A stretch of DNA of 64,000 nucleotides from Bacillota bacterium (GCA_050949055.1 JBMNFA010000001.1:543338-607337), one strand, 5' to 3'. Numbered from the stretch's first letter, positions 1-64,000 are shown. Notes: generated by a model not told the origin, from the sequence alone. Numbers and translations: made by a program.

Positions 1-1131
1 AAGGAACTGCTACATCGGGCAGAGTTGGACAGCCAGCAGGGTGTGGGCGAGTTGAGCGATGCGGACTGGACGGCGTTGTACCAGCAGCTGGCCATGCTTC
101 AGCGGGTGGTGAACGAGGCTAGTTTCCAACCCAGCCTTAAAGGGAATCACTTCGCAGCTTTGCCGTTGACCCATCTGGAGGCGGAACTCTGGCCCAGCAG
201 TGTCAACTCGCTGGTGGACCGTCACTTCACCGCCAGAGGGGAGGCAGCCAGGCTGCAAAGGCAGCAGCAGAAGCTATCTCAGATAGTGAGGCAGCTGCTA
301 CAGAAGAACCACCGCAAGGAGGCCTATCAGGCGGAAGAACTGCGGCAGATGGAAGAGGATTTGAGTTTGCGCCGCTGGGGCGAGCTGTTGGTGGCCAGCC
401 TGCACCTGATCGAGCCGAAAGCAGAACGGGCACTGGTGGTGGATTATTACGATCCTGAGCTGCCGCAGGTGGAGATCCCGCTTAATCCTCAATATTCTGG
501 CACCCAAAACGCACAGCGCTATTTCCGCCGCTACGAACGGGCCAAGAATGGGATCCCCATCGTGGAAAAGAACTTGGCTAAAACCAGGTCCACCATCGGC
601 TATTTGGAGTCGCTGCTGGACAGCATCGAACGGGCTGAGCAGGCCGAGTTGTTGGCCGAGATAGAGCATGAAATGCAGCAGGAGGGGCTGTTGCCACCGG
701 CAGAGAAAAAGCGTACCACGGTGCCCAAAGCCGAGAGCGAGCCGCTACGCTTTGTTTCCCCGGATGGCGTGGAGATCCTGGTGGGACGGAATAACCTGCA
801 GAACGAGCGGCTGACCCGCAGGGCCGCCCCGGAAGATTGGTGGCTGCACACCAAGGACATTCCCGGCTCCCACGTGCTGGTGCGAGCTAGGGGGGCAGAG
901 ATGAGCCCGGCCACGCTGGAGATGGCAGCCGGCTTGGCCGCCTATTACAGTAAGGCGCGGCAATCCAGCAAGGTGCCGGTGGATTATACCCGGCGCAAGC
1001 ATGTGCGCAAGCCGCCTGGATCCCCGCCCGGCTTTGTGATCTATACAGGCCAGCAGACGGTGCTGATCGAACCGCGCTTGCCGGAAGTGGAAACCAGCGA
1101 TCGCAAGGGTGGCGGAAATATGACGGTTTAG
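1..1131 (+). CDS. rqcH: Rqc2/RqcH (NFACT, FbpA/PavA family) ribosome quality control protein, 5'-truncated by the window edge
   Basis: The frame is open from base 1. It carries family motifs NAQRYFRRY, VGRNNLQNE, WWLHTKDIPGSHV, AAYYSKAR and VDYT-VRKP. Confidence 0.9.
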   Translation, partial: KELLHRAELDSQQGVGELSDADWTALYQQLAMLQRVVNEASFQPSLKGNHFAALPLTHLEAELWPSSVNSLVDRHFTARGEAARLQRQQQKLSQIVRQLLQKNHRKEAYQAEELRQMEEDLSLRRWGELLVASLHLIEPKAERALVVDYYDPELPQVEIPLNPQYSGTQNAQRYFRRYERAKNGIPIVEKNLAKTRSTIGYLESLLDSIERAEQAELLAEIEHEMQQEGLLPPAEKKRTTVPKAESEPLRFVSPDGVEILVGRNNLQNERLTRRAAPEDWWLHTKDIPGSHVLVRARGAEMSPATLEMAAGLAAYYSKARQSSKVPVDYTRRKHVRKPPGSPPGFVIYTGQQTVLIEPRLPEVETSDRKGGGNMTV

Positions 1132-1249
1132 GCGATCTGTTTAAGGACTTTCAAGGCAAGGGGTATCGCTGTAGAGAGGCGGACACCGGGCCACCGGTGG
1201 GGAGTGAGTGAGGTCCACTGGTCAGAAACACTGGGCGCGTAAACAATAG

Positions 1250-1293
1250 GGCGTGTAGGGTTGTATTTCCTCGGCAATACAACCCTACACGCC
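1250..1293. terminator. 18-bp perfect hairpin between convergent rqcH and pyrD (probable bidirectional terminator, possibly REP-derived)
   Basis: GGCGTGTAGGGTTGTATT-tcctcggc-AATACAACCCTACACGCC. Confidence 0.65.
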
Positions 1294-1310
1294 TCGTCTC
1301 TTCTTGGCTG

Positions 1311-2225
1311 TTAGGTGCGGAGGGTGCCAATCAACTCCTGCACGCTGGCAACGCCTTCATTTAGGCAGAACTGCCGGATGCCGTCAATCACCCGCCAGGC
1401 GGTATCGGGATTGACCAGGTTGGCGGTGCCGATCTGCACAGCGCTGGCACCGCAGATGATGAACTCCAAAGCGTCTTCGGCGTTCATGATGCCACCCAGG
1501 CCGATTACAGGCACTTGCACCGCGCGGCTGACTTGCCAGACCATGCGTAGCGCCAAGGGCTTGATGGCCGGTCCGGAAAGCCCGCCGATGATGTTGCCCA
1601 AGATAGGGCGGCGGCGCCTGACATCCACCGCCATGCCGACAAAGGTGTTGATCAGGGAGATGGCGTCAGCTCCAGCATCCTCAACCACCCGCGCCATCTC
1701 GACGATGTCGGTGACGTTGGGCGAGAGTTTGACGATCAAGGGCAACCGGGTCAAAGGCTTGACGGCTCGCACCACCTCGGCCGCCAGCTTGGGATCGGTG
1801 CCAAAAGCCATCCCCCCGGCCTTCACGTTGGGGCAGGAGATGTTCAGCTCCAAAGCGACGATGCCCGGCTGCTGCAGCCGCTCGGTTAAGCGGCAGTATT
1901 CGTCCACAGTATTGCCGGACATGTTCACTATGGTGGTCACCTGGCGCTGCTGCAGCTGGGGCAAATAGCGCTGCAGGAAATACTCCACGCCGGGGTTCTC
2001 CAGACCGATGGAGTTAAGCATGCCGGAGGCCGTCTCCACCACCCGTTGTGGCGGATTCCCGGCCCGTGGCTCCAGTGTGGTGCCTTTCACCACCACGCCA
2101 CCCAGTTGACTCAAGTCTCCGTAGGGCATGAACTCAAGGCCGTAGCCGAAGGTGCCGGAAGCGGTGAGCACTGGGTTTTCTAGGTGCAACGCACCGATAC
2201 TAACGGAAAGATCTGGCGTTCTCAT
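1311..2225 (-). CDS. pyrD: Dihydroorotate dehydrogenase B, catalytic subunit
   Basis: Motifs [45 protein letters not shown]. Start MRTPDL overlaps the pyrK stop (ATGA). Confidence 0.95.
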
Positions 2226-2995
2226 ATGCGCAACACACCTCCCGGAAACACCGGACCATCGGTACAGACGTGGGCGAATCCGCCCTCCTTGGTGGCGCAG
2301 ACGCAGCCCAGGCAGGCGCCGATGCCACAAGCCATATACTCCTCCAAAGACAACTGGGCAGGACGTCTCACCTCGACAGCATAATCGTCCACCGCTTTCA
2401 ACATGGGACGAGGGCCGCAGGCGTAGAAGTGGCAGCTGTCTGGCAACGTTTGTTTAGTCAACAGGTCCAGCACCGTTCCGCATGAGCCACAACTGCCGTC
2501 GTCGGTGCTCAGTTCCACCTCTACACCCAGGTCGGCGAAATCCTGGGCGCGCACCAACTCACTGGCGGTGCGCGCGCCGTAGAGCAAGCGAACGCGAACA
2601 CCCTGCGCCAGCAGGGTTCTGGCCAAATAGAAGAGTGGCGCCACACCGATGCCCCCAGCCAGCAACCAGGCTTCCTCCCCTGGCGCTGGCAACGAAAACC
2701 CGTTGCCCAGCGGCCCCAACAGATTCAAGGCCGCGCCTGTCTGCGCCTGACTGAGCAGGCGGGTGGACTCTCCCACCACCCGGTAGAGCAGGTCCAGATA
2801 ACCCTGCCCCGGATCCAGATCATGTACCGAAAGGGGGGTGCGGAGCAGCGGCTGTATCCCGGCGCATACTTTCACCTGCACAAATTGCCCGGGAGCAGCC
2901 TGTTTGCAGAGGCCGGGAGCGAGAACCCGTAGGTGGAAGCACTCCCCGCCTAACGATTGATTAAAGACCACCTGTCCCTCAGTGATTACCGACAT
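2222..2995 (-). CDS. pyrK: Dihydroorotate dehydrogenase electron transfer subunit
   Basis: Motifs [26 protein letters not shown] and the 2Fe-2S motif [11 protein letters not shown]...CTDGPVF. Confidence 0.93.
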
Positions 2996-4286
2996 GGCTA
3001 GCCCTCCGATCCATAACAATCTCGCCTGCCACCATGGTCAAGAGCGGCCGGCCGACCAGTTCTTTGTCCAAGAAGGGGGTATTCTTCCCCTGGGAGATCA
3101 GGTCTTGCTCCTGCAGTCTGAACCGACAATCGAGGTCCAACACCACCAAATCAGCCGGGCAACCCACCTGCAAGCGTCCGCTGGACAAACCCAGGATTTC
3201 CGCCGGGCGAATGGTCATCGCCCGCAACAGGTCGATCAAGGACATGGCCCCGCTTTGCACCATCTGCTGATAGCAGACCGCAAAGGCGCTTTCCAACCCG
3301 CTGAAACCGAAGGCCGCCTGGGAAAGGGGCAGCTCCTTCTCCTCCTGCGCATGAGGGGCGTGGTCCGTGGCCACCACGTCGATGGCACCATCGGCCAAGC
3401 CACGACAGACCGCCTGGCGGTCGGCTTCACTGCGCAGGGGAGGGTTGACTTTGGCTTGCCCGAGCAGCGACGGCACCAGCCCGTCGGTCAGCACCAAGTG
3501 ATGCGGTGTTACTTCGGCAGTTACCTGCAGGCCTGCCTGCTTGGCTCGCCTGACCAAGGCCACACTCTCGGAACAGCTGACGTGGGCCACGTGCAGGCGC
3601 GCGTCCGCCAGTTCAGCCAGGTAGATGTCCCGGGCCACCATAGCGTATTCAGCCACGCCAGGAATGCCTGGATCGCCCAACAGCGTGCTCACTGGGCCGG
3701 CGTTGATATTCCCGCCGGCAGCCAAGTCGTGGTCTTCCTCATGCACGATGATCGGAACATCCAACTCCCGCCCGGCTCGCAGCGCCTGCAGCAGCAGCCG
3801 GCTGCTCATCACACCCTTGCCGTCATCGGAGAAGGCGACGGCGCCCGCCGCTTGCAGCCCGGTGAAATCCGCCGGCTGTTGTCCCCGCGAGCCGAGGGAA
3901 ATGGCGGCAATCGGCAGCACCTTGACGACGGCGCTACGCTCGATCCGCCGCCGCAGCTCCTGCAGCAATGGAACCGAATCCAGCACCGGGTTGGTGTTGG
4001 GCATGGTGCAGATGGTGGTGAACCCGCCGGCGGCAGCCGCACGGGTGCCGCTAGCGATGGTCTCTTTATGCTCCAAGCCGGGCTCGCGCAAATGGACATG
4101 CATATCGATCAGCCCAGGGGCCAACAGCAGCCCCTGCAGGTCAATCTCCGTCACGCCGTCTGCCTGCGTAAGCCCCTCCCCGATAGCTACGATGGTGCCA
4201 TCCTGCACCAGCAGGCCGCCGGGTAGGATCCGGCGTTTGCCTACATCGGCCAATAGGGCGTTACGAAATAGCGTCTTCCGAGGCAC
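2979..4286 (-). CDS. pyrC: Dihydroorotase (type I)
   Basis: Motifs DMHVHLREPG, MPNTNP, FSDDG, EVTPHH, KVNPPLR, ATDHAPH; pyr context. Confidence 0.95.
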   Translation of the reverse strand: MPRKTLFRNALLADVGKRRILPGGLLVQDGTIVAIGEGLTQADGVTEIDLQGLLLAPGLIDMHVHLREPGLEHKETIASGTRAAAAGGFTTICTMPNTNPVLDSVPLLQELRRRIERSAVVKVLPIAAISLGSRGQQPADFTGLQAAGAVAFSDDGKGVMSSRLLLQALRAGRELDVPIIVHEEDHDLAAGGNINAGPVSTLLGDPGIPGVAEYAMVARDIYLAELADARLHVAHVSCSESVALVRRAKQAGLQVTAEVTPHHLVLTDGLVPSLLGQAKVNPPLRSEADRQAVCRGLADGAIDVVATDHAPHAQEEKELPLSQAAFGFSGLESAFAVCYQQMVQSGAMSLIDLLRAMTIRPAEILGLSSGRLQVGCPADLVVLDLDCRFRLQEQDLISQGKNTPFLDKELVGRPLLTMVAGEIVMDRRASHVGNH

Positions 4287-4333
4287 CAGATACCCTCCTC
4301 CATTCTCTGTTTCGACAACGCTTTGAGCCTGTC

Positions 4334-4359
4334 AAAAGCGGGTGGCCTGGCCACCCGCT
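4334..4359 (-). terminator. Intrinsic terminator-like hairpin between uraA and pyrC
   Basis: 10-bp stem AGCGGGTGGC/GCCACCCGCT, followed by TTTT on the minus strand. Confidence 0.6.
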
Positions 4360-4366
4360 GCAGTCG

Positions 4367-5671
4367 TTATTTGGTTGGTGAAGTGGAGGCCAACTTGTTC
4401 TTCATCGCTTCACCCATGCGAGCTGGCAGCAGCTGATTGAGCAGCACACCCACAATTGCACCCAGGCCCATGCCCTTCAAGCTGAGAATTTCCAGTCCAC
4501 TGATGCCCAGGATGATGATGGTACTGACGATAATCAGGTTGCGGGTATCCCCCAAATCCACTTGCTTCTCCACCAGCGTGCGAATACCCACAGCGGCGAT
4601 CATACCGAACAGCAAAATGGTCACTCCGCCCATCACCGGTAGGGGAATGGTGGAGATTAACGCTCCGATCTTGGGGAACAGGCTGAAGATAAGCACCAAA
4701 ATAGCAGCAGCACGGACCACAATTGGGTTATACACCTTGGTGATGGCCAACACGCCGACGTTTTCCCCATAGGTGGTGTTGGGGGGGCCACCTAGCAAGG
4801 CGGCCAATGAAGTGGCGATACCGTCGCCCCAAAGGGTACGATGCAAGCCTGGTTCGTTGATGAAATCGCGGCCAGTGGTGCGGCTGATGGTCAGCACATC
4901 GCCCAGGTGCTCAATCATAGTCACCACTGCCACCGGAGCGACCATCATGATCGCGCCCAGATGCCAATTGGACGGATTGAGCAGGGTCTCTCCCGGATTG
5001 GTGAACAGGGTGCCCAGATAACCAGGAAGGGCTGGCATCCAGGAGGTCTGCTGCAGCACCGCGAACATGCTCTCTCCATTGCTGTTCACAAATAGACCAA
5101 GCTCTGGGAAGCGCCAGTTGATGATGAGAGCGAAAATGTAGCCAGAGATGATCCCGACCAGGATGGGGATGATTTTCAGCAGGCCTTTGCCATAGTAGCT
5201 GACACCGATGACCACCGCCAGGGTGAACAGAGCGGTGGGCAGATGTACCACAGAGTAATCACGGGCGACGCCGGCCAGTCCCAACCCGATGGTCATGATC
5301 ACCGGACCTACCACCACCGGTGGAAAGAACCGATCTATAAAACCGATGCCAACCTTGCGGATGATGGCGCCGATGACCACATAGACCAGACCGGCAGCAA
5401 ACGCACCGGCCAGCGCACCGGTGACGCCAAATTGCTCATTGGCCGCGATCAGTGGCGCGATGAAGGCGAAGGAGGAACCCAGATAGGCCGGGACCAACCC
5501 TTTGGTGATCACCTGGAATACCAGGGTACCCAAGCCAGAGGTGAAAAGAGCGGTGGAAGTGTCCAAACCGGTCAGCATGGGCACCAGGATGGTGGCACCG
5601 AACATGGCAAAGACATGCTGGATGCCTAAGGGCAGCAGTCGGGAGAAGGGCACTGGTTCATAACGTTTCAT
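4367..5671 (-). CDS. uraA: Uracil permease (NCS2/NAT family)
   Basis: Motifs QHVFAMFGATILVP, YLGSSFAFI, EHLGD, PNTTYGENVGV. Start taken at MKRYEP. Confidence 0.93.
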   Translation of the reverse strand: MKRYEPVPFSRLLPLGIQHVFAMFGATILVPMLTGLDTSTALFTSGLGTLVFQVITKGLVPAYLGSSFAFIAPLIAANEQFGVTGALAGAFAAGLVYVVIGAIIRKVGIGFIDRFFPPVVVGPVIMTIGLGLAGVARDYSVVHLPTALFTLAVVIGVSYYGKGLLKIIPILVGIISGYIFALIINWRFPELGLFVNSNGESMFAVLQQTSWMPALPGYLGTLFTNPGETLLNPSNWHLGAIMMVAPVAVVTMIEHLGDVLTISRTTGRDFINEPGLHRTLWGDGIATSLAALLGGPPNTTYGENVGVLAITKVYNPIVVRAAAILVLIFSLFPKIGALISTIPLPVMGGVTILLFGMIAAVGIRTLVEKQVDLGDTRNLIIVSTIIILGISGLEILSLKGMGLGAIVGVLLNQLLPARMGEAMKNKLASTSPTK

Positions 5672-5851
5672 GATGTTTATCCCCTTTCTACATAGGCGGT
5701 GTCTAGCGAGAACCTGCTTATGCGTCGTCACGTTACAGCCTATCTGCTCAGCCTATCTGATACCAGAAGTCGTGAGTGTTCCATGGTTTGAAACTTGACG
5801 CCCAAACAAGGCTGTGTACCGAAAACCTATCTTGCAGCCAGTGAACTCTAC

Positions 5852-6621
<770 letters not shown>

Positions 6622-6647
6622 CGCCTTCGGTGCCTTTCAGTACTCTC

Positions 6648-6687
6648 GACGGTTCTCCTGTCCAACGAGTTGGACAGGAGAACCGTC
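6648..6687. repeat. REP-like hairpin (GACGGTTCTCCTGTCCAA-cgag-TTGGACAGGAGAACCGTC)
   Basis: Perfect 18-bp inverted repeat with a 4-nt loop; same family as 9770-9833. Confidence 0.7.
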
Positions 6688-6709
6688 CCCAAGTCCAGAT
6701 GATCAAGCC

Positions 6710-6807
6710 AAAAAGGCCTTCCTGCCAGCGCAAGCTGCAGGAAGGCCCAATGAAGGCACGGTATTGCCACTTCCCTTGCTAGCCTCGCAGGACTAACTTA
6801 AAGGTTT
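6710..6807 (-). promoter_or_regulatory. PyrR-binding attenuator (binding loop, antiterminator, terminator)
   Basis: The minus strand reads CCTTTAAGTT-AGTCCTGCGAGGCT, matching the PyrR consensus ARUCCNGNGAGGYU. It is followed by the terminator GGCCTTCCTGC...GCAGGAAGGCC-TTTTT (6710-6747). Confidence 0.9.
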
Positions 6808-6813
6808 GAACTA

Positions 6814-6842
6814 AGGGTAGCAAAACACTGTTCAACTGTCAA
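6814..6842 (-). promoter_or_regulatory. SigA-type promoter of the pyr operon
   Basis: TTGACA-17 bp-TACCCT immediately upstream of the PyrR binding loop. Confidence 0.7.
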
Positions 6843-6935
6843 CGGCTTGTTCACAATTCATTGTGAACCAAAAGCCTTAGTTTCTCACCGGCTACTAAGT
6901 CAAATGATTTCACTATCCTATTGCCGCGGCATTTT

Positions 6936-7856
6936 CTAAAGCTTTTGTGTCTGACGCAACTGTCGCAGGACGGCAGCAAAGTCAGCAGGCAATGGTGCGT
7001 CAAACTGCAGAGCCTGCCCTGTGATGGGATGCTGGAAGCTCAGCCGCCAAGCGTGCAGCAATTGGCCTGATAGGCGAAACGGGGACTTCCGCGGTCCGTA
7101 GACCTGATCACCGACCACAGGGTGCCCCAGGTGCGCCAAGTGCACCCTAATTTGGTGGGTGCGTCCGGTTTCCAACCTCAGTTGCAGCAAGGTATATTGA
7201 TCCAAACGCTCCAATACCTGATAGTGGGTGACGGCTCGTCGTCCTCCCGGCACCACCGCCATCCGCTTGCGCCAGACCGGATGGCGAGCCAAAGGAGCGT
7301 CTACAGTCCCCTGATCGGCAGGAAAACCACCATGGGCTAACGCCTGGTACTCTCGCTTGATCAGCCTCTGCTTCATCTGCTCGGCCAATGCCAGATGGGC
7401 GCAATCATGCTTGGCTACCACCAGCAAACCGGTGGTATCCTTATCCAGGCGGTGCACAATGCCAGGTCGCAGCACACCGTTAATCCCGGAGAGGTCGCCC
7501 ACCTGATGCAGCAAAGCATTGACCAGGGTACCGCTGTAGTTGCCCTTGGCCGGATGGGTGACCATATGGCGCGGTTTGTTCACCACCACAATGTGCTCAT
7601 CCTGGAAGACGATCGGCACCTGCAGCTGTTCAGCGGCGATGGTCAACGGTTTGGGTTCCGGTACGGTCACCACCACACTATCCCCCGGCTGCAGGCGGGT
7701 GCTGTTCTTGCCCACCTGCCCGTTTACCAGCACCGCTTCTTCGGCAATCAGCTTCTGCACGTGAGACCTGGTCAAGTTGAGAGGCTGCAGAGCCACCCAA
7801 GCATCCAAACGCCGGCCGGCGTCCTGCTCATTCACTATCAGCTGATGAATGGGCAC
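6936..7856 (-). CDS. rluD: RluA/RluD family 23S rRNA pseudouridine synthase
   Basis: N-terminal S4-like domain, GIVHRLDKDTTG, LETGRTHQIRVH. Probable GTG start (VPIHQL) lies inside the lspA 3' end. Confidence 0.92.
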   Translation of the reverse strand: MPIHQLIVNEQDAGRRLDAWVALQPLNLTRSHVQKLIAEEAVLVNGQVGKNSTRLQPGDSVVVTVPEPKPLTIAAEQLQVPIVFQDEHIVVVNKPRHMVTHPAKGNYSGTLVNALLHQVGDLSGINGVLRPGIVHRLDKDTTGLLVVAKHDCAHLALAEQMKQRLIKREYQALAHGGFPADQGTVDAPLARHPVWRKRMAVVPGGRRAVTHYQVLERLDQYTLLQLRLETGRTHQIRVHLAHLGHPVVGDQVYGPRKSPFRLSGQLLHAWRLSFQHPITGQALQFDAPLPADFAAVLRQLRQTQKL

Positions 7857-8301
7857 CGTCTTGCACTCCCCGCTCCCAAGTCCAGATCCCAATACACAGC
7901 AGACCCACGCCCACCACCACGGCGCTGTCGGCAACGTTGAACACCGGCCAATAGGGTAGTTCCAGAAAGTCCACCACGTACCCCAAGAACAGGCGGTCGT
8001 AGAGATTGCCCAGTGCACCGCCCAATACCAAAGCGATCCCAATTTTGCCCCAGCGGCTGAGGGATTCAATGTGGCGTCTAAGGAAAAAAAGCGAACCGAT
8101 CAACCCGATGGTGACCAATGCCAGCAGCAAAGTCTGATTGCGCAATAGGCCAAAGGCGGCACCGGTGTTGCGTACATGAGTGAGCGACAACCAATTGCCC
8201 AAGAGGGGCTGCCGATGCCACAACGGAAACCGATCCACCACCAGAATCTTGCTCCAACGGTCCAAGACCCAAACGGTGGCGGTCAAGACTGCATATAACA
8301 T
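7828..8301 (-). CDS. lspA: Lipoprotein signal peptidase II
   Basis: Motifs DRWSK, NTGAAFG, GGALGNLYDR, VVDF, FNVAD. Confidence 0.95.
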   Translation of the reverse strand: MLYAVLTATVWVLDRWSKILVVDRFPLWHRQPLLGNWLSLTHVRNTGAAFGLLRNQTLLLALVTIGLIGSLFFLRRHIESLSRWGKIGIALVLGGALGNLYDRLFLGYVVDFLELPYWPVFNVADSAVVVGVGLLCIGIWTWERGVQDGAHSSADSE

Positions 8302-8328
8302 TAAATCCCTCCTGCAATCGCAGCCATA

Positions 8329-8566
8329 AGGTACAAGCTGATTGGTGCTTGCGCAACAATCACTTTATTGCCCGCAACATCTTGCAGATGTTGCTAGTAG
8401 GTACAAGCTGATTGGTGCTTGCGCAACAATCACTTTATTGCCCGCAACATCTTGCAGATGTTGCTAGTAGGTACAAGCTGATTGGTGCTTGCGCAACAAT
8501 CACTTTATTGCCCGCAACATCTTGCAGATGTTGCTAGTAGGTACAAGCTGATTGGTGCTTGCGCAA
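8329..8566. repeat. Perfect tandem repeat, 70-bp unit x 3.4
   Basis: Unit GTACAAGCTGATTGGTGCTTGCGCAACAATCACTTTATTGCCCGCAACATCTTGCAGATGTTGCTAGTAG starts at 8331, 8401 and 8471, with a partial copy at 8541. No mismatches. Confidence 0.97.
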
Positions 8567-8734
8567 GTCGCAAGGGTGCTGCTAGTGGCTGTCTTAGCAG
8601 GGTAATAATATCATTGAACTGCTACCAGGCTCAATGGGGCTGTTAAAACGCCCAACAACTGCTCAGGCTTCGCTGGACCAGACTGCACGCTCTCCAATCC
8701 TGGCGCAAAGGCGTTAGCCTGCGGATCTCGGTCT

Positions 8735-9391
8735 TCACCCCTCTTGGCGCGGGCGGGTGGAAAACCCCACCTGCCGGCCGGCCTCCGGATCGGGCAACTT
8801 GTCCTCCTCAAAGAAGATACCGATCTCCTCGTCGCTGTCAATGTAAGCGTCATCGTAGTTCTCAAGCTGGCGGAAGTCGCCGGGCGTGTTGGAAGTGCCG
8901 TAGCGAGCTACTGCTTGCCAGCTGTCCTCCCCATCGAAGCCGATACTGTCTTTAGGATCGTTATCCTTGAAGCTCTCCCGCAGCATTTGATTGACCAGCG
9001 ATTCTTCGATCGGACGGGGGCGGGTGGCATCTTCCTGGGCGCGCTGGCATTGCACACAGGATGTGGCGTAGGGCACAGCTTGCAGCCGTTCCTCCGGTAT
9101 GCCCCGGCCGCAAACTGTGCAGTAGCCAAAACTGCCGTCATCTATTCTGTCCAGCGCCGAGTCGACCGCCTGCAACAGATTGGCCTGGACCTCCCGCAAG
9201 GCAAGATCCTTGCCTCGTTCGAAGGTCTCGGTGGCTATGTCAGCCGGGTGGTTATCGTAGCTGGAAAGCTCCACGATGGAATCGCGCAGTTCCTGGCCCA
9301 GCCCTTGCTGCAAGTCAGCCAAGGAACGCTCAGTTGCCTGGCGCAGCTGCAAGAGACGCTGCCGGTAGGATTTCAATTGTTCTGGTTGCAT
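8735..9391 (-). CDS. yteA: YteA-family sporulation protein (TraR/DksA C4 zinc finger)
   Basis: ELSSYDNHPAD, YGYCTVCGRGI...LQAVPYATSCVQC, FDGEDSWQAVARYGTS. Confidence 0.85.
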   Translation of the reverse strand: MQPEQLKSYRQRLLQLRQATERSLADLQQGLGQELRDSIVELSSYDNHPADIATETFERGKDLALREVQANLLQAVDSALDRIDDGSFGYCTVCGRGIPEERLQAVPYATSCVQCQRAQEDATRPRPIEESLVNQMLRESFKDNDPKDSIGFDGEDSWQAVARYGTSNTPGDFRQLENYDDAYIDSDEEIGIFFEEDKLPDPEAGRQVGFSTRPRQEG

Positions 9392-9418
9392 ACCTGACCT
9401 CCTAGCAAGCTTTTTGCC

Positions 9419-9715
9419 CTATTTGGCCATCTGCTGCTGTACCAGTTTCACCAATTCGGCGATGAAGTCGCCGATCACCGGCAAATTGAGAATTGCCAAC
9501 CTGCTCAAGAGCAGCAGCAGAATACCTGCCAGTAGTGTGCCCCCGACGGCGATTCCCACTCCACGGGCCAGGCCGGCCAAGAAGTTGAGCCACATCAGGC
9601 GCCAAGGTCGATTGAACAGCTGGATGTATTCCGCCAGCCGCATCCGCTCCAGATAATACGCCAATTCTTCCACCTTGCCGTCCAGCTTCTTCAGCGCGCG
9701 GTTCTTGTTGACCAT
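9419..9715 (-). CDS. DUF5665-type small membrane protein
   Basis: LERMRLAEYIQLFNRPWRLMWLNFLAGLARGVGIAVG...NLPVIGDFIAELV. RBS GGAAGGTG precedes MVNKN. Confidence 0.75.
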   Translation of the reverse strand: MVNKNRALKKLDGKVEELAYYLERMRLAEYIQLFNRPWRLMWLNFLAGLARGVGIAVGGTLLAGILLLLLSRLAILNLPVIGDFIAELVKLVQQQMAK

Positions 9716-9769
9716 CAGGATCACCTTCCGTTCATATTTGGTCTTGCCAAAATCGCTTGTTGTCATCCC

Positions 9770-9833
9770 CCCGGACATGGGGACGGTTCTTCTGTCCGGC
9801 GCGCCGGACAGAAGAACCGTCCCCATGTCCGGG
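9770..9833. repeat. Perfect 64-bp palindrome (REP-like doublet)
   Basis: CCCGGACATGGGGACGGTTCTTCTGTCCGGCG is followed directly by its exact reverse complement. Confidence 0.95.
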
Positions 9834-9904
9834 TCAAGCTGCGGAAAGCAAACAGCGGGGCTGGGGATTAGCTCCCCGCCCCGCTGCAATATATGACAAA
9901 CCTC

Positions 9905-10615
9905 TTAGGACGATGCCAGGGCCCGCTCAACCGCCGCTTTAGCCAGGAGCCCAGTGGAATCGAGCACCGGCACGCTGACATCGCCATCAGCCAGCACCAG
10001 CGGTATCTCGGTGCAGCCAGCGATAATGGCAGCCGCACCACGTGCGATCAGCCCGTTGGCGACCTGCTGGGCGCTAAGGCGCAGCTTCTGGTCCAACACG
10101 CCGGCCTTTACTCCTTCTGGTCCATAGATGATCTCCATCACTTGCGCCTGTGCTTCGGCATCAGGAACCATGGGCACCAGCCCCACTTTTTCTAATGCGT
10201 CGTGATACAGCCGGTTTTGCAGGGTACCGTCGGTAGCCATAATGCCGACCGCAGAACCGGGAGGCACCAATTTGGCAGCAACCTCCGCTACATTGTCGAT
10301 CATGCTCAAGAAGGGAATCCCCACAGCCGCCTCCACTGCCTTGGCAAAGAAGTGGGCCGTGTTGCAGGGGATGATCAGGAAGTCACATCCGGCTGCTTCC
10401 AGGCGCTTAGCCATGGCGATCAACTCGTCAGTCGGATCCACTCCCTTCCCCAAGAAAAAGGATGTGCGGTCCGGCACCTGGGGATTGTTGTCGATAATCA
10501 CGTGGACGTGGTCCTGATCCCGCTTGGCGGGGGTAGCGTCGATGATCTTTTGAAACAGGTCGCAGGTTGCTTGGGGACCCATTCCTCCTAGTACACCGAT
10601 GGTCAGTTTACTCAC
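9905..10615 (-). CDS. Aspartate/glutamate racemase family protein (two-Cys, PLP-independent)
   Basis: Motifs IGVLGGMGP, VPDRT, PCNTAH, AGCTEIP. Confidence 0.88.
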   Translation of the reverse strand: MSKLTIGVLGGMGPQATCDLFQKIIDATPAKRDQDHVHVIIDNNPQVPDRTSFFLGKGVDPTDELIAMAKRLEAAGCDFLIIPCNTAHFFAKAVEAAVGIPFLSMIDNVAEVAAKLVPPGSAVGIMATDGTLQNRLYHDALEKVGLVPMVPDAEAQAQVMEIIYGPEGVKAGVLDQKLRLSAQQVANGLIARGAAAIIAGCTEIPLVLADGDVSVPVLDSTGLLAKAAVERALASS

Positions 10616-10632
10616 TTGTTGTCCCTCCAAAT

Positions 10633-11112
10633 TTAAGCTAGCCTAGTGGGTGCAATCTCCAAGTTATCCCAAGCATCGTCGCCCAACATCTCCAGCTGCG
10701 CTTTCAGCATGCTGGTCAACCGGGCGCGGAAGACCTCCGCCTGTTTGCGCAAATCATCTACCTCCGAAGTCATGCGGCGGACTTTGGCAATAGCTTCATC
10801 CACCATGCGTTCTGCCTTTAACTCGGCCTCTTTGGTGATCAACTGCGCTTCCCGCTTGGCTGCCGCCTTGACTTCCTCGGCAGTCTCCTGGGCCACCACC
10901 AGTGCGTTATGCAGTGTCTGCTCCAACTCGTGGTAGTGCTCTAATCTGTCTGCCAGAGCAGTGCTCTTTTCTTTGTACTCGGCGTTTTCCCGCATCAGCT
11001 GTTCCATATCTTTGATCAGCTGATCCAGGAATTCATCCACTTCGTTGCGATCATAGCCACGCAAGGCGGTGCGAAACTCTTTGTTGTGAATGTCCAACGG
11101 AGTAATTGACAT
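10633..11112 (-). CDS. divIVA: Cell division protein DivIVA
   Basis: ITPLDIHNKEF...RGYDRNEVDEFLD followed by a coiled coil. Confidence 0.93.
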   Translation of the reverse strand: MSITPLDIHNKEFRTALRGYDRNEVDEFLDQLIKDMEQLMRENAEYKEKSTALADRLEHYHELEQTLHNALVVAQETAEEVKAAAKREAQLITKEAELKAERMVDEAIAKVRRMTSEVDDLRKQAEVFRARLTSMLKAQLEMLGDDAWDNLEIAPTRLA

Positions 11113-11131
11113 TTCGAGCCCTCCTCCAGAA

Positions 11132-11371
11132 TCAGATCAGCATCTGCAGATAGTAAAGTGCCAGCAGTACCATGATAGGAGCGATATCGACGGTGGTCTC
11201 CCCCAGGGTCATCGGTCCAACAAATCGTCGCATGGGAGCCAACACCGGCTCCGTAATTTGATGCACCAGCCTCCCCGCTGCCGAAGCGGCCACAGCAGGA
11301 ATGAAGTCAAACACCACTCTCAAAATAAACACCCACATTAAGACTTCAAGGACTGCTCTCAGTGGGCCCAT
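11132..11371 (-). CDS. ylmG: YggT/YlmG family membrane protein
   Basis: ITEPVLAPMRR...DIAPI; ylm operon position. Confidence 0.85.
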   Translation of the reverse strand: MGPLRAVLEVLMWVFILRVVFDFIPAVAASAAGRLVHQITEPVLAPMRRFVGPMTLGETTVDIAPIMVLLALYYLQMLI

Positions 11372-11374
11372 GGC

Positions 11375-11818
11375 CTATAGTCCCCCAGTTCTGCGAGACT
11401 TGCCTTCAGCCGCAATAGCGCTCAGTTCCTCGTCCAGAAGGTTGTTGATGTCCACATTTGCCGGGGCAAACAGGAAGATCAGCTCGCTTACCCGCTGGCT
11501 GCGCCCCCCCAAGGCGTAAATGGCCCCGCTGAGGAAATCTAAAACGCGCATGCGCGCTTTCGGGTCTGCCATCTCCAAGTTGACCACTACCGGTCGTTTT
11601 GCCCGCAGCTGGTCTGCCACCTGCTGCACGTCGTCATAGGACCTGGGGCCAAGCACAACCAGCTTCAGGTTCTTGTTCGGTTGCAGCTCCACCACATTGG
11701 GGCGAAAACGCGGGGCAGCCATCGGTGGCGCCGCTATATCCTCCTCTTGTGGCTCCTGGCTTTCATCCTCGACTTCCTCGAAGCCCAGCCAGTCCAGTAA
11801 TTTGCTCCAAAGCTTCAT
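11375..11818 (-). CDS. sepF: Cell division protein SepF
   Basis: PRSYDDVQQVAD, VVNLE, RVLDFLSGAIYALGG, IFLFAP. Confidence 0.93.
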   Translation of the reverse strand: MKLWSKLLDWLGFEEVEDESQEPQEEDIAAPPMAAPRFRPNVVELQPNKNLKLVVLGPRSYDDVQQVADQLRAKRPVVVNLEMADPKARMRVLDFLSGAIYALGGRSQRVSELIFLFAPANVDINNLLDEELSAIAAEGKSRRTGGL

Positions 11819-11823
11819 TGCCG

Positions 11824-12507
11824 TTACCTCCTCCCAAAAATCGCGGTGCCGACGCGGACCATGGTTGCTCCCTCGGCAATGGCCACCTCAAAGTCGTTGG
11901 ACATTCCCATGGACAGGTGTCTAAACCCGTATACATCTGCCATGCGGTCGAACAACCGTCGCAACTGCCGGAAGTAACAGCGCACATCCTCTGGATTCTC
12001 TGCGTAAGGAGCAACTGTCATTAGACCATGCACAGCTACGTGAGGGCACTCCGAAACTACGGTTCCCACAAAATCATCCACCTGGCCAAGGGGAAGGCCG
12101 GCTTTGCTCGCTTCACCAGCCACGTTAACCTCTACCAGACAATTTGCTTTCATCTGCAAATTCTCTGCCCGGGAGTCCAATTCCTTTGCCAATTTGAAGC
12201 GATCCAATGAATGAATCAATTCTACACGTGGCAAAATCTGCCTCACCTTATTTGTCTGCAGTTGTCCAATCAAATGCCAGTTCACAGGCCGCCCCTGGAA
12301 CTGGGCTATCTTGCCCAAGGCTTCTTGCACCCGATTCTCGCCCAGGTCGGTCAAACCGGCGTCCACAGCCTCTGCAATTCGCTGCACTGAAACCGTCTTG
12401 GTTACGCCGACCAGGGTGATCTCACCCGGATCCCGTCCGGACAGGTGCGCTGCCCTAGCTATCCTCGCCTTTACTTGCTGCAAGTTTTGAAGTATTTCTC
12501 CTGGCAT
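11824..12507 (-). CDS. yggS: PLP homeostasis protein YggS/YlmE
   Basis: VGVTKT, GENRVQE, WHLIGQLQTNK, LSMGMSNDF, VRVGTAIFG. Confidence 0.95.
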   Translation of the reverse strand: MPGEILQNLQQVKARIARAAHLSGRDPGEITLVGVTKTVSVQRIAEAVDAGLTDLGENRVQEALGKIAQFQGRPVNWHLIGQLQTNKVRQILPRVELIHSLDRFKLAKELDSRAENLQMKANCLVEVNVAGEASKAGLPLGQVDDFVGTVVSECPHVAVHGLMTVAPYAENPEDVRCYFRQLRRLFDRMADVYGFRHLSMGMSNDFEVAIAEGATMVRVGTAIFGRR

Positions 12508-12511
12508 GCGC

Positions 12512-13822
12512 TCACTTCCTCAATCTAGATGACACGTCCGCGCCGTCCGCGAGACCGGATGGGTTGGTGACGACCAACATGCCCGGCTCCAATCCGGTGA
12601 CGATGCTACTCCGCTTTTCCTCTGCTCGCACCACAACCGCCTGTTGATGTACAACATCTCCGTCCAGGACAAACACAGCGGCTCCCTGGTCAGCGACAAT
12701 CAGCGCCTTGCTCGGTATCTGGCACAGCACCTCGCCCTCGGTGTGCAGGGTTACTGGGATGAAACGAGGCAGCAGCTGTTCCTGCTCCGGGGAGATCTGC
12801 AACAGACATTGGTCCTGCCCCAAGTTGGCATTCTGCTCCCAACCTGCTTCCCAATCTACGGTCTGGCCAGCCAGGTCCACCAACACGCCGACTTTGGCCC
12901 ACTCGGCGATGGTAGCAGCAGTCCCTTCCGGCAGATCGATTAAAAGATACGTCTTGCTATCGGTGGCCACTTTGAACACCGGTTGGCCGGCCACAATCAG
13001 GCTGTCGGTGGTCACGCTGTGGTCGGCAACCTTCATCTGCCGCAGCTGGTCATAGAGGGTCGGGGTCAGGTTGGCCAAATCAGCCACCTGCTCCAGACCA
13101 TCGACTGCAAATGAAATTCTGCCGTTGGCTGGCGAATAGACCGGCACTATCGCCTGGTTGCGGCGCGACTCCAGTTCCGCCCGCTGCTCCTCCACTGAAG
13201 CGTGGCCCTGCAGCAACAACAGGCGGTCCTGCTGCAGCTTGGCCAACTCTCGAGCTGCGCTGTTCAGGCTACTATACAGGGAGCGATACTCCTCCACCTG
13301 CTGATTGCGCAAAGCCTTGCGATAGTCGTCCATCAGTGATAGCAGGCTGGTCTGGGAGGTTTGCAGCCGTTGGTCCAACTCCGCCAAACGGGATACTCCC
13401 GAACTGCTCGGCTGGGACGCCTGCTTGTCCAGCTTGCTCAACTCTTCCTCTATACTGGCCAGCAGCGTCTTGTCGACCAGTTCCAGCACCCGCTGGCCTG
13501 TCTCAACCTCTGTGCCTTCGGACACCAACAGGTTGGCCCGACCTGGTTTATCAGCCAAGATCACCGTCTCCTGCCGCAACACGACTGCCTGAGCGGAGAT
13601 GCCGCTGTTGTCGGGCACCTGTACCGCTTCCGCTGTCTTGATCATCGGTTCGGAAAATAACCAGGCAGCCGCCAGACGATACGTCCCGCGCCCGGCCAGA
13701 AACAATAGCCATGCTGAGGCCACCAGAATACTCAGCAGGGTCAACCTTTTCAGCAGTTTTTTCGGCTTTAGCCTTTTCTTCCTTTTGATACGTTTAGCAG
13801 ACAATCGCCTCAACTCCGTCAA
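12512..13822 (-). CDS. HlyD/membrane-fusion-protein-like periplasmic adaptor-fold protein
   Basis: Basic N-terminus, one TM segment, split lipoyl-like motifs (VSEGTEVETGQ, VYSPANGRISF) around a coiled coil, and a C-terminal IPSKAL...GLEPG. No adjacent transporter. Confidence 0.6.
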   Translation of the reverse strand: MTELRRLSAKRIKRKKRLKPKKLLKRLTLLSILVASAWLLFLAGRGTYRLAAAWLFSEPMIKTAEAVQVPDNSGISAQAVVLRQETVILADKPGRANLLVSEGTEVETGQRVLELVDKTLLASIEEELSKLDKQASQPSSSGVSRLAELDQRLQTSQTSLLSLMDDYRKALRNQQVEEYRSLYSSLNSAARELAKLQQDRLLLLQGHASVEEQRAELESRRNQAIVPVYSPANGRISFAVDGLEQVADLANLTPTLYDQLRQMKVADHSVTTDSLIVAGQPVFKVATDSKTYLLIDLPEGTAATIAEWAKVGVLVDLAGQTVDWEAGWEQNANLGQDQCLLQISPEQEQLLPRFIPVTLHTEGEVLCQIPSKALIVADQGAAVFVLDGDVVHQQAVVVRAEEKRSSIVTGLEPGMLVVTNPSGLADGADVSSRLRK

Positions 13823-13861
13823 CCCTGATATCGCAACTTACTGATACTTCTCTGCCCATAG

Positions 13862-14683
13862 CTACAAATCCTGCCTCAGGAGAGGCTTTAGCCCGATAGT
13901 GGCAACCTGGCGTCCGGTAGTCCCACGGTCCCGTCGATAGGAGTAAAAACGGTCGGCATCATGCATGGTGCAGACTTGAGAGAGGTGAATGTGCTCAGGC
14001 TTTAGTCCTGCCGACTGCAGCAGCAAACGGTTGAGCAACGGCAGGTCCAGGTATTGCTGCCCGGCCACCATCGATTCCTTCACCGCCTGGACCCAAGGGA
14101 CGGGCAACCTCCTCACCTGGCTGAGCACAGGCTCGTCCACCAAGTAACAGCAACTGCCGATGCCCGGTCCAATACACGCCTCTATCTCTTCGGGAGCCGC
14201 ACCAAACTCCCTGACCATCAGCGCCACTGCCTGGGGAGCAATTTGAGCCACTGTGCCTCTCCATCCCGCATGCACAGCTCCCACTGCCCGGCAGCGGCGG
14301 GAAAGAAACAAAATTGGCAGACAGTCGGCGACCAGGACATGCAGAGCCAACCCGGGAGTATTGCTGACCACCCCATCGGTGGCCAGCAGGGTACCTGCAC
14401 CGGTGGCTACCGCCACCCGGCTGCCGTGGACTTGGTTCATATACACCTCTGTCCATCCGTCCATCCCCAGTGTCTGCAACCAAAGCTGGCGGTTCTGCCG
14501 CACATTCTGCTCAGCGTCCCCGCTGCCGCCCAGATTCAGACTGGACCAAGGCCCCTCACTGACACCCCCCAGACGGGTGGACCAGCCGTGAGTCAGCCAC
14601 GGCAGTCGCTCCCAGTCCGCGTGGACTAGCCAGGGTACGAGACCTTCACGGTAAGCTAAGCCACCAATTGCTTGCATACCCAT
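13862..14683 (-). CDS. pgeF: Purine nucleoside phosphorylase / peptidoglycan editing factor PgeF (YfiH/YlmD)
   Basis: STRLGGVS, NQVHGS, DGVV, VADCLPI, VHAGWRG, GPGIGSCCY, FYSYRR. Confidence 0.93.
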   Translation of the reverse strand: MGMQAIGGLAYREGLVPWLVHADWERLPWLTHGWSTRLGGVSEGPWSSLNLGGSGDAEQNVRQNRQLWLQTLGMDGWTEVYMNQVHGSRVAVATGAGTLLATDGVVSNTPGLALHVLVADCLPILFLSRRCRAVGAVHAGWRGTVAQIAPQAVALMVREFGAAPEEIEACIGPGIGSCCYLVDEPVLSQVRRLPVPWVQAVKESMVAGQQYLDLPLLNRLLLQSAGLKPEHIHLSQVCTMHDADRFYSYRRDRGTTGRQVATIGLKPLLRQDL

Positions 14684-14769
14684 CTCTCCCTCATAGGCAG
14701 ATACCAAAATCCCACTAACCGGTCTGCGCTTACTGTCAATGTGCATCGCAGCCGAACGGGCGCCGGACG

Positions 14770-16443
14770 TTAGTGCGACAGTGGAGCGGCGTAAACCACA
14801 TCAACCATCGGGCGCTCCGGCAGCGGTTGGACAACCAACTGCCCTCCCTGGAAATGCTGACTGACTGGTGCCAGTTGGTAGGGCTGCTCTACTTCCGGCC
14901 AGAGGCTGTTCACCAAAGGAAATGCCTGGCCGTCAACCTGCCTAAAGCGGCTAGCCGCCCAACTACCGGCAGTGGCAGCCAATTTCAACTGCAGAGCATA
15001 GTGGCTGCGCCAATGCTCCACGATGCGCCGCTGTAAGTGAATGAACTCCTGCTCCTCCAGCCCGATCTGGCTGCCAAAACGCATCCGCGCGACAGCAAAC
15101 GCCTCGGTCACGCCCACCGGGACGATACTCAGTTGACAAGCTTGCAGTACGTCCTTCATAGCCTGGTACTGCTGTTCACCGGCCCCCGCCAGCTGCCAGA
15201 GCAAGGGCAGATCATGCTCAGAGAGCGCCGAAAGAACCTCGAAGCGATGGGCCAGCTGCCGGGCCACCAAACTGTAGACGCGGTCGATTCCCGCCCAGAA
15301 ATCGCTGCTGCTTGACGCTTCCAGGGCGATCCGTGGTAGATTGACGAAACTCTGGGCCAGCTGCCCAGGCTCCCCCGTAGCCAAATGCAGTCCGCTGGCG
15401 AAGATGGCTCCTGACCTTTCACTGACCATAACTTGGGCAGGGTTGCCCCCTTCTCGCGCCACTGGCGCAGCTAGCTGCCTCAATTGCGCGGATACGGGGT
15501 CTGATGATCGCAGCTGCAAGACCACCTGGGGGGTGTGCGCCAGGGTGCGTCGGGGCAAGCCTCGGGCAAGTACGGCTAGCAGCGCCTTGGCAAAGATAGT
15601 TCCGCTGTTGCTCCGTTCCAAGCCTATACTGACCGAGACCCGAATCGGGCACAAACCGCCGATCTGAGCAACCAGGCCCAGGTCGTGTAACATGCGTTCT
15701 GCCAACAGTTCAGCCTCCACTGCTGAAAACGGCTGGTCGGCAAGTTTGACCACCTGCGCGACCGCGCAATCCAGGTCGGAGAACAGCAATTCGCCGATCA
15801 TCTCGCTATGGGCCAGCAGCACCAGTTGCCCGGCCATTCGCATCAGTTGCTCTGGAGTCCTGGCGGCCGCCAAATGCATTTGGCCTATGCTGATGCCATG
15901 CCGCACGAGGGTAGCCGGCCGGATTACGCCTGCCGCTACCGCCATGGTGTAGTGTGGCAAACGGTCTATATGTATTTCCGCCCGCTGGTGGGCCAAGGAG
16001 AACTCTCTGGGTAGCAGGCTGTGCAGCGTGTATTGCTCGCTGGCAGCCAAAGCAATCCGGCTCAGCTTGGCGGCCGGGGTGGACTGGTCGGAGAGCTCGT
16101 TGATGCTATCCTGCAGGACCTCGCTGACGGCATCCATCAACTCGCTTTTCTGTTCACGAATGCGCGTACGACGGTTGCGGTAAAGAATGTAGGCTTTGGC
16201 GGTACGGGCGTGGCCATTTTCAATCAGCACCTTTTCCACCAAGTCCTGAATCTGCTCCACTTGCGGCGTGCCGCCCTCGGGCAATGACTGACTCAACAAG
16301 TGGATCACCTGCCCGGCCAGGAACTCGGACTGCCGCCGATCCTCGCCGCCGACGGCTCTGGCAGCGGAGAAGATGGCATCTGCTATTTTGGCCGCGTTAA
16401 AGGGCACCACCCGGCCATCTCGCTTTTGCACCCACTCAATCAT
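14770..16443 (-). CDS. ATP-cone-containing degenerate class III RNR (NrdD-like) protein, predicted catalytically inactive
   Basis: Intact ATP-cone ([18 protein letters not shown]). Collinear with the NrdD at 53009 ([28 protein letters not shown]), but catalytic Cys positions are A/L and no CxxC or RITGY motif precedes the stop. Confidence 0.8.
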
Positions 16444-16897
16444 GCTTTTGCCCCAGCAACCTGTCCAGCTCCTGCTTCAATTGCATGATATCTGTGAACT
16501 GGCGATAGACTGAGGCAAAGCGCACGTAGGCGACCTCGTCTATTTCCCGCAAGCGATCCATCACCATCTCACCAATTTGCTCGGACTCCACCTCGGGACA
16601 AAGCTGATTTCGCAAGTGCTGTTCAATGTCATTGGCTATCTGCTCCAAAACAGCGGCGCTGACCGGCCGCTTCTCGCAGGCCCTAAATAGACCGGCCAGA
16701 ATTTTGTTGCGGTCAAAGGCCTCCCGCCGCCCATCCTTCTTGCTGACCATCATGGGCAGCTCTTCGATCTTCTCATAGGTGGTAAACCGTCGGGCGCAAG
16801 CAGCGCATTCGCGGCGGCGGCGAATAGCGTTACCCTCATCGGTGGGACGGCTATCGACTACGCGGCTATCAGGATGCGAACAAAAGGGACATCTCAT
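16436..16897 (-). CDS. nrdR: Transcriptional repressor NrdR
   Basis: MRCPFC...[21 protein letters not shown]-cone, [12 protein letters not shown]. Confidence 0.97.
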
Positions 16898-16957
16898 AGT
16901 TGCTACCCCTTTCTTCACCGCTGGTTGCACATCCGCAACCGGCAGCGGTGGGTATTC

Positions 16958-16985
16958 ATTATCAGTCTACAAGATATTGTGCCAA
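16958..16985 (-). promoter_or_regulatory. Putative nrdR promoter overlapped by an NrdR box (16967-16982)
   Basis: TTGGCA-16 bp-GATAAT, with GCACAATATCTTGTAG matching the NrdR consensus acaCwAtATaTwGtg. Confidence 0.6.
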
Positions 16986-17012
16986 GGTGCTAGTCTGGCC
17001 GCATCAGCAATG

Positions 17013-17046
17013 AAAAAGGGGGCTCAGCTGCGGCTGTAGCCCCCCT
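17013..17046 (-). terminator. Intrinsic terminator after ylmC
   Basis: AGGGGGCT...AGCCCCCT stem followed by a T-run on the minus strand. Confidence 0.65.
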
Positions 17047-17296
17047 CCTGATAGGAGTTGTTCCCGTCCAGTTCCACCAGAATCACATCTTCGCCAATTT
17101 TCACTACCTGTTCCCACGCAATGTAGATTTCGCTTTCCCGGCCAAAGATGCCTAGCACCCGCGCTTGACCTGGTACCAGCAAACCCTTCACCCGTCCGGC
17201 CGCCAGATCGATATCCAGGTCTATGATCATGCCCAGGCGCTTGCCATCCAGAACGTTGACCACTTCTCGCATGCGTAGCTCTCCCACCCTCAGCAT
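17024..17296 (-). CDS. ylmC: YlmC/YmxH family PRC-barrel sporulation protein
   Basis: ELRMREVVNVLDGKRLG...IAWEQVVKIGEDVILV. Confidence 0.92.
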   Translation of the reverse strand: MLRVGELRMREVVNVLDGKRLGMIIDLDIDLAAGRVKGLLVPGQARVLGIFGRESEIYIAWEQVVKIGEDVILVELDGNNSYQEGGYSRS

Positions 17297-17347
17297 GCCG
17301 TTCCCCCCTATCCATATGAGTATATGGATAAGGATTAGGAAACAGAA

Positions 17348-17953
17348 CTAGGCTGAAGGCGGCTGCGCAACAACCACCTGCCTGAAACTGGCTGTGACGA
17401 AGCGGTCGCGCAGACTCTGCCAGCAATCCCAGAGGAGACTGCGCAGCACCAGTGTCTGAGGTTCTGTTTGGCCCAGTGGCTGACAAACGCCGCTGGTCAA
17501 ACACATGGGAGGAAAGACCACGCACCACCAGTTGCGACCCTCACCGGTGCCCAAAGTAACATTCAACGCCTGATAGCGGCCAGCCGGCAAAGTGAAGGTA
17601 CCATAGTGCTTGGCCGGGAAGTTGAATTCCCCCAGCTGGAGACTGGCTTGGTAATCCTCCCCCTGGTCCTCCAGCGTCTGCCTGGCGATTTGGCTTAGCT
17701 GGCCTAAGTGCGCCCTGAGCCGGCTCACTGCTTCCTCGGGATCGGCCACACCTGCCAACAGTGGGTTCAGGTACGCCAGCAGGTCGTCTCGTACCTGCAT
17801 CTTCACCTGTTGCTCACGCAAGCTCTCCCCATTGGCAGAGACGTGCAGCCTGATTAGGGGAGGCGGCAACTCGCCCGCCGCGCAGACGCCGATATCCAAC
17901 CAGAACACCCCGGCAAGCAACAGCAATCCCACAAACACAAAGTAGCGCCTCAT
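17348..17953 (-). CDS. spoIIR: Stage II sporulation protein R
   Basis: Signal peptide; IRLHVSAN, KMQVRD, FPAKHYG...LPAGRYQAL...GEGRNWWCVVFPPMC. Confidence 0.92.
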   Translation of the reverse strand: MRRYFVFVGLLLLAGVFWLDIGVCAAGELPPPLIRLHVSANGESLREQQVKMQVRDDLLAYLNPLLAGVADPEEAVSRLRAHLGQLSQIARQTLEDQGEDYQASLQLGEFNFPAKHYGTFTLPAGRYQALNVTLGTGEGRNWWCVVFPPMCLTSGVCQPLGQTEPQTLVLRSLLWDCWQSLRDRFVTASFRQVVVAQPPSA

Positions 17954-17993
17954 CGCTATTCCTCCTCATATAACCTAACTGATATATGGTCGT

Positions 17994-18791
17994 CTAGACC
18001 CGTTCCTTGTTGCCGTCCCGTTCAGCGATCAGCTTGCGCATGTGCTGCAGCGCGGCTTTCTCCAGGCGTGACACCTGGGCCTGGGAAATCCCGATCTCTT
18101 CAGCCACTTCCATCTGAGTCTTGCTGGCGAAGAAGCGGAGCGAGAGGATCAATCGTTCCCGCTCGCTCAGTTTGTCCATCGCCTCCCGCAGCGCAATTCC
18201 TTCTACCCAGGTGCTATCCTGATTCTTGTCGTCTTTGATCTGATCCATGATGTAGATGGGGTCGCCGCCTTCTTGGTAGATGGGATCAAACAGCGACACC
18301 GGCTCCTGGATGGCATCGAGGGCAAACACCACGTCTTCCCTGGGAACCCCCAGTTCAGACGCTATCTCCTGCACGGTGGGCTCGCGCGAGTTTTTGTTGA
18401 CCAAGCTATCCCGCACCTGCAACGCCTTGTAGGCGATATCCCGCAACGAGCGGCTGACCCGGATGGGGTTGTTGTCCCGCAGGTAGCGCCGGATTTCACC
18501 GATGATCATCGGCACCGCGTAGGTGGAGAACTTGACGTTCTGGGAAAGGTCAAAGTTGTCGATGGCCTTCATTAGGCCGATACAGCCAACTTGAAACAGG
18601 TCATCCACATACTCTCCCCGGTTATTGAAACGCTGAATAACACTGAGCACCAGACGCAAATTGCCCATCACCAACCGCTCCCGGGCGCTTTCATCGCCAC
18701 TCTGTAGGTTGGTGAACAGCTCGCGCATCTTCTGGTTGCTCAGTACTTGCAGCTTCGATGTGTTCACTCCACATATTTCAACCCTGTTCAT
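17994..18791 (-). CDS. sigG: Forespore sigma factor SigG
   Basis: VEICGVNTSKL, GNLRLVLSVIQRF, DDLFQVGCIGLMKAIDNF, TQMEVAEEIGISQAQVSRLE. Confidence 0.97.
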   Translation of the reverse strand: MNRVEICGVNTSKLQVLSNQKMRELFTNLQSGDESARERLVMGNLRLVLSVIQRFNNRGEYVDDLFQVGCIGLMKAIDNFDLSQNVKFSTYAVPMIIGEIRRYLRDNNPIRVSRSLRDIAYKALQVRDSLVNKNSREPTVQEIASELGVPREDVVFALDAIQEPVSLFDPIYQEGGDPIYIMDQIKDDKNQDSTWVEGIALREAMDKLSERERLILSLRFFASKTQMEVAEEIGISQAQVSRLEKAALQHMRKLIAERDGNKERV

Positions 18792-18826
18792 AGTCTCCGC
18801 CTCCCCGCTGTGCAACCACTATTTTG

Positions 18827-18856
18827 CATTATCACCGCGGGGCTTTTGATCTATAC
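18827..18856 (-). promoter_or_regulatory. SigF/SigG-type promoter of sigG
   Basis: GTATA-15 bp-GGTGATAATG matches GYWTA-15-GGnnAnAnT. Confidence 0.7.
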
Positions 18857-19006
18857 CTACGCTTCCCCTGACCGAGCCTCCATGGACATGCAAAAAGCCG
18901 CCCTGAGCAGGCGGCTAAAGGTAGGGATGGATTGCAGATAACGTCGGGCTGGCGCAATGGGGCTATCTGCCACCATGCTACCTGACCAGGGTAGAGCAGA
19001 ACCACC

Positions 19007-19741
19007 TCATTCCATGCGTTTGAACTCCCGACGCAGGCGCTTGATAATCCGCTTCTCCAGACGGGAGATGTATGATTGCGAGATCCCCAACAGGTCGGCC
19101 ACCTCTTTCTGGGTACGCTCATCCCCATCCTTGAGGCCAAACCGCAGCTCCATGATTGTCCGCTCGCGCTCGCTCAAGCGGCTGAGGGCATTGTTCAGCA
19201 GACACCGGTCCACTTCTGCCTCCAGCTCTTTGTACACTTCACACCCTTCATGGGGTATCACATCCGAGAGCAACAGCTCGTTGCCATCCCAATCTACATT
19301 CAGCGGCTCGTCCAGTGAGATCTCCACCCGGTGGCGATGGTTGCGGCGCAGAAACATCAGAATTTCGTTCTCGATACAGCGGGAGGCGTAGGTAGCCAGC
19401 TTAATGTTTCGGTCAGGATTGAAGGTGTTTACGGCTTTGATCAGCCCGATAGAACCAATAGAAGCCAGGTCCTCGATGGGAATGCCCGTGTTCTCAAACT
19501 TGCGGGCGATGTACACCACCAAACGCAGATTGCGCTCGATGAGCACGCTCTTTACAGCCATGTCACCAATCTTCAGCTGCCCCAGCAAGAAACTCTCTTC
19601 CTGCTCAGACAAGGGCGGGGGCAAAGCCTCCGAACTACCGATGAAATGGATGGCCCGCTGCTCCACATCCACTCCAAGCTTAAGCAACAACCGATAGTAG
19701 AGGATCCTGATCCAAAGCTGTAATCGCGGCCAAGCGTTCAT
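19007..19741 (-). CDS. sigE: Mother-cell sigma factor pro-SigE
   Basis: Basic amphipathic pro-sequence; [37 protein letters not shown]. Confidence 0.97.
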
Positions 19742-20652
19742 CCCAGCACCTCCTGAGTTGTTTGGTTGACGACAGGCAATAGCCGCTCTGGGATCAATGC
19801 CTGATACGCCCCCTGTTCATGCAGCGAATGATCAGCTATTGCCAACACCACATTCTCGGCGGTGTTGACTGCAGAACCGACAGTTATGGTGGCCCGATCC
19901 ACCCGCCAACCCAGCAGGACCCCCGAACGTCTCCCCACCGAGTGATAGGGAATAAACCGCAGTCGGGCAACCCAAGGCTGGGCGGCCAGATTGTTTAGCG
20001 CTTCAGGCTGCAAGCTGCCGCTGGCAATGAGGGTGACGACATCATCTGGCAGCAGATGGGCCACAGCCTCCAACGAAATGATCACCACCGGGCGGCCAGC
20101 AAAGGGCTCCACCAGCTGGTTGCCCGAGTCCACCAGCCCGTTCAAACTGGTCTCGGTCCCGTTAAGGCTGAAGCTGATGCTAGCCTGGTTGGTCACATGC
20201 ACCAGGCGGTTCTCCAGCAGATTGATCATCCGCTTGCTGGTCAGTCCAGTCACCAGCACGGCCGCCGGCAGGACCCAGAGGGGCAGTCCACCATAAGCCA
20301 AGCTTCCGCCGGGGAAACCCCCACCCAACAACGTCTGTACACCCAGGACACAGCCGGCAGTCAGACAGCTGACCAAAATGAACAGCCCGGATAGCCGCAG
20401 CAACCGCCAAACCAGGCTGGGCTGAAAAGCTATCTGCACCATCCAGCCGGCAAGCACCAGCTTGCAGCCCGGGTGCGAGAAGAAGGTTGCCCAGGGGGTG
20501 ACTATACCCAGACCGTAGACGGCACCCAAGGCACTGGAGAGCAACCAGCGCTGCCAACTCAGCTTCTGGCCGATCAAGCTGGAGGAAAGCCACAGCGCCC
20601 AGCCATTGAGGCCGAGGTTGACTAAGAACAGCAGGTCCACATATACATCCAT
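19738..20652 (-). CDS. spoIIGA: Pro-SigE processing protease SpoIIGA
   Basis: [11 protein letters not shown], multiple TM segments, catalytic [20 protein letters not shown]. Confidence 0.92.
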
Positions 20653-20670
20653 TGGCAAGCCCCCTATTTC

Positions 20671-20717
20671 ATTATAGGGGGACAAGGATAAGGAAAATGT
20701 CTAAGCGCGGTGTCGAA
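20671..20717 (-). promoter_or_regulatory. Spo0A-activated SigA promoter of spoIIG
   Basis: TATAAT at 20671-20676; 0A boxes TGTCTAA (20698-20704) and TGTCGAA (20711-20717); long -35/-10 spacing (21 bp) as known for spoIIG promoters. Confidence 0.7.
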
Positions 20718-20804
20718 TCTTGCCCTTATGGAATCAAAAAGCAGAGCCCTCCAGGTTGGTTTGGATGGGCTCTGCTGGCCGCATATGAATTTTGGGGCTG
20801 CAAA

Positions 20805-21854
20805 CTAGCGTTTACGCCGCATGAAGGCCGGAATATCCAAATCGCTGCTGGCGTGGAAAGGCTTAATTTCAATCTCCTTAAAATCCTGGGTACTGCGAGC
20901 CTGGCTATCAAAGCCAGTGGCGATGACGGTGATGCGGATTTCGTCCTCCAAGCCCTCGTCAATGACAGCTCCAAAAATGAAATTGGCATCGGCATCTACG
21001 GCTTGTGAAATTAACTCTGCCGCTTTGTTCACCTCATGCAGGCTGAGGTTGATGCCGCCGGTGACACTGAGCAGCACCCCTTTGGCCCCCTCGATTGAGG
21101 CTTCTAGCAGCGGGCTGGATATGGCTTGCTTGGCCGCGTCCACGGCGCGATTGTCACCATTGGCTTGACCGATGCCCATCAGGGCGGAGCCAGTCTGGGT
21201 CATGATCGTCTTCACGTCGGCAAAATCGAGGTTGATCAAGCCAGGCACCGCAATCAAATCGGAAATGCCCTGCACGCCTTGCCGTAGCACATCGTCGGCG
21301 ACTTTGAAGGCCTGCATGATCGGCATGTTCTTGTCCACCACCTGCAGCAGACGATCATTGGGAATGGTGATAATGGTATCGACGTGCTCCTTCAGGTTGG
21401 CAATGCCTTTCTCCGCCTGGGTCATCCTCCGCCTTTGCTCAAAGGTGAACGGTTTGGTGACCACGCCCACCGTGAGAGCACCCATCTCTCTTGCCACTTG
21501 CGCCACCACCGGCGCGGCGCCAGTCCCGGTGCCGCCCCCCATGCCCGCGGTGACAAACACCATGTCCGAGCCCCTCAGTGCCTGCTGAATGGCTTCCCGG
21601 CTCTCTTCCGCCGCCTTCATCCCAATTTCCGGGTTAGCACCTGCGCCCAAGCCCCGAGTCAGCTTCTCGCCAATCTGTATCTTGTGGCCGGCCCGCGAAC
21701 GGGATAGCGCCTGAGCATCGGTATTGACGGCGATGAAGTCCACTCCCTTGAGACCAGCATCGATCATGCGGTCGACGGCGTTGCTGCCGCCGCCACCGAT
21801 TCCAATTACCTTAATGCGAGCGTATTGTTCAATCTCCAGATCAAGCTCCAGCAT
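20805..21854 (-). CDS. ftsZ: Cell division GTPase FtsZ
   Basis: [35 protein letters not shown]-terminal DIPAFMR. Confidence 0.99.
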
Positions 21855-21872
21855 GTCCTTACCTCCCCCAAG

Positions 21873-23090
21873 CTACTCCCACATTTCCTTGAACCAACCG
21901 ACAACGCGCGCCAGGAGCCCCACATTGCGCCGGCCTCTGCGCATAGACCTGGTCTGTTCACCGACAGTCTGTCGTCTGATCGCATGCATTACCAGGCCGA
22001 TGGCTGTAGCATATGAACTATCCTCCATTCCACCGACACCATCCTGAGCCAGACGCACACTGCAGGACAGAAACGCCCGCAAGTATGGAGCCAGGCCCTT
22101 CGTCTTTGAAACCCCTCCCACCAAAACCAGGCCGGAAGGAATACTCTCAGGAACATGCATCCGCGGCAACTCCTCCGCGACAAAACTGAAGATCTCATTG
22201 ATTCGCGGTTCAATGATGCTGCTCAGATGACGTACTGGAACCGTACTCTCCTGTCCACCCACATCCTGTATATTGAACTGCCGTTCTTCCGGCACGTTGA
22301 GCAAAGTGCCCTGCTCTATCTTGATCTTCTCAGCTAAAGCGGCGCTGGTCCTCAGTCCCCAAGCGATGTCTCCAGTGATGTAATCACCGCCCAACGCGAT
22401 GGCACCGATGGCCTGCAAAGACCCAGCGTGGTAATAGGCCAGCTCGCAGGTGCCGCCGCCGATATCGGCCAGGACTACCCCTAGCTCCCGTTCATCAGGG
22501 GAGAGTATCATCTCGCCCAAGGCCATGGCGTTAAGCACCAACGCTTCCACAACCAATCCTGCCCGTTCCACGCAACGGACCAGATTCTGCACCGAAGTCA
22601 TCACGCCGGTGACCAGCAGTGCCTCCACCTCCAAGCGGATACCTGCCATGCCGGCCGGCGAGCGAATGCCTTCATAGCCATCGATGATGTATTGCCTGGG
22701 AATGACGTCAAGGATTTCCCGGTTGCTGGGCAGATTGATCACCCTCGCTGCCTGCAACACCCGCTCCACATCGTCCTCAGTGATCTCCTTATCGTCGCTG
22801 GAAACAGCGACGATGCCGCGATTGACAATCAGGGAGGCATGCGTATTCGACACTCCCACATACACGCTGGTAACGTCAACTCCAGCCATGCGTTGTGCCT
22901 GATCCACTGCTTCCTCGATGCAACGAGCCGTGCTCTCGATGTCAACCACGGTGCCTTTCTTGATACCCTGGGAGGGGCTGCAGCCCAAACCAATTATGTT
23001 CCATTCGCCCCGTTGGTCTACTTCACAGATGGCACAACGCACAAACGAAGTACCTATATCAAGACCCGCAAGTATTTCCCTTCTGGCCAC
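21873..23090 (-). CDS. ftsA: Cell division protein FtsA
   Basis: LDIGTS, KKGTVVDIE, ADIGGGT, GGDYITGDI, LVGGVS. GTG start after RBS GGAGG. Confidence 0.96.
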   Translation of the reverse strand: MARREILAGLDIGTSFVRCAICEVDQRGEWNIIGLGCSPSQGIKKGTVVDIESTARCIEEAVDQAQRMAGVDVTSVYVGVSNTHASLIVNRGIVAVSSDDKEITEDDVERVLQAARVINLPSNREILDVIPRQYIIDGYEGIRSPAGMAGIRLEVEALLVTGVMTSVQNLVRCVERAGLVVEALVLNAMALGEMILSPDERELGVVLADIGGGTCELAYYHAGSLQAIGAIALGGDYITGDIAWGLRTSAALAEKIKIEQGTLLNVPEERQFNIQDVGGQESTVPVRHLSSIIEPRINEIFSFVAEELPRMHVPESIPSGLVLVGGVSKTKGLAPYLRAFLSCSVRLAQDGVGGMEDSSYATAIGLVMHAIRRQTVGEQTRSMRRGRRNVGLLARVVGWFKEMWE

Positions 23091-23268
23091 TATCGCACCT
23101 CCTGCCAGGGCCCACTCTAGCATTTATCTGCACACATTGAATCGCCTACAACTGCCTACTTACTAATTCCACATATACAACAAGGTTCCTCTGACAACTA
23201 AGTAATTTATCAGCTTTTTGAGCATAATTCCCGGCAACCCGTCAGCAGTATGTACCGCAGAGCTATGA

Positions 23269-23613
23269 TCAAGCTCTGCCGCGCCAGCGTTCGATTAATA
23301 TCCGCCTAACAATTGCTAGGTTCTGGAATAAGCGTACACCGAAGACAAAGATGGCGGCCATATACAGGTTGACACCCAGCTTGTCCCCCAGAAAGGCGAG
23401 CACTCCCGCCAGCAACGTGTTGAAAAAGAACCCAGTAAGGAAGATCAGGCTGTCAAACTTATTCTCCAGAAGAGCTTTGATCCCTCCAAAAACCGAGTCC
23501 AAGGCGGCCAGCAAAGCCACGGACATATAGGTGGCCAAGGCAGCCGGGACACTGAATTTGGTCAAATAGCCGATCAAGAAACCCAGGGCTAAAGCCAGTA
23601 CTGGTAACAGCAT
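23269..23613 (-). CDS. sbp: Small basic protein Sbp (DUF1290)
   Basis: YMSVALLAALDSVFGG...FFFNTLLA...FGVRLFQNLAIVRR. Confidence 0.9.
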   Translation of the reverse strand: MLLPVLALALGFLIGYLTKFSVPAALATYMSVALLAALDSVFGGIKALLENKFDSLIFLTGFFFNTLLAGVLAFLGDKLGVNLYMAAIFVFGVRLFQNLAIVRRILIERWRGRA

Positions 23614-24335
23614 TATTGGTTGCCTCCTGTTACCGGTTTGGCATAGTCAAATCGGACCGGTCGCTTATATGCAGGAACGCGGATCGTGTCCTCTCTCTTG
23701 ACGGAAATGCCGATACCGAAGTAGCTGAGGGTGTCCACCACACCCTCCCGAATGTGCAACGAGCTATCCAGTGTCTCCGGGTTTCCGATTACTTTGATCA
23801 CGAAGGGGGCACCGACCCTGACGTTGTTGATGGAGATGGTCGGGCCCGCACAGTGAATCTCTGACGTAGCCAACAGCCTTTGCTCGTTGATGGATATGGC
23901 CTCGGCCCCGGCTGCAGACAGTACATTGACCAGCTTGAGCAGGTCTTCATCATGCACCAGATAGACATTAGGGTTATCTCCCGGTCGGGATACTGCTTGG
24001 CTGTCGCTGAGGGTGATCACCAAGCCGGGACCTTCCACCGCCACCAAGCCAGCCAGCAGGCGAGCATTCTCCAATTCCGACTGAATTACCTGCATCGAAC
24101 TTTCGCCTTTCAGGGCAGCCTGCTCGTATTGCTGCACCCGCTCGCGCATCTCCTCCAGGTCCCGCGTCAGCAGTTGATTCTGGCTGATCGTCTCCATCAA
24201 TACGGAGCGCATCTCGGTCACCCGCAGATCGGGGAGCGCGCCTTCCATTTCGGTGGCTGAACGAAACTGGACAGCAATAAACAGCCCTACCAGGAGAGCC
24301 ACCAAGGAAATCGTCAGCTGTACCTTCATCTTCAT
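23613..24335 (-). CDS. DUF881 family division/sporulation protein
   Basis: AGLVAVEGPGLVITLSD, VHDEDL, AGAEAISINEQR, APFVIKVIG. Confidence 0.9.
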   Translation of the reverse strand: MKMKVQLTISLVALLVGLFIAVQFRSATEMEGALPDLRVTEMRSVLMETISQNQLLTRDLEEMRERVQQYEQAALKGESSMQVIQSELENARLLAGLVAVEGPGLVITLSDSQAVSRPGDNPNVYLVHDEDLLKLVNVLSAAGAEAISINEQRLLATSEIHCAGPTISINNVRVGAPFVIKVIGNPETLDSSLHIREGVVDTLSYFGIGISVKREDTIRVPAYKRPVRFDYAKPVTGGNQ

Positions 24336-24387
24336 CTAATTCAGCCCCTTTAAATCGGTAAGCATTGATTGCTCCAGGCGAGTGGCT

Positions 24388-25119
24388 TCATCGGCCCTCG
24401 CTGAACACTGCCTTGCCGCTGCTGACGTCCAATCGCCCTGTCAACAACTGATCCTGTTGGTCTTCTCGTACCTTGTCCAACATCGCCGCCAGAGCAGCAA
24501 ACTTGGTCTCCAGATTCTTGCAGTCCCCCACTACGATGCGCAGCGGATCTCGGGAATAGAGGATGACGCTCTCTGGATTGCTGATGTTGATCTCCGAGAT
24601 TTCATGCTGCAGTGCCTCTGGCATCGCTTGAAGACAAGCAGCGGCGGCAGACCATCCCCGTTCATCCTGTATCTTATCGCCAACTGTCGGCGACACCTGC
24701 ATGAGGCCAGTGACCACCGGCAGGTTAAGCGATGCAAACTGAGCGGTCACGGCCAGCACCCGCCCCTCTTGGTCAACCACCAGCCAGTTGCTAAAGTAGG
24801 GAATGGCGGCAACGCCCACGTTCTCGTCGATCTCGATCACCAATGTGGACGGCAAGCGGCGATAGACCCGAGCAGACAAAATGCGCTTATCCGCCTCCAG
24901 CCGCGACTTGATCTGGCCCAAATCAATCTTCAACAGGCTCATACCGCGGCTGACACCAGCCAGTTGCTCCACTTGCCAAGGGCTGAGGGTGTTCAACTCC
25001 AAGATCTCTATCTGCTTAATGGCCAAGAACCAAGGAGCTTGTACCACCTGCCAGCAAAAAAGAAGGAGCAACAATGCCAGAAAGGCAAATTTCAGTTTCC
25101 TGCTAGCTTTCACAGCCAT
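24388..25119 (-). CDS. ftsQ: Cell division protein FtsQ/DivIB
   Basis: N-terminal TM, POTRA domain (ARVYRRLPSTLVIEIDE), dcw position. Confidence 0.85.
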   Translation of the reverse strand: MAVKASRKLKFAFLALLLLLFCWQVVQAPWFLAIKQIEILELNTLSPWQVEQLAGVSRGMSLLKIDLGQIKSRLEADKRILSARVYRRLPSTLVIEIDENVGVAAIPYFSNWLVVDQEGRVLAVTAQFASLNLPVVTGLMQVSPTVGDKIQDERGWSAAAACLQAMPEALQHEISEINISNPESVILYSRDPLRIVVGDCKNLETKFAALAAMLDKVREDQQDQLLTGRLDVSSGKAVFSEGR

Positions 25120-25301
25120 TGTCCTCCCAATTTCATGTAAGCTCCAATGCTACCTAGGCGTCAAGCCTCAGTCCAACTTCTTTCGGTTGTGGTAGACCCT
25201 GCATGATCTGGTTTGAGACTCGGCACCTTCCTATTACTTCATCATAGCACAGATCAGTATATTTACACAGCATCCTTAATCTGTCTGTCGCTGGACCCAT
25301 C

Positions 25302-26558
25302 CTATTCACCTATGCATTCGATCAATGCGCCTAGGCCACGCATGTTTTCCTTTAAGCGTTCGTATCCGCGGTAGATGTGGTGCACTTCGTCGATCACCGT
25401 CAACCCTTCTGCCGCTAGGGCCGCCAATACCAGCGCAGCACCTGCCCTGAGGTCTGTGGTGGTGACATTGGCGCTGCTGAAGGCGCTCACGCCTTTGATC
25501 ACCGCGGTGCGTTCGTTCACTTTGATATTCGCTCCCATGCGGCGCAACTCATCCACATGTTTGTAGCGGCTCTCAAACACTGTCTCGGTGACGATGCTGG
25601 TACCCTCAGCCAGGCAGAGCAAAGCCATCATCGGTGCCTGTAGATCGGTAGGAAAGCCGGGATATGGCAAGGTGCGCAATGACTCGATGGCTTGTAGCCG
25701 GCGGCTGGCACCCACTGTGATCTCATCCTCACCGACCTCCACATCGGCACCCATCTCGCGCAATTTGGCCAGCAGCGACTCCAAGTGCTCCGGAATGACG
25801 TTTTCCGCGGTGACGCGGCCACCGGTAATAGCGCCGGCCAGCAAATATGTTCCGGCTACAATGCGATCTGGGATAACGGTGTGCTCCGCTCCATGCAAAG
25901 CCGCCACCCCTTCAATCCGAATGGTATCAGTCCCGGCACCCCTGACATTAGCGCCCATGGCGTTGAGGAAATTCTGCAGGTCCACGATCTCGGGCTCTTT
26001 GGCCGCATTGCTGATCGTCGTCTGGCCGGCGGCCAGGGTAGCCGCCATCATCAAGTTCTCAGTCGCCCCTACGCTGGGGTAGTCCAGATGGATAGCTGCC
26101 CCTTTCAGTCTAGTGGCGCTAGCCGCTATGTAACCGTGTCGCTCCTTGATGGTCACTCCCAACTCTCGTAGTCCCTTGAGGTGCAAATCAATCGGCCTGG
26201 TGCCGATGGCACAGCCTCCCGGTTGCGAGACTTTGGCATATCCAAACCTCGCCAGCAGTGCCCCCATCACAATGATGGAAGAGCGCATTTCACGCATCAG
26301 CGCTTCCGGGATGGTCTGAGAAGTCAGCCTGGCCGCCTCGATATAGCAACCATCGGCTGCTTCAGACACCTCTACACCCAAGTTGCGCAAGATACTCCAC
26401 ATCACCTTCACATCGGTGAGATTTGGCAACCCCTGGATGAGGCATGGCTCTGGCGTCAGCAGCGTTGCCGCCAGTATTGGTAGGGCAGCATTCTTAGCAC
26501 CACCTATTCGCACCCGGCCCTGCAATGGATGGCCTCCCGCTATTACAATTCTTTCCAT
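25302..26558 (-). CDS. murA: UDP-N-acetylglucosamine 1-carboxyvinyltransferase
   Basis: GAKNAALP, MRSSI, PGGCAIGTRP (Cys loop), SVGATEN, PGFPTDLQ, DLRAGAA. Confidence 0.95.
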   Translation of the reverse strand: MERIVIAGGHPLQGRVRIGGAKNAALPILAATLLTPEPCLIQGLPNLTDVKVMWSILRNLGVEVSEAADGCYIEAARLTSQTIPEALMREMRSSIIVMGALLARFGYAKVSQPGGCAIGTRPIDLHLKGLRELGVTIKERHGYIAASATRLKGAAIHLDYPSVGATENLMMAATLAAGQTTISNAAKEPEIVDLQNFLNAMGANVRGAGTDTIRIEGVAALHGAEHTVIPDRIVAGTYLLAGAITGGRVTAENVIPEHLESLLAKLREMGADVEVGEDEITVGASRRLQAIESLRTLPYPGFPTDLQAPMMALLCLAEGTSIVTETVFESRYKHVDELRRMGANIKVNERTAVIKGVSAFSSANVTTTDLRAGAALVLAALAAEGLTVIDEVHHIYRGYERLKENMRGLGALIECIGE

Positions 26559-26825
26559 GCTACGATTCACCCCTCTCGTTGTCCGGCAAAGACCTGCCTT
26601 TAGCGGACTGTGACTACATACTATGGGTAGGCCGAGTATTTTGTGACAAGGAGCTTGTCTGACAAAACGGCATGATTCAGTCAATACCAGTGGCCACTCT
26701 CCATCGGCTAGACTGGCGTGCTTAGGCGCTGTCCGCGAACAATTCGGTATCAGCCGATAGTTGCTTGCGCACCAATCAATTGACTGGGATCGCAAGTTCG
26801 GAAGGGCAGCCTCGCGAAGGCAGGT

Positions 26826-27929
26826 TTATCCTCGGGCCAACGCCAGCACTAGCTGCCCCAGCCGCAAGGTGGCCCCCGGATGGCTGGCTGCTTTGCTGGC
26901 AGCAGCCATTTGATTCCAGCGAGTCTTGTCCCCCAGAATATCCTCTATATTGGCGGCTAGATTGTCCGCCGATAGCATCTGCTCTCTGATCACCAACGCT
27001 GCACCTTGTCGAGCCAGGGCATTAGCGTTGTGTTCCTGATGGTTGTCTGTGACATTAGGCGACGGGATGAAGATGGCCGGCACCCCACAAGCGGCTATCT
27101 CCTCCATGGTGCTGGCACCTGCGCGGGAAATGACCAGATCCGCCGCCGCTAAGGCATGAGGCATGTCGTACATGAAGCGGATCACCTGCCAACGATGATC
27201 GGCTCGGTTGCTGGTCTCTCGCCATTCGCTGACCATGTTAAAATACCGCTCCCCAGCCACCTGCAGCAAGTACAGTTGCGGATCCTGAAGCAAACGCTGC
27301 GCGCAATTGGCCACCGCCTGATTCAGCTTCAATGCTCCCCCGCTGCCGCCCACCGACATCACTACCTTCGCGTCTGGAGGCAGGCCCAGCCTTTTTCTGC
27401 CCTCGGCGCGATCGGTATGATAGAACTCCTGGCGGATGGGCATACCAGTGACCTCAATCCGTTTGGCTTTAGGAAGCCTAGCACCGGCCTCCTGATGGCT
27501 GGTGGCCACCACGCTGGCTACTCGGGACAGCCAACGCGTGGTCAAACCTGGGTACGCATTCTGCTCGTGGATCAGCGTCGGCACCCCCAACCCCGCCGCG
27601 GCCATGATCGCCGGCCCGCTGGCATAGCCACCGGTCCCTACCGCTACGTCAGGGTTGAAGCCACGCACGATGCGTCTGGCTTGCAGCAGGCCTTGCCCCG
27701 CCCACCAGAGGCTGCGGGCCGCCTGCAGCGGGTTGGACCGGGAAAGTCCGACCACCCGAAGCGTCTCCAGCGGAAAACCTTCTTTGGGAATGAGCGTAGT
27801 CTCCATACCTCGTTCAGCCCCGATAAACAGGATTTCTGCATCCGGACAGAGGTTAAGAACCGACTTGGCAATGGCTACCGCCGGATAAATGTGGCCGCCG
27901 GTACCACCGCCAGAAAAGACTACTCGCAT
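26826..27929 (-). CDS. murG: MurG glycosyltransferase
   Basis: GGGTGGHIYP, GTGGYASGP, HEQN, GGSGGA, RAGAST, NHQEHNA. Confidence 0.96.
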   Translation of the reverse strand: MRVVFSGGGTGGHIYPAVAIAKSVLNLCPDAEILFIGAERGMETTLIPKEGFPLETLRVVGLSRSNPLQAARSLWWAGQGLLQARRIVRGFNPDVAVGTGGYASGPAIMAAAGLGVPTLIHEQNAYPGLTTRWLSRVASVVATSHQEAGARLPKAKRIEVTGMPIRQEFYHTDRAEGRKRLGLPPDAKVVMSVGGSGGALKLNQAVANCAQRLLQDPQLYLLQVAGERYFNMVSEWRETSNRADHRWQVIRFMYDMPHALAAADLVISRAGASTMEEIAACGVPAIFIPSPNVTDNHQEHNANALARQGAALVIREQMLSADNLAANIEDILGDKTRWNQMAAASKAASHPGATLRLGQLVLALARG

Positions 27930-27940
27930 CTAGATCACCG

Positions 27941-29083
27941 TCATTCTCGCACGTATTTGGAAACGTTCAGTAAAACACCAATGGAAGCCATAGTAAAGAG
28001 CAGCGAAGAGCCGCCGTAGCTGATCAAGGGCAGAGTGATGCCAGTGGTAGGTATGCTTCCGGTGACCACGGCGATATTGATGATCGCCTGCAGACCAACC
28101 ATGGTGGTCATCCCTACGGCCAGCAAAGAAGCGAAGGCATCGGGGGCGCTCATGGCAATACGGAAGCCCCGCCAGATGAATACTCCGAACAGCAACACCA
28201 CCAGGCTGGTGCCGAAGAACCCCAACTCCTCACCGATGATGGCCAAAATGAAGTCCGTGTGAGGTTCGGGCAGGTAGAACTGCTTCTGTATACTTTGAGC
28301 CAACCCTCGTCCGAACAGGCCCCCAGGCCCTAGCGCATAAAAGGATTGAATCAACTGAAAGCCATCCCCAGTGGGATCAGACCACGGATTGAGGAAGCTT
28401 AAGCGATCTATGCGATAATCAGAAGTGAAGACCAGCAAGCCAACGGCCGCCAGCGCCAACACACCTAACGCAATGATATGGCTCCATTTGGCGCCAGCCA
28501 CAAAGATCATCACTGCCGCTACGGCGAAAATGGCAATGGCCGTTCCTAAGTCCGGTTCAGCCACCACCAACCCGCAAACCAGACCGGTAAGCAGCAGGCA
28601 AGGCAGTAGGCCTTTGTGAAAACTCTGCATCGACTTGCCTTTGTCGGCCATCATTTTGGCTAAGAAGAAGGCGAGACTGATCTTGGCGATCTCCGAGGGC
28701 TGCAATACCTGGTCTCCAATGCCCAACCAGCGCCGCGAACCGTTGCGCTCCACCCCGATACCGGGGATTAGGACTAACAACAGCAGGATGATGGACACTA
28801 TGAAGGCCAGCTTGGACAACTTGGCCAAATTCCAGTAGTTGATGCGCATCCCGAGCAGCAAAGCAACCAGCCCGATCAGCACCCAGGACAACTGCCGCCG
28901 AGCAAAAAAGTAGCTGTAACCATCTGGGTCTGCGACTGTCTTGGTGCTGTGGCGTGAAACAAACTCACTGGCACTATAGACCATGACCAAACCAACCGCC
29001 AGCAACAGCATTACCGTAACCAACAGAACGAAATCCGGCGCATGTTTTCGTTGTCTCACCCTCGCCACCCTTCCCTCTACCAT
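27941..29083 (-). CDS. spoVE: SEDS protein SpoVE/FtsW
   Basis: GSRRW, QPSEIAK, EPDLGT, LPEPHTDFI, PTTGITLPLISYGGSS. Confidence 0.9.
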   Translation of the reverse strand: MVEGRVARVRQRKHAPDFVLLVTVMLLLAVGLVMVYSASEFVSRHSTKTVADPDGYSYFFARRQLSWVLIGLVALLLGMRINYWNLAKLSKLAFIVSIILLLLVLIPGIGVERNGSRRWLGIGDQVLQPSEIAKISLAFFLAKMMADKGKSMQSFHKGLLPCLLLTGLVCGLVVAEPDLGTAIAIFAVAAVMIFVAGAKWSHIIALGVLALAAVGLLVFTSDYRIDRLSFLNPWSDPTGDGFQLIQSFYALGPGGLFGRGLAQSIQKQFYLPEPHTDFILAIIGEELGFFGTSLVVLLFGVFIWRGFRIAMSAPDAFASLLAVGMTTMVGLQAIINIAVVTGSIPTTGITLPLISYGGSSLLFTMASIGVLLNVSKYVRE

Positions 29084-29090
29084 CTAGCGT

Positions 29091-30068
29091 TCATGCCAAT
29101 ATCAAGAGACCGATAATGCCTCCTGCTACGCTGAGAATAGACCAGACTGCGACTATCTTGACCTCTGACCAGCCACCCAACTCGAAATGATGATGGATCG
29201 GTGCCATACGAAACACCCGGCGACCGCCGGTCAGCTTGAAGTAGGTTACCTGGATCACATCAGACAGGGTCTCCAGCAAGTAAACCACTCCGATGGGTAT
29301 GAGCAACAGTTCCGTCTTGGTGAGTACTGCCCAACAGGTCAGTGCGCCACCCAAGGCCAATGAACCCACGTCCCCCATGAACACCTTGGCCGGGTGCCAA
29401 TTGAAGCGCAAGTAAGCCAACAATCCGCCGATCATCGCTGCGGCGGTCAATGACACTACTGGAACATCCTTAATCCACCCGATGAACAGATATGCCACGG
29501 AAGTAATCAGGAAGCTGGTGCCGCAGAGGCCGTCCACGCCATCGGTGAGATTGACGGCATTTGCTTCTGCTATACTGACGAAGACCACAAAAGGCCAATA
29601 GAGCCATCCCAAACTGATTTGCCAACCGACCACCGGCACCGTCAGGTGGTCCGGCACCCCCAGGTAACGCAACATGAAGAAGAACAGCGTGCCCACCAGC
29701 AGTTCACCCAGTAGCTTTTCCCGCGCCCTTAACCCCAGAGACCTCTTCTTAACCACTTTCAGGTAATCATCTACAAAACCGATTACACCAAAACCTAACA
29801 GCAACCACAGCCAAACCAACAGCGGTTGTAGCTGATCGAAGGGAATCCAAAGCAGCAAGCTGACCACTACGGGGATGAGAAAGATCAACCCCCCCATGGT
29901 CGGGGTGCCGGTCTTGCTCAAATGGGTAGACGGACCATCATCTCGCACAGTCTGACCGACCCGCAAGCGTTTGAGGTGTACGATCAAGACAGGGCCAAGC
30001 AACAATCCCAGCACCAAGGAGGTCAAACCTGCCCTTAGCAGCAGCCGTTCAATGTCCACGTTCCTCAC
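29091..30068 (-). CDS. mraY: Phospho-MurNAc-pentapeptide transferase
   Basis: KTGTPTMGG, DDYLK, NAVNLTDGVDG, FMGDVGS, MAPIHHHFE. Confidence 0.97.
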   Translation of the reverse strand: MRNVDIERLLLRAGLTSLVLGLLLGPVLIVHLKRLRVGQTVRDDGPSTHLSKTGTPTMGGLIFLIPVVVSLLLWIPFDQLQPLLVWLWLLLGFGVIGFVDDYLKVVKKRSLGLRAREKLLGELLVGTLFFFMLRYLGVPDHLTVPVVGWQISLGWLYWPFVVFVSIAEANAVNLTDGVDGLCGTSFLITSVAYLFIGWIKDVPVVSLTAAAMIGGLLAYLRFNWHPAKVFMGDVGSLALGGALTCWAVLTKTELLLIPIGVVYLLETLSDVIQVTYFKLTGGRRVFRMAPIHHHFELGGWSEVKIVAVWSILSVAGGIIGLLILA

Positions 30069-31452
30069 CCCCCTCTCCGGTGAGTGCCCAGACTATTGAC
30101 TCCATCTGCATGCCGCGGGAACCTTTTACCAACACCAGATCGTCGGGGCGGAGCAGCCGCTCGAGATATGCGGCGGCGGAATCATTGTCGGTGAAGCTCT
30201 TCACCTGCTGCAGCCCTTGTTCGACGGCCGCCCGGGCCATCAACTCAGCTAAAGGCCCCACCGTAAACAGGCCATCCAACTGCAGACTGGCCACCAATTC
30301 GCCGATCTCGCGGTGCGCTGATTCCGCCAACGCCCCCAGTTCCAGCATATCTCCCAGTACGGCGTAGCGGGAGCGGCCCTCAGGATAGGCAGTCAGGACC
30401 CGCAGAGCAGCCCGCACCGAATCAGGACCGGCATTATAGACATCATCGATTACGATGGCCCCAGTCTTGGCTCTAAGTACGTTCAACCGGTGGCTGGCCG
30501 GCCGATAGTTCAATAACCCGCGGATACAGTCATGCATATTCAGACCCAGCGCCAAACCGACAGCAATGGCAGCCAGGCTATTGGGCAGATTGTGCTCGCC
30601 GGGGCAGGGAATAGTCACCACTGCCTCCTCCCCTTGCCAGTGGACGACGTATCGCATGCTCAGGCCTAGATCCTGCACTTGGTCAGCCCAGAGCACATCG
30701 TCTCCTGGGCTGGGCTGACTGCTATACCAGATCACGCGACCGGGGGCACGCCTAGCCTGCTCCCTCACCCAGGGATCATCGCCATTCAACACCGCTATAC
30801 CATCGGAGCGCATCCCTTGCAGGATTTCGCCCTTGGCTTGCGCGATATTCTCAACGCTCCCCAAGAGCTCGATGTGGGTGACGCCAACATTGGTGATCAC
30901 CGCCACATGGGGCGGTGCCACTGAAGTCAGTTCCAGTATCTCTCCCGGGCCGCGCATACCCATCTCCAGGACTAGCACGTCCAAATCATGGTTGGCCGCG
31001 AGTACCATGGCAGGCAGTCCCATTTCTGTGTTCAGGTTGCCCTGGGTTTTCCCCACTTTCAGGGTTGATGACAGCGCCGCTGCGATCATCTCTTTGGTGG
31101 AGGTCTTGCCGATGCTGCCGGTCACGCCCACCACTTTCGCCTTGATCGTCTGCAAGTAACCCTTCGCCCACAGCTGCAGAGCACGCAACGGATCATCCAC
31201 CAAAATGACGGCCAGGCCGTCGGGCAATTCTCCCGGCCACCCACGCCGCACGAAGCTGGCCGCGGCACCTCGCCGCTGCGCGTCGGCTATGAACATATGC
31301 CCGTCGGCCCTCTCCCCTTGTAGGGGTACAAAAATGGCGCCGGGGGTAACCCGGCGGCTGTCCCAAACTGGGTCACCACACAACAGGGCGCCATCTCCAA
31401 CCAGGAGCTCCCCCCCGGTCAAATCAGCTATTGTCCGTAACTCCCATTTCAT
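30049..31452 (-). CDS. murF: UDP-MurNAc-tripeptide--D-Ala-D-Ala ligase
   Basis: DSRRV, VTGSIGKTSTKE, NLNTEMG, EMGM, DDVYNAGP, LGDMLELG, VKGSRG. Confidence 0.95.
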   Translation of the reverse strand: MKWELRTIADLTGGELLVGDGALLCGDPVWDSRRVTPGAIFVPLQGERADGHMFIADAQRRGAAASFVRRGWPGELPDGLAVILVDDPLRALQLWAKGYLQTIKAKVVGVTGSIGKTSTKEMIAAALSSTLKVGKTQGNLNTEMGLPAMVLAANHDLDVLVLEMGMRGPGEILELTSVAPPHVAVITNVGVTHIELLGSVENIAQAKGEILQGMRSDGIAVLNGDDPWVREQARRAPGRVIWYSSQPSPGDDVLWADQVQDLGLSMRYVVHWQGEEAVVTIPCPGEHNLPNSLAAIAVGLALGLNMHDCIRGLLNYRPASHRLNVLRAKTGAIVIDDVYNAGPDSVRAALRVLTAYPEGRSRYAVLGDMLELGALAESAHREIGELVASLQLDGLFTVGPLAELMARAAVEQGLQQVKSFTDNDSAAAYLERLLRPDDLVLVKGSRGMQMESIVWALTGEGGEERGH

Positions 31453-32923
31453 CGTTCCTTCGATCCTCCAACGCTCGTTTCGCTACTTCTCGGTCATCAA
31501 AGTGGATGGTACGATCAGCAAATATCTGGTAAGTCTCGTGCCCCTTGCCTGCAATGATCACTACGTCACCCGCCCGAGCCATGCCTATGGCCAGACGAAT
31601 GGCGGCTGCCCGGTCTAGCTCGATCAACACCCGGCGACGGTCCGGCATACCCACTAAAGTATCCTCAGCGATACGCTGGGGATCTTCGCTGCGAGGATTG
31701 TCGGAGGTGACGATGGCCATGTCAGCCAGCTGATTGGCTATTTCGCCCATCAGCGGCCGCTTGCGGCGATCCCTGTCCCCGCCACAGCCGAAAACCAAGA
31801 TCACCCTACCGCTGCAAAACTGCCTAGCCGTGGTGAGGATATTCTGTAGGCCATCGGGGGTGTGCGCATAATCGACTACCACTTCGAATTCTTGCCCCAA
31901 ACGGACCGGCTGAAAGCGCCCCGGAATGCTGGGGGCAATAGCCAATGCTTCAGCAATCAGGGGCAGAGGAATTCCTTCATGCACAGCTACTGAAATAGCC
32001 GCTAGAGCATTATAGACAGTGAACAAGCCGGGCGTCACTATCCATATATTACCTTGTAGCTGACCACGCACCAGCAGCTCGAAACTGGTACCGCTGCTAC
32101 CGATCCGGATATCCCTAGCTTGAAAGTTGGCTTCTTCATTGAGCCCATAAGTGATCACCGGCACCTTAGTCTGTTGCAGTAGATATTTCAGAGCTGGATC
32201 ATCGGCGTTCAGTATCGCCGCCTTGTTCGGCTTATGTCCTAAGTGCAGGCTGCTGAAAAGGCGGCCCTTAGCCTGCAAATAGGCATCCATGCTCTGGTGA
32301 AAATCCAGATGATCCTGGGTTAGGTTGGTGAAGACCCCCACGTCAAATTCCAACCCCAATACCCGTTCCAATGCCAGCGCATGGGAGGAGACCTCCATCA
32401 CTGCATAGTGGGAGCGGGCGGCGAGCATTTCCGCCAGGTAGGCCTGCAAATCCGCCGCTTCTGGAGTGGTATGCTTGACCGGGTACTCCTTCTTTCCAAC
32501 GATTGTCTTCACGGTACCGATTACGCCCACCCCATAGCCAGCATAGCTGAGGATGCTATGCAGCAGCAGCGTGGTCGTAGTCTTGCCGTTGGTGCCTGTC
32601 ACACCCACCAAGCGCAGCTTCCTCGCCGGATGGCCGAAAAAGACCTGCGCCAGAATTGCCAACGCCTTGCGCGTGTCCGCGACTTGAACCCACGAAAGCT
32701 GCTTCGGCACTGCAACCTGCCTTTGAATAACGGCTGCCACCGCGCCTCGCGTGGCGGCATCTGCAAGGAAATTATGCCCATCAACATGATAGCCTGGTAT
32801 GGCAACAAAGAGGAATCCGGGTTGCACCTGCCGCGAGTCATAGGCGATCCCTGTGATCTCGCGATCGAGGCTCCCCGATTGCTGCAACAGCGCAAGGGAA
32901 TGAACCAGTTCTGCCAGTAGCAT
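31424..32923 (-). CDS. murE: UDP-MurNAc-dipeptide--meso-DAP ligase
   Basis: VTGTNGKTT, MEVSSH, TNLTQDHLDFH, DYAHTPD; the DNPR motif indicates meso-DAP specificity. Confidence 0.95.
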   Translation of the reverse strand: MLLAELVHSLALLQQSGSLDREITGIAYDSRQVQPGFLFVAIPGYHVDGHNFLADAATRGAVAAVIQRQVAVPKQLSWVQVADTRKALAILAQVFFGHPARKLRLVGVTGTNGKTTTTLLLHSILSYAGYGVGVIGTVKTIVGKKEYPVKHTTPEAADLQAYLAEMLAARSHYAVMEVSSHALALERVLGLEFDVGVFTNLTQDHLDFHQSMDAYLQAKGRLFSSLHLGHKPNKAAILNADDPALKYLLQQTKVPVITYGLNEEANFQARDIRIGSSGTSFELLVRGQLQGNIWIVTPGLFTVYNALAAISVAVHEGIPLPLIAEALAIAPSIPGRFQPVRLGQEFEVVVDYAHTPDGLQNILTTARQFCSGRVILVFGCGGDRDRRKRPLMGEIANQLADMAIVTSDNPRSEDPQRIAEDTLVGMPDRRRVLIELDRAAAIRLAIGMARAGDVVIIAGKGHETYQIFADRTIHFDDREVAKRALEDRRNDEMGVTDNS

Positions 32924-32991
32924 TACTAGCATCCCCCCTCTATTCATGCCATGGTGCTGCTTGCCGAACCAACGTCAGCCCAGCAGCTTGC

Positions 32992-35088
32992 CTAGGGAAC
33001 GAAGTTGACAGTGATGATGGAGCCGGCAGGGACAATAGTGCCGGCTATCGGCGATTGTGATGAAGCCACACCGGAACCGACGGCGTGAATCCGTAGCCCT
33101 TGGGTAGACAACGCGACGCTGGCATCGCGCAAAGACAAGCTAGTCACATCAGGCACTTCCACCGGCTGGCCCACCTGACCCTCCTGCTGACCTAGGTAGA
33201 CTATGACCGTCGTTCCTGGTGCAACTTTTACCCCCGCCTTAGGCGTCTGGTCCAGGATTTTGGGCCCTTGCCCATCCAGCCGTATGTTCAATCCCGTGTC
33301 CAGCAACCTGCTCAGCGCCTGGCTTGAGGTCAGGCCCAACAGATCCGGCACCTCCACCGGAGCCGGCTGCGGTGCTGTCACGGCATCGATCTGCGGCATT
33401 ACATCCAGATAGTAGAGAATATCCTGCGCCATATTACGGGTAGCAGGCGCAGCGGTATTGGCACCGTAATAACCATACTTGCCCTTGGGATCTTTAATAG
33501 CCATGAAGACTACCACTTTGGGGTCATTCGCAGGGGCAAAGCCGGTGAATGATGCAATGTATTTGTTTGAGTAGTAGCCTCCGCCAGGCATCGGCACTTG
33601 GGCAGTACCTGTCTTGCCAGCCAGCCGATATCCAGGGATGAACGCATTGCGGCCGCCGCCATCGGTGACCACTTCCTCCAACAGGGCGCGCATGCGGGAG
33701 GAGGTCTCCTCCATAATCGCCTGCCCCAGCACTTTGGGCTCACTTTGATGCACGACATTCCCATCCTGGTCGAGCACCTGGTCCAGTACATAGGGCTGCA
33801 CGATTTTCCCGCCATTGGCGATAGCCGCCATAGCCACCACCTGCTGAATGGGTGTCACCGAAGGCCCTTGACCAAAGGACATGGTAGCCAGCTCCACCGG
33901 GCCAATCTGACTGAACATCACGCCTATGGCCTCTCCCGGCAAGTCGATGCCTGCCTTCTGACCAAAGCCAAACTTCTTGACGTACTCGGTGAGCCTGGCG
34001 GCTCCCAGCTCCAGGCCGACGCTGATGAAACCAGGGTTGCAGGAATTCTTGATCACTTGCCGAAAGGTCTCTTGCCCATGACCCTGCCTCCGCCAACAAT
34101 GCAGGCGGCGGCCAGCCACAATCTCGTATCCTTTGTCGAAGTATGGGGTCTCCTCAGTTACCACCCCTACTTCCAGACCAGCAGAGGCAGTGACCACCTT
34201 GAAGGTGGAGCCTGGCTCGAAGCCGCCCGAGACCGCCTCGTTTTCCCATATCTTTGTGCTGCCGGTGGTTCGATAGGCTTCCATATAGTTGTTGGGGTCG
34301 AAGTCCGGGCGGTTAGCCATGGCCAAGATGGCCCCGGTGTTCGGATCCATGACGATGGCCAAAGCTGCTTCCGCATTATGCACTTCCATTGCATTATCTA
34401 GTTCCCGTTCCACAATGTGCTGAATTACTTCATCCAGCGTCAGTTTTAGATCATACCCATCCTGCGGCGGTACATAACTGGGGGTTGCATCGGAAATTTC
34501 CTGCCCCCGGCTGTCGGTCGGATACTGCAGGTAGCCTTTCTTGCCACGCAGGTATTCATCGTACTGCAGCTCCAGCCCATATAAGCCTTGGCTGTCAATG
34601 CCGGCAAAACCCAGCACTTGCGAGGCCAGGTTGCCATAGGGATAGTAGCGCCGACTCTCTTCCGTGAAGGTAATTCCGGGCAGAGCCATGGCGCGCACCT
34701 GAGCGGCCACAGCCGGATCAATCTTGCGTGCCACATAGACAGCGGCTTTCTTTCTAGTGATCGCTTCGTAGACATCAGCTTCGGACATAGACAAAACAGA
34801 CGCCAGTTGCTTGGCTGTAGCTTGAGCATCCTCAATCTGAGCAGGAATGGCAACTACAGTATCGGCACTGGCGCTGATGGCAAGCTCATTTCCGTTACGA
34901 TCATAGATTATCCCGCGTTTAGGCTCCACCGGTATTTCCCGCATCCACTGCGAATAGGCCCTGCTGCTCAGTTCAGGCCCCTTAACCAGCTGCAACCAGG
35001 CCAAGCGAACGTCCAGCGCCAATAGACTGAGCAGAAAGATCAGCAGAGCTATCCCTGCTCTGATGCGAGTGTTCATCCGAGTAGACAT
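32992..35088 (-). CDS. spoVD: Class B PBP, SpoVD-like, with two PASTA domains
   Basis: RGIIYDRNG, FEPGSTFK (SxxK), SCN, KTGT, two C-terminal VPD-containing PASTA repeats. Confidence 0.88.
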   Translation of the reverse strand: MSTRMNTRIRAGIALLIFLLSLLALDVRLAWLQLVKGPELSSRAYSQWMREIPVEPKRGIIYDRNGNELAISASADTVVAIPAQIEDAQATAKQLASVLSMSEADVYEAITRKKAAVYVARKIDPAVAAQVRAMALPGITFTEESRRYYPYGNLASQVLGFAGIDSQGLYGLELQYDEYLRGKKGYLQYPTDSRGQEISDATPSYVPPQDGYDLKLTLDEVIQHIVERELDNAMEVHNAEAALAIVMDPNTGAILAMANRPDFDPNNYMEAYRTTGSTKIWENEAVSGGFEPGSTFKVVTASAGLEVGVVTEETPYFDKGYEIVAGRRLHCWRRQGHGQETFRQVIKNSCNPGFISVGLELGAARLTEYVKKFGFGQKAGIDLPGEAIGVMFSQIGPVELATMSFGQGPSVTPIQQVVAMAAIANGGKIVQPYVLDQVLDQDGNVVHQSEPKVLGQAIMEETSSRMRALLEEVVTDGGGRNAFIPGYRLAGKTGTAQVPMPGGGYYSNKYIASFTGFAPANDPKVVVFMAIKDPKGKYGYYGANTAAPATRNMAQDILYYLDVMPQIDAVTAPQPAPVEVPDLLGLTSSQALSRLLDTGLNIRLDGQGPKILDQTPKAGVKVAPGTTVIVYLGQQEGQVGQPVEVPDVTSLSLRDASVALSTQGLRIHAVGSGVASSQSPIAGTIVPAGSIITVNFVP

Positions 35089-35132
35089 GCGAGCCCCTCC
35101 CCCTAAGATCAACAGCCAGCCCCATGTCCTAC

Positions 35133-35516
35133 TCAGTGCTCCTCCTGCTTCGCTTCTGCGGCCACGTTCACTATCTGCTGATCGGTCGGCCACTGCATTC
35201 CCAGTTCACTGCTTGCGCGGCGCTCTATTTGACTGGGGGCACTAAGACGGTTCAATTCCACGGTCAAGCTGGCGTTTACTTGCTGCAGCTGTTGGACCTG
35301 CCGCTCCATCTGGCGGATGCGATAATCCAGATCGTTGACCTGCGTAAAGCGCCACACCAAGCCCAAACTGGCCGCTCCCATCAAAATGACAGCGATCAGA
35401 ATCAGAGCTTGGTCCTGTTTGGCCAAAGGTTGTTTGCGCGGGCGATTCTTCGGCCGGTGCCGCTCCTGCCTGGATGGTACCTGCGGCTGATATAACGGCT
35501 GTTTGGCTACTAACAA
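35133..35516 (-). CDS. ftsL: Cell division protein FtsL
   Basis: Single TM plus leucine zipper, LSAPSQIERRA..LGM; lies between rsmH and the PBP. Confidence 0.85.
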   Translation of the reverse strand: MLVAKQPLYQPQVPSRQERHRPKNRPRKQPLAKQDQALILIAVILMGAASLGLVWRFTQVNDLDYRIRQMERQVQQLQQVNASLTVELNRLSAPSQIERRASSELGMQWPTDQQIVNVAAEAKQEEH

Positions 35517-35522
35517 GCTTAT

Positions 35523-36482
35523 TCACCTGCCCCTTTTACTAGAACTGTCCAATCGCTCGGCAACACGCAGCTTGGCGCTGCGGGCCCGCGGGTTGGACGA
35601 AATCTCCTCCGCCGAGGGCAACACTGGCTTCCTGGTGAGCACTTTCAATTTAGACTGGCGGCCGCATACGCAGACGGGCAAGTTTGGCGGGCACGTGCAT
35701 CCCCGTTCAATCTCCCGAAACGTCTGCTTGACAATGCGATCCTCTAAGGAATGGAAGGTGATCATCGCCACCCGCCCTCCCGGTCGCAGCACTTCCACTG
35801 CCTCCTCGATGGCTGGTTTGAGGATTTGCAGTTCCCCGTTCAATGCGATGCGTAACGCTTGAAAGGTGCGTTTGGCTGGATGAGGTCCTCCCTGGCGAGC
35901 GGCTGCTGGAATGGCTCGCTTGATCACAGCTACCAACTCTCCGGTGGTCCTGATGCTGCCTTTCTGTTCCCTCTCCTGCACAATGAACTCGGCGATGCGT
36001 TTTGACCAGCGTTCTTCACCATAATCCCAAAGGATTTGAGCCAGCTGCTCAGCCGATAATCGATTGACCAGGTGGTAGGCAGTCTCATGCTGACGCTGGT
36101 CCATACGCATGTCGAGGGGGGCATCGACGTTGTAGCTGAAGCCCCTTTCTCCCTGATCCAATTGGGGAGAGGACACGCCCAAATCAAACAGAATCTTATC
36201 TACACGGGCAACGCCCAAAGATAGTAACACGGTGCGCAGGTTACGAAAGTTGTCATGGGCCAGGGTTATCTCGGCTGGCAATGTTTGCTTGGCATGAGAG
36301 ATGGCTTGCTCATCTTGATCGATGGCAATCAAGCGCACATTTCCTTCCAGGCGCTCCCAAATGGCGCGAGTATGTCCGCCACCACCGAGAGTACAGTCGA
36401 GGACCGTATCGCCCGGCTGCAGGTTCAACCACGACAAAGTCTGCTGCAATAGAACTGGTTGATGGATAAATGACAGCGCCAC
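35523..36482 (-). CDS. rsmH: 16S rRNA m4C1402 methyltransferase
   Basis: HQPVLL, DCTLGGGGH, DLGVSSPQLD, RGFS, LDMRMD, FHSLEDR, NPRARSAKLR. Confidence 0.97.
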   Translation of the reverse strand: MALSFIHQPVLLQQTLSWLNLQPGDTVLDCTLGGGGHTRAIWERLEGNVRLIAIDQDEQAISHAKQTLPAEITLAHDNFRNLRTVLLSLGVARVDKILFDLGVSSPQLDQGERGFSYNVDAPLDMRMDQRQHETAYHLVNRLSAEQLAQILWDYGEERWSKRIAEFIVQEREQKGSIRTTGELVAVIKRAIPAAARQGGPHPAKRTFQALRIALNGELQILKPAIEEAVEVLRPGGRVAMITFHSLEDRIVKQTFREIERGCTCPPNLPVCVCGRQSKLKVLTRKPVLPSAEEISSNPRARSAKLRVAERLDSSSKRGR

Positions 36483-36571
36483 TCACCTCTTCTCAGCACA
36501 AAGTCATTGGCGCACGACTGTAGAAGGTGGAAGACAGTGCCTGGCGCAACCCTAGCTCGATCAGGAACCAC

Positions 36572-37012
36572 CTAGATCCCTAAGCCCTCCAGTTGCTCGG
36601 CCACCTGTTCGTAAGACTCAGCTGCCCGGCTGCTGTAGTTGGTCCAGACTTGCTGGTCCCAGATCTCCACCCGATTGGCTACACCCAGGATGACGGCATC
36701 CCGCTCCAAGTGAGCATGGGAACGCAAATGAGGCGGGACCAGAATTCTGCCTTGCTTATCCAGCTCACAGACGGTGGCACCGGCAAACAGTAAGCGGACA
36801 AAGGCGCGGACATCGGAACTGGTTAAGGGTAGTGCGCGCAATTTGGCTTCTAGACTGTCCCATTCGGTTTCCGGATATACAAACAGACAGGTGTCCAATC
36901 CCTTGGTGACCACGAACCGCTCTCCCAGTCCCTCCCGCAAACGGGCCGGGATGATCAGGCGGCCTTTGCCATCCAAACTATGCTGGTATTCTCCGATCAA
37001 GAGACTGGCCAT
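36572..37012 (-). CDS. mraZ: Transcriptional regulator MraZ
   Basis: GEYQHSLDGKGRLIIP, DKQGRILVP, RVEIWD. Confidence 0.97.
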   Translation of the reverse strand: MASLLIGEYQHSLDGKGRLIIPARLREGLGERFVVTKGLDTCLFVYPETEWDSLEAKLRALPLTSSDVRAFVRLLFAGATVCELDKQGRILVPPHLRSHAHLERDAVILGVANRVEIWDQQVWTNYSSRAAESYEQVAEQLEGLGI

Positions 37013-37031
37013 ATCCGGAAACCTCCCTTCT

Positions 37032-37088
37032 CCCCACATCGCTCCACTTGTCCCCACTTCACTCCACTATATTCTCCCCCCTTCCCAC
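37032..37088 (-). promoter_or_regulatory. MraZ-binding direct repeats
   Basis: GTGG(A/G)G hexamers at exact 10-bp period (37032, 37042, 37052, 37062) plus a fifth GTGGG at 37084-37088, directly upstream of mraZ. Confidence 0.85.
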
Positions 37089-37180
37089 AACTCCTGCTTG
37101 TTTCCTTAACTAATTTGTCTGAAAGGTGGTGAAATTTTCAGCCAATGCCTGTGCTGGCAACAAGAAGTCCCTCTTTTGCA

Positions 37181-37212
37181 CAAAAAAAGGGGGCGAGGTC
37201 TCCCCTCGCCCC
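37181..37212 (-). terminator. Terminator after the fumarate hydratase genes
   Basis: GGGGCGAG...CTCGCCCC stem with a T7 run on the minus strand. Confidence 0.7.
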
Positions 37213-37221
37213 ACTATCCGA

Positions 37222-37767
37222 TTAAATCGCCCAGTCGCTTGGCCCCATTTGGTACAGATCGTTCCCTTGACTATCGATGGCCACCACCACCGGAAAATCC
37301 ACCACCTGCAGCCTGTACACTGCCTCTGGCCCCAACTCGGGATAGAGCAACAACTGACAGCTCTTGACCGTCTGGGCCAGCAGCGCCCCGGCTCCTCCGG
37401 TGGCGGCAAAGTATACCGCGCCGTGAGCAGCCATGGCGGCTTTCACTTCCTCACTGCGCCGCCCCTTGCCGATGCTGCCTGCCAATCCATACTCCAGCAG
37501 GGTCGGTGTGTATTTATCCATGCGACCGCTGGTGGTGGGGCCTGCGGCCCCAATCACCTCCCCCTGGCGGGGCTGGCATGGTCCAACGTAGAAGATCAGC
37601 TGGCCATCTAGATCCAGTGGCAGTCTCTCTCCCCTATCCAGGGCGGCAACCAACTTGGCATGGGCGGCATCTCGGGCAGTATATAGCTGGCCGCTGAGTA
37701 GACAGCGGTCGCCGACGGACAGGCGTTGTCTGTCTGGCAGCGTAAGCGGTGTCTGTAACCTGATCAT
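37222..37767 (-). CDS. Class I fumarate hydratase / tartrate dehydratase, beta subunit
   Basis: LSGQLYTARDAAH, AGPTTSGRMD, GKG, GGAGAL, DFPVVVAIDSQG. Confidence 0.9.
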   Translation of the reverse strand: MIRLQTPLTLPDRQRLSVGDRCLLSGQLYTARDAAHAKLVAALDRGERLPLDLDGQLIFYVGPCQPRQGEVIGAAGPTTSGRMDKYTPTLLEYGLAGSIGKGRRSEEVKAAMAAHGAVYFAATGGAGALLAQTVKSCQLLLYPELGPEAVYRLQVVDFPVVVAIDSQGNDLYQMGPSDWAI

Positions 37768-37834
37768 ATCATCTACCTTTCCTTCCTTATCTAGAACTGA
37801 TTGGCTAGCAGCGCAGCCTAGGATTAACAGCACC

Positions 37835-38689
37835 CTACTCCTTGCCGACGATGGTCACTTCGGTATGCCGGTCTGCGTGGCATTGTAGGTTGATGGCCAC
37901 AGGCAGCCCTGCGATGTGGGTAGGAGCAGCCTGGATAGCCACTCCCAAACAGGTGACCCGCCCTCCCAAGCCTCCTGGGCCGATCCCCAGCCGATTGACG
38001 GCCTCCAGCAGCTCAGCCTCTTTTTGGGCATAGTAGGGATCGCTGTGGCGGGCCCCCAGCGGGCGCAATAAGGCTTCCTTAGCCAACACAGTCACCTGGT
38101 CCAGAGTGCCGCCAACGCCCACTCCCACCACGATAGGAGGACATGGATTTGGACCGGCTTGTTGCACCACGTCCAGCACCGCCCGCTTGACGCCCTCCCA
38201 GCCGTCTGCTGGCGTAAGCATCCTAACTTGGCTCATATTTTCGCTGCCAAATCCCTTGGCCATCACCTTAAGGCGCAGATTGGAGCCAGCCACCAGCCGT
38301 ACATGCACGACCGCCGGCGTGTTATCGCCGGTGTTCTCCCTTCTCAATGGATCCGCTACCACCGAGTAGCGGAAGGGTTCCGCCTGATACGCCTGGCGCA
38401 CACCTGCGTCGATGGCCTCAGTCAGCAGACCACCGACCAGTTGTACCTCCTGGCCGACTTCAGCAAAAACCACCACCATGCCGGTGTCCTGGCAGAGGGC
38501 GGCCACGCCGGCTTCGGCCAGCTGACAGTTTTGCAGGATATCAGCCAGAACCTGCTGTCCGGCGAGCGATTCCTCCTGCGCCCGGGCCCGCCGCAATGCC
38601 TCAAGCACGTCAGCTGGCAGATGGTAGTGGATCTTTTTGCAGGCTGAGCTGACAGCCTGCACAATTTCTGAGTAATGGATCGTCTTCAT
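37835..38689 (-). CDS. Class I fumarate hydratase / tartrate dehydratase, alpha (Fe-S) subunit
   Basis: LCQDTG, NTGDNTP, KGFGSEN, CPP, GPGGLGG, QCHADR. Confidence 0.9.
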   Translation of the reverse strand: MKTIHYSEIVQAVSSACKKIHYHLPADVLEALRRARAQEESLAGQQVLADILQNCQLAEAGVAALCQDTGMVVVFAEVGQEVQLVGGLLTEAIDAGVRQAYQAEPFRYSVVADPLRRENTGDNTPAVVHVRLVAGSNLRLKVMAKGFGSENMSQVRMLTPADGWEGVKRAVLDVVQQAGPNPCPPIVVGVGVGGTLDQVTVLAKEALLRPLGARHSDPYYAQKEAELLEAVNRLGIGPGGLGGRVTCLGVAIQAAPTHIAGLPVAINLQCHADRHTEVTIVGKE

Positions 38690-38868
38690 TGCGCGTCACC
38701 TCAGAAAAGGCAGTTCGCTACCGAGGGAGCAGTTCCTGCCGCACTGCAGTAGTTATTTGAGAATAGCAGTACTCTGATGAGTTGACCCCCCTGCCACCGG
38801 GGCAAGTCAACGCCTGGCCACACATGCCACTCAAGAATAGAGGCGTGGTTTCCCACGCCCCAGCGTTA

Positions 38869-39039
38869 CTACCGCTCCTGCATCATCTGTTCAGCCTTGG
38901 CGATCGCCAATTTGACCAGGTTTCCGGCGTCGCGGGTGGTGATCGCACCCCACCCCTGCTGTCTTACAGTATCAGCAAAGCCCAGTTCCTCAGCCAACTG
39001 ATACTTCAGCTCATCGGACATGAAACCGCGTCTGGACAT
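38869..39039 (-). CDS. Small acid-soluble spore protein, alpha/beta (SspF-like), 56 aa; absent from the ORF track
   Basis: My translation is MSRRGFMSDELKYQLAEELGFADTVRQQGWGAITTRDAGNLVKLAIAKAEQMMQER. RBS AAAGGA lies upstream and a hairpin downstream. Confidence 0.9.
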   Translation of the reverse strand: MSRRGFMSDELKYQLAEELGFADTVRQQGWGAITTRDAGNLVKLAIAKAEQMMQER

Positions 39040-39287
39040 GAACATCATCCTTTCGGGTGTGGTAGCGGCGTAACGACGTGCTTAGCTTTCCCCGATGCAT
39101 GGCGTTCAAATCTGGCACACAGTTCCTGCTAGCCACGCCAAAGCGTCAGGAGGCGGCCTGTCTGCAAATCGGCCTCAGCACCCGCGACACGGATAACTTG
39201 TCCACCAAACGGTTGTTGATAACAAGACTGCCATGACCAGCTCATGATCAGCATTCGTGCCAGCGGCCTTGTCCGGCTCTGCCGGGC

Positions 39288-39382
39288 GTCATCCTGACAG
39301 TTCGCGAACTCAGCGCAGGCTCCGCAAAGATTTAGACTCCTCGCGGAGTTCATGCTGAGCCGGTCGAGGTGCTCGGAATGAC
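39288..39382. repeat. GTCATCCTGA...TCGGAATGAC long imperfect palindromic element
   Basis: Terminal arms are like those of 6542-6621. Inner arms CTCAGCGCAGGCTCCGC / GCGGAGTTCATGCTGAG pair with G-U wobbles. Confidence 0.55.
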
Positions 39383-39429
39383 AGGGACTCGCCGGGGAAA
39401 GAGAAAGAGGAGCCGAGTAGCCCGGCTCC

Positions 39430-40914
39430 TTATTTATGATCATTTTCCTGTTCAATTGGTTCCTCCGTCGACTCCTCTGCCTGGGCTTCTTGCTCGATTG
39501 ACTCCTCCAATGCAACGTGCTCTGGCTCTGGCTGTGGCTGGAGAATAAGCTCAACGGGAGCATACAGTGGCCGTGGAAATGGCTTCCAGACCAATACCTT
39601 TTTGACCGGCTTCGCCTCTGACGACTCCGGCTCGCTTGACTGCGCCAACGCAGCCTCTTCCACCGATTCTGTCACTTCAGTCTGCTGCTGCAGATCTTTC
39701 TTGTCCTTTTCTTCATTCATCGCCTTCACCTCCTCGGCTGATTGCGCCTCCCGTTGGGGCGCGACGGTCGGTATCAACTCAACCTGCTCGCCTGGTGTTC
39801 CTTCCCTCCCTTGCCGATGATCGTCTCCCATGATGGGAGCACCCTGCGAGTGCATCGGGTTCGGCGCCTGACCTACAGCTACCGATTCCGGTGCGCTGGC
39901 CACAGCCGCGCCTGCTACCGGCTGAGCCTTCGCTGCCATGGGCGGTTGCTTGTCTTCATATTCAAAAATATCAGCGGTTTCTTCCGGCAACAGCAGTACC
40001 TCCAAGTCTGCAACCAGCGCCATCCTCCGCTCCAAAATCGTCTGCATGCGCCGAATGGCCAAGATGCTGAGCCCTGGCGCAAGCAAGTCCTCCAAGCTCA
40101 GTCCACGGGGATACCAGAGGTCTGCTAACACCAGCCTCTTTTCCACCAGGGGCAGTGGCCGCACCTTGGTATATGAGAGGAGCATATTCTCTGCTATCCG
40201 CAGATCCCCTTCGCAGCACGCGAGCAGTCCAGTCAAGTCACTGGCGGGCAGGTTCCAGTGGCTCCTGTAAATCGGGTTGTAGTGAACCCGATGCACATCG
40301 GCCAGGTAGACGAAGTCATCAAAGCTGTGAATGCCGAGGGTCAAGCAAGCCTGCAACTGCTCCGGATCGACGTCATCCAAAATGGCCAATCCCTGCCGGA
40401 GACAGTTGCTCCACAGCTCCACCAGGCCTTCCCAATAGTTCAACGTTCGCTTGTGCAGATCGGGAGGTTGGGCTTGAGATAACGAGTCCAACAATCTCTG
40501 ATACTGCTGCCGCCATTTGCTCAGCAACTGACGGCCGGGACGGCTGGTCAGTTGATGCCAGTGCGCTACGCCGGCCAAAACAGTGAACAACTCAAAACCG
40601 TTGTGGGTATCACAGGCAGGTCCGGTCTCCCAGCTGGACAGGATGATGGCGGCTTCTTCCGTCTTGAAGCTGTACTTCCCTTCCAACGTAGGCAACAGGC
40701 GACTGAGCGACAGCTTGCCCAGCTTCCCTGCGTAGTCCAGCAACAGCCCCCCTAATCGTTCCAGAAAGGCGAAATCTCCTCGCCATATAGAGGGTTTCGC
40801 CAAACCGATGGGGGTGCTGAAGCAAAACTCACCGCCTACCACCTCACCCTGATCCAACAACCCGTAAGCTTTAGCTAGCTCTCGATAACTGAGCACCTCC
40901 AGGGAGTCAGACAC
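39430..40914 (-). CDS. CotS/YsxE-like spore coat protein (kinase-like fold, degenerate) with a long acidic C-terminal tail
   Basis: Patchy similarity to bacterial spore kinases (LLPTLEG, VAHWH, SDLTGLL, YTKVRPL...E..LVLADLWYP). No HxD or DFD motif. Spore-gene context. Confidence 0.55.
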   Translation of the reverse strand: MSDSLEVLSYRELAKAYGLLDQGEVVGGEFCFSTPIGLAKPSIWRGDFAFLERLGGLLLDYAGKLGKLSLSRLLPTLEGKYSFKTEEAAIILSSWETGPACDTHNGFELFTVLAGVAHWHQLTSRPGRQLLSKWRQQYQRLLDSLSQAQPPDLHKRTLNYWEGLVELWSNCLRQGLAILDDVDPEQLQACLTLGIHSFDDFVYLADVHRVHYNPIYRSHWNLPASDLTGLLACCEGDLRIAENMLLSYTKVRPLPLVEKRLVLADLWYPRGLSLEDLLAPGLSILAIRRMQTILERRMALVADLEVLLLPEETADIFEYEDKQPPMAAKAQPVAGAAVASAPESVAVGQAPNPMHSQGAPIMGDDHRQGREGTPGEQVELIPTVAPQREAQSAEEVKAMNEEKDKKDLQQQTEVTESVEEAALAQSSEPESSEAKPVKKVLVWKPFPRPLYAPVELILQPQPEPEHVALEESIEQEAQAEESTEEPIEQENDHK

Positions 40915-40992
40915 TCGTCCCACCCCTCCCTCTTCAGTCAACTATCGATTCAATCTTATGGGCAGATAGCAGCGATTATGTCTGTAGGCAGA

Positions 40993-41020
40993 AACAGCGG
41001 GAGTCTCCTCCCGCTGTTTG
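40993..41020. terminator. Terminator after the GNAT gene
   Basis: AAACAGCGGGAG-tctc-CTCCCGCTGTTT. Confidence 0.75.
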
Positions 41021-41127
41021 TGGGTCGTCAAGTCTCAAGTCGTACACCGCAACGCTCTCGATCCAGAGCCAACTGGACTGGAAGCTGACACCATATGAAC
41101 TGTTGATCGCTTAACAGTGCGCTTGGC

Positions 41128-41577
41128 TTATTTTTCCGGATTAAATGCGTTGCGAACCCTCAGGGTTACCTTCCCTCGGCGCACAAAGGCATCATAGGCC
41201 ACCATGCCCGCCCCAAAGGCGGTGCGCAGGCTGGGAAGATTATCGCTGGCGATCTCCGCGTAGAACCTACCCATCGTCTGTACAGACAGTCGAATCATCT
41301 CCCGACTGATGCCCTGGCCTCTATGCTCTCGGTGCACCACCACCATGGCAGTTCTGTTGCCATAGCGTTCGAAGATGATCACGCCCACCAGTTTGCGTTT
41401 TACCCACGCGGTCCAGATAACATTGCCTTCCTGCTCCAGGCTGCGACTGCGCAGTTGCTGCACATGGGAAAAGGCCGCACGGGTGATGTGCCCGTCCCGG
41501 TACCTTCTGATCAGACTCAGGATTTGGGGTCTGAGCTTCCGCCAGTCCTCGGCCAGAATTCGTCTATATTCAACCAT
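41128..41577 (-). CDS. GNAT family acetyltransferase
   Basis: Acetyl-CoA motif VVVHREHRGQGIS, DNLPSL; 8-bp overlap with the upstream YheC/D gene. Confidence 0.8.
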   Translation of the reverse strand: MVEYRRILAEDWRKLRPQILSLIRRYRDGHITRAAFSHVQQLRSRSLEQEGNVIWTAWVKRKLVGVIIFERYGNRTAMVVVHREHRGQGISREMIRLSVQTMGRFYAEIASDNLPSLRTAFGAGMVAYDAFVRRGKVTLRVRNAFNPEK

Positions 41578-42694
41578 CCGCCCCTGCCCTCCTCGTCCGG
41601 GCGAGATATCGCATGTAGCTGACCAGCGTGCTCAACCCTTTGTGCCGGATGCGATCCTCGTCGAATTTCATTGGTTTGGCATTGGCTTCGAAGAAGAAAG
41701 GCCTCCCATCAGGGGTGATTCCGATGTCCATGGACATCTCGCCAAAGCTGGCATGATAACCTCGCTCCACCAATGGAGCTACCGTCATCGCCAACGCTCG
41801 CACTCTTTCCTCCACCTGTCCGGCGCTATCAGGAAACACTCGCGGCAGAACCTGTTCCGTGGAGGCGATGAAGCCACCGTTAGGAACATGGGTCGTGATA
41901 CCGCCTTTGCTGGCCACTCGAATCCCCATGCCGGTGACTTGCCAGGAGCCTGACTGGTTTTTCTGAGCCAACAGACGAACATCGAAGATGCGTCCTTGGT
42001 AACGGGCTAACTCGATAGCCTGTTGAAGCATGTAGGTCTTCTGTCCGGCCATGGCCCGAATGGCAGCAAAGAGCTCAGACTTGCTTTTGTAGACTTGTCG
42101 CCTATTGGCGTCCTTTACACGATAGCGCAGATGGTAATTGCCCTGACCCAGGCTGACCCGCATGATACCCTGACCCGCAAAGGAGTTCTTTGGCTTCAGG
42201 TAGATGCTGCCAAATCGCCGCAGGGCCCGGTCCAGATCGTCCATGCGGCGTAGCCTTGCTGTCCAAGGTAGGTAAGGTGCTGCTTCCGACTGGCGCACCA
42301 AGACCCGATAGAGGTCATGTTTGTTTAGGAACCGTGGATTGAAACAGGGAATCCCCCGGCTTCTTAACTGCCTTTTGAGAGCGGTCACGGCTGGGCTATG
42401 TTCCAACGCACGATTAGGGACCCGGTTATAGACGACGTTGGGCAGGGGGTGGCGCCCCAGAACAAAGCGCCCACCCCGCCACTGATAGCCGAGTGCCATC
42501 CCTTTCGACCACTGCAACTGCCCAGGCGTGAAAACGTAGGAATGGATGCCTTCTTTTTGGCATGCCTGTAACACATAACGGAACATCTGCCTGTTTCCAG
42601 GAACTCCGCCCGAGCCTCGCCCGGCTGTGAGAATGCCCACCACTGGACGGGGCTGACGGGTTTCGGGTTCTGCCTTACGCTTTCTGCTGTTCAT
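41570..42694 (-). CDS. YheC/YheD family ATP-grasp spore coat protein
   Basis: PNVVYNRVP, FLNKHDLY, YLKPKNSFAGQGI, LQQAI, FDVRLLAQK, FFEANAKP. Confidence 0.9.
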   Translation of the reverse strand: MNSRKRKAEPETRQPRPVVGILTAGRGSGGVPGNRQMFRYVLQACQKEGIHSYVFTPGQLQWSKGMALGYQWRGGRFVLGRHPLPNVVYNRVPNRALEHSPAVTALKRQLRSRGIPCFNPRFLNKHDLYRVLVRQSEAAPYLPWTARLRRMDDLDRALRRFGSIYLKPKNSFAGQGIMRVSLGQGNYHLRYRVKDANRRQVYKSKSELFAAIRAMAGQKTYMLQQAIELARYQGRIFDVRLLAQKNQSGSWQVTGMGIRVASKGGITTHVPNGGFIASTEQVLPRVFPDSAGQVEERVRALAMTVAPLVERGYHASFGEMSMDIGITPDGRPFFFEANAKPMKFDEDRIRHKGLSTLVSYMRYLARTRRAGADG

Positions 42695-44030
42695 CTCCGT
42701 CCTCCTTCACTCCAAATCCAGCTAGGCGGGCGGCGTATCCGCAAAGATAGAACAAAGACCTCCGGCGCTCATCCCTGGCGAAGCGAGGGGAAAAGATAGT
42801 TCGACCTGGCTTGCTGTTAGCCTCGAACATGGCTACCCGCCCATTAGCTGTGACACCGATGTCTAGTCCCAACTCTCCCAGCTCCAGATTGGTCACGCGT
42901 TCCACAGCTTGTGCGATTTCCACCGAAGCCTGCTTGATCTTCTCGTATACCAACTCCGCCTGATCGCCGAAGGCGTGGTTGAGAGCCCTCGACAACGGCA
43001 CCACATAACCTCCATTGTGCACGTGGGTGGTAATGCTGCCCCGACCGGCTATTTTGGCGGCTGGCCCGCTCGGAATCCATTTGCCGTTGCCGTCTTTGTA
43101 GAGGGTAACCCGAACATCGAAAGGGCGTCCCCGGTAGCGAGCCAGGCGCAGCCCCTCCTGAATAACATAGGAGCGTGGGTTCATTCCGCGGCGCACCAGA
43201 TGTTGCGCCTCAGCCCAACTGCTGCTGGTCAGCTGATAATTGCGATGACCTTTGCGATAAGATATGGAGTAACGGCCTCCGGGCAGACGATTCACTTTGA
43301 CAATTCCTATCCCTTTGCTGCCTCCGTTAGGTTTCAAGTAAACCATTGGATAACGCTGCAGCATTCGCGGCACTTGGCTGAGGTTGGTCAACGGATGGCT
43401 TTCAGGTAAGTGAGAGTTGCCAGTCTCATCCCTGCGCAATAGTCGGTAGATGCGCCATTTGTGGAAAAAGGTGCGGTTGAAAACCGGGATTCCCCGCCTG
43501 GCCAACAGCCGCTTGCAGAGGCGGGTGGAGCCCAACATTTCCCCGCCTCGGTTGGGTATGCGATTGTAGACCACATCTGGCCAGGGGACAGCCACCCGCC
43601 TGATGCCGCTGGCAGTTAGCGCCCAGGCCTGCATCCTCCCGCGGGAGCCACACACATCGGCCGGACGAAAGACGACTGCCATCATTCCGCTTCTGGCTGC
43701 GGCAACCATCACCGCCCTGAAGTAGGCTGTCATTGTCCAAGTCGTCATGATCCCGATCAATGGACCAAACCGAATAGAGCGTTCGCTAGGGTTGATCTGA
43801 TAGTTCAGCCGTCTTGCCGGCAGAGCCAAACGGCGCAGCAGCACGGCCGAAACTAGACAGCGGCCGTTAGGGGCCACGCCCAGTCTCGCGTGCACTCGGG
43901 CTGTACCGAAGCGCAGCACTACGGTATCGCCTGGCCGCCAGCCGGCTTGCCTCAGCAGGTTATCTGGCAGTGAACACTGTCGAGTCTCCGTTTGAACGCT
44001 CTGGACTGAAAACGATCCATAATTGCTCAC
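42675..44030 (-). CDS. YheC/YheD family ATP-grasp protein (long form with N-terminal domain)
   Basis: IRFGPLIGI, PDVVYNRIP, YLKPNGGSKGIGI, IQEGL, FDVRV, MFEANSKP. Confidence 0.9.
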   Translation of the reverse strand: MSNYGSFSVQSVQTETRQCSLPDNLLRQAGWRPGDTVVLRFGTARVHARLGVAPNGRCLVSAVLLRRLALPARRLNYQINPSERSIRFGPLIGIMTTWTMTAYFRAVMVAAARSGMMAVVFRPADVCGSRGRMQAWALTASGIRRVAVPWPDVVYNRIPNRGGEMLGSTRLCKRLLARRGIPVFNRTFFHKWRIYRLLRRDETGNSHLPESHPLTNLSQVPRMLQRYPMVYLKPNGGSKGIGIVKVNRLPGGRYSISYRKGHRNYQLTSSSWAEAQHLVRRGMNPRSYVIQEGLRLARYRGRPFDVRVTLYKDGNGKWIPSGPAAKIAGRGSITTHVHNGGYVVPLSRALNHAFGDQAELVYEKIKQASVEIAQAVERVTNLELGELGLDIGVTANGRVAMFEANSKPGRTIFSPRFARDERRRSLFYLCGYAARLAGFGVKEDGDEQQKA

Positions 44031-45160
44031 GTACTCTTCCTCCCTCTGCTACGCTGCTCGAGCAAGTATCGGGCATAGGCCATCGGCGTTGCCACCGACA
44101 GCCACCTGGCCTGCCGATCACCGGTGTGGCGAAAGACTCTGCGCCCTGGTTTGGAGTTGACCTCCAACAGCCACACCTTCCCCTGGCGATCCACCCCCAT
44201 ATCCAGTCCCAGGTCACAGAGGGGGCCTGCTTTTTGCTCCATCACCTCTGCCACGCGGATCGCCAGCCTGTCGATCTCCTGTTCAATCTCCTCAGCTCTA
44301 TCAGGGAAGTATCTCTGCAATACAGCTGGCACAGTGCGGGCATATCCTCCGGTATGCAGGTTAGAGGTAATGCTATGGCGCCGTCCGATGCGGGCTGCTT
44401 TGCCGGTCACCTGCCATTTCCCCTCGCCGTTCTTCTGCACAATGCTGCGCACGTCATAGGGGCTCCCCGCCAGGTAGTTCAAATCCAAACCCTGCTGAAC
44501 CACATACCTGCGTCTCGTGCCTGCCAGTAGGGCTGACAACCCGGCAGCGCTGACCATGCGCCTCCCCCCCCTGCCGCTGAACTGAACGGAATACATTGCT
44601 CCCCGGCGAACAATGCGCACGATCCCCTTCCCTCCGCTGCCGAACACCGGTTTGATGTAGACAATTCCGTGTTTAGCCAACATGCGCAGAACAATGCCAG
44701 TGCCGGTGATCATGCGAGTCTCAGGGATGTGCTCCCTCAGGTCCTCAAATCGTCTGGCGATGCGGTGGAACTGCCACTTACCCCGCAGCCCTCTGCCCAT
44801 GAATCTGACATGAAACGTACGCCTCATTCGACCAACACTATTCCAGTACAGCTGCCAGCTGCCACGGCTGGGGAAAATGCGGTCGTAGACTACTCGGGGA
44901 ACAGGATACCGTCTGACCCGCCATCCCGAACCGTTATGTGTATAGCCGGGCACGGTACCGCTGGCCCAGTCGATATCTAGTGGAGAGAACACGATTACTT
45001 TAATCCCAAGACGGCGGCCGGCTCTCATCAGCCCGCGGAAATAGCCGCCTTCGGGAAACGGATACCCTCCTGCCCGGCGCGTGGACATCACGCCCACCAG
45101 CCCCAAGGGTCTTGCCACTTCTATCACACTCCTTTTGTGAGACTCTCTATCATCGGTCAA
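44027..45160 (-). CDS. YheC/YheD family ATP-grasp protein
   Basis: PRVVYDRI, YIKPVFGSGGKGI, VQQGL, YDVRSIVQK, LLEVNSKP. Confidence 0.9.
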   Translation of the reverse strand: MTDDRESHKRSVIEVARPLGLVGVMSTRRAGGYPFPEGGYFRGLMRAGRRLGIKVIVFSPLDIDWASGTVPGYTHNGSGWRVRRYPVPRVVYDRIFPSRGSWQLYWNSVGRMRRTFHVRFMGRGLRGKWQFHRIARRFEDLREHIPETRMITGTGIVLRMLAKHGIVYIKPVFGSGGKGIVRIVRRGAMYSVQFSGRGGRRMVSAAGLSALLAGTRRRYVVQQGLDLNYLAGSPYDVRSIVQKNGEGKWQVTGKAARIGRRHSITSNLHTGGYARTVPAVLQRYFPDRAEEIEQEIDRLAIRVAEVMEQKAGPLCDLGLDMGVDRQGKVWLLEVNSKPGRRVFRHTGDRQARWLSVATPMAYARYLLEQRSRGRKST

Positions 45161-45241
45161 AGGCCTGGGTAATTCACTATTGATTGGCTGGCTACGGCAT
45201 TGCCAACAGCTGATAGGTGCCTAGCTAAAGCAATCGAGCGG

Positions 45242-46654
45242 TCAGTATCTGCGCACTCGGCGCGATACAGGCAGATGCCAGACGCGCCGCAGATCACCTC
45301 CGGTGCGCCAGCGCTGCCCCGCCAGCACTTGTTCAAACACAGGCTCTATTTCTTCCCGGTACTCAGAGAAGCTGGCGCATTGCCGCAGATCTGCGATGAT
45401 TTGACTGAGCCCAGGCCGAAAATACTCATGATCGGCATTACGGAAAGCCCGCTGGGCCGCCGGATCCGAGAAATAGTCGTAGCGTAGTCTCGGCCATTCA
45501 CAGGCAATCACCTTGGCCAAGCAGAGTGCTGCCTTGGTATATTGCGGGCTGACCAGCCAACTAGGAGTGACCCGATACTCAAATCCCCCATGAGGCTTTG
45601 TTCTGTGATCCCCCAGCCAACCATACTTCTGCCTTCTTGCCCTGGCTGCTGCCGGGTTCTCCAGCAGCAAGAAGACTACGGCCAGATAGTTGTCTAAAGC
45701 CCGCAGCAAAGGACTTTGGGGCGGTAAACTGAAATGAATGTGACCGCCGACAGGCAGTTGGCGAAATGGCAAGGTGCCAGCCCTCCACTGCACATTCCGG
45801 TACGGTGCCAGGCGGGCCGCCCGCAGCATTGCCACGCGAATGTTCTCAGCCAGCTCCAGTGGTGACTGAGCAGGCTTTGGACGCACTTCGGCCAGCGGGT
45901 AGCCGGAGCGGCCAACGCGCACGCGCCGGGCATCACAGCCAACCAGGCCTTGCATGGGGAAGAAGTCCGAGGCAAAGGCCATTCTCCCGTTCCTCGAGTC
46001 TCGCATCATGAACTCAGGATCAGCTCCCATCAGAAACCGGGGGCAACTGCTTCCTCTCAGTTCAGCGATCCAAGATCTGGAGAGCCAGGCTTCCTGACGA
46101 ATTGTCCATTTCTTGATCTCCTCAGCATACACTGTGACCAAACGCTTCCCTAACGCGGGACAGGCATCGACGTGCAAGCAATAGAGGTTGCCTTTGCTGC
46201 TCAAGCCAATGTCTGCCGTCCCCAGATCCAATCCCACAGCATAGAGGGCCGCCAAAGCCAACTGGGCTACCTCCCGGGTTTCTTTGCTGGCTGTCCAGCG
46301 CACACTATAAGCACGGCGACGCCCGATCTCTGCCCGCTGCATATAGATAGGTTTTGAGTCGAACACATGCACGCGATAGCGGCGGTAGAAACGTAGGCTT
46401 TTCCCAGCGCTCAAGTGCCGTATGCGACTGGCCGACCAATGGTCCTTGACCTTGACTTTGTCCTGGCTGCCTGTTACAGCGCTGGCCCGATTGAGCACCA
46501 CATCGCTGGCATCATCTGTGCCTACATCGGCCAAGCGAATTACAAGTTGCCAAGAGCCGCTGGGCATTACGGTGCTGACTGTCATGTCCGGCAGTTTCTC
46601 TGAAAACAACTCCACCATTCTTTCTGTCTGGACCAGCAGCAGACCGCGCGCCAT
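45242..46654 (-). CDS. Putative COOH-NH2 ligase (phiEco32-like amidoligase type 2) with a degenerate ATP-grasp-like N-terminus
   Basis: MGADPEFM, VGCD, AEVRP, GGHIHFS, FEYRVTPSW. Confidence 0.8.
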   Translation of the reverse strand: MARGLLLVQTERMVELFSEKLPDMTVSTVMPSGSWQLVIRLADVGTDDASDVVLNRASAVTGSQDKVKVKDHWSASRIRHLSAGKSLRFYRRYRVHVFDSKPIYMQRAEIGRRRAYSVRWTASKETREVAQLALAALYAVGLDLGTADIGLSSKGNLYCLHVDACPALGKRLVTVYAEEIKKWTIRQEAWLSRSWIAELRGSSCPRFLMGADPEFMMRDSRNGRMAFASDFFPMQGLVGCDARRVRVGRSGYPLAEVRPKPAQSPLELAENIRVAMLRAARLAPYRNVQWRAGTLPFRQLPVGGHIHFSLPPQSPLLRALDNYLAVVFLLLENPAAARARRQKYGWLGDHRTKPHGGFEYRVTPSWLVSPQYTKAALCLAKVIACEWPRLRYDYFSDPAAQRAFRNADHEYFRPGLSQIIADLRQCASFSEYREEIEPVFEQVLAGQRWRTGGDLRRVWHLPVSRRVRRY

Positions 46655-46669
46655 GTTCTCACTTCCTCT

Positions 46670-48010
46670 CTATCTGAAACCGGCTCTGGAGATGGCGTAT
46701 CGGACTATCCTGCGCACTGAAGGGGGGACTCCTGGCAGATTGTCGTTTTCTCTGCCCGGCTTGGCGTTGACCTCGATCAGCCAAAGCCTTCCTCGGATGT
46801 CTAGTGCCATGTCTACCCCAAACTCGCCGAATTCCTGTCCTAGCTGCTCTTCCAGCGCTCTGGCGATCACTCGCGCCCCTCGGCGCACTCGCCTGGCAGC
46901 TTGCAGGCTGTTTAGCCGCAATGAATTTCTGATAGCCTTGCGAGCGGGAACCATGGAGCCGCCTGTAGCAACGTTGGAAACGGCGCTGCCAGCGGAGGAC
47001 GCCACTCGAGCAATCATGTTTGTGCATACCCAACGACCGCGAGGCGTCTTCTGCACCATCACCCGAATGTCATAGGGACGTCCTCCATAGCGGGCCAAGT
47101 GCAACCCCTGTTGAACGATCATGCGACGCCCTGAAAGGTGTAAGCGCTTTTCCAGCTTGCCTAGGCTATCGGCCAGGCCCATGTGGCGGCCGCGTTTTCC
47201 CACCCGCTGGTAGCGGTAGCCGTGAGCAATGCGACTCACTTTGGTTACCCCTAATCCCAAAGAACCCCGAGTGGGCTTGACGTAGACAGTAGAATACGCC
47301 CGCAACCAGCGGCCAAGTTGACTGATGGACGTCAGTTTGTCGGTGCGGGGAAGATATCTGCGGGCACGGGAGTCATTTTGCAGTGCCTGATGAACATCCC
47401 ACTTGTCCAGGAAGCTTGGGTTGAAGTAATGCAACTTCGGCAGCGCCTGCAAGCGTTCTTTACATTGCTGATAGCGCTGCAACCGTTCCAAACGTCGGCT
47501 CTGCAGGCGGTCATAGACCACATCAGGCAAGGGGAAAGACGAACGACGCCAGGAGCGGCCGACAGGCACAAATCCCTGGACGGTGCCTGTCTCCCAATCG
47601 ATATCTCTGGCGGTGAATGCGTAAGCCACTACCCCTCTCCGGCGGCATAATCGTACAAACATCCGCACGAAGTCTGTTACTGGTCCCAAGAAGCGCAGCG
47701 AGCCTGGCGAGTTGCTGCGCCAGACAAAAACCGCCACCACCGGGCCCAGCCGCAATCGACCCTCTTCGCTGTCCCAAGAGGCCAGAAGTCTGGCCCCACT
47801 CCGGAGGCCAAGAGCTGATAATACGTCTTGCCCCAGTGCCAAGGGCAGGGGACGCCCGTCAACCGCGCTCTGGGTAAAGACTGCAGCAACCTCTCTTTGA
47901 CCATAGGCCACTGTCCCTGAAACCCTCAGTTCTCGGCTGCTACTAAGTATTTTGGCAGGCAGTGCGACCACGCCCGCCTGGTCGTTGGCGTGCAGTTTCA
48001 CTCTAATCAA
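46670..48010 (-). CDS. YheC/YheD family ATP-grasp protein (long form)
   Basis: LRLGPVVAV, PDVVYDR, FLDKWDVH, YVKPTRGSLGLG, VQQGL, YDIRVMVQK, LIEVNAKP. Confidence 0.9.
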   Translation of the reverse strand: MIRVKLHANDQAGVVALPAKILSSSRELRVSGTVAYGQREVAAVFTQSAVDGRPLPLALGQDVLSALGLRSGARLLASWDSEEGRLRLGPVVAVFVWRSNSPGSLRFLGPVTDFVRMFVRLCRRRGVVAYAFTARDIDWETGTVQGFVPVGRSWRRSSFPLPDVVYDRLQSRRLERLQRYQQCKERLQALPKLHYFNPSFLDKWDVHQALQNDSRARRYLPRTDKLTSISQLGRWLRAYSTVYVKPTRGSLGLGVTKVSRIAHGYRYQRVGKRGRHMGLADSLGKLEKRLHLSGRRMIVQQGLHLARYGGRPYDIRVMVQKTPRGRWVCTNMIARVASSAGSAVSNVATGGSMVPARKAIRNSLRLNSLQAARRVRRGARVIARALEEQLGQEFGEFGVDMALDIRGRLWLIEVNAKPGRENDNLPGVPPSVRRIVRYAISRAGFR

Positions 48011-48110
48011 TCCTGTGCCACCTCCAATGCATGGAGCGTTCCTTTAACAGAATATGAAAGCCCTAGCGACGCGGTGAAAGGGTACGGCACCAAGCCGTAG
48101 GTATAGTAGA

Positions 48111-48135
48111 GCCCCAGAGCAATTCGCTCTGGGGC
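48111..48135. terminator. Hairpin after cotE
   Basis: GCCCCAGAGC-aattc-GCTCTGGGGC. Confidence 0.55.
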
Positions 48136-48165
48136 CCACTTCCGCTCGCTATTGCTCACCAGCGT

Positions 48166-48765
48166 CTACGGCTCGAATTCGATGTCATCCTCATCGTCGA
48201 AGTCAGCATAGTCTTCGTCGCCGAGCTCATCCTCATCGAAGAAATCGCCCTCGCCGTCTAGATCCAGCTGGTCTTTGCTCTTCTTGTCATCGGCGAAGGG
48301 AGGTTCGTAGACCTTCACCCACAATTTCGTTTCGCCGATAATCTCAGCGTAATACTCCAGCTCGACTTCCACCTGTACGGCGCCCCGACGGGTATGGACA
48401 CTAGTGATCTCCGGCTCGCGGGTAACGGAGGCACTGACGGTTTCATCCACCCCCAGCCGCTCTCCCTCCAGATCTACCACGGGAAGATACTCTATGTAAC
48501 TGACAGTCTTCTTCTCCACGGCAGTCTGGGTGCCATCGGCATATGCATACCAGATATGTAAATCGTAATGCCCCTTGATCTCCACCGAGTTTGCTTTGGG
48601 ACTGGCTGTATATGCGTGGCCGCTGACTCGATATCCGAGCACACTCTCCACCGGTTGGCTGGTGGCTACACTATGCACCTGCCTGAACCTTTTCTGGCCC
48701 TTGGCACAAGTAGCGCGAGTGATAATCTCCCGCAGGCTACCTGCCAGCTTAGCGCTGTTCCACAT
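48166..48765 (-). CDS. cotE: Outer spore coat morphogenetic protein CotE
   Basis: REIITRATCAKG, VEIKGHYDLHIWYAY, YYAEIIGETK, acidic C-terminal tail. Confidence 0.85.
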   Translation of the reverse strand: MWNSAKLAGSLREIITRATCAKGQKRFRQVHSVATSQPVESVLGYRVSGHAYTASPKANSVEIKGHYDLHIWYAYADGTQTAVEKKTVSYIEYLPVVDLEGERLGVDETVSASVTREPEITSVHTRRGAVQVEVELEYYAEIIGETKLWVKVYEPPFADDKKSKDQLDLDGEGDFFDEDELGDEDYADFDDEDDIEFEP

Positions 48766-49087
48766 CTCTTTTCTCCCCCCTTTTTTCTGCGCCGACGTCT
48801 AGTCGGGCAGCTCTGTCAGACCATCATATGAGACCCCGATAGATGGTGTTACAGGCTGAGCAACGCATGTGACGGAGGGACGGATCTTTTGTCACACACA
48901 AAGGGTCAGTCATCATGCGGGAATCACCCCCTGGCGCTGTTCAGCCGGGCTGGCACTTCACTGAGCTTTCAAGAATGGGGCCCGTCCCTCCACCGCACGC
49001 TTGCCTCAGAGGCCCGCATACATTAGACTTAGTTGTGCGTCAAAAGCTAGCTATGTGGCCGATGTCCGACACAAGGAGGCAGACCAA

Positions 49088-49543
49088 TTGGTTCGTAAGC
49101 TCGCCCGGGGCTCGATTATCGCCGCCCTCTATGTATTGATCACTTTTCTGTTTGCGCCAGTCAGCTTCGGCACCTTGATTCAATTCAGGGCCAGCGAGGC
49201 ATTGACAGTGTTGCCGATCCTATTTCCCGAAGCGATTGGCGGGCTTTATCTGGGAGTAATGCTGGCGAACATTCTGGGTGGGCTGGGGCCGATAGACATC
49301 TTCGGGGGCAGTCTGGTGACGCTACTGGCGGCTTTTCTGACCTACCAAACCAGAAACTCCTGGCTGGCTTATGTGTGGCCGATCGTCCTCAACGGGCTGT
49401 TGATCAGCATCTATTTAGCACCGATCCTGGGAGTCCCCTATTGGCTTGGCGTACTGGCTTTATCCTTTAGCGAAGCCGTGGTGGTGCTGGTTTTGGGAAT
49501 CCCGCTGATTCAATGGCTGCGCAGACGAAACCTGTTTCAGTAG
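49088..49543 (+). CDS. queT: QueT family (ECF-type S component) transporter
   Basis: IIAALYVLIT...PVSFG..IQFRASEALTVLP, GVMLANI, DIFGGSL. TTG start after AAGGAGG. Confidence 0.88.
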   Translation: MVRKLARGSIIAALYVLITFLFAPVSFGTLIQFRASEALTVLPILFPEAIGGLYLGVMLANILGGLGPIDIFGGSLVTLLAAFLTYQTRNSWLAYVWPIVLNGLLISIYLAPILGVPYWLGVLALSFSEAVVVLVLGIPLIQWLRRRNLFQ

Positions 49544-49736
49544 TGCACCCTTGGCGTGCGATACGCCCCGGAGACCAGGCGCTGTCACGCGAGCATCCCC
49601 ATCCTGGGTGAGAGCCAATCAGCCCCGCCCCTCGCGCATCATCTTGATGTTGCGCGGCCTGAGCGCAGGCCTTATCAGGGGGTAGAATTTTGGCTTTCGC
49701 AATGGCAACGGCAAGACCTAATCAGGGCGATCCAAC

Positions 49737-49771
49737 AAAAACGACGGCCATCCACCGAGCGGATGGCCGTC
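49737..49771 (-). terminator. Terminator for lgt
   Basis: GACGGCCATCC...GGATGGCCGTC stem followed by a T-run on the minus strand. Confidence 0.7.
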
Positions 49772-49801
49772 TACTGATCTAGGCCCTTTTTCTCCCCAAC
49801 G

Positions 49802-50569
49802 TTACTGTAGTGTCTCCCCTGACCTGCTGCGAAAACGCCAGATCAAGTACGCTGCCAACCCGATACCGGCCAGGCTGACCAGCTGAGCCACGCGGATTGG
49901 TCCCAACATCAAGCTGTCAGTACGCAAGCCTTCAATCCAAAACCTCCCCAAGGAGTACAGCGCCAGATACCACAGAACCAGCTCACCTTCGAAACGCCGT
50001 TTCTGGCGCATGAACAGCAAGAAAGCGAACACACCCAGGTTCCACAGCGACTCATAGAGAAATGTGGGGTGGCGGTAAGCGCCATCGATGTACATCGCCC
50101 AAGGGAGATTTGTCTCCCTGCCGTAGGCCTCCTGATTAAAGAAGTTTCCCCAGCGACCGATCGCTTGTCCCAGGATAATGCTGGGCGCGACGATGTCTGC
50201 CCAACGTCGGAAATTGATGCGATACTTGCGGGTATACAGCCAACCTGCTAAGAAGCCCCCAGCCAGTCCGCCGTGGATGGCCAGCCCGCCGTGACGAATA
50301 GCCAGGATTTCCAGCGGATTGGCCAAGTACCATTCCAGCGCCCCGGAGAAAGCCACATAGTAAAGTCTGGCACCCAGGATTGCTGCGGGTATGGCAACCA
50401 GGAACAGCGTGACGAATCTGTCCTCGTCCTCTCCTTGCCGTCTCACTTCGCGCAGGGCCAAATACAAGCCGATGAACATGGCAGCCGAAATAAGCACTCC
50501 ATACCAGCGAATCTCAAAACCGGCAATAGTAAATGCAATTGGATCCAAAACCTCTGCCTCCTCCAGCAA
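49802..50569 (-). CDS. lgt: Prolipoprotein diacylglyceryl transferase
   Basis: IRWYG, GARLYYV, GGLAIHGG, GQAIGRWGNFFNQEAYG, HPTFLYES. Confidence 0.96.
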   Translation of the reverse strand: MLEEAEVLDPIAFTIAGFEIRWYGVLISAAMFIGLYLALREVRRQGEDEDRFVTLFLVAIPAAILGARLYYVAFSGALEWYLANPLEILAIRHGGLAIHGGLAGGFLAGWLYTRKYRINFRRWADIVAPSIILGQAIGRWGNFFNQEAYGRETNLPWAMYIDGAYRHPTFLYESLWNLGVFAFLLFMRQKRRFEGELVLWYLALYSLGRFWIEGLRTDSLMLGPIRVAQLVSLAGIGLAAYLIWRFRSRSGETLQ

Positions 50570-50725
50570 TAATCATCGCTGCATCCATGTTATCACACAG
50601 CCCATGGTGCCTAAAAGCATAGCTGTTGGCGATATTGAACTCGCCCCCGGCGGCATATCCACTCAGGCCGCAGGCAACGCTAAAGCCAATGGATCTGTCT
50701 GTTTCAGACGGGAGGAGAAGATGAC

Positions 50726-52021
50726 GTGAAAGCCAGTACCCGAATGCCTTTTGCTGTTCTCTGCGGGGTTCCTTTCGTGATGGTGCTTAGCAACAGCATG
50801 CTTATTCCCGCTCTACCCTTGATGCAGTCGGCCATGGGCCTTTCAGCCTTTCAAATTGGTTTGGTGGTCACCGCTTTCTCAGTCCCAGCTGGGCTGACCA
50901 TACCGATTGCAGGCTACCTTTCGGACCATTACGGCAGAAAGCCGATCATAGTGCCTGCGCTGGTCATCTTCGGAATCGGGGGTTTGTTGGCTGGAATAGC
51001 AAGCTGGCTGGTTTCCGCCCCATTCCTTTGGATTCTCGCGGCCCGAGTGCTACAGGGGATCGGCGGCGGAGGCACTTACCAACTGGCTATGGCCCTGACG
51101 GGAGACATTTTTCAAACTTCGGAACGCGCCAAGGCGCTGGGCTTGCTGGAGTCTGCCAACGGGCTGGGGAAGGTGGTCAGCCCGATTATTGGTTCATTGG
51201 CGGCCTTGATCATCTGGTTCGCTCCCTTCTTTATCTACCCTCTGTTGGCGATACCGGTGGCACTGGGAGTGTGGTGGGTGGTGAAAGAGCCCGACAAGCA
51301 GCTAAGCAAGCAATCTCTGGGGGACTACTTGGCCTCCGTTTGGCAGGTGTTGAAGAAGAACGCTGTTTCCCTAACCGCCGCCTTTCTGGCCGGCCTGCTG
51401 GCCCTGTTTATGCTGTTTGGAGTGCTCAGTTATCTGTCCGATGTGCTGGAAGAAGAACATGGCATCAAGGGGCTGACCAAAGGACTGGTCATTGCTATCC
51501 CGGTGCTGGCCATGGCAGTGACGTCCTATCTCAGCGGGCGATGGCTGCAAAAGCAAGGTGGCCAGGTGTGCAAGTGGGCGTCGATGGGCGGCATGCTGAT
51601 GATCGGCTTAGCGCTGCTCAGTCCGGTATTCCCATTGGGCCTGTACCTATTCATGGCGGCGGTGACTCTACAAGGGATCGGTACCGGCCTGGCGTTGCCA
51701 GCAGTCAATCTGTTGATCACCGGCGCAGCAGACCATGAAGAGCGAGGGATGATCACCTGCCTCTACGGGACGGTGCGATTCTTCGGGGCAGCCTTTGGCC
51801 CTCCCGTATTCGGGCTATTTGTCGCCAACAGCAAAATCCCCCTGTTTATCGTATCGGCTGTAGCCGTGGCTTTGGCCGGGGTGTTGGCCTTCACCTGCAT
51901 TAAAGCACCGCAGCTCAAGGCCGGCGATGGAGGCGACAATCAGGGGTCACCACGTTCTACCCACAGACTGAAACCGCGCACGACACCGGTCGGAAGGCGG
52001 AGCAAGGCACCGATCGGCTAG
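50726..52021 (+). CDS. MFS transporter (DHA1-like)
   Basis: About 12 TM segments; GYLSDHYGRK, RVLQGIGGG, ERAKALG. Confidence 0.9.
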   Translation: MKASTRMPFAVLCGVPFVMVLSNSMLIPALPLMQSAMGLSAFQIGLVVTAFSVPAGLTIPIAGYLSDHYGRKPIIVPALVIFGIGGLLAGIASWLVSAPFLWILAARVLQGIGGGGTYQLAMALTGDIFQTSERAKALGLLESANGLGKVVSPIIGSLAALIIWFAPFFIYPLLAIPVALGVWWVVKEPDKQLSKQSLGDYLASVWQVLKKNAVSLTAAFLAGLLALFMLFGVLSYLSDVLEEEHGIKGLTKGLVIAIPVLAMAVTSYLSGRWLQKQGGQVCKWASMGGMLMIGLALLSPVFPLGLYLFMAAVTLQGIGTGLALPAVNLLITGAADHEERGMITCLYGTVRFFGAAFGPPVFGLFVANSKIPLFIVSAVAVALAGVLAFTCIKAPQLKAGDGGDNQGSPRSTHRLKPRTTPVGRRSKAPIG

Positions 52022-52064
52022 CAGCAGCGCTCAGCTAGGCCTCCTTCATTGCCTTTGAAAGACA

Positions 52065-52093
52065 AGCTAGCAGGGGCCGTGGCGCCTGCTAGC
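52065..52093. terminator. Hairpin between the convergent MFS gene and the small ORF
   Basis: GCTAGCAGG...CCTGCTAGC. Confidence 0.6.
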
Positions 52094-52265
52094 TCTTCTT
52101 TCGTTCCAGATCCTTCAGGAAGCGGTTGATCTCTTCCATCAAGTTGGCCGCGCGGGCAAACTCCATCTCTCTGCCCCGCTGAAAAAAGCCTCTGGCTGCT
52201 CTTTGCATCGCCAATGACGATTGGCGCACCAGAATTCGCGGACTTCTAGTCACTCGTGCGCGCAT
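52089..52265 (-). CDS. Small hypothetical protein, 58 aa; absent from the ORF track
   Basis: My translation is MRARVTRSPRILVRQSSLAMQRAARGFFQRGREMEFARAANLMEEINRFLKDLERKKS. It has a strong RBS (AAGGGGGGAG) and ends at a terminator hairpin. Confidence 0.6.
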   Translation of the reverse strand: MRARVTRSPRILVRQSSLAMQRAARGFFQRGREMEFARAANLMEEINRFLKDLERKKS

Positions 52266-52388
52266 CGCTCTCCCCCCTTCATCACTCCAGCTGGCTGCTA
52301 TATTCTACTGAATCAACCGGTCAACTAGAACGGAAGGCACCAGCCGTCGGCAGCGGGTTAGTACTCTATCAACTGGTGTGCCAGGCCA

Positions 52389-52865
52389 TCACCTTGAGAA
52401 CAGATGACTCCAATCGGCTGGGCGCAGCAAGCGCTGGTTGCGCGAGCCCCGATATGGCAGTGCCAGGTCCCGTTCCTCCGCTAGGTAAGGGCCATCCACC
52501 AGCACATCTACTACACCTAGAATACGCTCAGATAAGGGATGCGCTGCCAGCTCCTGCAGGACGTAACCGGTATACAGCCAGACACTGTACCCTCGGGCTT
52601 TAGCTCCGGCTGCCAAGGCCAACGTGGCCTCTGCTTGCAGTAAGGGTTCCCCCCCGGAAATGGTCAGCCCGGAAAGCAAAGGATTGGACAGCAGGGTGTC
52701 GAGAACGTCATCCGTGTCAGCCAGATATCCTCCAGTCAACGAATGGGAGGCCGGGTTATGACACCCAGGACAAGCATGGGTGCACCCCTGCAAATACGCC
52801 ACCGCCCTCAGCCCCACTCCATCGGTCACACTCTCCGCATTCACCCCAGCCAAACGAACTTCCAT
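52389..52865 (-). CDS. nrdG: Anaerobic RNR activase (radical SAM)
   Basis: ESVTDGVGLR, QGCTHACPGCHN, ISGGEP, WLYTGY, DVLVDG, RGSRNQR. Confidence 0.95.
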   Translation of the reverse strand: MEVRLAGVNAESVTDGVGLRAVAYLQGCTHACPGCHNPASHSLTGGYLADTDDVLDTLLSNPLLSGLTISGGEPLLQAEATLALAAGAKARGYSVWLYTGYVLQELAAHPLSERILGVVDVLVDGPYLAEERDLALPYRGSRNQRLLRPADWSHLFSR

Positions 52866-52908
52866 GCAAAGCCCTTCCTTCCATTCTGCAATGTTGCCAC
52901 GAATTCCC

Positions 52909-52978
52909 TTGCACACGAACCACAGCACTGATACACTATATATCGCACCCTCAGAACGCAACCTCACTACATATTGTA
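52909..52978 (+). promoter_or_regulatory. nrdD promoter with tandem NrdR boxes
   Basis: TTGCAC-17-TACACT. Boxes TACACTATATATCGCA (52932-52947) and CTCACTACATATTGTA (52963-52978) start 31 bp apart. Confidence 0.8.
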
Positions 52979-53008
52979 CCAAAGTTCTAGAAAGCGGTGA
53001 AATAAACG

Positions 53009-55036
53009 GTGCCCGAAAACAAAGTAAGCTATACCGGAATCACCAAGCGGGATGGGCGACTGGTCAGTTTCGATGGAGAGAAGATCGTCAACGCGTTGAC
53101 AAAGGCATTGCTGGCCACAGGGGATGGAGATCGGGAGACTGCCAGACAGCTCTACCCTTTGGTGCTAATCAAGCTTGCCGACCTGACCAAAAAGCCAGCA
53201 CCTGACGTGGAAGAGGTGCAGGATGCTGCAGAGCAGGCACTGATGCAGGCTGGCTATCACCAAGCAGCCAGAGCCTATATCACTTACCGCAATCAACGCA
53301 CCGCCCATCGGGAAGGCAGGCAGGAACTGTTGCTGACCATGGAGCGGATCATGCGGGAGACCCACCGAGAAAACGCAAATGTAGGCAACTCTCCTTCGGC
53401 CAAGGGCCTGCAGATATTTGAAGCGGCCAGCGCCTACATGTGGGAGCGCAGAGGGCTGCCTGCCCACATCGCCCGTGCCCATCGGGAGAAGGACATTCAC
53501 ATTCACGATTTCGCCTGGTATGGCATGACATTAACCTGTGTCCAGACTGACCTCCGTCGCCTGTTGACAGAGGGGTTCAATCCCGGGCACGGCTATATCC
53601 GCCCGCCCAAGCGGATCAGCTCCGCCGCTGCGCTGGCAGCTATCATTCTGCAGGGTCTGCAGAACGACATGCACGGAGGGCAATCCTTCCCCAACTTCGA
53701 CCACGACTTGGGCCCCTTCGCCGAAAACACCGATGAGGACAGCGTCTATCAAGCGATGGAATCCCTGATCTTCAATCTCAACACGATGCACTCCCGCGCA
53801 GGGGCGCAGGTGCCTTTCAGCAGCCTCAACGTGGGCACTGGCACCTCCCGCGGCGCGCGTTTGGTTACTAAGCAACTGCTGTTGGCCTACAAGGCCGGCC
53901 TGGGCAGAGGAGAGCATCCTATTTTCCCTAACATTATCTTTAAAGTCAAGCGAGGGGTGAATTTCAACCCGCAAGACCCCAACTACGACCTCTACCGGCT
54001 GGCTTTGGAGGTGGCTTCCGTCCGACTCAACCCTTCATTTTCGTTCATGGACGCCCCGTTCAACTCCATTTATGAAGAAGAAGTGGCTTACATGGGCTGC
54101 CGCACAAGGGTAATCGCCAATGTCAACGGACCGGCAAAGACGACCGGGCGAGGCAACCTGTCTTTCACCAGCATCAACCTGCCCCGTCTGGCCTTGCGAG
54201 CTGCCGGGAATCAGGAACGATTTTTCCAACTGCTGGACGAAACGCTAGAGTTGACCATAGCACAACTGCTGCACCGCTATCGCATCCAGGCCAACCTGCT
54301 GGTCAGGGATATGCCATTTTTGATGGGTCAACACGTCTATCTGGATAGCGAGCACCTGAAAGCGGGCGATCGCATAGAGCCAGCCATCAAGCACGGCACG
54401 TTGAGCGTCGGTTTCATCGGCTTGGCCGAGGCACTGGTCGCCCTGACCGGCGCGCATCACGGTCAGCGGTCGGACGTATTCCAGTTGGGCAGGCAAATTG
54501 TCAGCCACATGCGCCTGCGGTGTGATCAGGCGGCGTCCGCCCACCAGTTGAACTTCACCCTGTTGGCGACCCCGGGAGAAGGTTTGTCCGGGAAGATGGT
54601 CGCACCGGACCGGGAACGCTTCGGGGTGATCCCCGGTGTGACCGACAAGGAATACTACACTAATTCTTTCCACATTCCGGTGGGCTGGAAGACCACCAGC
54701 AGCGACAAGCTGCGCCGTGAGGGGCCTTTTCATGAGCTGTGCAACGCTGGCCACATCTCCTATGTTGAGCTGGATGCCCCTCCTGGCCCCAATTGGCAGG
54801 CCACTGACAGCATCGTCAGGGCGATGGCGGCAGCGGGCATCGGCTATGGCGCGTTGAACTTTCCGGTGGACGAGTGCATCGCTTGTGGGCAGCACGGCAT
54901 CTTCGATCGGGCATGCCCCCATTGCGGCAGCGAGCACATCCGTCGCATCCGGCGCATCACCGGATACCTCTCCACAGTCGATCGCTTCAATGCCGGAAAA
55001 CTAGCTGAGCTGAGGGACCGCATCTCCCATCAATGA
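53009..55036 (+). CDS. nrdD: Anaerobic (class III) ribonucleoside-triphosphate reductase
   Basis: ATP-cone, IHIHD, TCVQ, MGCRT, INLPRLA, TNSFH, CIAC...CPHC, glycyl radical loop RITGYL. Confidence 0.97.
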   Translation: MPENKVSYTGITKRDGRLVSFDGEKIVNALTKALLATGDGDRETARQLYPLVLIKLADLTKKPAPDVEEVQDAAEQALMQAGYHQAARAYITYRNQRTAHREGRQELLLTMERIMRETHRENANVGNSPSAKGLQIFEAASAYMWERRGLPAHIARAHREKDIHIHDFAWYGMTLTCVQTDLRRLLTEGFNPGHGYIRPPKRISSAAALAAIILQGLQNDMHGGQSFPNFDHDLGPFAENTDEDSVYQAMESLIFNLNTMHSRAGAQVPFSSLNVGTGTSRGARLVTKQLLLAYKAGLGRGEHPIFPNIIFKVKRGVNFNPQDPNYDLYRLALEVASVRLNPSFSFMDAPFNSIYEEEVAYMGCRTRVIANVNGPAKTTGRGNLSFTSINLPRLALRAAGNQERFFQLLDETLELTIAQLLHRYRIQANLLVRDMPFLMGQHVYLDSEHLKAGDRIEPAIKHGTLSVGFIGLAEALVALTGAHHGQRSDVFQLGRQIVSHMRLRCDQAASAHQLNFTLLATPGEGLSGKMVAPDRERFGVIPGVTDKEYYTNSFHIPVGWKTTSSDKLRREGPFHELCNAGHISYVELDAPPGPNWQATDSIVRAMAAAGIGYGALNFPVDECIACGQHGIFDRACPHCGSEHIRRIRRITGYLSTVDRFNAGKLAELRDRISHQ

Positions 55037-55057
55037 ACACAAAGTCAATACCCGATC

Positions 55058-55088
55058 AAGAGGAGTCCGGAAAACGGACTCCTCTTTG
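55058..55088 (+). terminator. Terminator after nrdD
   Basis: AAGAGGAGTCCG-gaaaa-CGGACTCCTCTTT. Confidence 0.75.
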
Positions 55089-55283
55089 TGATCATGATCG
55101 CAGCAAAACCCCTGCTCATATCTGATACTGCTTGTTCATATAGTGACAGAGAAGCACTGCTGCTTGAACACACTAGGCTGCTGTCGGGCGCTCTGTTCCT
55201 TGCCCAACTAGTTCGCAAACTGTCAGTACTTTGAACGGCCTTGAACATAGCCCTAACAAGCCATCTGGCAAGGAGGATCTACA

Positions 55284-56219
55284 GTGTTGCTAAGCAAGAA
55301 GCGCTGGCTGTTACTGATGGTCATCTGTCTATTCGCTGCTAGCTATAGTATCACCTCGGCTGCTGCCCCTTTAAACTGTCTCTGCGAGGAGGATGACCGC
55401 ATCCTCAGGCTGACAAATCCGCTCACCACAGGCAGCGACGTGGAGGAGCTACAGTCCATACTCAGCGGACTAGGCTTCTATCGCGGTGAACTGAACGGAA
55501 CCTACGATCAAGAGACGGCCTCCGCAGTAGAGGCACTACAGGCGTTCGCTCAGCTGCCTGTCACCGGCACTTTCGGCCCGAAAGAGCAGGAAGCGTTGAC
55601 TATGTCCCTGGCCGAAAGCAGCCTGCAGCCGAGCACCCCCTCGCCTCCGGAAGGCGAGCTGCGTCTAGTCATCGACGTGAATGCCAAGACACTGACAGTG
55701 CTGGTCAACGATGTCGTCTTCAAAGTCTATCCCTGCGCGGTGGGAACCAGCAAGACCAAGTCTCCCGTCGGTGAATGGAGAGTGATCCAGAAGGGAACCC
55801 ATTGGGGCGGCGGCTTCGGAACCCGCTGGATGGGGCTAAACGTGCCCTGGGGCATCTATGGCATCCATGGGACCAACAAACCCAGCTCCATCGGCACGGC
55901 CGCCAGTCACGGGTGCATCCGCATGCATAACCGGGATGTGGAGCAGCTTTACCCCTGGGTAAAGATCGGCACCAAGGTGTCCATCGTCGGACCGTTCCCC
56001 AGAGTGAAAGTGAACAGACCCTTGGGCCTGGGACTCTCCGGACACGAGGTGCAGACACTGCAGCTGGTGCTGCGGGAAGCCGGCTTCAACCCAGGGTCAA
56101 CCGACGGACGCTATGGCCCCGATACCGCAGAGGCTATCAGAGCTCTGCAGGAGTTCTATGGGCTACGCCCCACCGGGCAAGCCGACTGGAACGTATTGAC
56201 CATTCTAGGTTTACGCTAG
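55284..56219 (+). CDS. L,D-transpeptidase (YkuD) with two peptidoglycan-binding domains
   Basis: Signal peptide, PG_binding_1-like repeats (GSDVEELQ..L, DGRYGPDT), YGIHGTN...SHGCIRM. Confidence 0.9.
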   Translation: MLLSKKRWLLLMVICLFAASYSITSAAAPLNCLCEEDDRILRLTNPLTTGSDVEELQSILSGLGFYRGELNGTYDQETASAVEALQAFAQLPVTGTFGPKEQEALTMSLAESSLQPSTPSPPEGELRLVIDVNAKTLTVLVNDVVFKVYPCAVGTSKTKSPVGEWRVIQKGTHWGGGFGTRWMGLNVPWGIYGIHGTNKPSSIGTAASHGCIRMHNRDVEQLYPWVKIGTKVSIVGPFPRVKVNRPLGLGLSGHEVQTLQLVLREAGFNPGSTDGRYGPDTAEAIRALQEFYGLRPTGQADWNVLTILGLR

Positions 56220-56232
56220 GGGGAATTGCAGT

Positions 56233-57606
56233 ATGGCCAAGAAACGGAGAATCAAGCGGCGGAGACCACTCCTTTGGATCGCTATCCTGGCATGCCTGGC
56301 GATCGCCTTATCAGCTCTCAGTCCCCATCTGCTGCAATTGCTGTCCAAAGGGCAGTTTCGCTTCAACCACAGGGCAAAGCTGCAGGCCGACGAGACCTAT
56401 CAGCTGGAGTTCTGGGTGGAACGTCCGAACATACCTGACATTGCCCCTTGGCAAGCCGGCTTGCAGCAAGCCATCGACGAGTTCCGCACTGTCTATCCCA
56501 ACGTCGAGGTGTCGTTGGTCCACCTCTCCCCTCAGGATGTGGATCAGCGGATGAACGATGCGCTTAACCAGGGCACTCCGCCAGACCTGTTCTTCAGCGC
56601 TAATCAGCCGTGCGGTAATCTGGGTGAGCTGCAGCTACCCCTGCATCGCTACATAGACAAGACAGAGCGATTGGCCTGGCCGGACTCAATGTGGCAACAG
56701 CTGCAACGCAGTGACGGTGTGTACGCACTGCCAGTAGCCGCCTACCCGAGGGTGTTCATGGCTAATAGCCAGCTGCTGGCGGATAAGGGGCTGGAAGCCG
56801 ATGCATTCGGCGAAGGGGAATGGAACTGGCCGGCACTGTTGGCCCTGGCTGAAAAGTTGACCGCAGGTCAAGTGGTGGGCTACCTACCCACTTCCACCGG
56901 CCAGTCACTGCTCACCAGCTTGGCGGCTAGCATCGGTAAACCCTCGCCCTTTGATAACGATGGAGAGTTGGCCTGGACCAAAGAGGATTTGGTCAACTTA
57001 GCGGAGATCTGGCTGCGTCTGATGGGATCGGCCGGCGCGCCTAAGGGTGGCGGCAACATGGACAGCAATTGTCTGGACCTATTCCTCAGCAAGCGAGCGG
57101 CAATGATTGGGCCACTCAATCATCAGTTGACCGCCTGGTTATGGCAAGCAGCCGACAAGAGAGGGATCGTACCTCAGCTAATGGCCATCCCCGCCGCGGG
57201 ACCGGAACCTTATGCAGACGTGCGGGTTTTGGGCATCGCGTTGCTCCGACAGCAGGACTATCAAGGCGACCGGCATACCCGGGCCGCCGCCGAGTTGGCC
57301 CAGTTTCTAGTGCCGCGCTTAGGCGGTCTGCTTGCCTCACTTACCGGAGCACTGCCCGCTGTGGCACCAGCCTCTGCCGCCACCTGGCTCCCTTACGACG
57401 AAGAATCGTTTGCCATCTACTCTCAGATAGAAAACATTCCGCGCTGCTCATACGCCTATGGCCCACCTAAAGGGCTGTCGGTCACCCATTGGCAACTGGG
57501 CATCGCCCCTGCCTGGGATAGACTGGTGCAGGGACAGTACACAGCGGAGCAGTTTGCCGAAGCTGTGTTGGCCGAGTTAGCCATGGCCACCATAGCTGGA
57601 CCATAG
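56233..57606 (+). CDS. Membrane-anchored extracellular solute-binding protein (sugar-ABC type), orphan
   Basis: Basic N-terminus plus TM segment; PDLFF, YALPV, NSQLL..GL, WNWPALL. No permease or ATPase nearby. Confidence 0.7.
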   Translation: MAKKRRIKRRRPLLWIAILACLAIALSALSPHLLQLLSKGQFRFNHRAKLQADETYQLEFWVERPNIPDIAPWQAGLQQAIDEFRTVYPNVEVSLVHLSPQDVDQRMNDALNQGTPPDLFFSANQPCGNLGELQLPLHRYIDKTERLAWPDSMWQQLQRSDGVYALPVAAYPRVFMANSQLLADKGLEADAFGEGEWNWPALLALAEKLTAGQVVGYLPTSTGQSLLTSLAASIGKPSPFDNDGELAWTKEDLVNLAEIWLRLMGSAGAPKGGGNMDSNCLDLFLSKRAAMIGPLNHQLTAWLWQAADKRGIVPQLMAIPAAGPEPYADVRVLGIALLRQQDYQGDRHTRAAAELAQFLVPRLGGLLASLTGALPAVAPASAATWLPYDEESFAIYSQIENIPRCSYAYGPPKGLSVTHWQLGIAPAWDRLVQGQYTAEQFAEAVLAELAMATIAGP

Positions 57607-57683
57607 CAGCACTAAGAACAGGCATAGCCTGCTTGCGGGCTGTGCCTTCAGCTTTCCCCTGACCACTAGAGACTCTATCCCGC

Positions 57684-58910
57684 TTACCATACTGGCCCGG
57701 TTTGGGTGCCAAACACCTCCACATCCTCTGCCTGTTCAGCAGGCCAGAGCCTAGCCAGGAAGAAGGCCTGCAGTAAAACAGCCAGCCGCCCATGATAGGG
57801 CCGGTCTTCACGCATCAAACTCAGCAGGTGGGTGGCCAACTCGGGCTGTTTGAGCAGTGCTTGATAGTAGCGTTCTTTGTGACGGCCAATCGAGGAGCTG
57901 AGCAACAGGGAGCGGCGTAAGGTGGGCATGATCAACCTTCCGCACTGCCGACGATAATCAAGCATTACCCTATTGGCCTCCCCAAAGTGGCGAACGATGG
58001 CCTGAGCGGCCAGTTGGCCGCTGAGCAAGGCGTAATAGATTCCCTCCCCGCTGAAACTATCAACGAACCCGGCAGCGTCCCCCACCAGCAAGGTTCTGGC
58101 GGTGGCGATCCTGCGGGGAAAGCCTCCCGCTGGCAACCACCAACCCCGTTGCCAGCTCAGTTCACTGTGCCCCACCTTCGCCTGCAACTGCTGCAACAGG
58201 GTAGCGAAATGGCTTTCTATCCGGGGCAACTCCAGGCTGCTCCCAGCCACCCCCACATTTACCCCTCCAGGCAACGGAAAAATCCAGCCAAACCCGCCCA
58301 TTATCGGCAAGCAGACCAGTTGTATCTCTGATTGATCGAGGGTAGCCGCCCCATCAGGCAACCGAAGCTCCGCCACCCGGGCGTAGGCCAACTGCCACCT
58401 GGGCCAACTCCCCCCGCGGACCCCGGCCTGCACGGATGTTTTGCCGTGTACTCCATCCGCGCCGACAAGATAGCGGGCAGAAGCCCCCTGTCCCTTATCG
58501 GTAATGATTTCCACACTTTCACCTGTCTGCCTAAACTGTGTGGCCCGCTGCCGTCGCCACAGTTCGGCCCCGGCGGCCTCCGCCGCTGCCAACAAGCAGC
58601 AGTCCAAGGTCTCTCGCCGAAACATATAGCCTAACGGCTGGCGGGAGCGAACTACCATGCTGCCCGACCCTGAACTAAGCAATCTGACTGTCTGAACCGG
58701 CCTGGGCAGAATATCTGCGATCAGGTCAGGGGCTAGCTGGCGCAGAGCCTTGGCTGACAAGTATCCTCCGCACGGCTTCATGGACGACAGCGGGTCGATG
58801 ATCAATACCTTAAGCCCGCTGTTGGCAAGGACAGCTGCCGCGCGGCTGCCGGCAGGTCCCCCGCCCACCACTGCTACATCATATCCCCTCACCGTGTGCG
58901 CCTCCTTCAC
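57684..58910 (-). CDS. Geranylgeranyl reductase family FAD-dependent oxidoreductase
   Basis: DVAVVGGGPAG, KPCGG, VGADG, GFGWIFP, LVGDAAG.VD..SGEGIYYA. Confidence 0.88.
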   Translation of the reverse strand: MKEAHTVRGYDVAVVGGGPAGSRAAAVLANSGLKVLIIDPLSSMKPCGGYLSAKALRQLAPDLIADILPRPVQTVRLLSSGSGSMVVRSRQPLGYMFRRETLDCCLLAAAEAAGAELWRRQRATQFRQTGESVEIITDKGQGASARYLVGADGVHGKTSVQAGVRGGSWPRWQLAYARVAELRLPDGAATLDQSEIQLVCLPIMGGFGWIFPLPGGVNVGVAGSSLELPRIESHFATLLQQLQAKVGHSELSWQRGWWLPAGGFPRRIATARTLLVGDAAGFVDSFSGEGIYYALLSGQLAAQAIVRHFGEANRVMLDYRRQCGRLIMPTLRRSLLLSSSIGRHKERYYQALLKQPELATHLLSLMREDRPYHGRLAVLLQAFFLARLWPAEQAEDVEVFGTQTGPVW

Positions 58911-58983
58911 AATCCCTGATGGTTAGTATTTGGCAAACTGCACGGAAATACTAACAAGGCAAAGGTCGAAGGAGGTAGTACCT

Positions 58984-60702
58984 ATGAACCGTCGACAGAC
59001 AAAGCGTCCCATACCTGTAGGCAAGCTGACCAAGAGAGCGCATGCTGAAGGTGAACATGCTCAGCCCGAATCAAATGCGGTCACATCACCCCTTGTGGCA
59101 GCCTATGATCGGCGGTTGAGCAACAACCTGCAGGAAAACCTGACCATATTGAAGCAGCTTTTTGGCAGCGATGACGTGGTCTATCGGGAGTTCTGCATCG
59201 GTTCCGCCAACGGACTGCCGGCTGCCCTCATTTTTATAGATGAACTGATCGACAAGGATAGCATCCAGCGGGATGCCATGACCAATATCATGCTCAGGGC
59301 GAAGATTGCCCTGGCCCCAGGTGTGACCACCACCGATGGAATCAAACGCTTGGTAGCCGATGACCTATTGGCCATAGCCGAGCTGAAAGAGATCAAGTCC
59401 TACCCGGATGTGCTGGAAGCAGTGTTGGGGGCAGATGCCGTCCTGCTGGTGGACGGCATGGCTATTGCTTTCGCTATGGGTGTGAAAGCGTGGGAGCATC
59501 GCGGCATAGGTGAAGCGACCAACGAGTCAGCTATTCGTGGTCCCCGCGAGGCTTTCAACGAGTTGCTGAAATCCAGCTTAGCCCTGATCCGCAGGCGGAT
59601 CAAGGATCCGATGTTGCGGGTAAAGATGGTGCAGCTGGGAAAGCGCTCGTTGACCGATGCTGCTATCGTCTACATCGAGGGCGTGGCCAACCCTTATCTG
59701 GTGAAAGAAGTCTGCCGCCGTCTGGATCTGATCAAGACCGAGGCGATCATCGACAGCAGCTATGTGGAGCAGTTTATCCAAGATGCTCCCTTTTCGCCCT
59801 TCCCGCAAGTTCAGTGGACCGAGCGTCCCGACCGCACCGTAGCCGGCCTGTTGGCAGGCCGGGTGGTGATCATCTGCGACGGCAGCCCGAATGCCATCAT
59901 CGCCCCGGCGACGTTACCCAACTTTCTGCCGGCGACTGAGGACTACTATGAGCGCTGGCTACTTTCCAGCTTCGTACGCTTCGTGCGCACCTTCAGCATT
60001 CTAGCCTCGGTATTGCTGCCAGCGCTATATATATCGGTGATCAACTTTCACCAAGAGCTGTTGCCGACGACGCTGGCCATAGCCATCGCCGGTTCGCGCA
60101 CGGGCGTGCCGATTTCAGCCCTGCTGGAGGCTTTGACTATGGAGTTCACGTTCGAGCTGCTGCGGGAAGCCGGGCTGCGCTTGCCGGCCGCTTTGGGGTC
60201 CACCATCGGCATCGTCGGCGGTATCATCATTGGGCAGGCCGCGGTCGCCGCCGGTTTGGTCAGCCCGATTATGGTGGTGATCGTGGCCCTGACCGCCATC
60301 GGTGGGTTTGCCATCCCCAGCTATAATGTGGCCGCCACGTTACGCATCTTGCGCTTTCCGTTGCTGTTCTTAGGAGGCACTTTTGGCCTGTTCGGGGTGA
60401 CCGCAGGAGGCATAGTGATCCTGTTACACTTAGTGTCACTGAAGTCGTTCGGAGTGCCGTACCTCTCCCCGGTCGCTCCACTGACCATGTCCGCTCTGAC
60501 GGACACCGTGGTGAGGGCACCAATCTGGGCGCATCGGCTGCGGCCCCTGTTCTACCGCCCGCAAGACACCGAGCGGAGCTCGCGCAGGCCGAGCTACTAT
60601 CAGCGGCGGCAGGAGCTGCACCCAGACGGACTGGAAGTTGCTCCACTGCGCACGCCCAAGAAACGCCAAGGAGGCGAATCAGATGCAGACGCAGAGAATT
60701 AG
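58984..60702 (+). CDS. gerKA: Spore germinant receptor A subunit (GerKA-like)
   Basis: IRGPREAFNE, SPFPQVQWTERPD, EDYY, ELLREAGLRLP, GQAAV.AG, KSFGVPYLSP. Confidence 0.92.
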   Translation: MNRRQTKRPIPVGKLTKRAHAEGEHAQPESNAVTSPLVAAYDRRLSNNLQENLTILKQLFGSDDVVYREFCIGSANGLPAALIFIDELIDKDSIQRDAMTNIMLRAKIALAPGVTTTDGIKRLVADDLLAIAELKEIKSYPDVLEAVLGADAVLLVDGMAIAFAMGVKAWEHRGIGEATNESAIRGPREAFNELLKSSLALIRRRIKDPMLRVKMVQLGKRSLTDAAIVYIEGVANPYLVKEVCRRLDLIKTEAIIDSSYVEQFIQDAPFSPFPQVQWTERPDRTVAGLLAGRVVIICDGSPNAIIAPATLPNFLPATEDYYERWLLSSFVRFVRTFSILASVLLPALYISVINFHQELLPTTLAIAIAGSRTGVPISALLEALTMEFTFELLREAGLRLPAALGSTIGIVGGIIIGQAAVAAGLVSPIMVVIVALTAIGGFAIPSYNVAATLRILRFPLLFLGGTFGLFGVTAGGIVILLHLVSLKSFGVPYLSPVAPLTMSALTDTVVRAPIWAHRLRPLFYRPQDTERSSRRPSYYQRRQELHPDGLEVAPLRTPKKRQGGESDADAEN

Positions 60703-61768
60703 CAAACGCCAAGCATTGTTGATCGCTGTCACCACCGTCGTGGGGGGAGTGCAACATCCCTTGTTCCGGGACCTGATCCTCTGGTCTGGAAACGGCGCTT
60801 GGGCAGCGATCATCCTGGTCACCTTGGCCAGCCTGGCGATTTTCTTTCTGGCGCTGAATCTGGCCAAGCGCTTCCCCCGGCAGAGCATCGCCACCTACCT
60901 ACCCAAAATCTGGGGCAAGACCCTGGGCTACCCGCTGGTGATGCTGATGCTAGCAGGCTTCTTTTTTAAGGCGGCGTATATCCTGCGACATGTTTCCGAA
61001 TTCTTTGTGGCATCGGTATTACCGGAAACCCCGATCAGTGCGGTGATGGTGGTACTGTTGCTGGTCTCTGCAGCAGGCATCCTGGCAGAACTGGAAGGCC
61101 TGGTGCGCTTCAACGAGCTGGTTTTTCCGGTGATCACCATATCCTTCGCCTGGGTGCTGATTGCCAGCATTCCCAGGTTCAGCGGCTGGGAACTGCTTCC
61201 CCTGTTTGACAAGGGGCTGTCCGGCCTACCCAGGGCGTTCCTCATCTCCCTCGCCTACCCGATCAACTTGGCATTGATTCTGTTCATATTCCCGCTGATC
61301 TCGGACCAGGACGGGATTACCCGGGAGACTATGAAGATCTTGACCGTCGCCGGAGTTTTTGGCCTGGCCATCCACCTGAACATCCTCTTGACCTTGGGAG
61401 CGGCGCTGGGTGGCAGCTTCACCTGGCCCTATCTGGCGGTGGTAGAAAACACGCCGCTTGGACCGGAGCGAAGCGAAGCCATCTTCATGGTAGTCTGGAT
61501 GCTGGCGGCCTTCGTCTCAATCAGTCTGTTCTTATATGTGGTGGCACTGGGATTACATCAGCTGTTTCCCCGCATCAAGCGCAGCTGGGCAGGGCTGGCC
61601 CTGCTGCCGTTAGCCGCCTATGTGGCGTTGACATCTGATAACCAACCGACAGCGGTAGTCAGCCACCTGATCACCAATCGCTACTCCTTGATTGCCCTGG
61701 CAGGGATTCCCCTCCTCAGCTTGGCAGTAGCGACGATTCGCGGCTGCAAGGAGGAAATGCATGAGTAG
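60683..61768 (+). CDS. gerKB: Spore germinant receptor B subunit (APC fold)
   Basis: About 10 TM segments; LPETPI, ERSEAIF; operon position. Confidence 0.88.
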   Translation: MQTQRISKRQALLIAVTTVVGGVQHPLFRDLILWSGNGAWAAIILVTLASLAIFFLALNLAKRFPRQSIATYLPKIWGKTLGYPLVMLMLAGFFFKAAYILRHVSEFFVASVLPETPISAVMVVLLLVSAAGILAELEGLVRFNELVFPVITISFAWVLIASIPRFSGWELLPLFDKGLSGLPRAFLISLAYPINLALILFIFPLISDQDGITRETMKILTVAGVFGLAIHLNILLTLGAALGGSFTWPYLAVVENTPLGPERSEAIFMVVWMLAAFVSISLFLYVVALGLHQLFPRIKRSWAGLALLPLAAYVALTSDNQPTAVVSHLITNRYSLIALAGIPLLSLAVATIRGCKEEMHE

Positions 61769-63002
61769 CAGACTGATCACAGTTGTCCTATTGATCATGG
61801 CGATGATCGTTCCCCTCAGTGGCTGCTGGAGCAGCAAGGAGATCGAAACTGGCGGCTTCACCTCCATGGTCGCCCTTGACCTGACAGCAGACGGGCAGGT
61901 GGAGTTGACCTTCAGCTTGGCGATCAACGAAAACCTCGCCGCCGGGGAAAGCGGTGGAGGAGATGAAGTGCCGGCCTGGACAGTCAGCGCCTCGGGCAAG
62001 AACCTGGGCGAAGCTATCAGCGTGTCGCGCACTTTCAGCGCCCGCGTACCCTTCTGGTTCCATGCCGAGGCATTGGTCATCGGAGAGGATTTAGCCAAGC
62101 AGGGAATCGCTCCCACGCTCGATTATATGCTGCGCTCCCGCACCTTTCGTCTCAGCACTCCAGTCTTGGTAGCAGAGGGCAAAGCCAAAGACATACTGCA
62201 GCTCAATCCCAAGATCACCAAACTACCTGGCCGCTACCTGCATGACCTGCTGGACCAGTCAGAGCGAGGCTCGCTCAGCCAGCGGCAAGAGCTGCTGCAG
62301 GTGATCAAGAAGCTGATCGCGGGCCCGGGCGAAGAAATCTACCTGCCACTGGTTCGGCCCAAGCCAAGCGAGGAAGGTGAAGGCAAAAAGGGAGGCGATC
62401 CCGACAGTGAAGCGAATGGAGGCGAGGGAGAAAGCAAAGGTGGCGGCGAGCAAAAGCCACCGGAAGCGCTGGTGCTGGAAGGCACTGCCGTTTTCTCCGG
62501 CGACAAAATGGTCGGCAAGCTGAACGGCGCCGAGACCCGGGGCATGCTTTGGTTGCGCGGCGAAAGTGAACGAGCAACTGTGGTGCTGGAGGTACCTGGT
62601 GGGACTGTAGTGCAACAGCAAATCTATGCCCGCCGCTCGCTGCAGGTGACTGAGCAAGGGGGACAGCTGCGCGCGAAGATCCTGATCTCGCAGGACGGTG
62701 ACCTGTCGGAGCTCAATCTGCCAGAACGGGAGGTAAATGCAGAGACTCTGACCGAGTTGAACGCAGCTCTTGTCGCCAAGGTGCAAGCGGATGCAGAGGC
62801 AGCGCTGAGTAAGCTGCAGCATGAGTTGCGCGCTGATACCTTAGGCATTGGTGAACGTGTGTATCGCCTTTACCCGAAACTGTTCAGAGCGGTCGATTGG
62901 CGAGAAGTATTCCCCAAACTGCCGATCGAAGTGACGGTAGAAGCCAACTTCCGCCGCACCGGCGAGGCAAGCAACGCTCCGCTGCTCAAGCCTGGCCGCT
63001 AG
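61761..63002 (+). CDS. gerKC: Spore germinant receptor C subunit (lipoprotein)
   Basis: Lipobox LSGC-WSSKEIE, FWFH, LVIGEDLAKQGI, AVFSGDKMVG, D.LGIG. Confidence 0.92.
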   Translation: MSSRLITVVLLIMAMIVPLSGCWSSKEIETGGFTSMVALDLTADGQVELTFSLAINENLAAGESGGGDEVPAWTVSASGKNLGEAISVSRTFSARVPFWFHAEALVIGEDLAKQGIAPTLDYMLRSRTFRLSTPVLVAEGKAKDILQLNPKITKLPGRYLHDLLDQSERGSLSQRQELLQVIKKLIAGPGEEIYLPLVRPKPSEEGEGKKGGDPDSEANGGEGESKGGGEQKPPEALVLEGTAVFSGDKMVGKLNGAETRGMLWLRGESERATVVLEVPGGTVVQQQIYARRSLQVTEQGGQLRAKILISQDGDLSELNLPEREVNAETLTELNAALVAKVQADAEAALSKLQHELRADTLGIGERVYRLYPKLFRAVDWREVFPKLPIEVTVEANFRRTGEASNAPLLKPGR

Positions 63003-63225
63003 TGCAGCAATAAGCATGCCTTTCTGGGAAGGCCTTCGCCCTGCCCTTTCCCTTCCGGCCAAGCTGACGCTTGGCCATCGCCGTCGTCGGCACACTCTGC
63101 CCCCTCGTCCAGACTCTCACCGGCCACCTGCTCGCCCAGTCGCTTCGCGACAGCCCCCTTGGCAATTGGGCCAAGGGAGGGGCCAAGGGAGGAGCAATAG
63201 GCTGTGGCGCAGTGACTAGAGGCAT

Positions 63226-63250
63226 AAAAAGGGCTGTCATTCGACAGCCC
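63226..63250 (-). terminator. Terminator after rubrerythrin
   Basis: GGGCTGTC-gaat-GACAGCCC-TTTTT on the minus strand. Confidence 0.75.
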
Positions 63251-63259
63251 CTGAACCGA

Positions 63260-63793
63260 CTAGTAGTTTTCGCAAAGCAACTCGTAGAATGCCTGGGGAT
63301 GGGCGCAAGCGGGGCAAACCTTGGGAGCTTCCTTGCCCTTGTGCACGTAGCCACAGTTGCGGCAGTGCCACTTGACTTCCTCGTCCCGGACGAACACACG
63401 ACCTGCCTCCACGTTGGCCAAGAGCGCCAGGTAGCGCTTCTCATGCTCCTCTTCCACCTCGCCGATCTCGGTAAAGATCTGAGCGATATGATCGAAACCT
63501 TCTTCTTTGGCCACCTCGGCAAATTCCTTGTACATGCTGGTCCACTCATAGTTCTCGCCAGCTGCAGCTTCTTTCAAATGATTAGCGGTGTTGGAGATGC
63601 CACTCAGCAGTTTGAACAGCATTTTTGCGTGTTCCTTCTCGTTCTCTGCCGTTTCCATGAAGATGCCGGCGATCTGCTCATAGCCTTCCTTCTTCGCCTG
63701 GCTGGCCCAGTAAGTATACTTATTGCGTGCCTGGGATTCGCCAGCAAAAGCTGCCCACAAATTAGCCTCGGTCCTGCTTCCCTTCAGTTCCAT
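63260..63793 (-). CDS. rbr: Rubrerythrin
   Basis: [27 protein letters not shown], rubredoxin domain CRNCG...CPAC. Confidence 0.97.
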
Positions 63794-63925
63794 GTGTTTG
63801 ATTCCTCCCTTATCAATAGCAATTACTATTAGCTAAGAAGATGATACACCAATTGGCCTGGCTTGGCAAGGGCCAAGCGGGAGAATTATGAGAAAAATGC
63901 TAGCTGCCGCCGACAGCAGGCCGCA

Positions 63926-64000
63926 CTAAACTTCGTTTCTCCAGGCCTTGGGGGCGAGCAATGCAACGATCGTGAACAGCTCCAGTCTGCCCAGCAGCAT
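63926..64000 (-). CDS. trkH: TrkH/Ktr potassium uptake protein, C-terminal fragment (gene extends beyond the window)
   Basis: My translation MLLGRLELFTIVALLAPKAWRNEV* matches the conserved TrkH C-terminal MLLGRLE motif. Confidence 0.8.
   Translation of the reverse strand: MLLGRLELFTIVALLAPKAWRNEV

What the first reader, a model, noticed from the sequence alone, without database searches (positions are those of the whole stretch)
14770..16897. nrdR coupled to a catalytically dead class III RNR paralogue with an intact ATP-cone (candidate undescribed nucleotide-sensing module)
Seen: a 557-codon uninterrupted ORF overlaps the nrdR stop by 8 bp and aligns by eye along its length with the intact NrdD at 53009. 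The ATP-cone is well conserved, but MTLTCVQ becomes MAVAAGV, YMGCRT becomes ASGLHL, and there is no CxxC Zn site or RITGY loop before the stop. Heavy divergence without frameshifts suggests selection on a non-catalytic role. Established: ATP-cones bind ATP/dATP and control oligomerisation in both RNRs and NrdR. Inference: a pseudoenzyme acting as an (d)NTP sensor, NrdR co-regulator or dominant-negative partner of NrdD/NrdG. It lies within a sporulation/division block, so it may tune dNTP supply during sporulation. Caveat: some class III RNRs (e.g. Thermotoga maritima) have atypical cysteine placement.
Basis: partly seen in the sequence, partly recalled or inferred. Interest (0 to 1): 0.82.

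Follow-up and report, generated by a model that had tools for sequence, protein, structure and literature searches.

The report
Dead anaerobic reductase kept as nucleotide sensor
Next to the repressor gene nrdR lies a copy of the anaerobic ribonucleotide reductase that has lost every catalytic residue but keeps a strongly conserved ATP/dATP-binding domain under purifying selection. It always sits in the same genome as a working reductase, so it is most likely a new, undescribed kind of nucleotide-sensing regulator.

Summary
ORF 14770-16443 (-) encodes 557 aa: an ATP-cone followed by a class III RNR (NrdD) barrel. Its start overlaps the nrdR stop by 8 bp. It lacks the NxN flap, the HxHD motif, both catalytic cysteines, Asn435, Glu581, the Zn ribbon and the glycyl-radical loop.

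It is not a decaying pseudogene. Twenty-two orthologue clusters (44-61% identical) are all intact and sit in the same nrdR-linked position. dN/dS is 0.11 overall, 0.02-0.03 in the ATP-cone and 0.13 in the barrel. All named ATP/dATP ligands are invariant.

Sister lineages carry a working nrdR-nrdD-nrdG operon with paired NrdR boxes at exactly this spot. The dead gene therefore arose in place, with loss of nrdG and of the box pair.

A live nrdD-nrdG pair with paired NrdR boxes lies at 52.4-55.0 kb in the window. The same pair occurs in the two other clade genomes I checked directly.

Further dead NrdD lineages (Dethiobacter and others) hold the same locus, from at least three inactivation events.

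The partner and mechanism are inferred, not shown: NrdR first, then the live NrdD or NrdG. The sporulation link is inherited synteny. I found no prior description.

The parts
14770..16443 (-). Dead NrdD paralogue, 557 aa: ATP-cone followed by a degenerate class III RNR barrel, with no glycyl-radical tail.
16165..16443 (-). ATP-cone, residues 1-93. K7, R8, D9, R11, Y88, R92 and R96 correspond to the ATP/dATP ligands of P. copri NrdD.
   Evidence: Pfam 80.9 bits. Ligand mapping. All seven residues are invariant in 22 orthologues. Mean pairwise identity 86%. dN/dS 0.02-0.03.
16105..16164 (-). Linker helix, residues 94-113 ([10 protein letters not shown]...). It is nearly as conserved as the cone.
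   Evidence: 83% mean pairwise identity. Invariant K99-E108.
15931..15933 (-). Ala171, in the place of the first-strand catalytic cysteine (PcNrdD Cys171).
15382..15399 (-). Degenerate finger loop A349-S-G-L-H-L354. Gly351 replaces the radical cysteine (PcNrdD Cys416).
16436..16443 (-). ATGATTGA overlap: the dead nrdD start codon lies inside the end of nrdR, which suggests translational coupling.
   Evidence: A 4-8 nt overlap is seen in all clade loci examined.
16436..16897 (-). nrdR, 153 aa: Zn ribbon followed by an ATP-cone, intact.
   Evidence: TIGR00244 214.9 bits. Pfam. dN/dS 0.015-0.07.
16958..16985 (-). Sigma-70-like promoter TTGGCA-16-GATAAT upstream of nrdR.
   Evidence: This is a consensus match only.
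16968..16981 (-). Single surviving NrdR box, CACAATATCTTGTA on the minus strand. The second box of the ancestral pair is gone.
13862..14682 (-). pgeF/ylmD (Cu-oxidase_4), 85 nt downstream with no terminator detected. It is probably in the same transcript.
53009..55036 (+). Live canonical NrdD, 675 aa, with all catalytic motifs present.
   Evidence: NF005497 949 bits against a cutoff of 764. Motifs.
52389..52868 (-). NrdG activase, transcribed divergently from the live nrdD.
52934..52978 (+). Paired NrdR boxes (52934-52947 and 52965-52978, 31 nt apart) between nrdG and the live nrdD.

Best explanation
The ORF is a pseudoenzyme. It descends from the nrdD of an ancestral nrdR-nrdD-nrdG operon that stood at this exact locus.

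Once a second nrdD-nrdG pair supplied catalysis, the resident copy lost nrdG, the paired NrdR operator and every residue needed for radical chemistry and substrate binding. It kept an N-terminal ATP-cone able to bind two nucleotides, the linker helix, the first core helices and a folded barrel. All of these remain under purifying selection.

It most likely works as an adenine-nucleotide (ATP/dATP) sensor. It is translated together with NrdR from one mRNA and acts as NrdR's partner through cone-to-cone contacts. In this way it would shift the nucleotide threshold at which NrdR represses the live nrdDG.

What is shown: loss of catalysis, origin in place, selection, intact ATP-cone ligands, and coexistence with a live NrdD-NrdG pair that carries NrdR boxes (shown in the window and two other clade genomes). 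What is inferred: nucleotide binding, the regulatory role and the NrdR partnership.

Rough confidences: dead and selected 0.95; regulator driven by the ATP-cone 0.6; NrdR as the partner 0.35.
For: Catalytic death. The NxN flap, HxHD, Cys171, Cys416, Asn435 and Glu581 are all replaced, and the Zn ribbon and Gly-Tyr loop are absent in the window copy (motif definitions from PMC11226230). No cysteine is conserved outside the Zn ribbon.

Fold. An NrdD fold is kept.

Selection. All 22 orthologue clusters are intact. dN/dS is 0.117 and 0.107 overall in two unsaturated pairs: cone 0.031/0.021 and core 0.139/0.126. This is similar to the neighbours spoIIR and pgeF. Canonical NrdDs show core values of 0.02-0.06, with the cone no better conserved than the core.

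ATP-cone. All ATP/dATP ligands are invariant.

Origin in place. Sister lineages have ylmC-nrdR-nrdD-nrdG-pgeF at the same locus, with paired NrdR boxes.

Coupling. The nrdR stop and dead-nrdD start overlap in all clade loci examined.

Live partner. nrdG and nrdD with paired boxes are present in the window and in two other genomes checked directly. One holds both genes on a single contig and the other in a single MAG.

Recurrence. Other dead lineages occupy the same locus and also show omega of about 0.1.
Against: No interaction, nucleotide-binding or expression data exist. A 450-aa barrel under selection is more than a cone-only partner of NrdR would need. In four other dead lineages (L039, L043, L064, L085) nrdR is not adjacent, so linkage to nrdR is not obligatory. 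Close nrdR-nrdD spacing is ancestral, so adjacency alone is weak evidence. The s-site residues and loop 2 are not conserved. Coexistence with a live NrdD was verified directly in only two other genomes.
Confidence: 0.55

Rival explanations
1. It acts as a regulatory protomer or decoy for the enzyme rather than for NrdR. The dead protein would form a heterodimer with the live NrdD and serve as the permanently inactive half of a dimer that uses only one active site at a time. In orthologues that keep the Zn ribbon and G-Y loop, it could instead titrate the NrdG activase.
For: The whole barrel is under selection (omega 0.13). The first core helices 126-165 are 77% conserved and share many residues with canonical NrdDs. 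P. copri NrdD dimers have one active and one inactive monomer with cross-talk between them (PMC11226230). A live NrdD coexists in every genome I could check. Where the tail is present it is under constraint (omega 0.06-0.13).
Against: The dead and live copies are only 25% identical and belong to different sub-lineages. The helix region resembles the ancestral syntenic type more than it resembles the live partner. The tail is lost in the window copy, in P0018 and in most other dead lineages. The specificity site and loop 2 are degenerate.
Confidence: 0.25
2. It has a non-RNR role in division or sporulation, suggested by its fixed place in the ftsAZ-sigE-sigG-spoIIR-ylmC ... sepF-divIVA block.
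For: Synteny is invariant across all dead lineages. The dead genes have left the NrdR regulon, since no box pair remains.
Against: Working nrdR-nrdD-nrdG operons occupy the same slot, so the position is inherited and carries no independent information. The promoter looks like a housekeeping type.
Confidence: 0.1
3. It is still an enzyme: either a reductase using relocated residues or a barrel enzyme with new chemistry.
For: New clade-invariant residues have appeared (E214, E218, W478, W515, and the GNPS and GGQ motifs). Some related families keep the loop cysteine and the glycine (P0232, P0238).
Against: No cysteine is conserved. The window protein has no glycyl-radical domain. The triphosphate-binding and base-binding motifs are gone. 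No activase gene is adjacent.
Confidence: 0.05
4. It is a pseudogene in slow decay with no function.
For: It evolves faster than the live copy: 45-61% against 75-89% identity across the clade, for example 59% against 82% for the same pair of genomes. The tail is lost progressively.
Against: All 22 diverged orthologue clusters have no frameshift or stop. Omega is 0.11, equal to that of functional neighbours. The cone is 86% identical across the clade. Independent dead lineages are also maintained.
Confidence: 0.03

Closest known systems
Canonical ATP-cone-bearing class III RNR catalytic subunit NrdD (for example Prevotella copri NrdD, PDB 8P23, and Streptococcus thermophilus NrdD, PDB 9D3X)
   Same: Same domain order: ATP-cone, linker, ten-stranded barrel. 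Same fold (Foldseek probability 1.0). Same ATP/dATP ligand residues. Direct descent from an nrdR-linked nrdD.
   Different: It lacks the NxN flap, HxHD, both cysteines, Asn435, Glu581, a conserved specificity site and an adjacent NrdG. The window copy also lacks the Zn ribbon and the glycyl-radical loop. The pattern of constraint is inverted: the cone is much more constrained than the barrel.
NrdR (Zn ribbon plus ATP-cone repressor of RNR operons)
   Same: Both rely on an ATP-cone as the sensing module. They are encoded in one operon with overlapping stop and start codons.
   Different: The dead NrdD has no DNA-binding Zn ribbon at the N-terminus. Its cone is of the NrdD type, only about 32% identical to the NrdR cone over 68 residues. 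It carries a large barrel.
Yeast Rnr4, a catalytically dead class I small subunit that pairs with Rnr2 (my own knowledge, not tested here)
   Same: An RNR-family paralogue that lost its catalytic or cofactor residues but is kept because it partners with the live subunit.
   Different: It is a different subunit type, class and kingdom. A heterodimer is proven for Rnr4 and is only hypothetical here.
Betaherpesvirus R1 homologues such as M45 and UL45 (my own knowledge, not tested here)
   Same: An RNR large-subunit homologue that keeps the fold, lost catalysis and is retained for a non-catalytic role.
   Different: They are viral class I proteins that act on host signalling. They have no ATP-cone sensing role and no link to NrdR.

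Membership tests
Functional class III RNR (NrdD) | Ten-stranded alpha/beta barrel fold of the RNR/glycyl-radical enzyme family | tested here: met
   The AlphaFold2 model (pLDDT 83.8) has only NrdD structures as its top Foldseek hits, TM about 0.6, probability 1.0.
Functional class III RNR (NrdD) | Radical cysteine at the tip of the finger loop (PcNrdD Cys416) | tested here: not met
   YMGCRT is replaced by FASGLH. Glycine stands at this position in the whole clade.
Functional class III RNR (NrdD) | Second catalytic cysteine on the first strand (PcNrdD Cys171) | tested here: not met
   Ala171 in the window copy; Ala or Ser across the clade.
Functional class III RNR (NrdD) | NxN flap and HxHD motif that bind the substrate | tested here: not met
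   The NxN motif is deleted. HIHD is replaced by HIDR.
Functional class III RNR (NrdD) | C-terminal Zn ribbon and glycyl-radical loop (RxxGY) | tested here: not met
   Absent in the window protein, and no remnant follows the stop. Most orthologues keep the two CxxC pairs and G-Y-L.
Functional class III RNR (NrdD) | Score above the curated family cutoff | tested here: not met
   Best NCBIfam equivalog scores 189.5 bits against a cutoff of 764.
Functional class III RNR (NrdD) | Cognate NrdG activase encoded alongside | tested here: not met
   No nrdG lies next to any dead copy. Sister operons have one.
ATP-cone domain (PF03477) | Profile match above the cutoff and nucleotide-ligand residues present | tested here: met
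   80.9 bits against a cutoff of 25.8. K7, R8, Y88, R92 and R96 are invariant. Actual nucleotide binding cannot be tested here.
NrdR (the upstream gene) | Zn ribbon plus ATP-cone, TIGR00244 score above the cutoff | tested here: met
   214.9 bits against a cutoff of 124.65. Intact in all clade loci.
Pseudoenzyme | Homologue of an enzyme, catalytic residues lost, yet under purifying selection | tested here: met
Pseudogene | Disrupted frame or neutral evolution (dN/dS about 1) | tested here: not met
   Intact in 22 clusters; omega 0.11.
NrdR regulon member | Two NrdR boxes 31-32 nt apart upstream | tested here: not met
   One box only, at 16968-16981. The best pair total is 6 mismatches, against 1-4 at sister operons and live nrdD promoters; shuffled sequences never scored 4 or fewer.

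The most novel reading that the evidence does not exclude
Catalytically dead NrdD proteins with hyper-conserved ATP-cones form a widespread class of bacterial RNR regulators that arose repeatedly. They would form nucleotide-dependent hetero-oligomers with NrdR, or with the live NrdD, and so set the ATP/dATP threshold for dNTP synthesis in anaerobic Bacillota. This would be the first protein partner known for NrdR.
Probability: 0.3. Interest if true: 0.85.

Novelty: new variant of a known kind. Interest (0 to 1): 0.72.

Why it matters
ATP-cones are regarded as essentially restricted to RNR subunits and NrdR (PMC11226230). NrdR has no known protein partner.

This finding adds a third setting for the ATP-cone. 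A full-length but dead RNR is kept for its ATP-cone, is translationally coupled to NrdR, and sits alongside a live enzyme that NrdR appears to control. The same outcome evolved at least three times at one locus, which argues for a selectable non-catalytic function of NrdD that nobody has looked for.

The idea can be tested directly with recombinant proteins. It also shows that automatic annotation as 'anaerobic ribonucleoside-triphosphate reductase' is wrong for these genes. That matters when RNR repertoires are inferred from genomes assembled from metagenomes.

Tried and rejected
1. Recent duplicate of the live nrdD. Rejected: the dead and live clades were never sisters (0 of 100 bootstraps), and the live copy nests among other NrdDs.
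2. NrdR truncated to a cone-only protein in some orthologue loci (103-aa gene calls). Rejected: these are start-codon miscalls, and full Zn ribbons follow GTG or TTG starts.
3. Remnant of the Zn ribbon or Gly loop after the stop at 14770. None is recognisable in any frame.
4. Retained specificity site. Not supported: the Asn298 equivalent and loop 2 vary.
5. Relocated cysteines (the Thermotoga caveat). No cysteine is conserved outside the Zn ribbon.
6. Riboswitch or other RNA element, or a terminator inside the operon. None found.
7. NrdR box pairs upstream of other dead lineages. None found.
8. Literature searches for a dead or non-catalytic NrdD or an NrdR partner. Nothing found. The library is incomplete, so this is not proof of absence.
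9. Pairs more than about 25% diverged could not give dN/dS because synonymous sites are saturated.

Full report
**What is there.**
ORF 14770-16443 on the minus strand encodes 557 aa and starts with ATG. Directly upstream lies nrdR (16436-16897, start MRCPFC), which scores 214.9 bits on TIGR00244 against a cutoff of 124.65. The two genes overlap by 8 nt (ATGATTGA).

Pfam finds an ATP-cone at residues 5-93 (80.9 bits) and a weak NRDD match at 117-511 (94 bits). Every NCBIfam NrdD equivalog falls far below its cutoff; the best is 189 bits against 764. The window's intact NrdD (53009-55036) scores 949 bits. The two proteins align over residues 5-511 at 25% identity, E = 1e-35.

An AlphaFold2 model built on 22 orthologues has pLDDT 83.8. 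It matches only class III RNR structures at the top of a Foldseek search of the PDB: S. thermophilus 9D3X, P. copri 8P2x, T4 1H7x and T. maritima 4COx, all at probability 1.0.

**Catalytic status.**
I took the defining motifs from the P. copri NrdD structure paper (PMC11226230) and mapped them through alignments.

| Motif (PcNrdD numbering) | State in the window protein |
|---|---|
| NxN flap, which contacts the substrate | Deleted |
| HxHD, which binds the triphosphate | HIDR |
| Cys171 | Ala171 |
| Radical Cys416 | Gly351, in the loop FASGLH |
| Asn435 | Gln |
| Glu581 | Ser |
| Zn ribbon and Gly711-Tyr712 loop | Absent |

The 85 nt between the stop and the next gene hold no remnant of the tail. 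Across the orthologue clade no cysteine is conserved outside the Zn ribbon, and the window protein lacks even that. The Thermotoga-type caveat therefore does not rescue activity. Radical chemistry and NTP binding in the barrel are excluded as far as sequence can show.

**It is a conserved family, not a one-off.**
A search of 5.8 billion proteins returned a distinct clade of 22 clusters. They are 557-611 aa long, 44-61% identical to the window protein, and score 420-655 bits. Scores then drop to canonical NrdDs at about 36% identity. All clade members share the same losses.

Unlike the window copy, most keep the two C-terminal CxxC pairs and a G-Y-L loop. P0018 has lost the Zn cysteines and the window copy has lost the whole tail.

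In the ten clade loci examined, counting the window, the gene order is the same: ftsA-ftsZ-spoIIGA-sigE-sigG-spoIIR-ylmC-nrdR-[dead nrdD]-(pgeF)-HlyD-like-ylmE-sepF-yggT-divIVA. The dead gene's start overlaps the nrdR stop by 4-8 nt, and there is no nrdG. NrdR is intact everywhere. The 103-aa 'cone-only' gene calls in some loci are start-codon errors.

Among GTDB species representatives the clade occurs in five uncultured Bacillota MAGs.

**Selection.**
Two orthologue pairs have unsaturated synonymous sites:

| Pair | dS | dN/dS overall | ATP-cone | Barrel | Tail |
|---|---|---|---|---|---|
| L001-L089 | 0.61 | 0.117 | 0.031 | 0.139 | 0.130 |
| L090-L091 | 0.55 | 0.107 | 0.021 | 0.126 | 0.064 |

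- In the same pairs the neighbours spoIIR (0.08-0.11) and pgeF (0.117) are equally constrained.
- Canonical NrdDs of sister lineages show barrel values of 0.02-0.06, with cones no better conserved than barrels. The one pair at 0.10 later proved to be degenerate too.
- The barrel is therefore relaxed about three-fold but clearly still selected, and the ATP-cone has become the most constrained part.
- Mean pairwise identity within the clade is 86% in the cone, 83% in the linker helix, 77% in the first core helices (126-165), 39-53% in the rest of the core and 32% in the tail.
- Of the first 108 residues, 73 are invariant. Of the remaining 449, only 56 are.
- The ATP/dATP ligands named for P. copri NrdD are Lys7, Arg8, Tyr83, Arg87 and Arg91, plus the roof residues Asp9 and Arg11. 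They map to K7, R8, Y88, R92, R96, D9 and R11, all invariant. The Tyr83 equivalent marks the cone type that binds two nucleotides.
- The specificity-site readout residue and loop 2 are not conserved.

**Origin.**
The closest canonical NrdDs (P0038, P0084 from a Dethiobacteraceae MAG, and P0053) lie at the very same locus as ylmC-nrdR-nrdD(674-697 aa)-nrdG-pgeF-HlyD-like. The dead gene therefore descends in place from an nrdR-nrdD-nrdG operon that lost nrdG.

Those sister operons carry two NrdR boxes 31 nt apart, with 1-3 mismatches in total to the pattern CACWANATNTWGTG. Shuffled sequences never scored 4 or fewer (0 of 2600). The dead operons keep at most one box. In the window this is 16968-16981, overlapping a TTGGCA-16-GATAAT promoter-like site. 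In five of ten clade loci no box remains.

**The live enzyme.**
The window also encodes nrdG (52389-52868, minus strand) transcribed divergently from a canonical nrdD (53009-55036). Two NrdR boxes lie between them at 52934-52947 and 52965-52978.

Orthologues of this live NrdD form their own clade at 75-89% identity. They occur in the same genomes as the dead copies:
- Contig JAKOXL010000024.1 holds both genes about 38 kb apart, as in the window.
- MAG GCA_023436245.1 holds both on two contigs.
- Two further contig lengths coincide.

The live loci in L093 and L095 also carry paired boxes. In a neighbour-joining tree the dead and live clades are each monophyletic (100/100) but never sisters (0/100). 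The live copy groups with other Bacillota and Chloroflexi NrdDs. This fits a second nrdDG pair taking over catalysis.

Between the same genomes the dead copy diverged much faster. For the window and the genome with P0003/P0123, the dead copies are 59% identical and the live copies 82%.

**The phenomenon is broader.**
An exhaustive profile search of 1.84 billion cluster representatives placed about fifteen further families above the canonical NrdDs (260-430 bits against 215-255). Nearly all of them are degenerate as well: the NxN flap and Cys171 are always lost, Cys416 is usually lost, and several lack the tail.

Among the 80 best GTDB loci, eight more carry dead or degenerate copies: L039, L043, L064 and L073 (two Dethiobacter MAGs), L082, L085, and L016/L027. 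About 60 are fully canonical.

These dead copies sit in the same sigG-ylmC slot. L073 and L082 have an adjacent nrdR; L039, L043, L064 and L085 do not. None has nrdG or a box pair.

In the tree all dead lineages attach to the syntenic NrdD subgroup. L085 and L016/27 nest inside it on short branches, so at least three inactivation events occurred. The large long-branch assemblage could be one event or an artefact. The Dethiobacter-type lineage also shows omega of about 0.1, with the cone more constrained.

**How it most likely works.**
The following are shown:
- the protein is a dead enzyme, retained under selection;
- its ATP-cone looks fully competent to bind nucleotides;
- it is co-encoded with an intact NrdR;
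- it coexists with a live, box-bearing nrdDG (checked directly in the window and two other clade genomes).

From this I infer that it senses ATP/dATP through the cone and passes that signal to the RNR system.

My preferred partner is NrdR. The stop-start overlap is conserved across the clade, and cone-to-cone contacts are the general currency of RNR and NrdR oligomerisation (established knowledge; PMC9110341 abstract).

The main rival is a heterodimer with the live NrdD, or titration of NrdG. This would explain why a whole barrel and, in most members, a Zn-ribbon/G-Y tail are kept. It also fits the half-of-sites behaviour of P. copri NrdD.

Against an obligate tie to NrdR, four other dead lineages lack an adjacent nrdR. 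A sporulation-specific role has no independent support, because the position is inherited.

**Novelty.**
Full-text searches found no description of a catalytically dead NrdD or of a protein partner for NrdR. Public records call these proteins 'hypothetical' or 'anaerobic ribonucleoside-triphosphate reductase'. Known analogues are dead RNR subunits in other classes, namely yeast Rnr4 and the betaherpesvirus R1 homologues (my own knowledge). I therefore rate it a new variant of a known kind: an RNR-derived pseudoenzyme and ATP-cone sensor. It is of high interest to the RNR field and can be tested directly.

Noticed in passing
L090 and L091 (loci of P0015 and P0016): The flanking genes (ftsZ, spoIIGA, sigE; HlyD-like, ylmE, sepF, divIVA) are nearly identical, with dS about 0-0.015. 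The block sigG-spoIIR-ylmC-nrdR-dead nrdD between them has dS of 0.3-0.67. This points to a recombined segment or a chimeric assembly.
   Followed up: partly
L002, L003, L090, L092 (nrdR gene calls): Public gene calls give nrdR as a 103-aa cone-only protein. The full Zn ribbon is present behind GTG or TTG start codons, so the calls are annotation artefacts.
   Followed up: yes
L013 (about 9664-11652; close to P0025): An nrdR-linked NrdD keeps all active-site motifs except Glu581 (Lys). It lacks the Zn ribbon and Gly loop, has no nrdG nearby, and has only one good NrdR box. It may be an early stage of inactivation or a frameshift in the assembly.
   Followed up: partly
P0232, P0238, P0253, L016/L027: These NrdD-like proteins keep the loop cysteine, the Zn ribbon and (except L016/L027, which has G-R) the G-Y/G-W loop. 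They have lost the NxN flap, the first-strand cysteine and part of HxHD. They are intermediate forms whose activity status is unclear.
   Followed up: no
L002, L003, L090, L091, L092: In the P0007/8/15/16 subclade pgeF (ylmD) is missing from the locus, and the dead nrdD is followed directly by the HlyD-like gene.
   Followed up: no
window 50726-57606; L093, L095: The live nrdG/nrdD pair is itself in conserved synteny across the clade: an MFS transporter upstream, then a YkuD/PG-binding L,D-transpeptidase and a solute-binding protein downstream.
   Followed up: partly
window 16940-17000 and the upstream regions of clade loci: A motif TAGTAGACTA immediately before the -10 element is conserved upstream of nrdR across the clade. 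Part of it derives from the right half of the old NrdR box. Its role is unknown.
   Followed up: no
P0236, P0237 and other hits of 1100-1400 aa: These very long NrdD-like proteins match the profile in three separate stretches. They may contain inteins or be fusions. I did not examine them.
   Followed up: no
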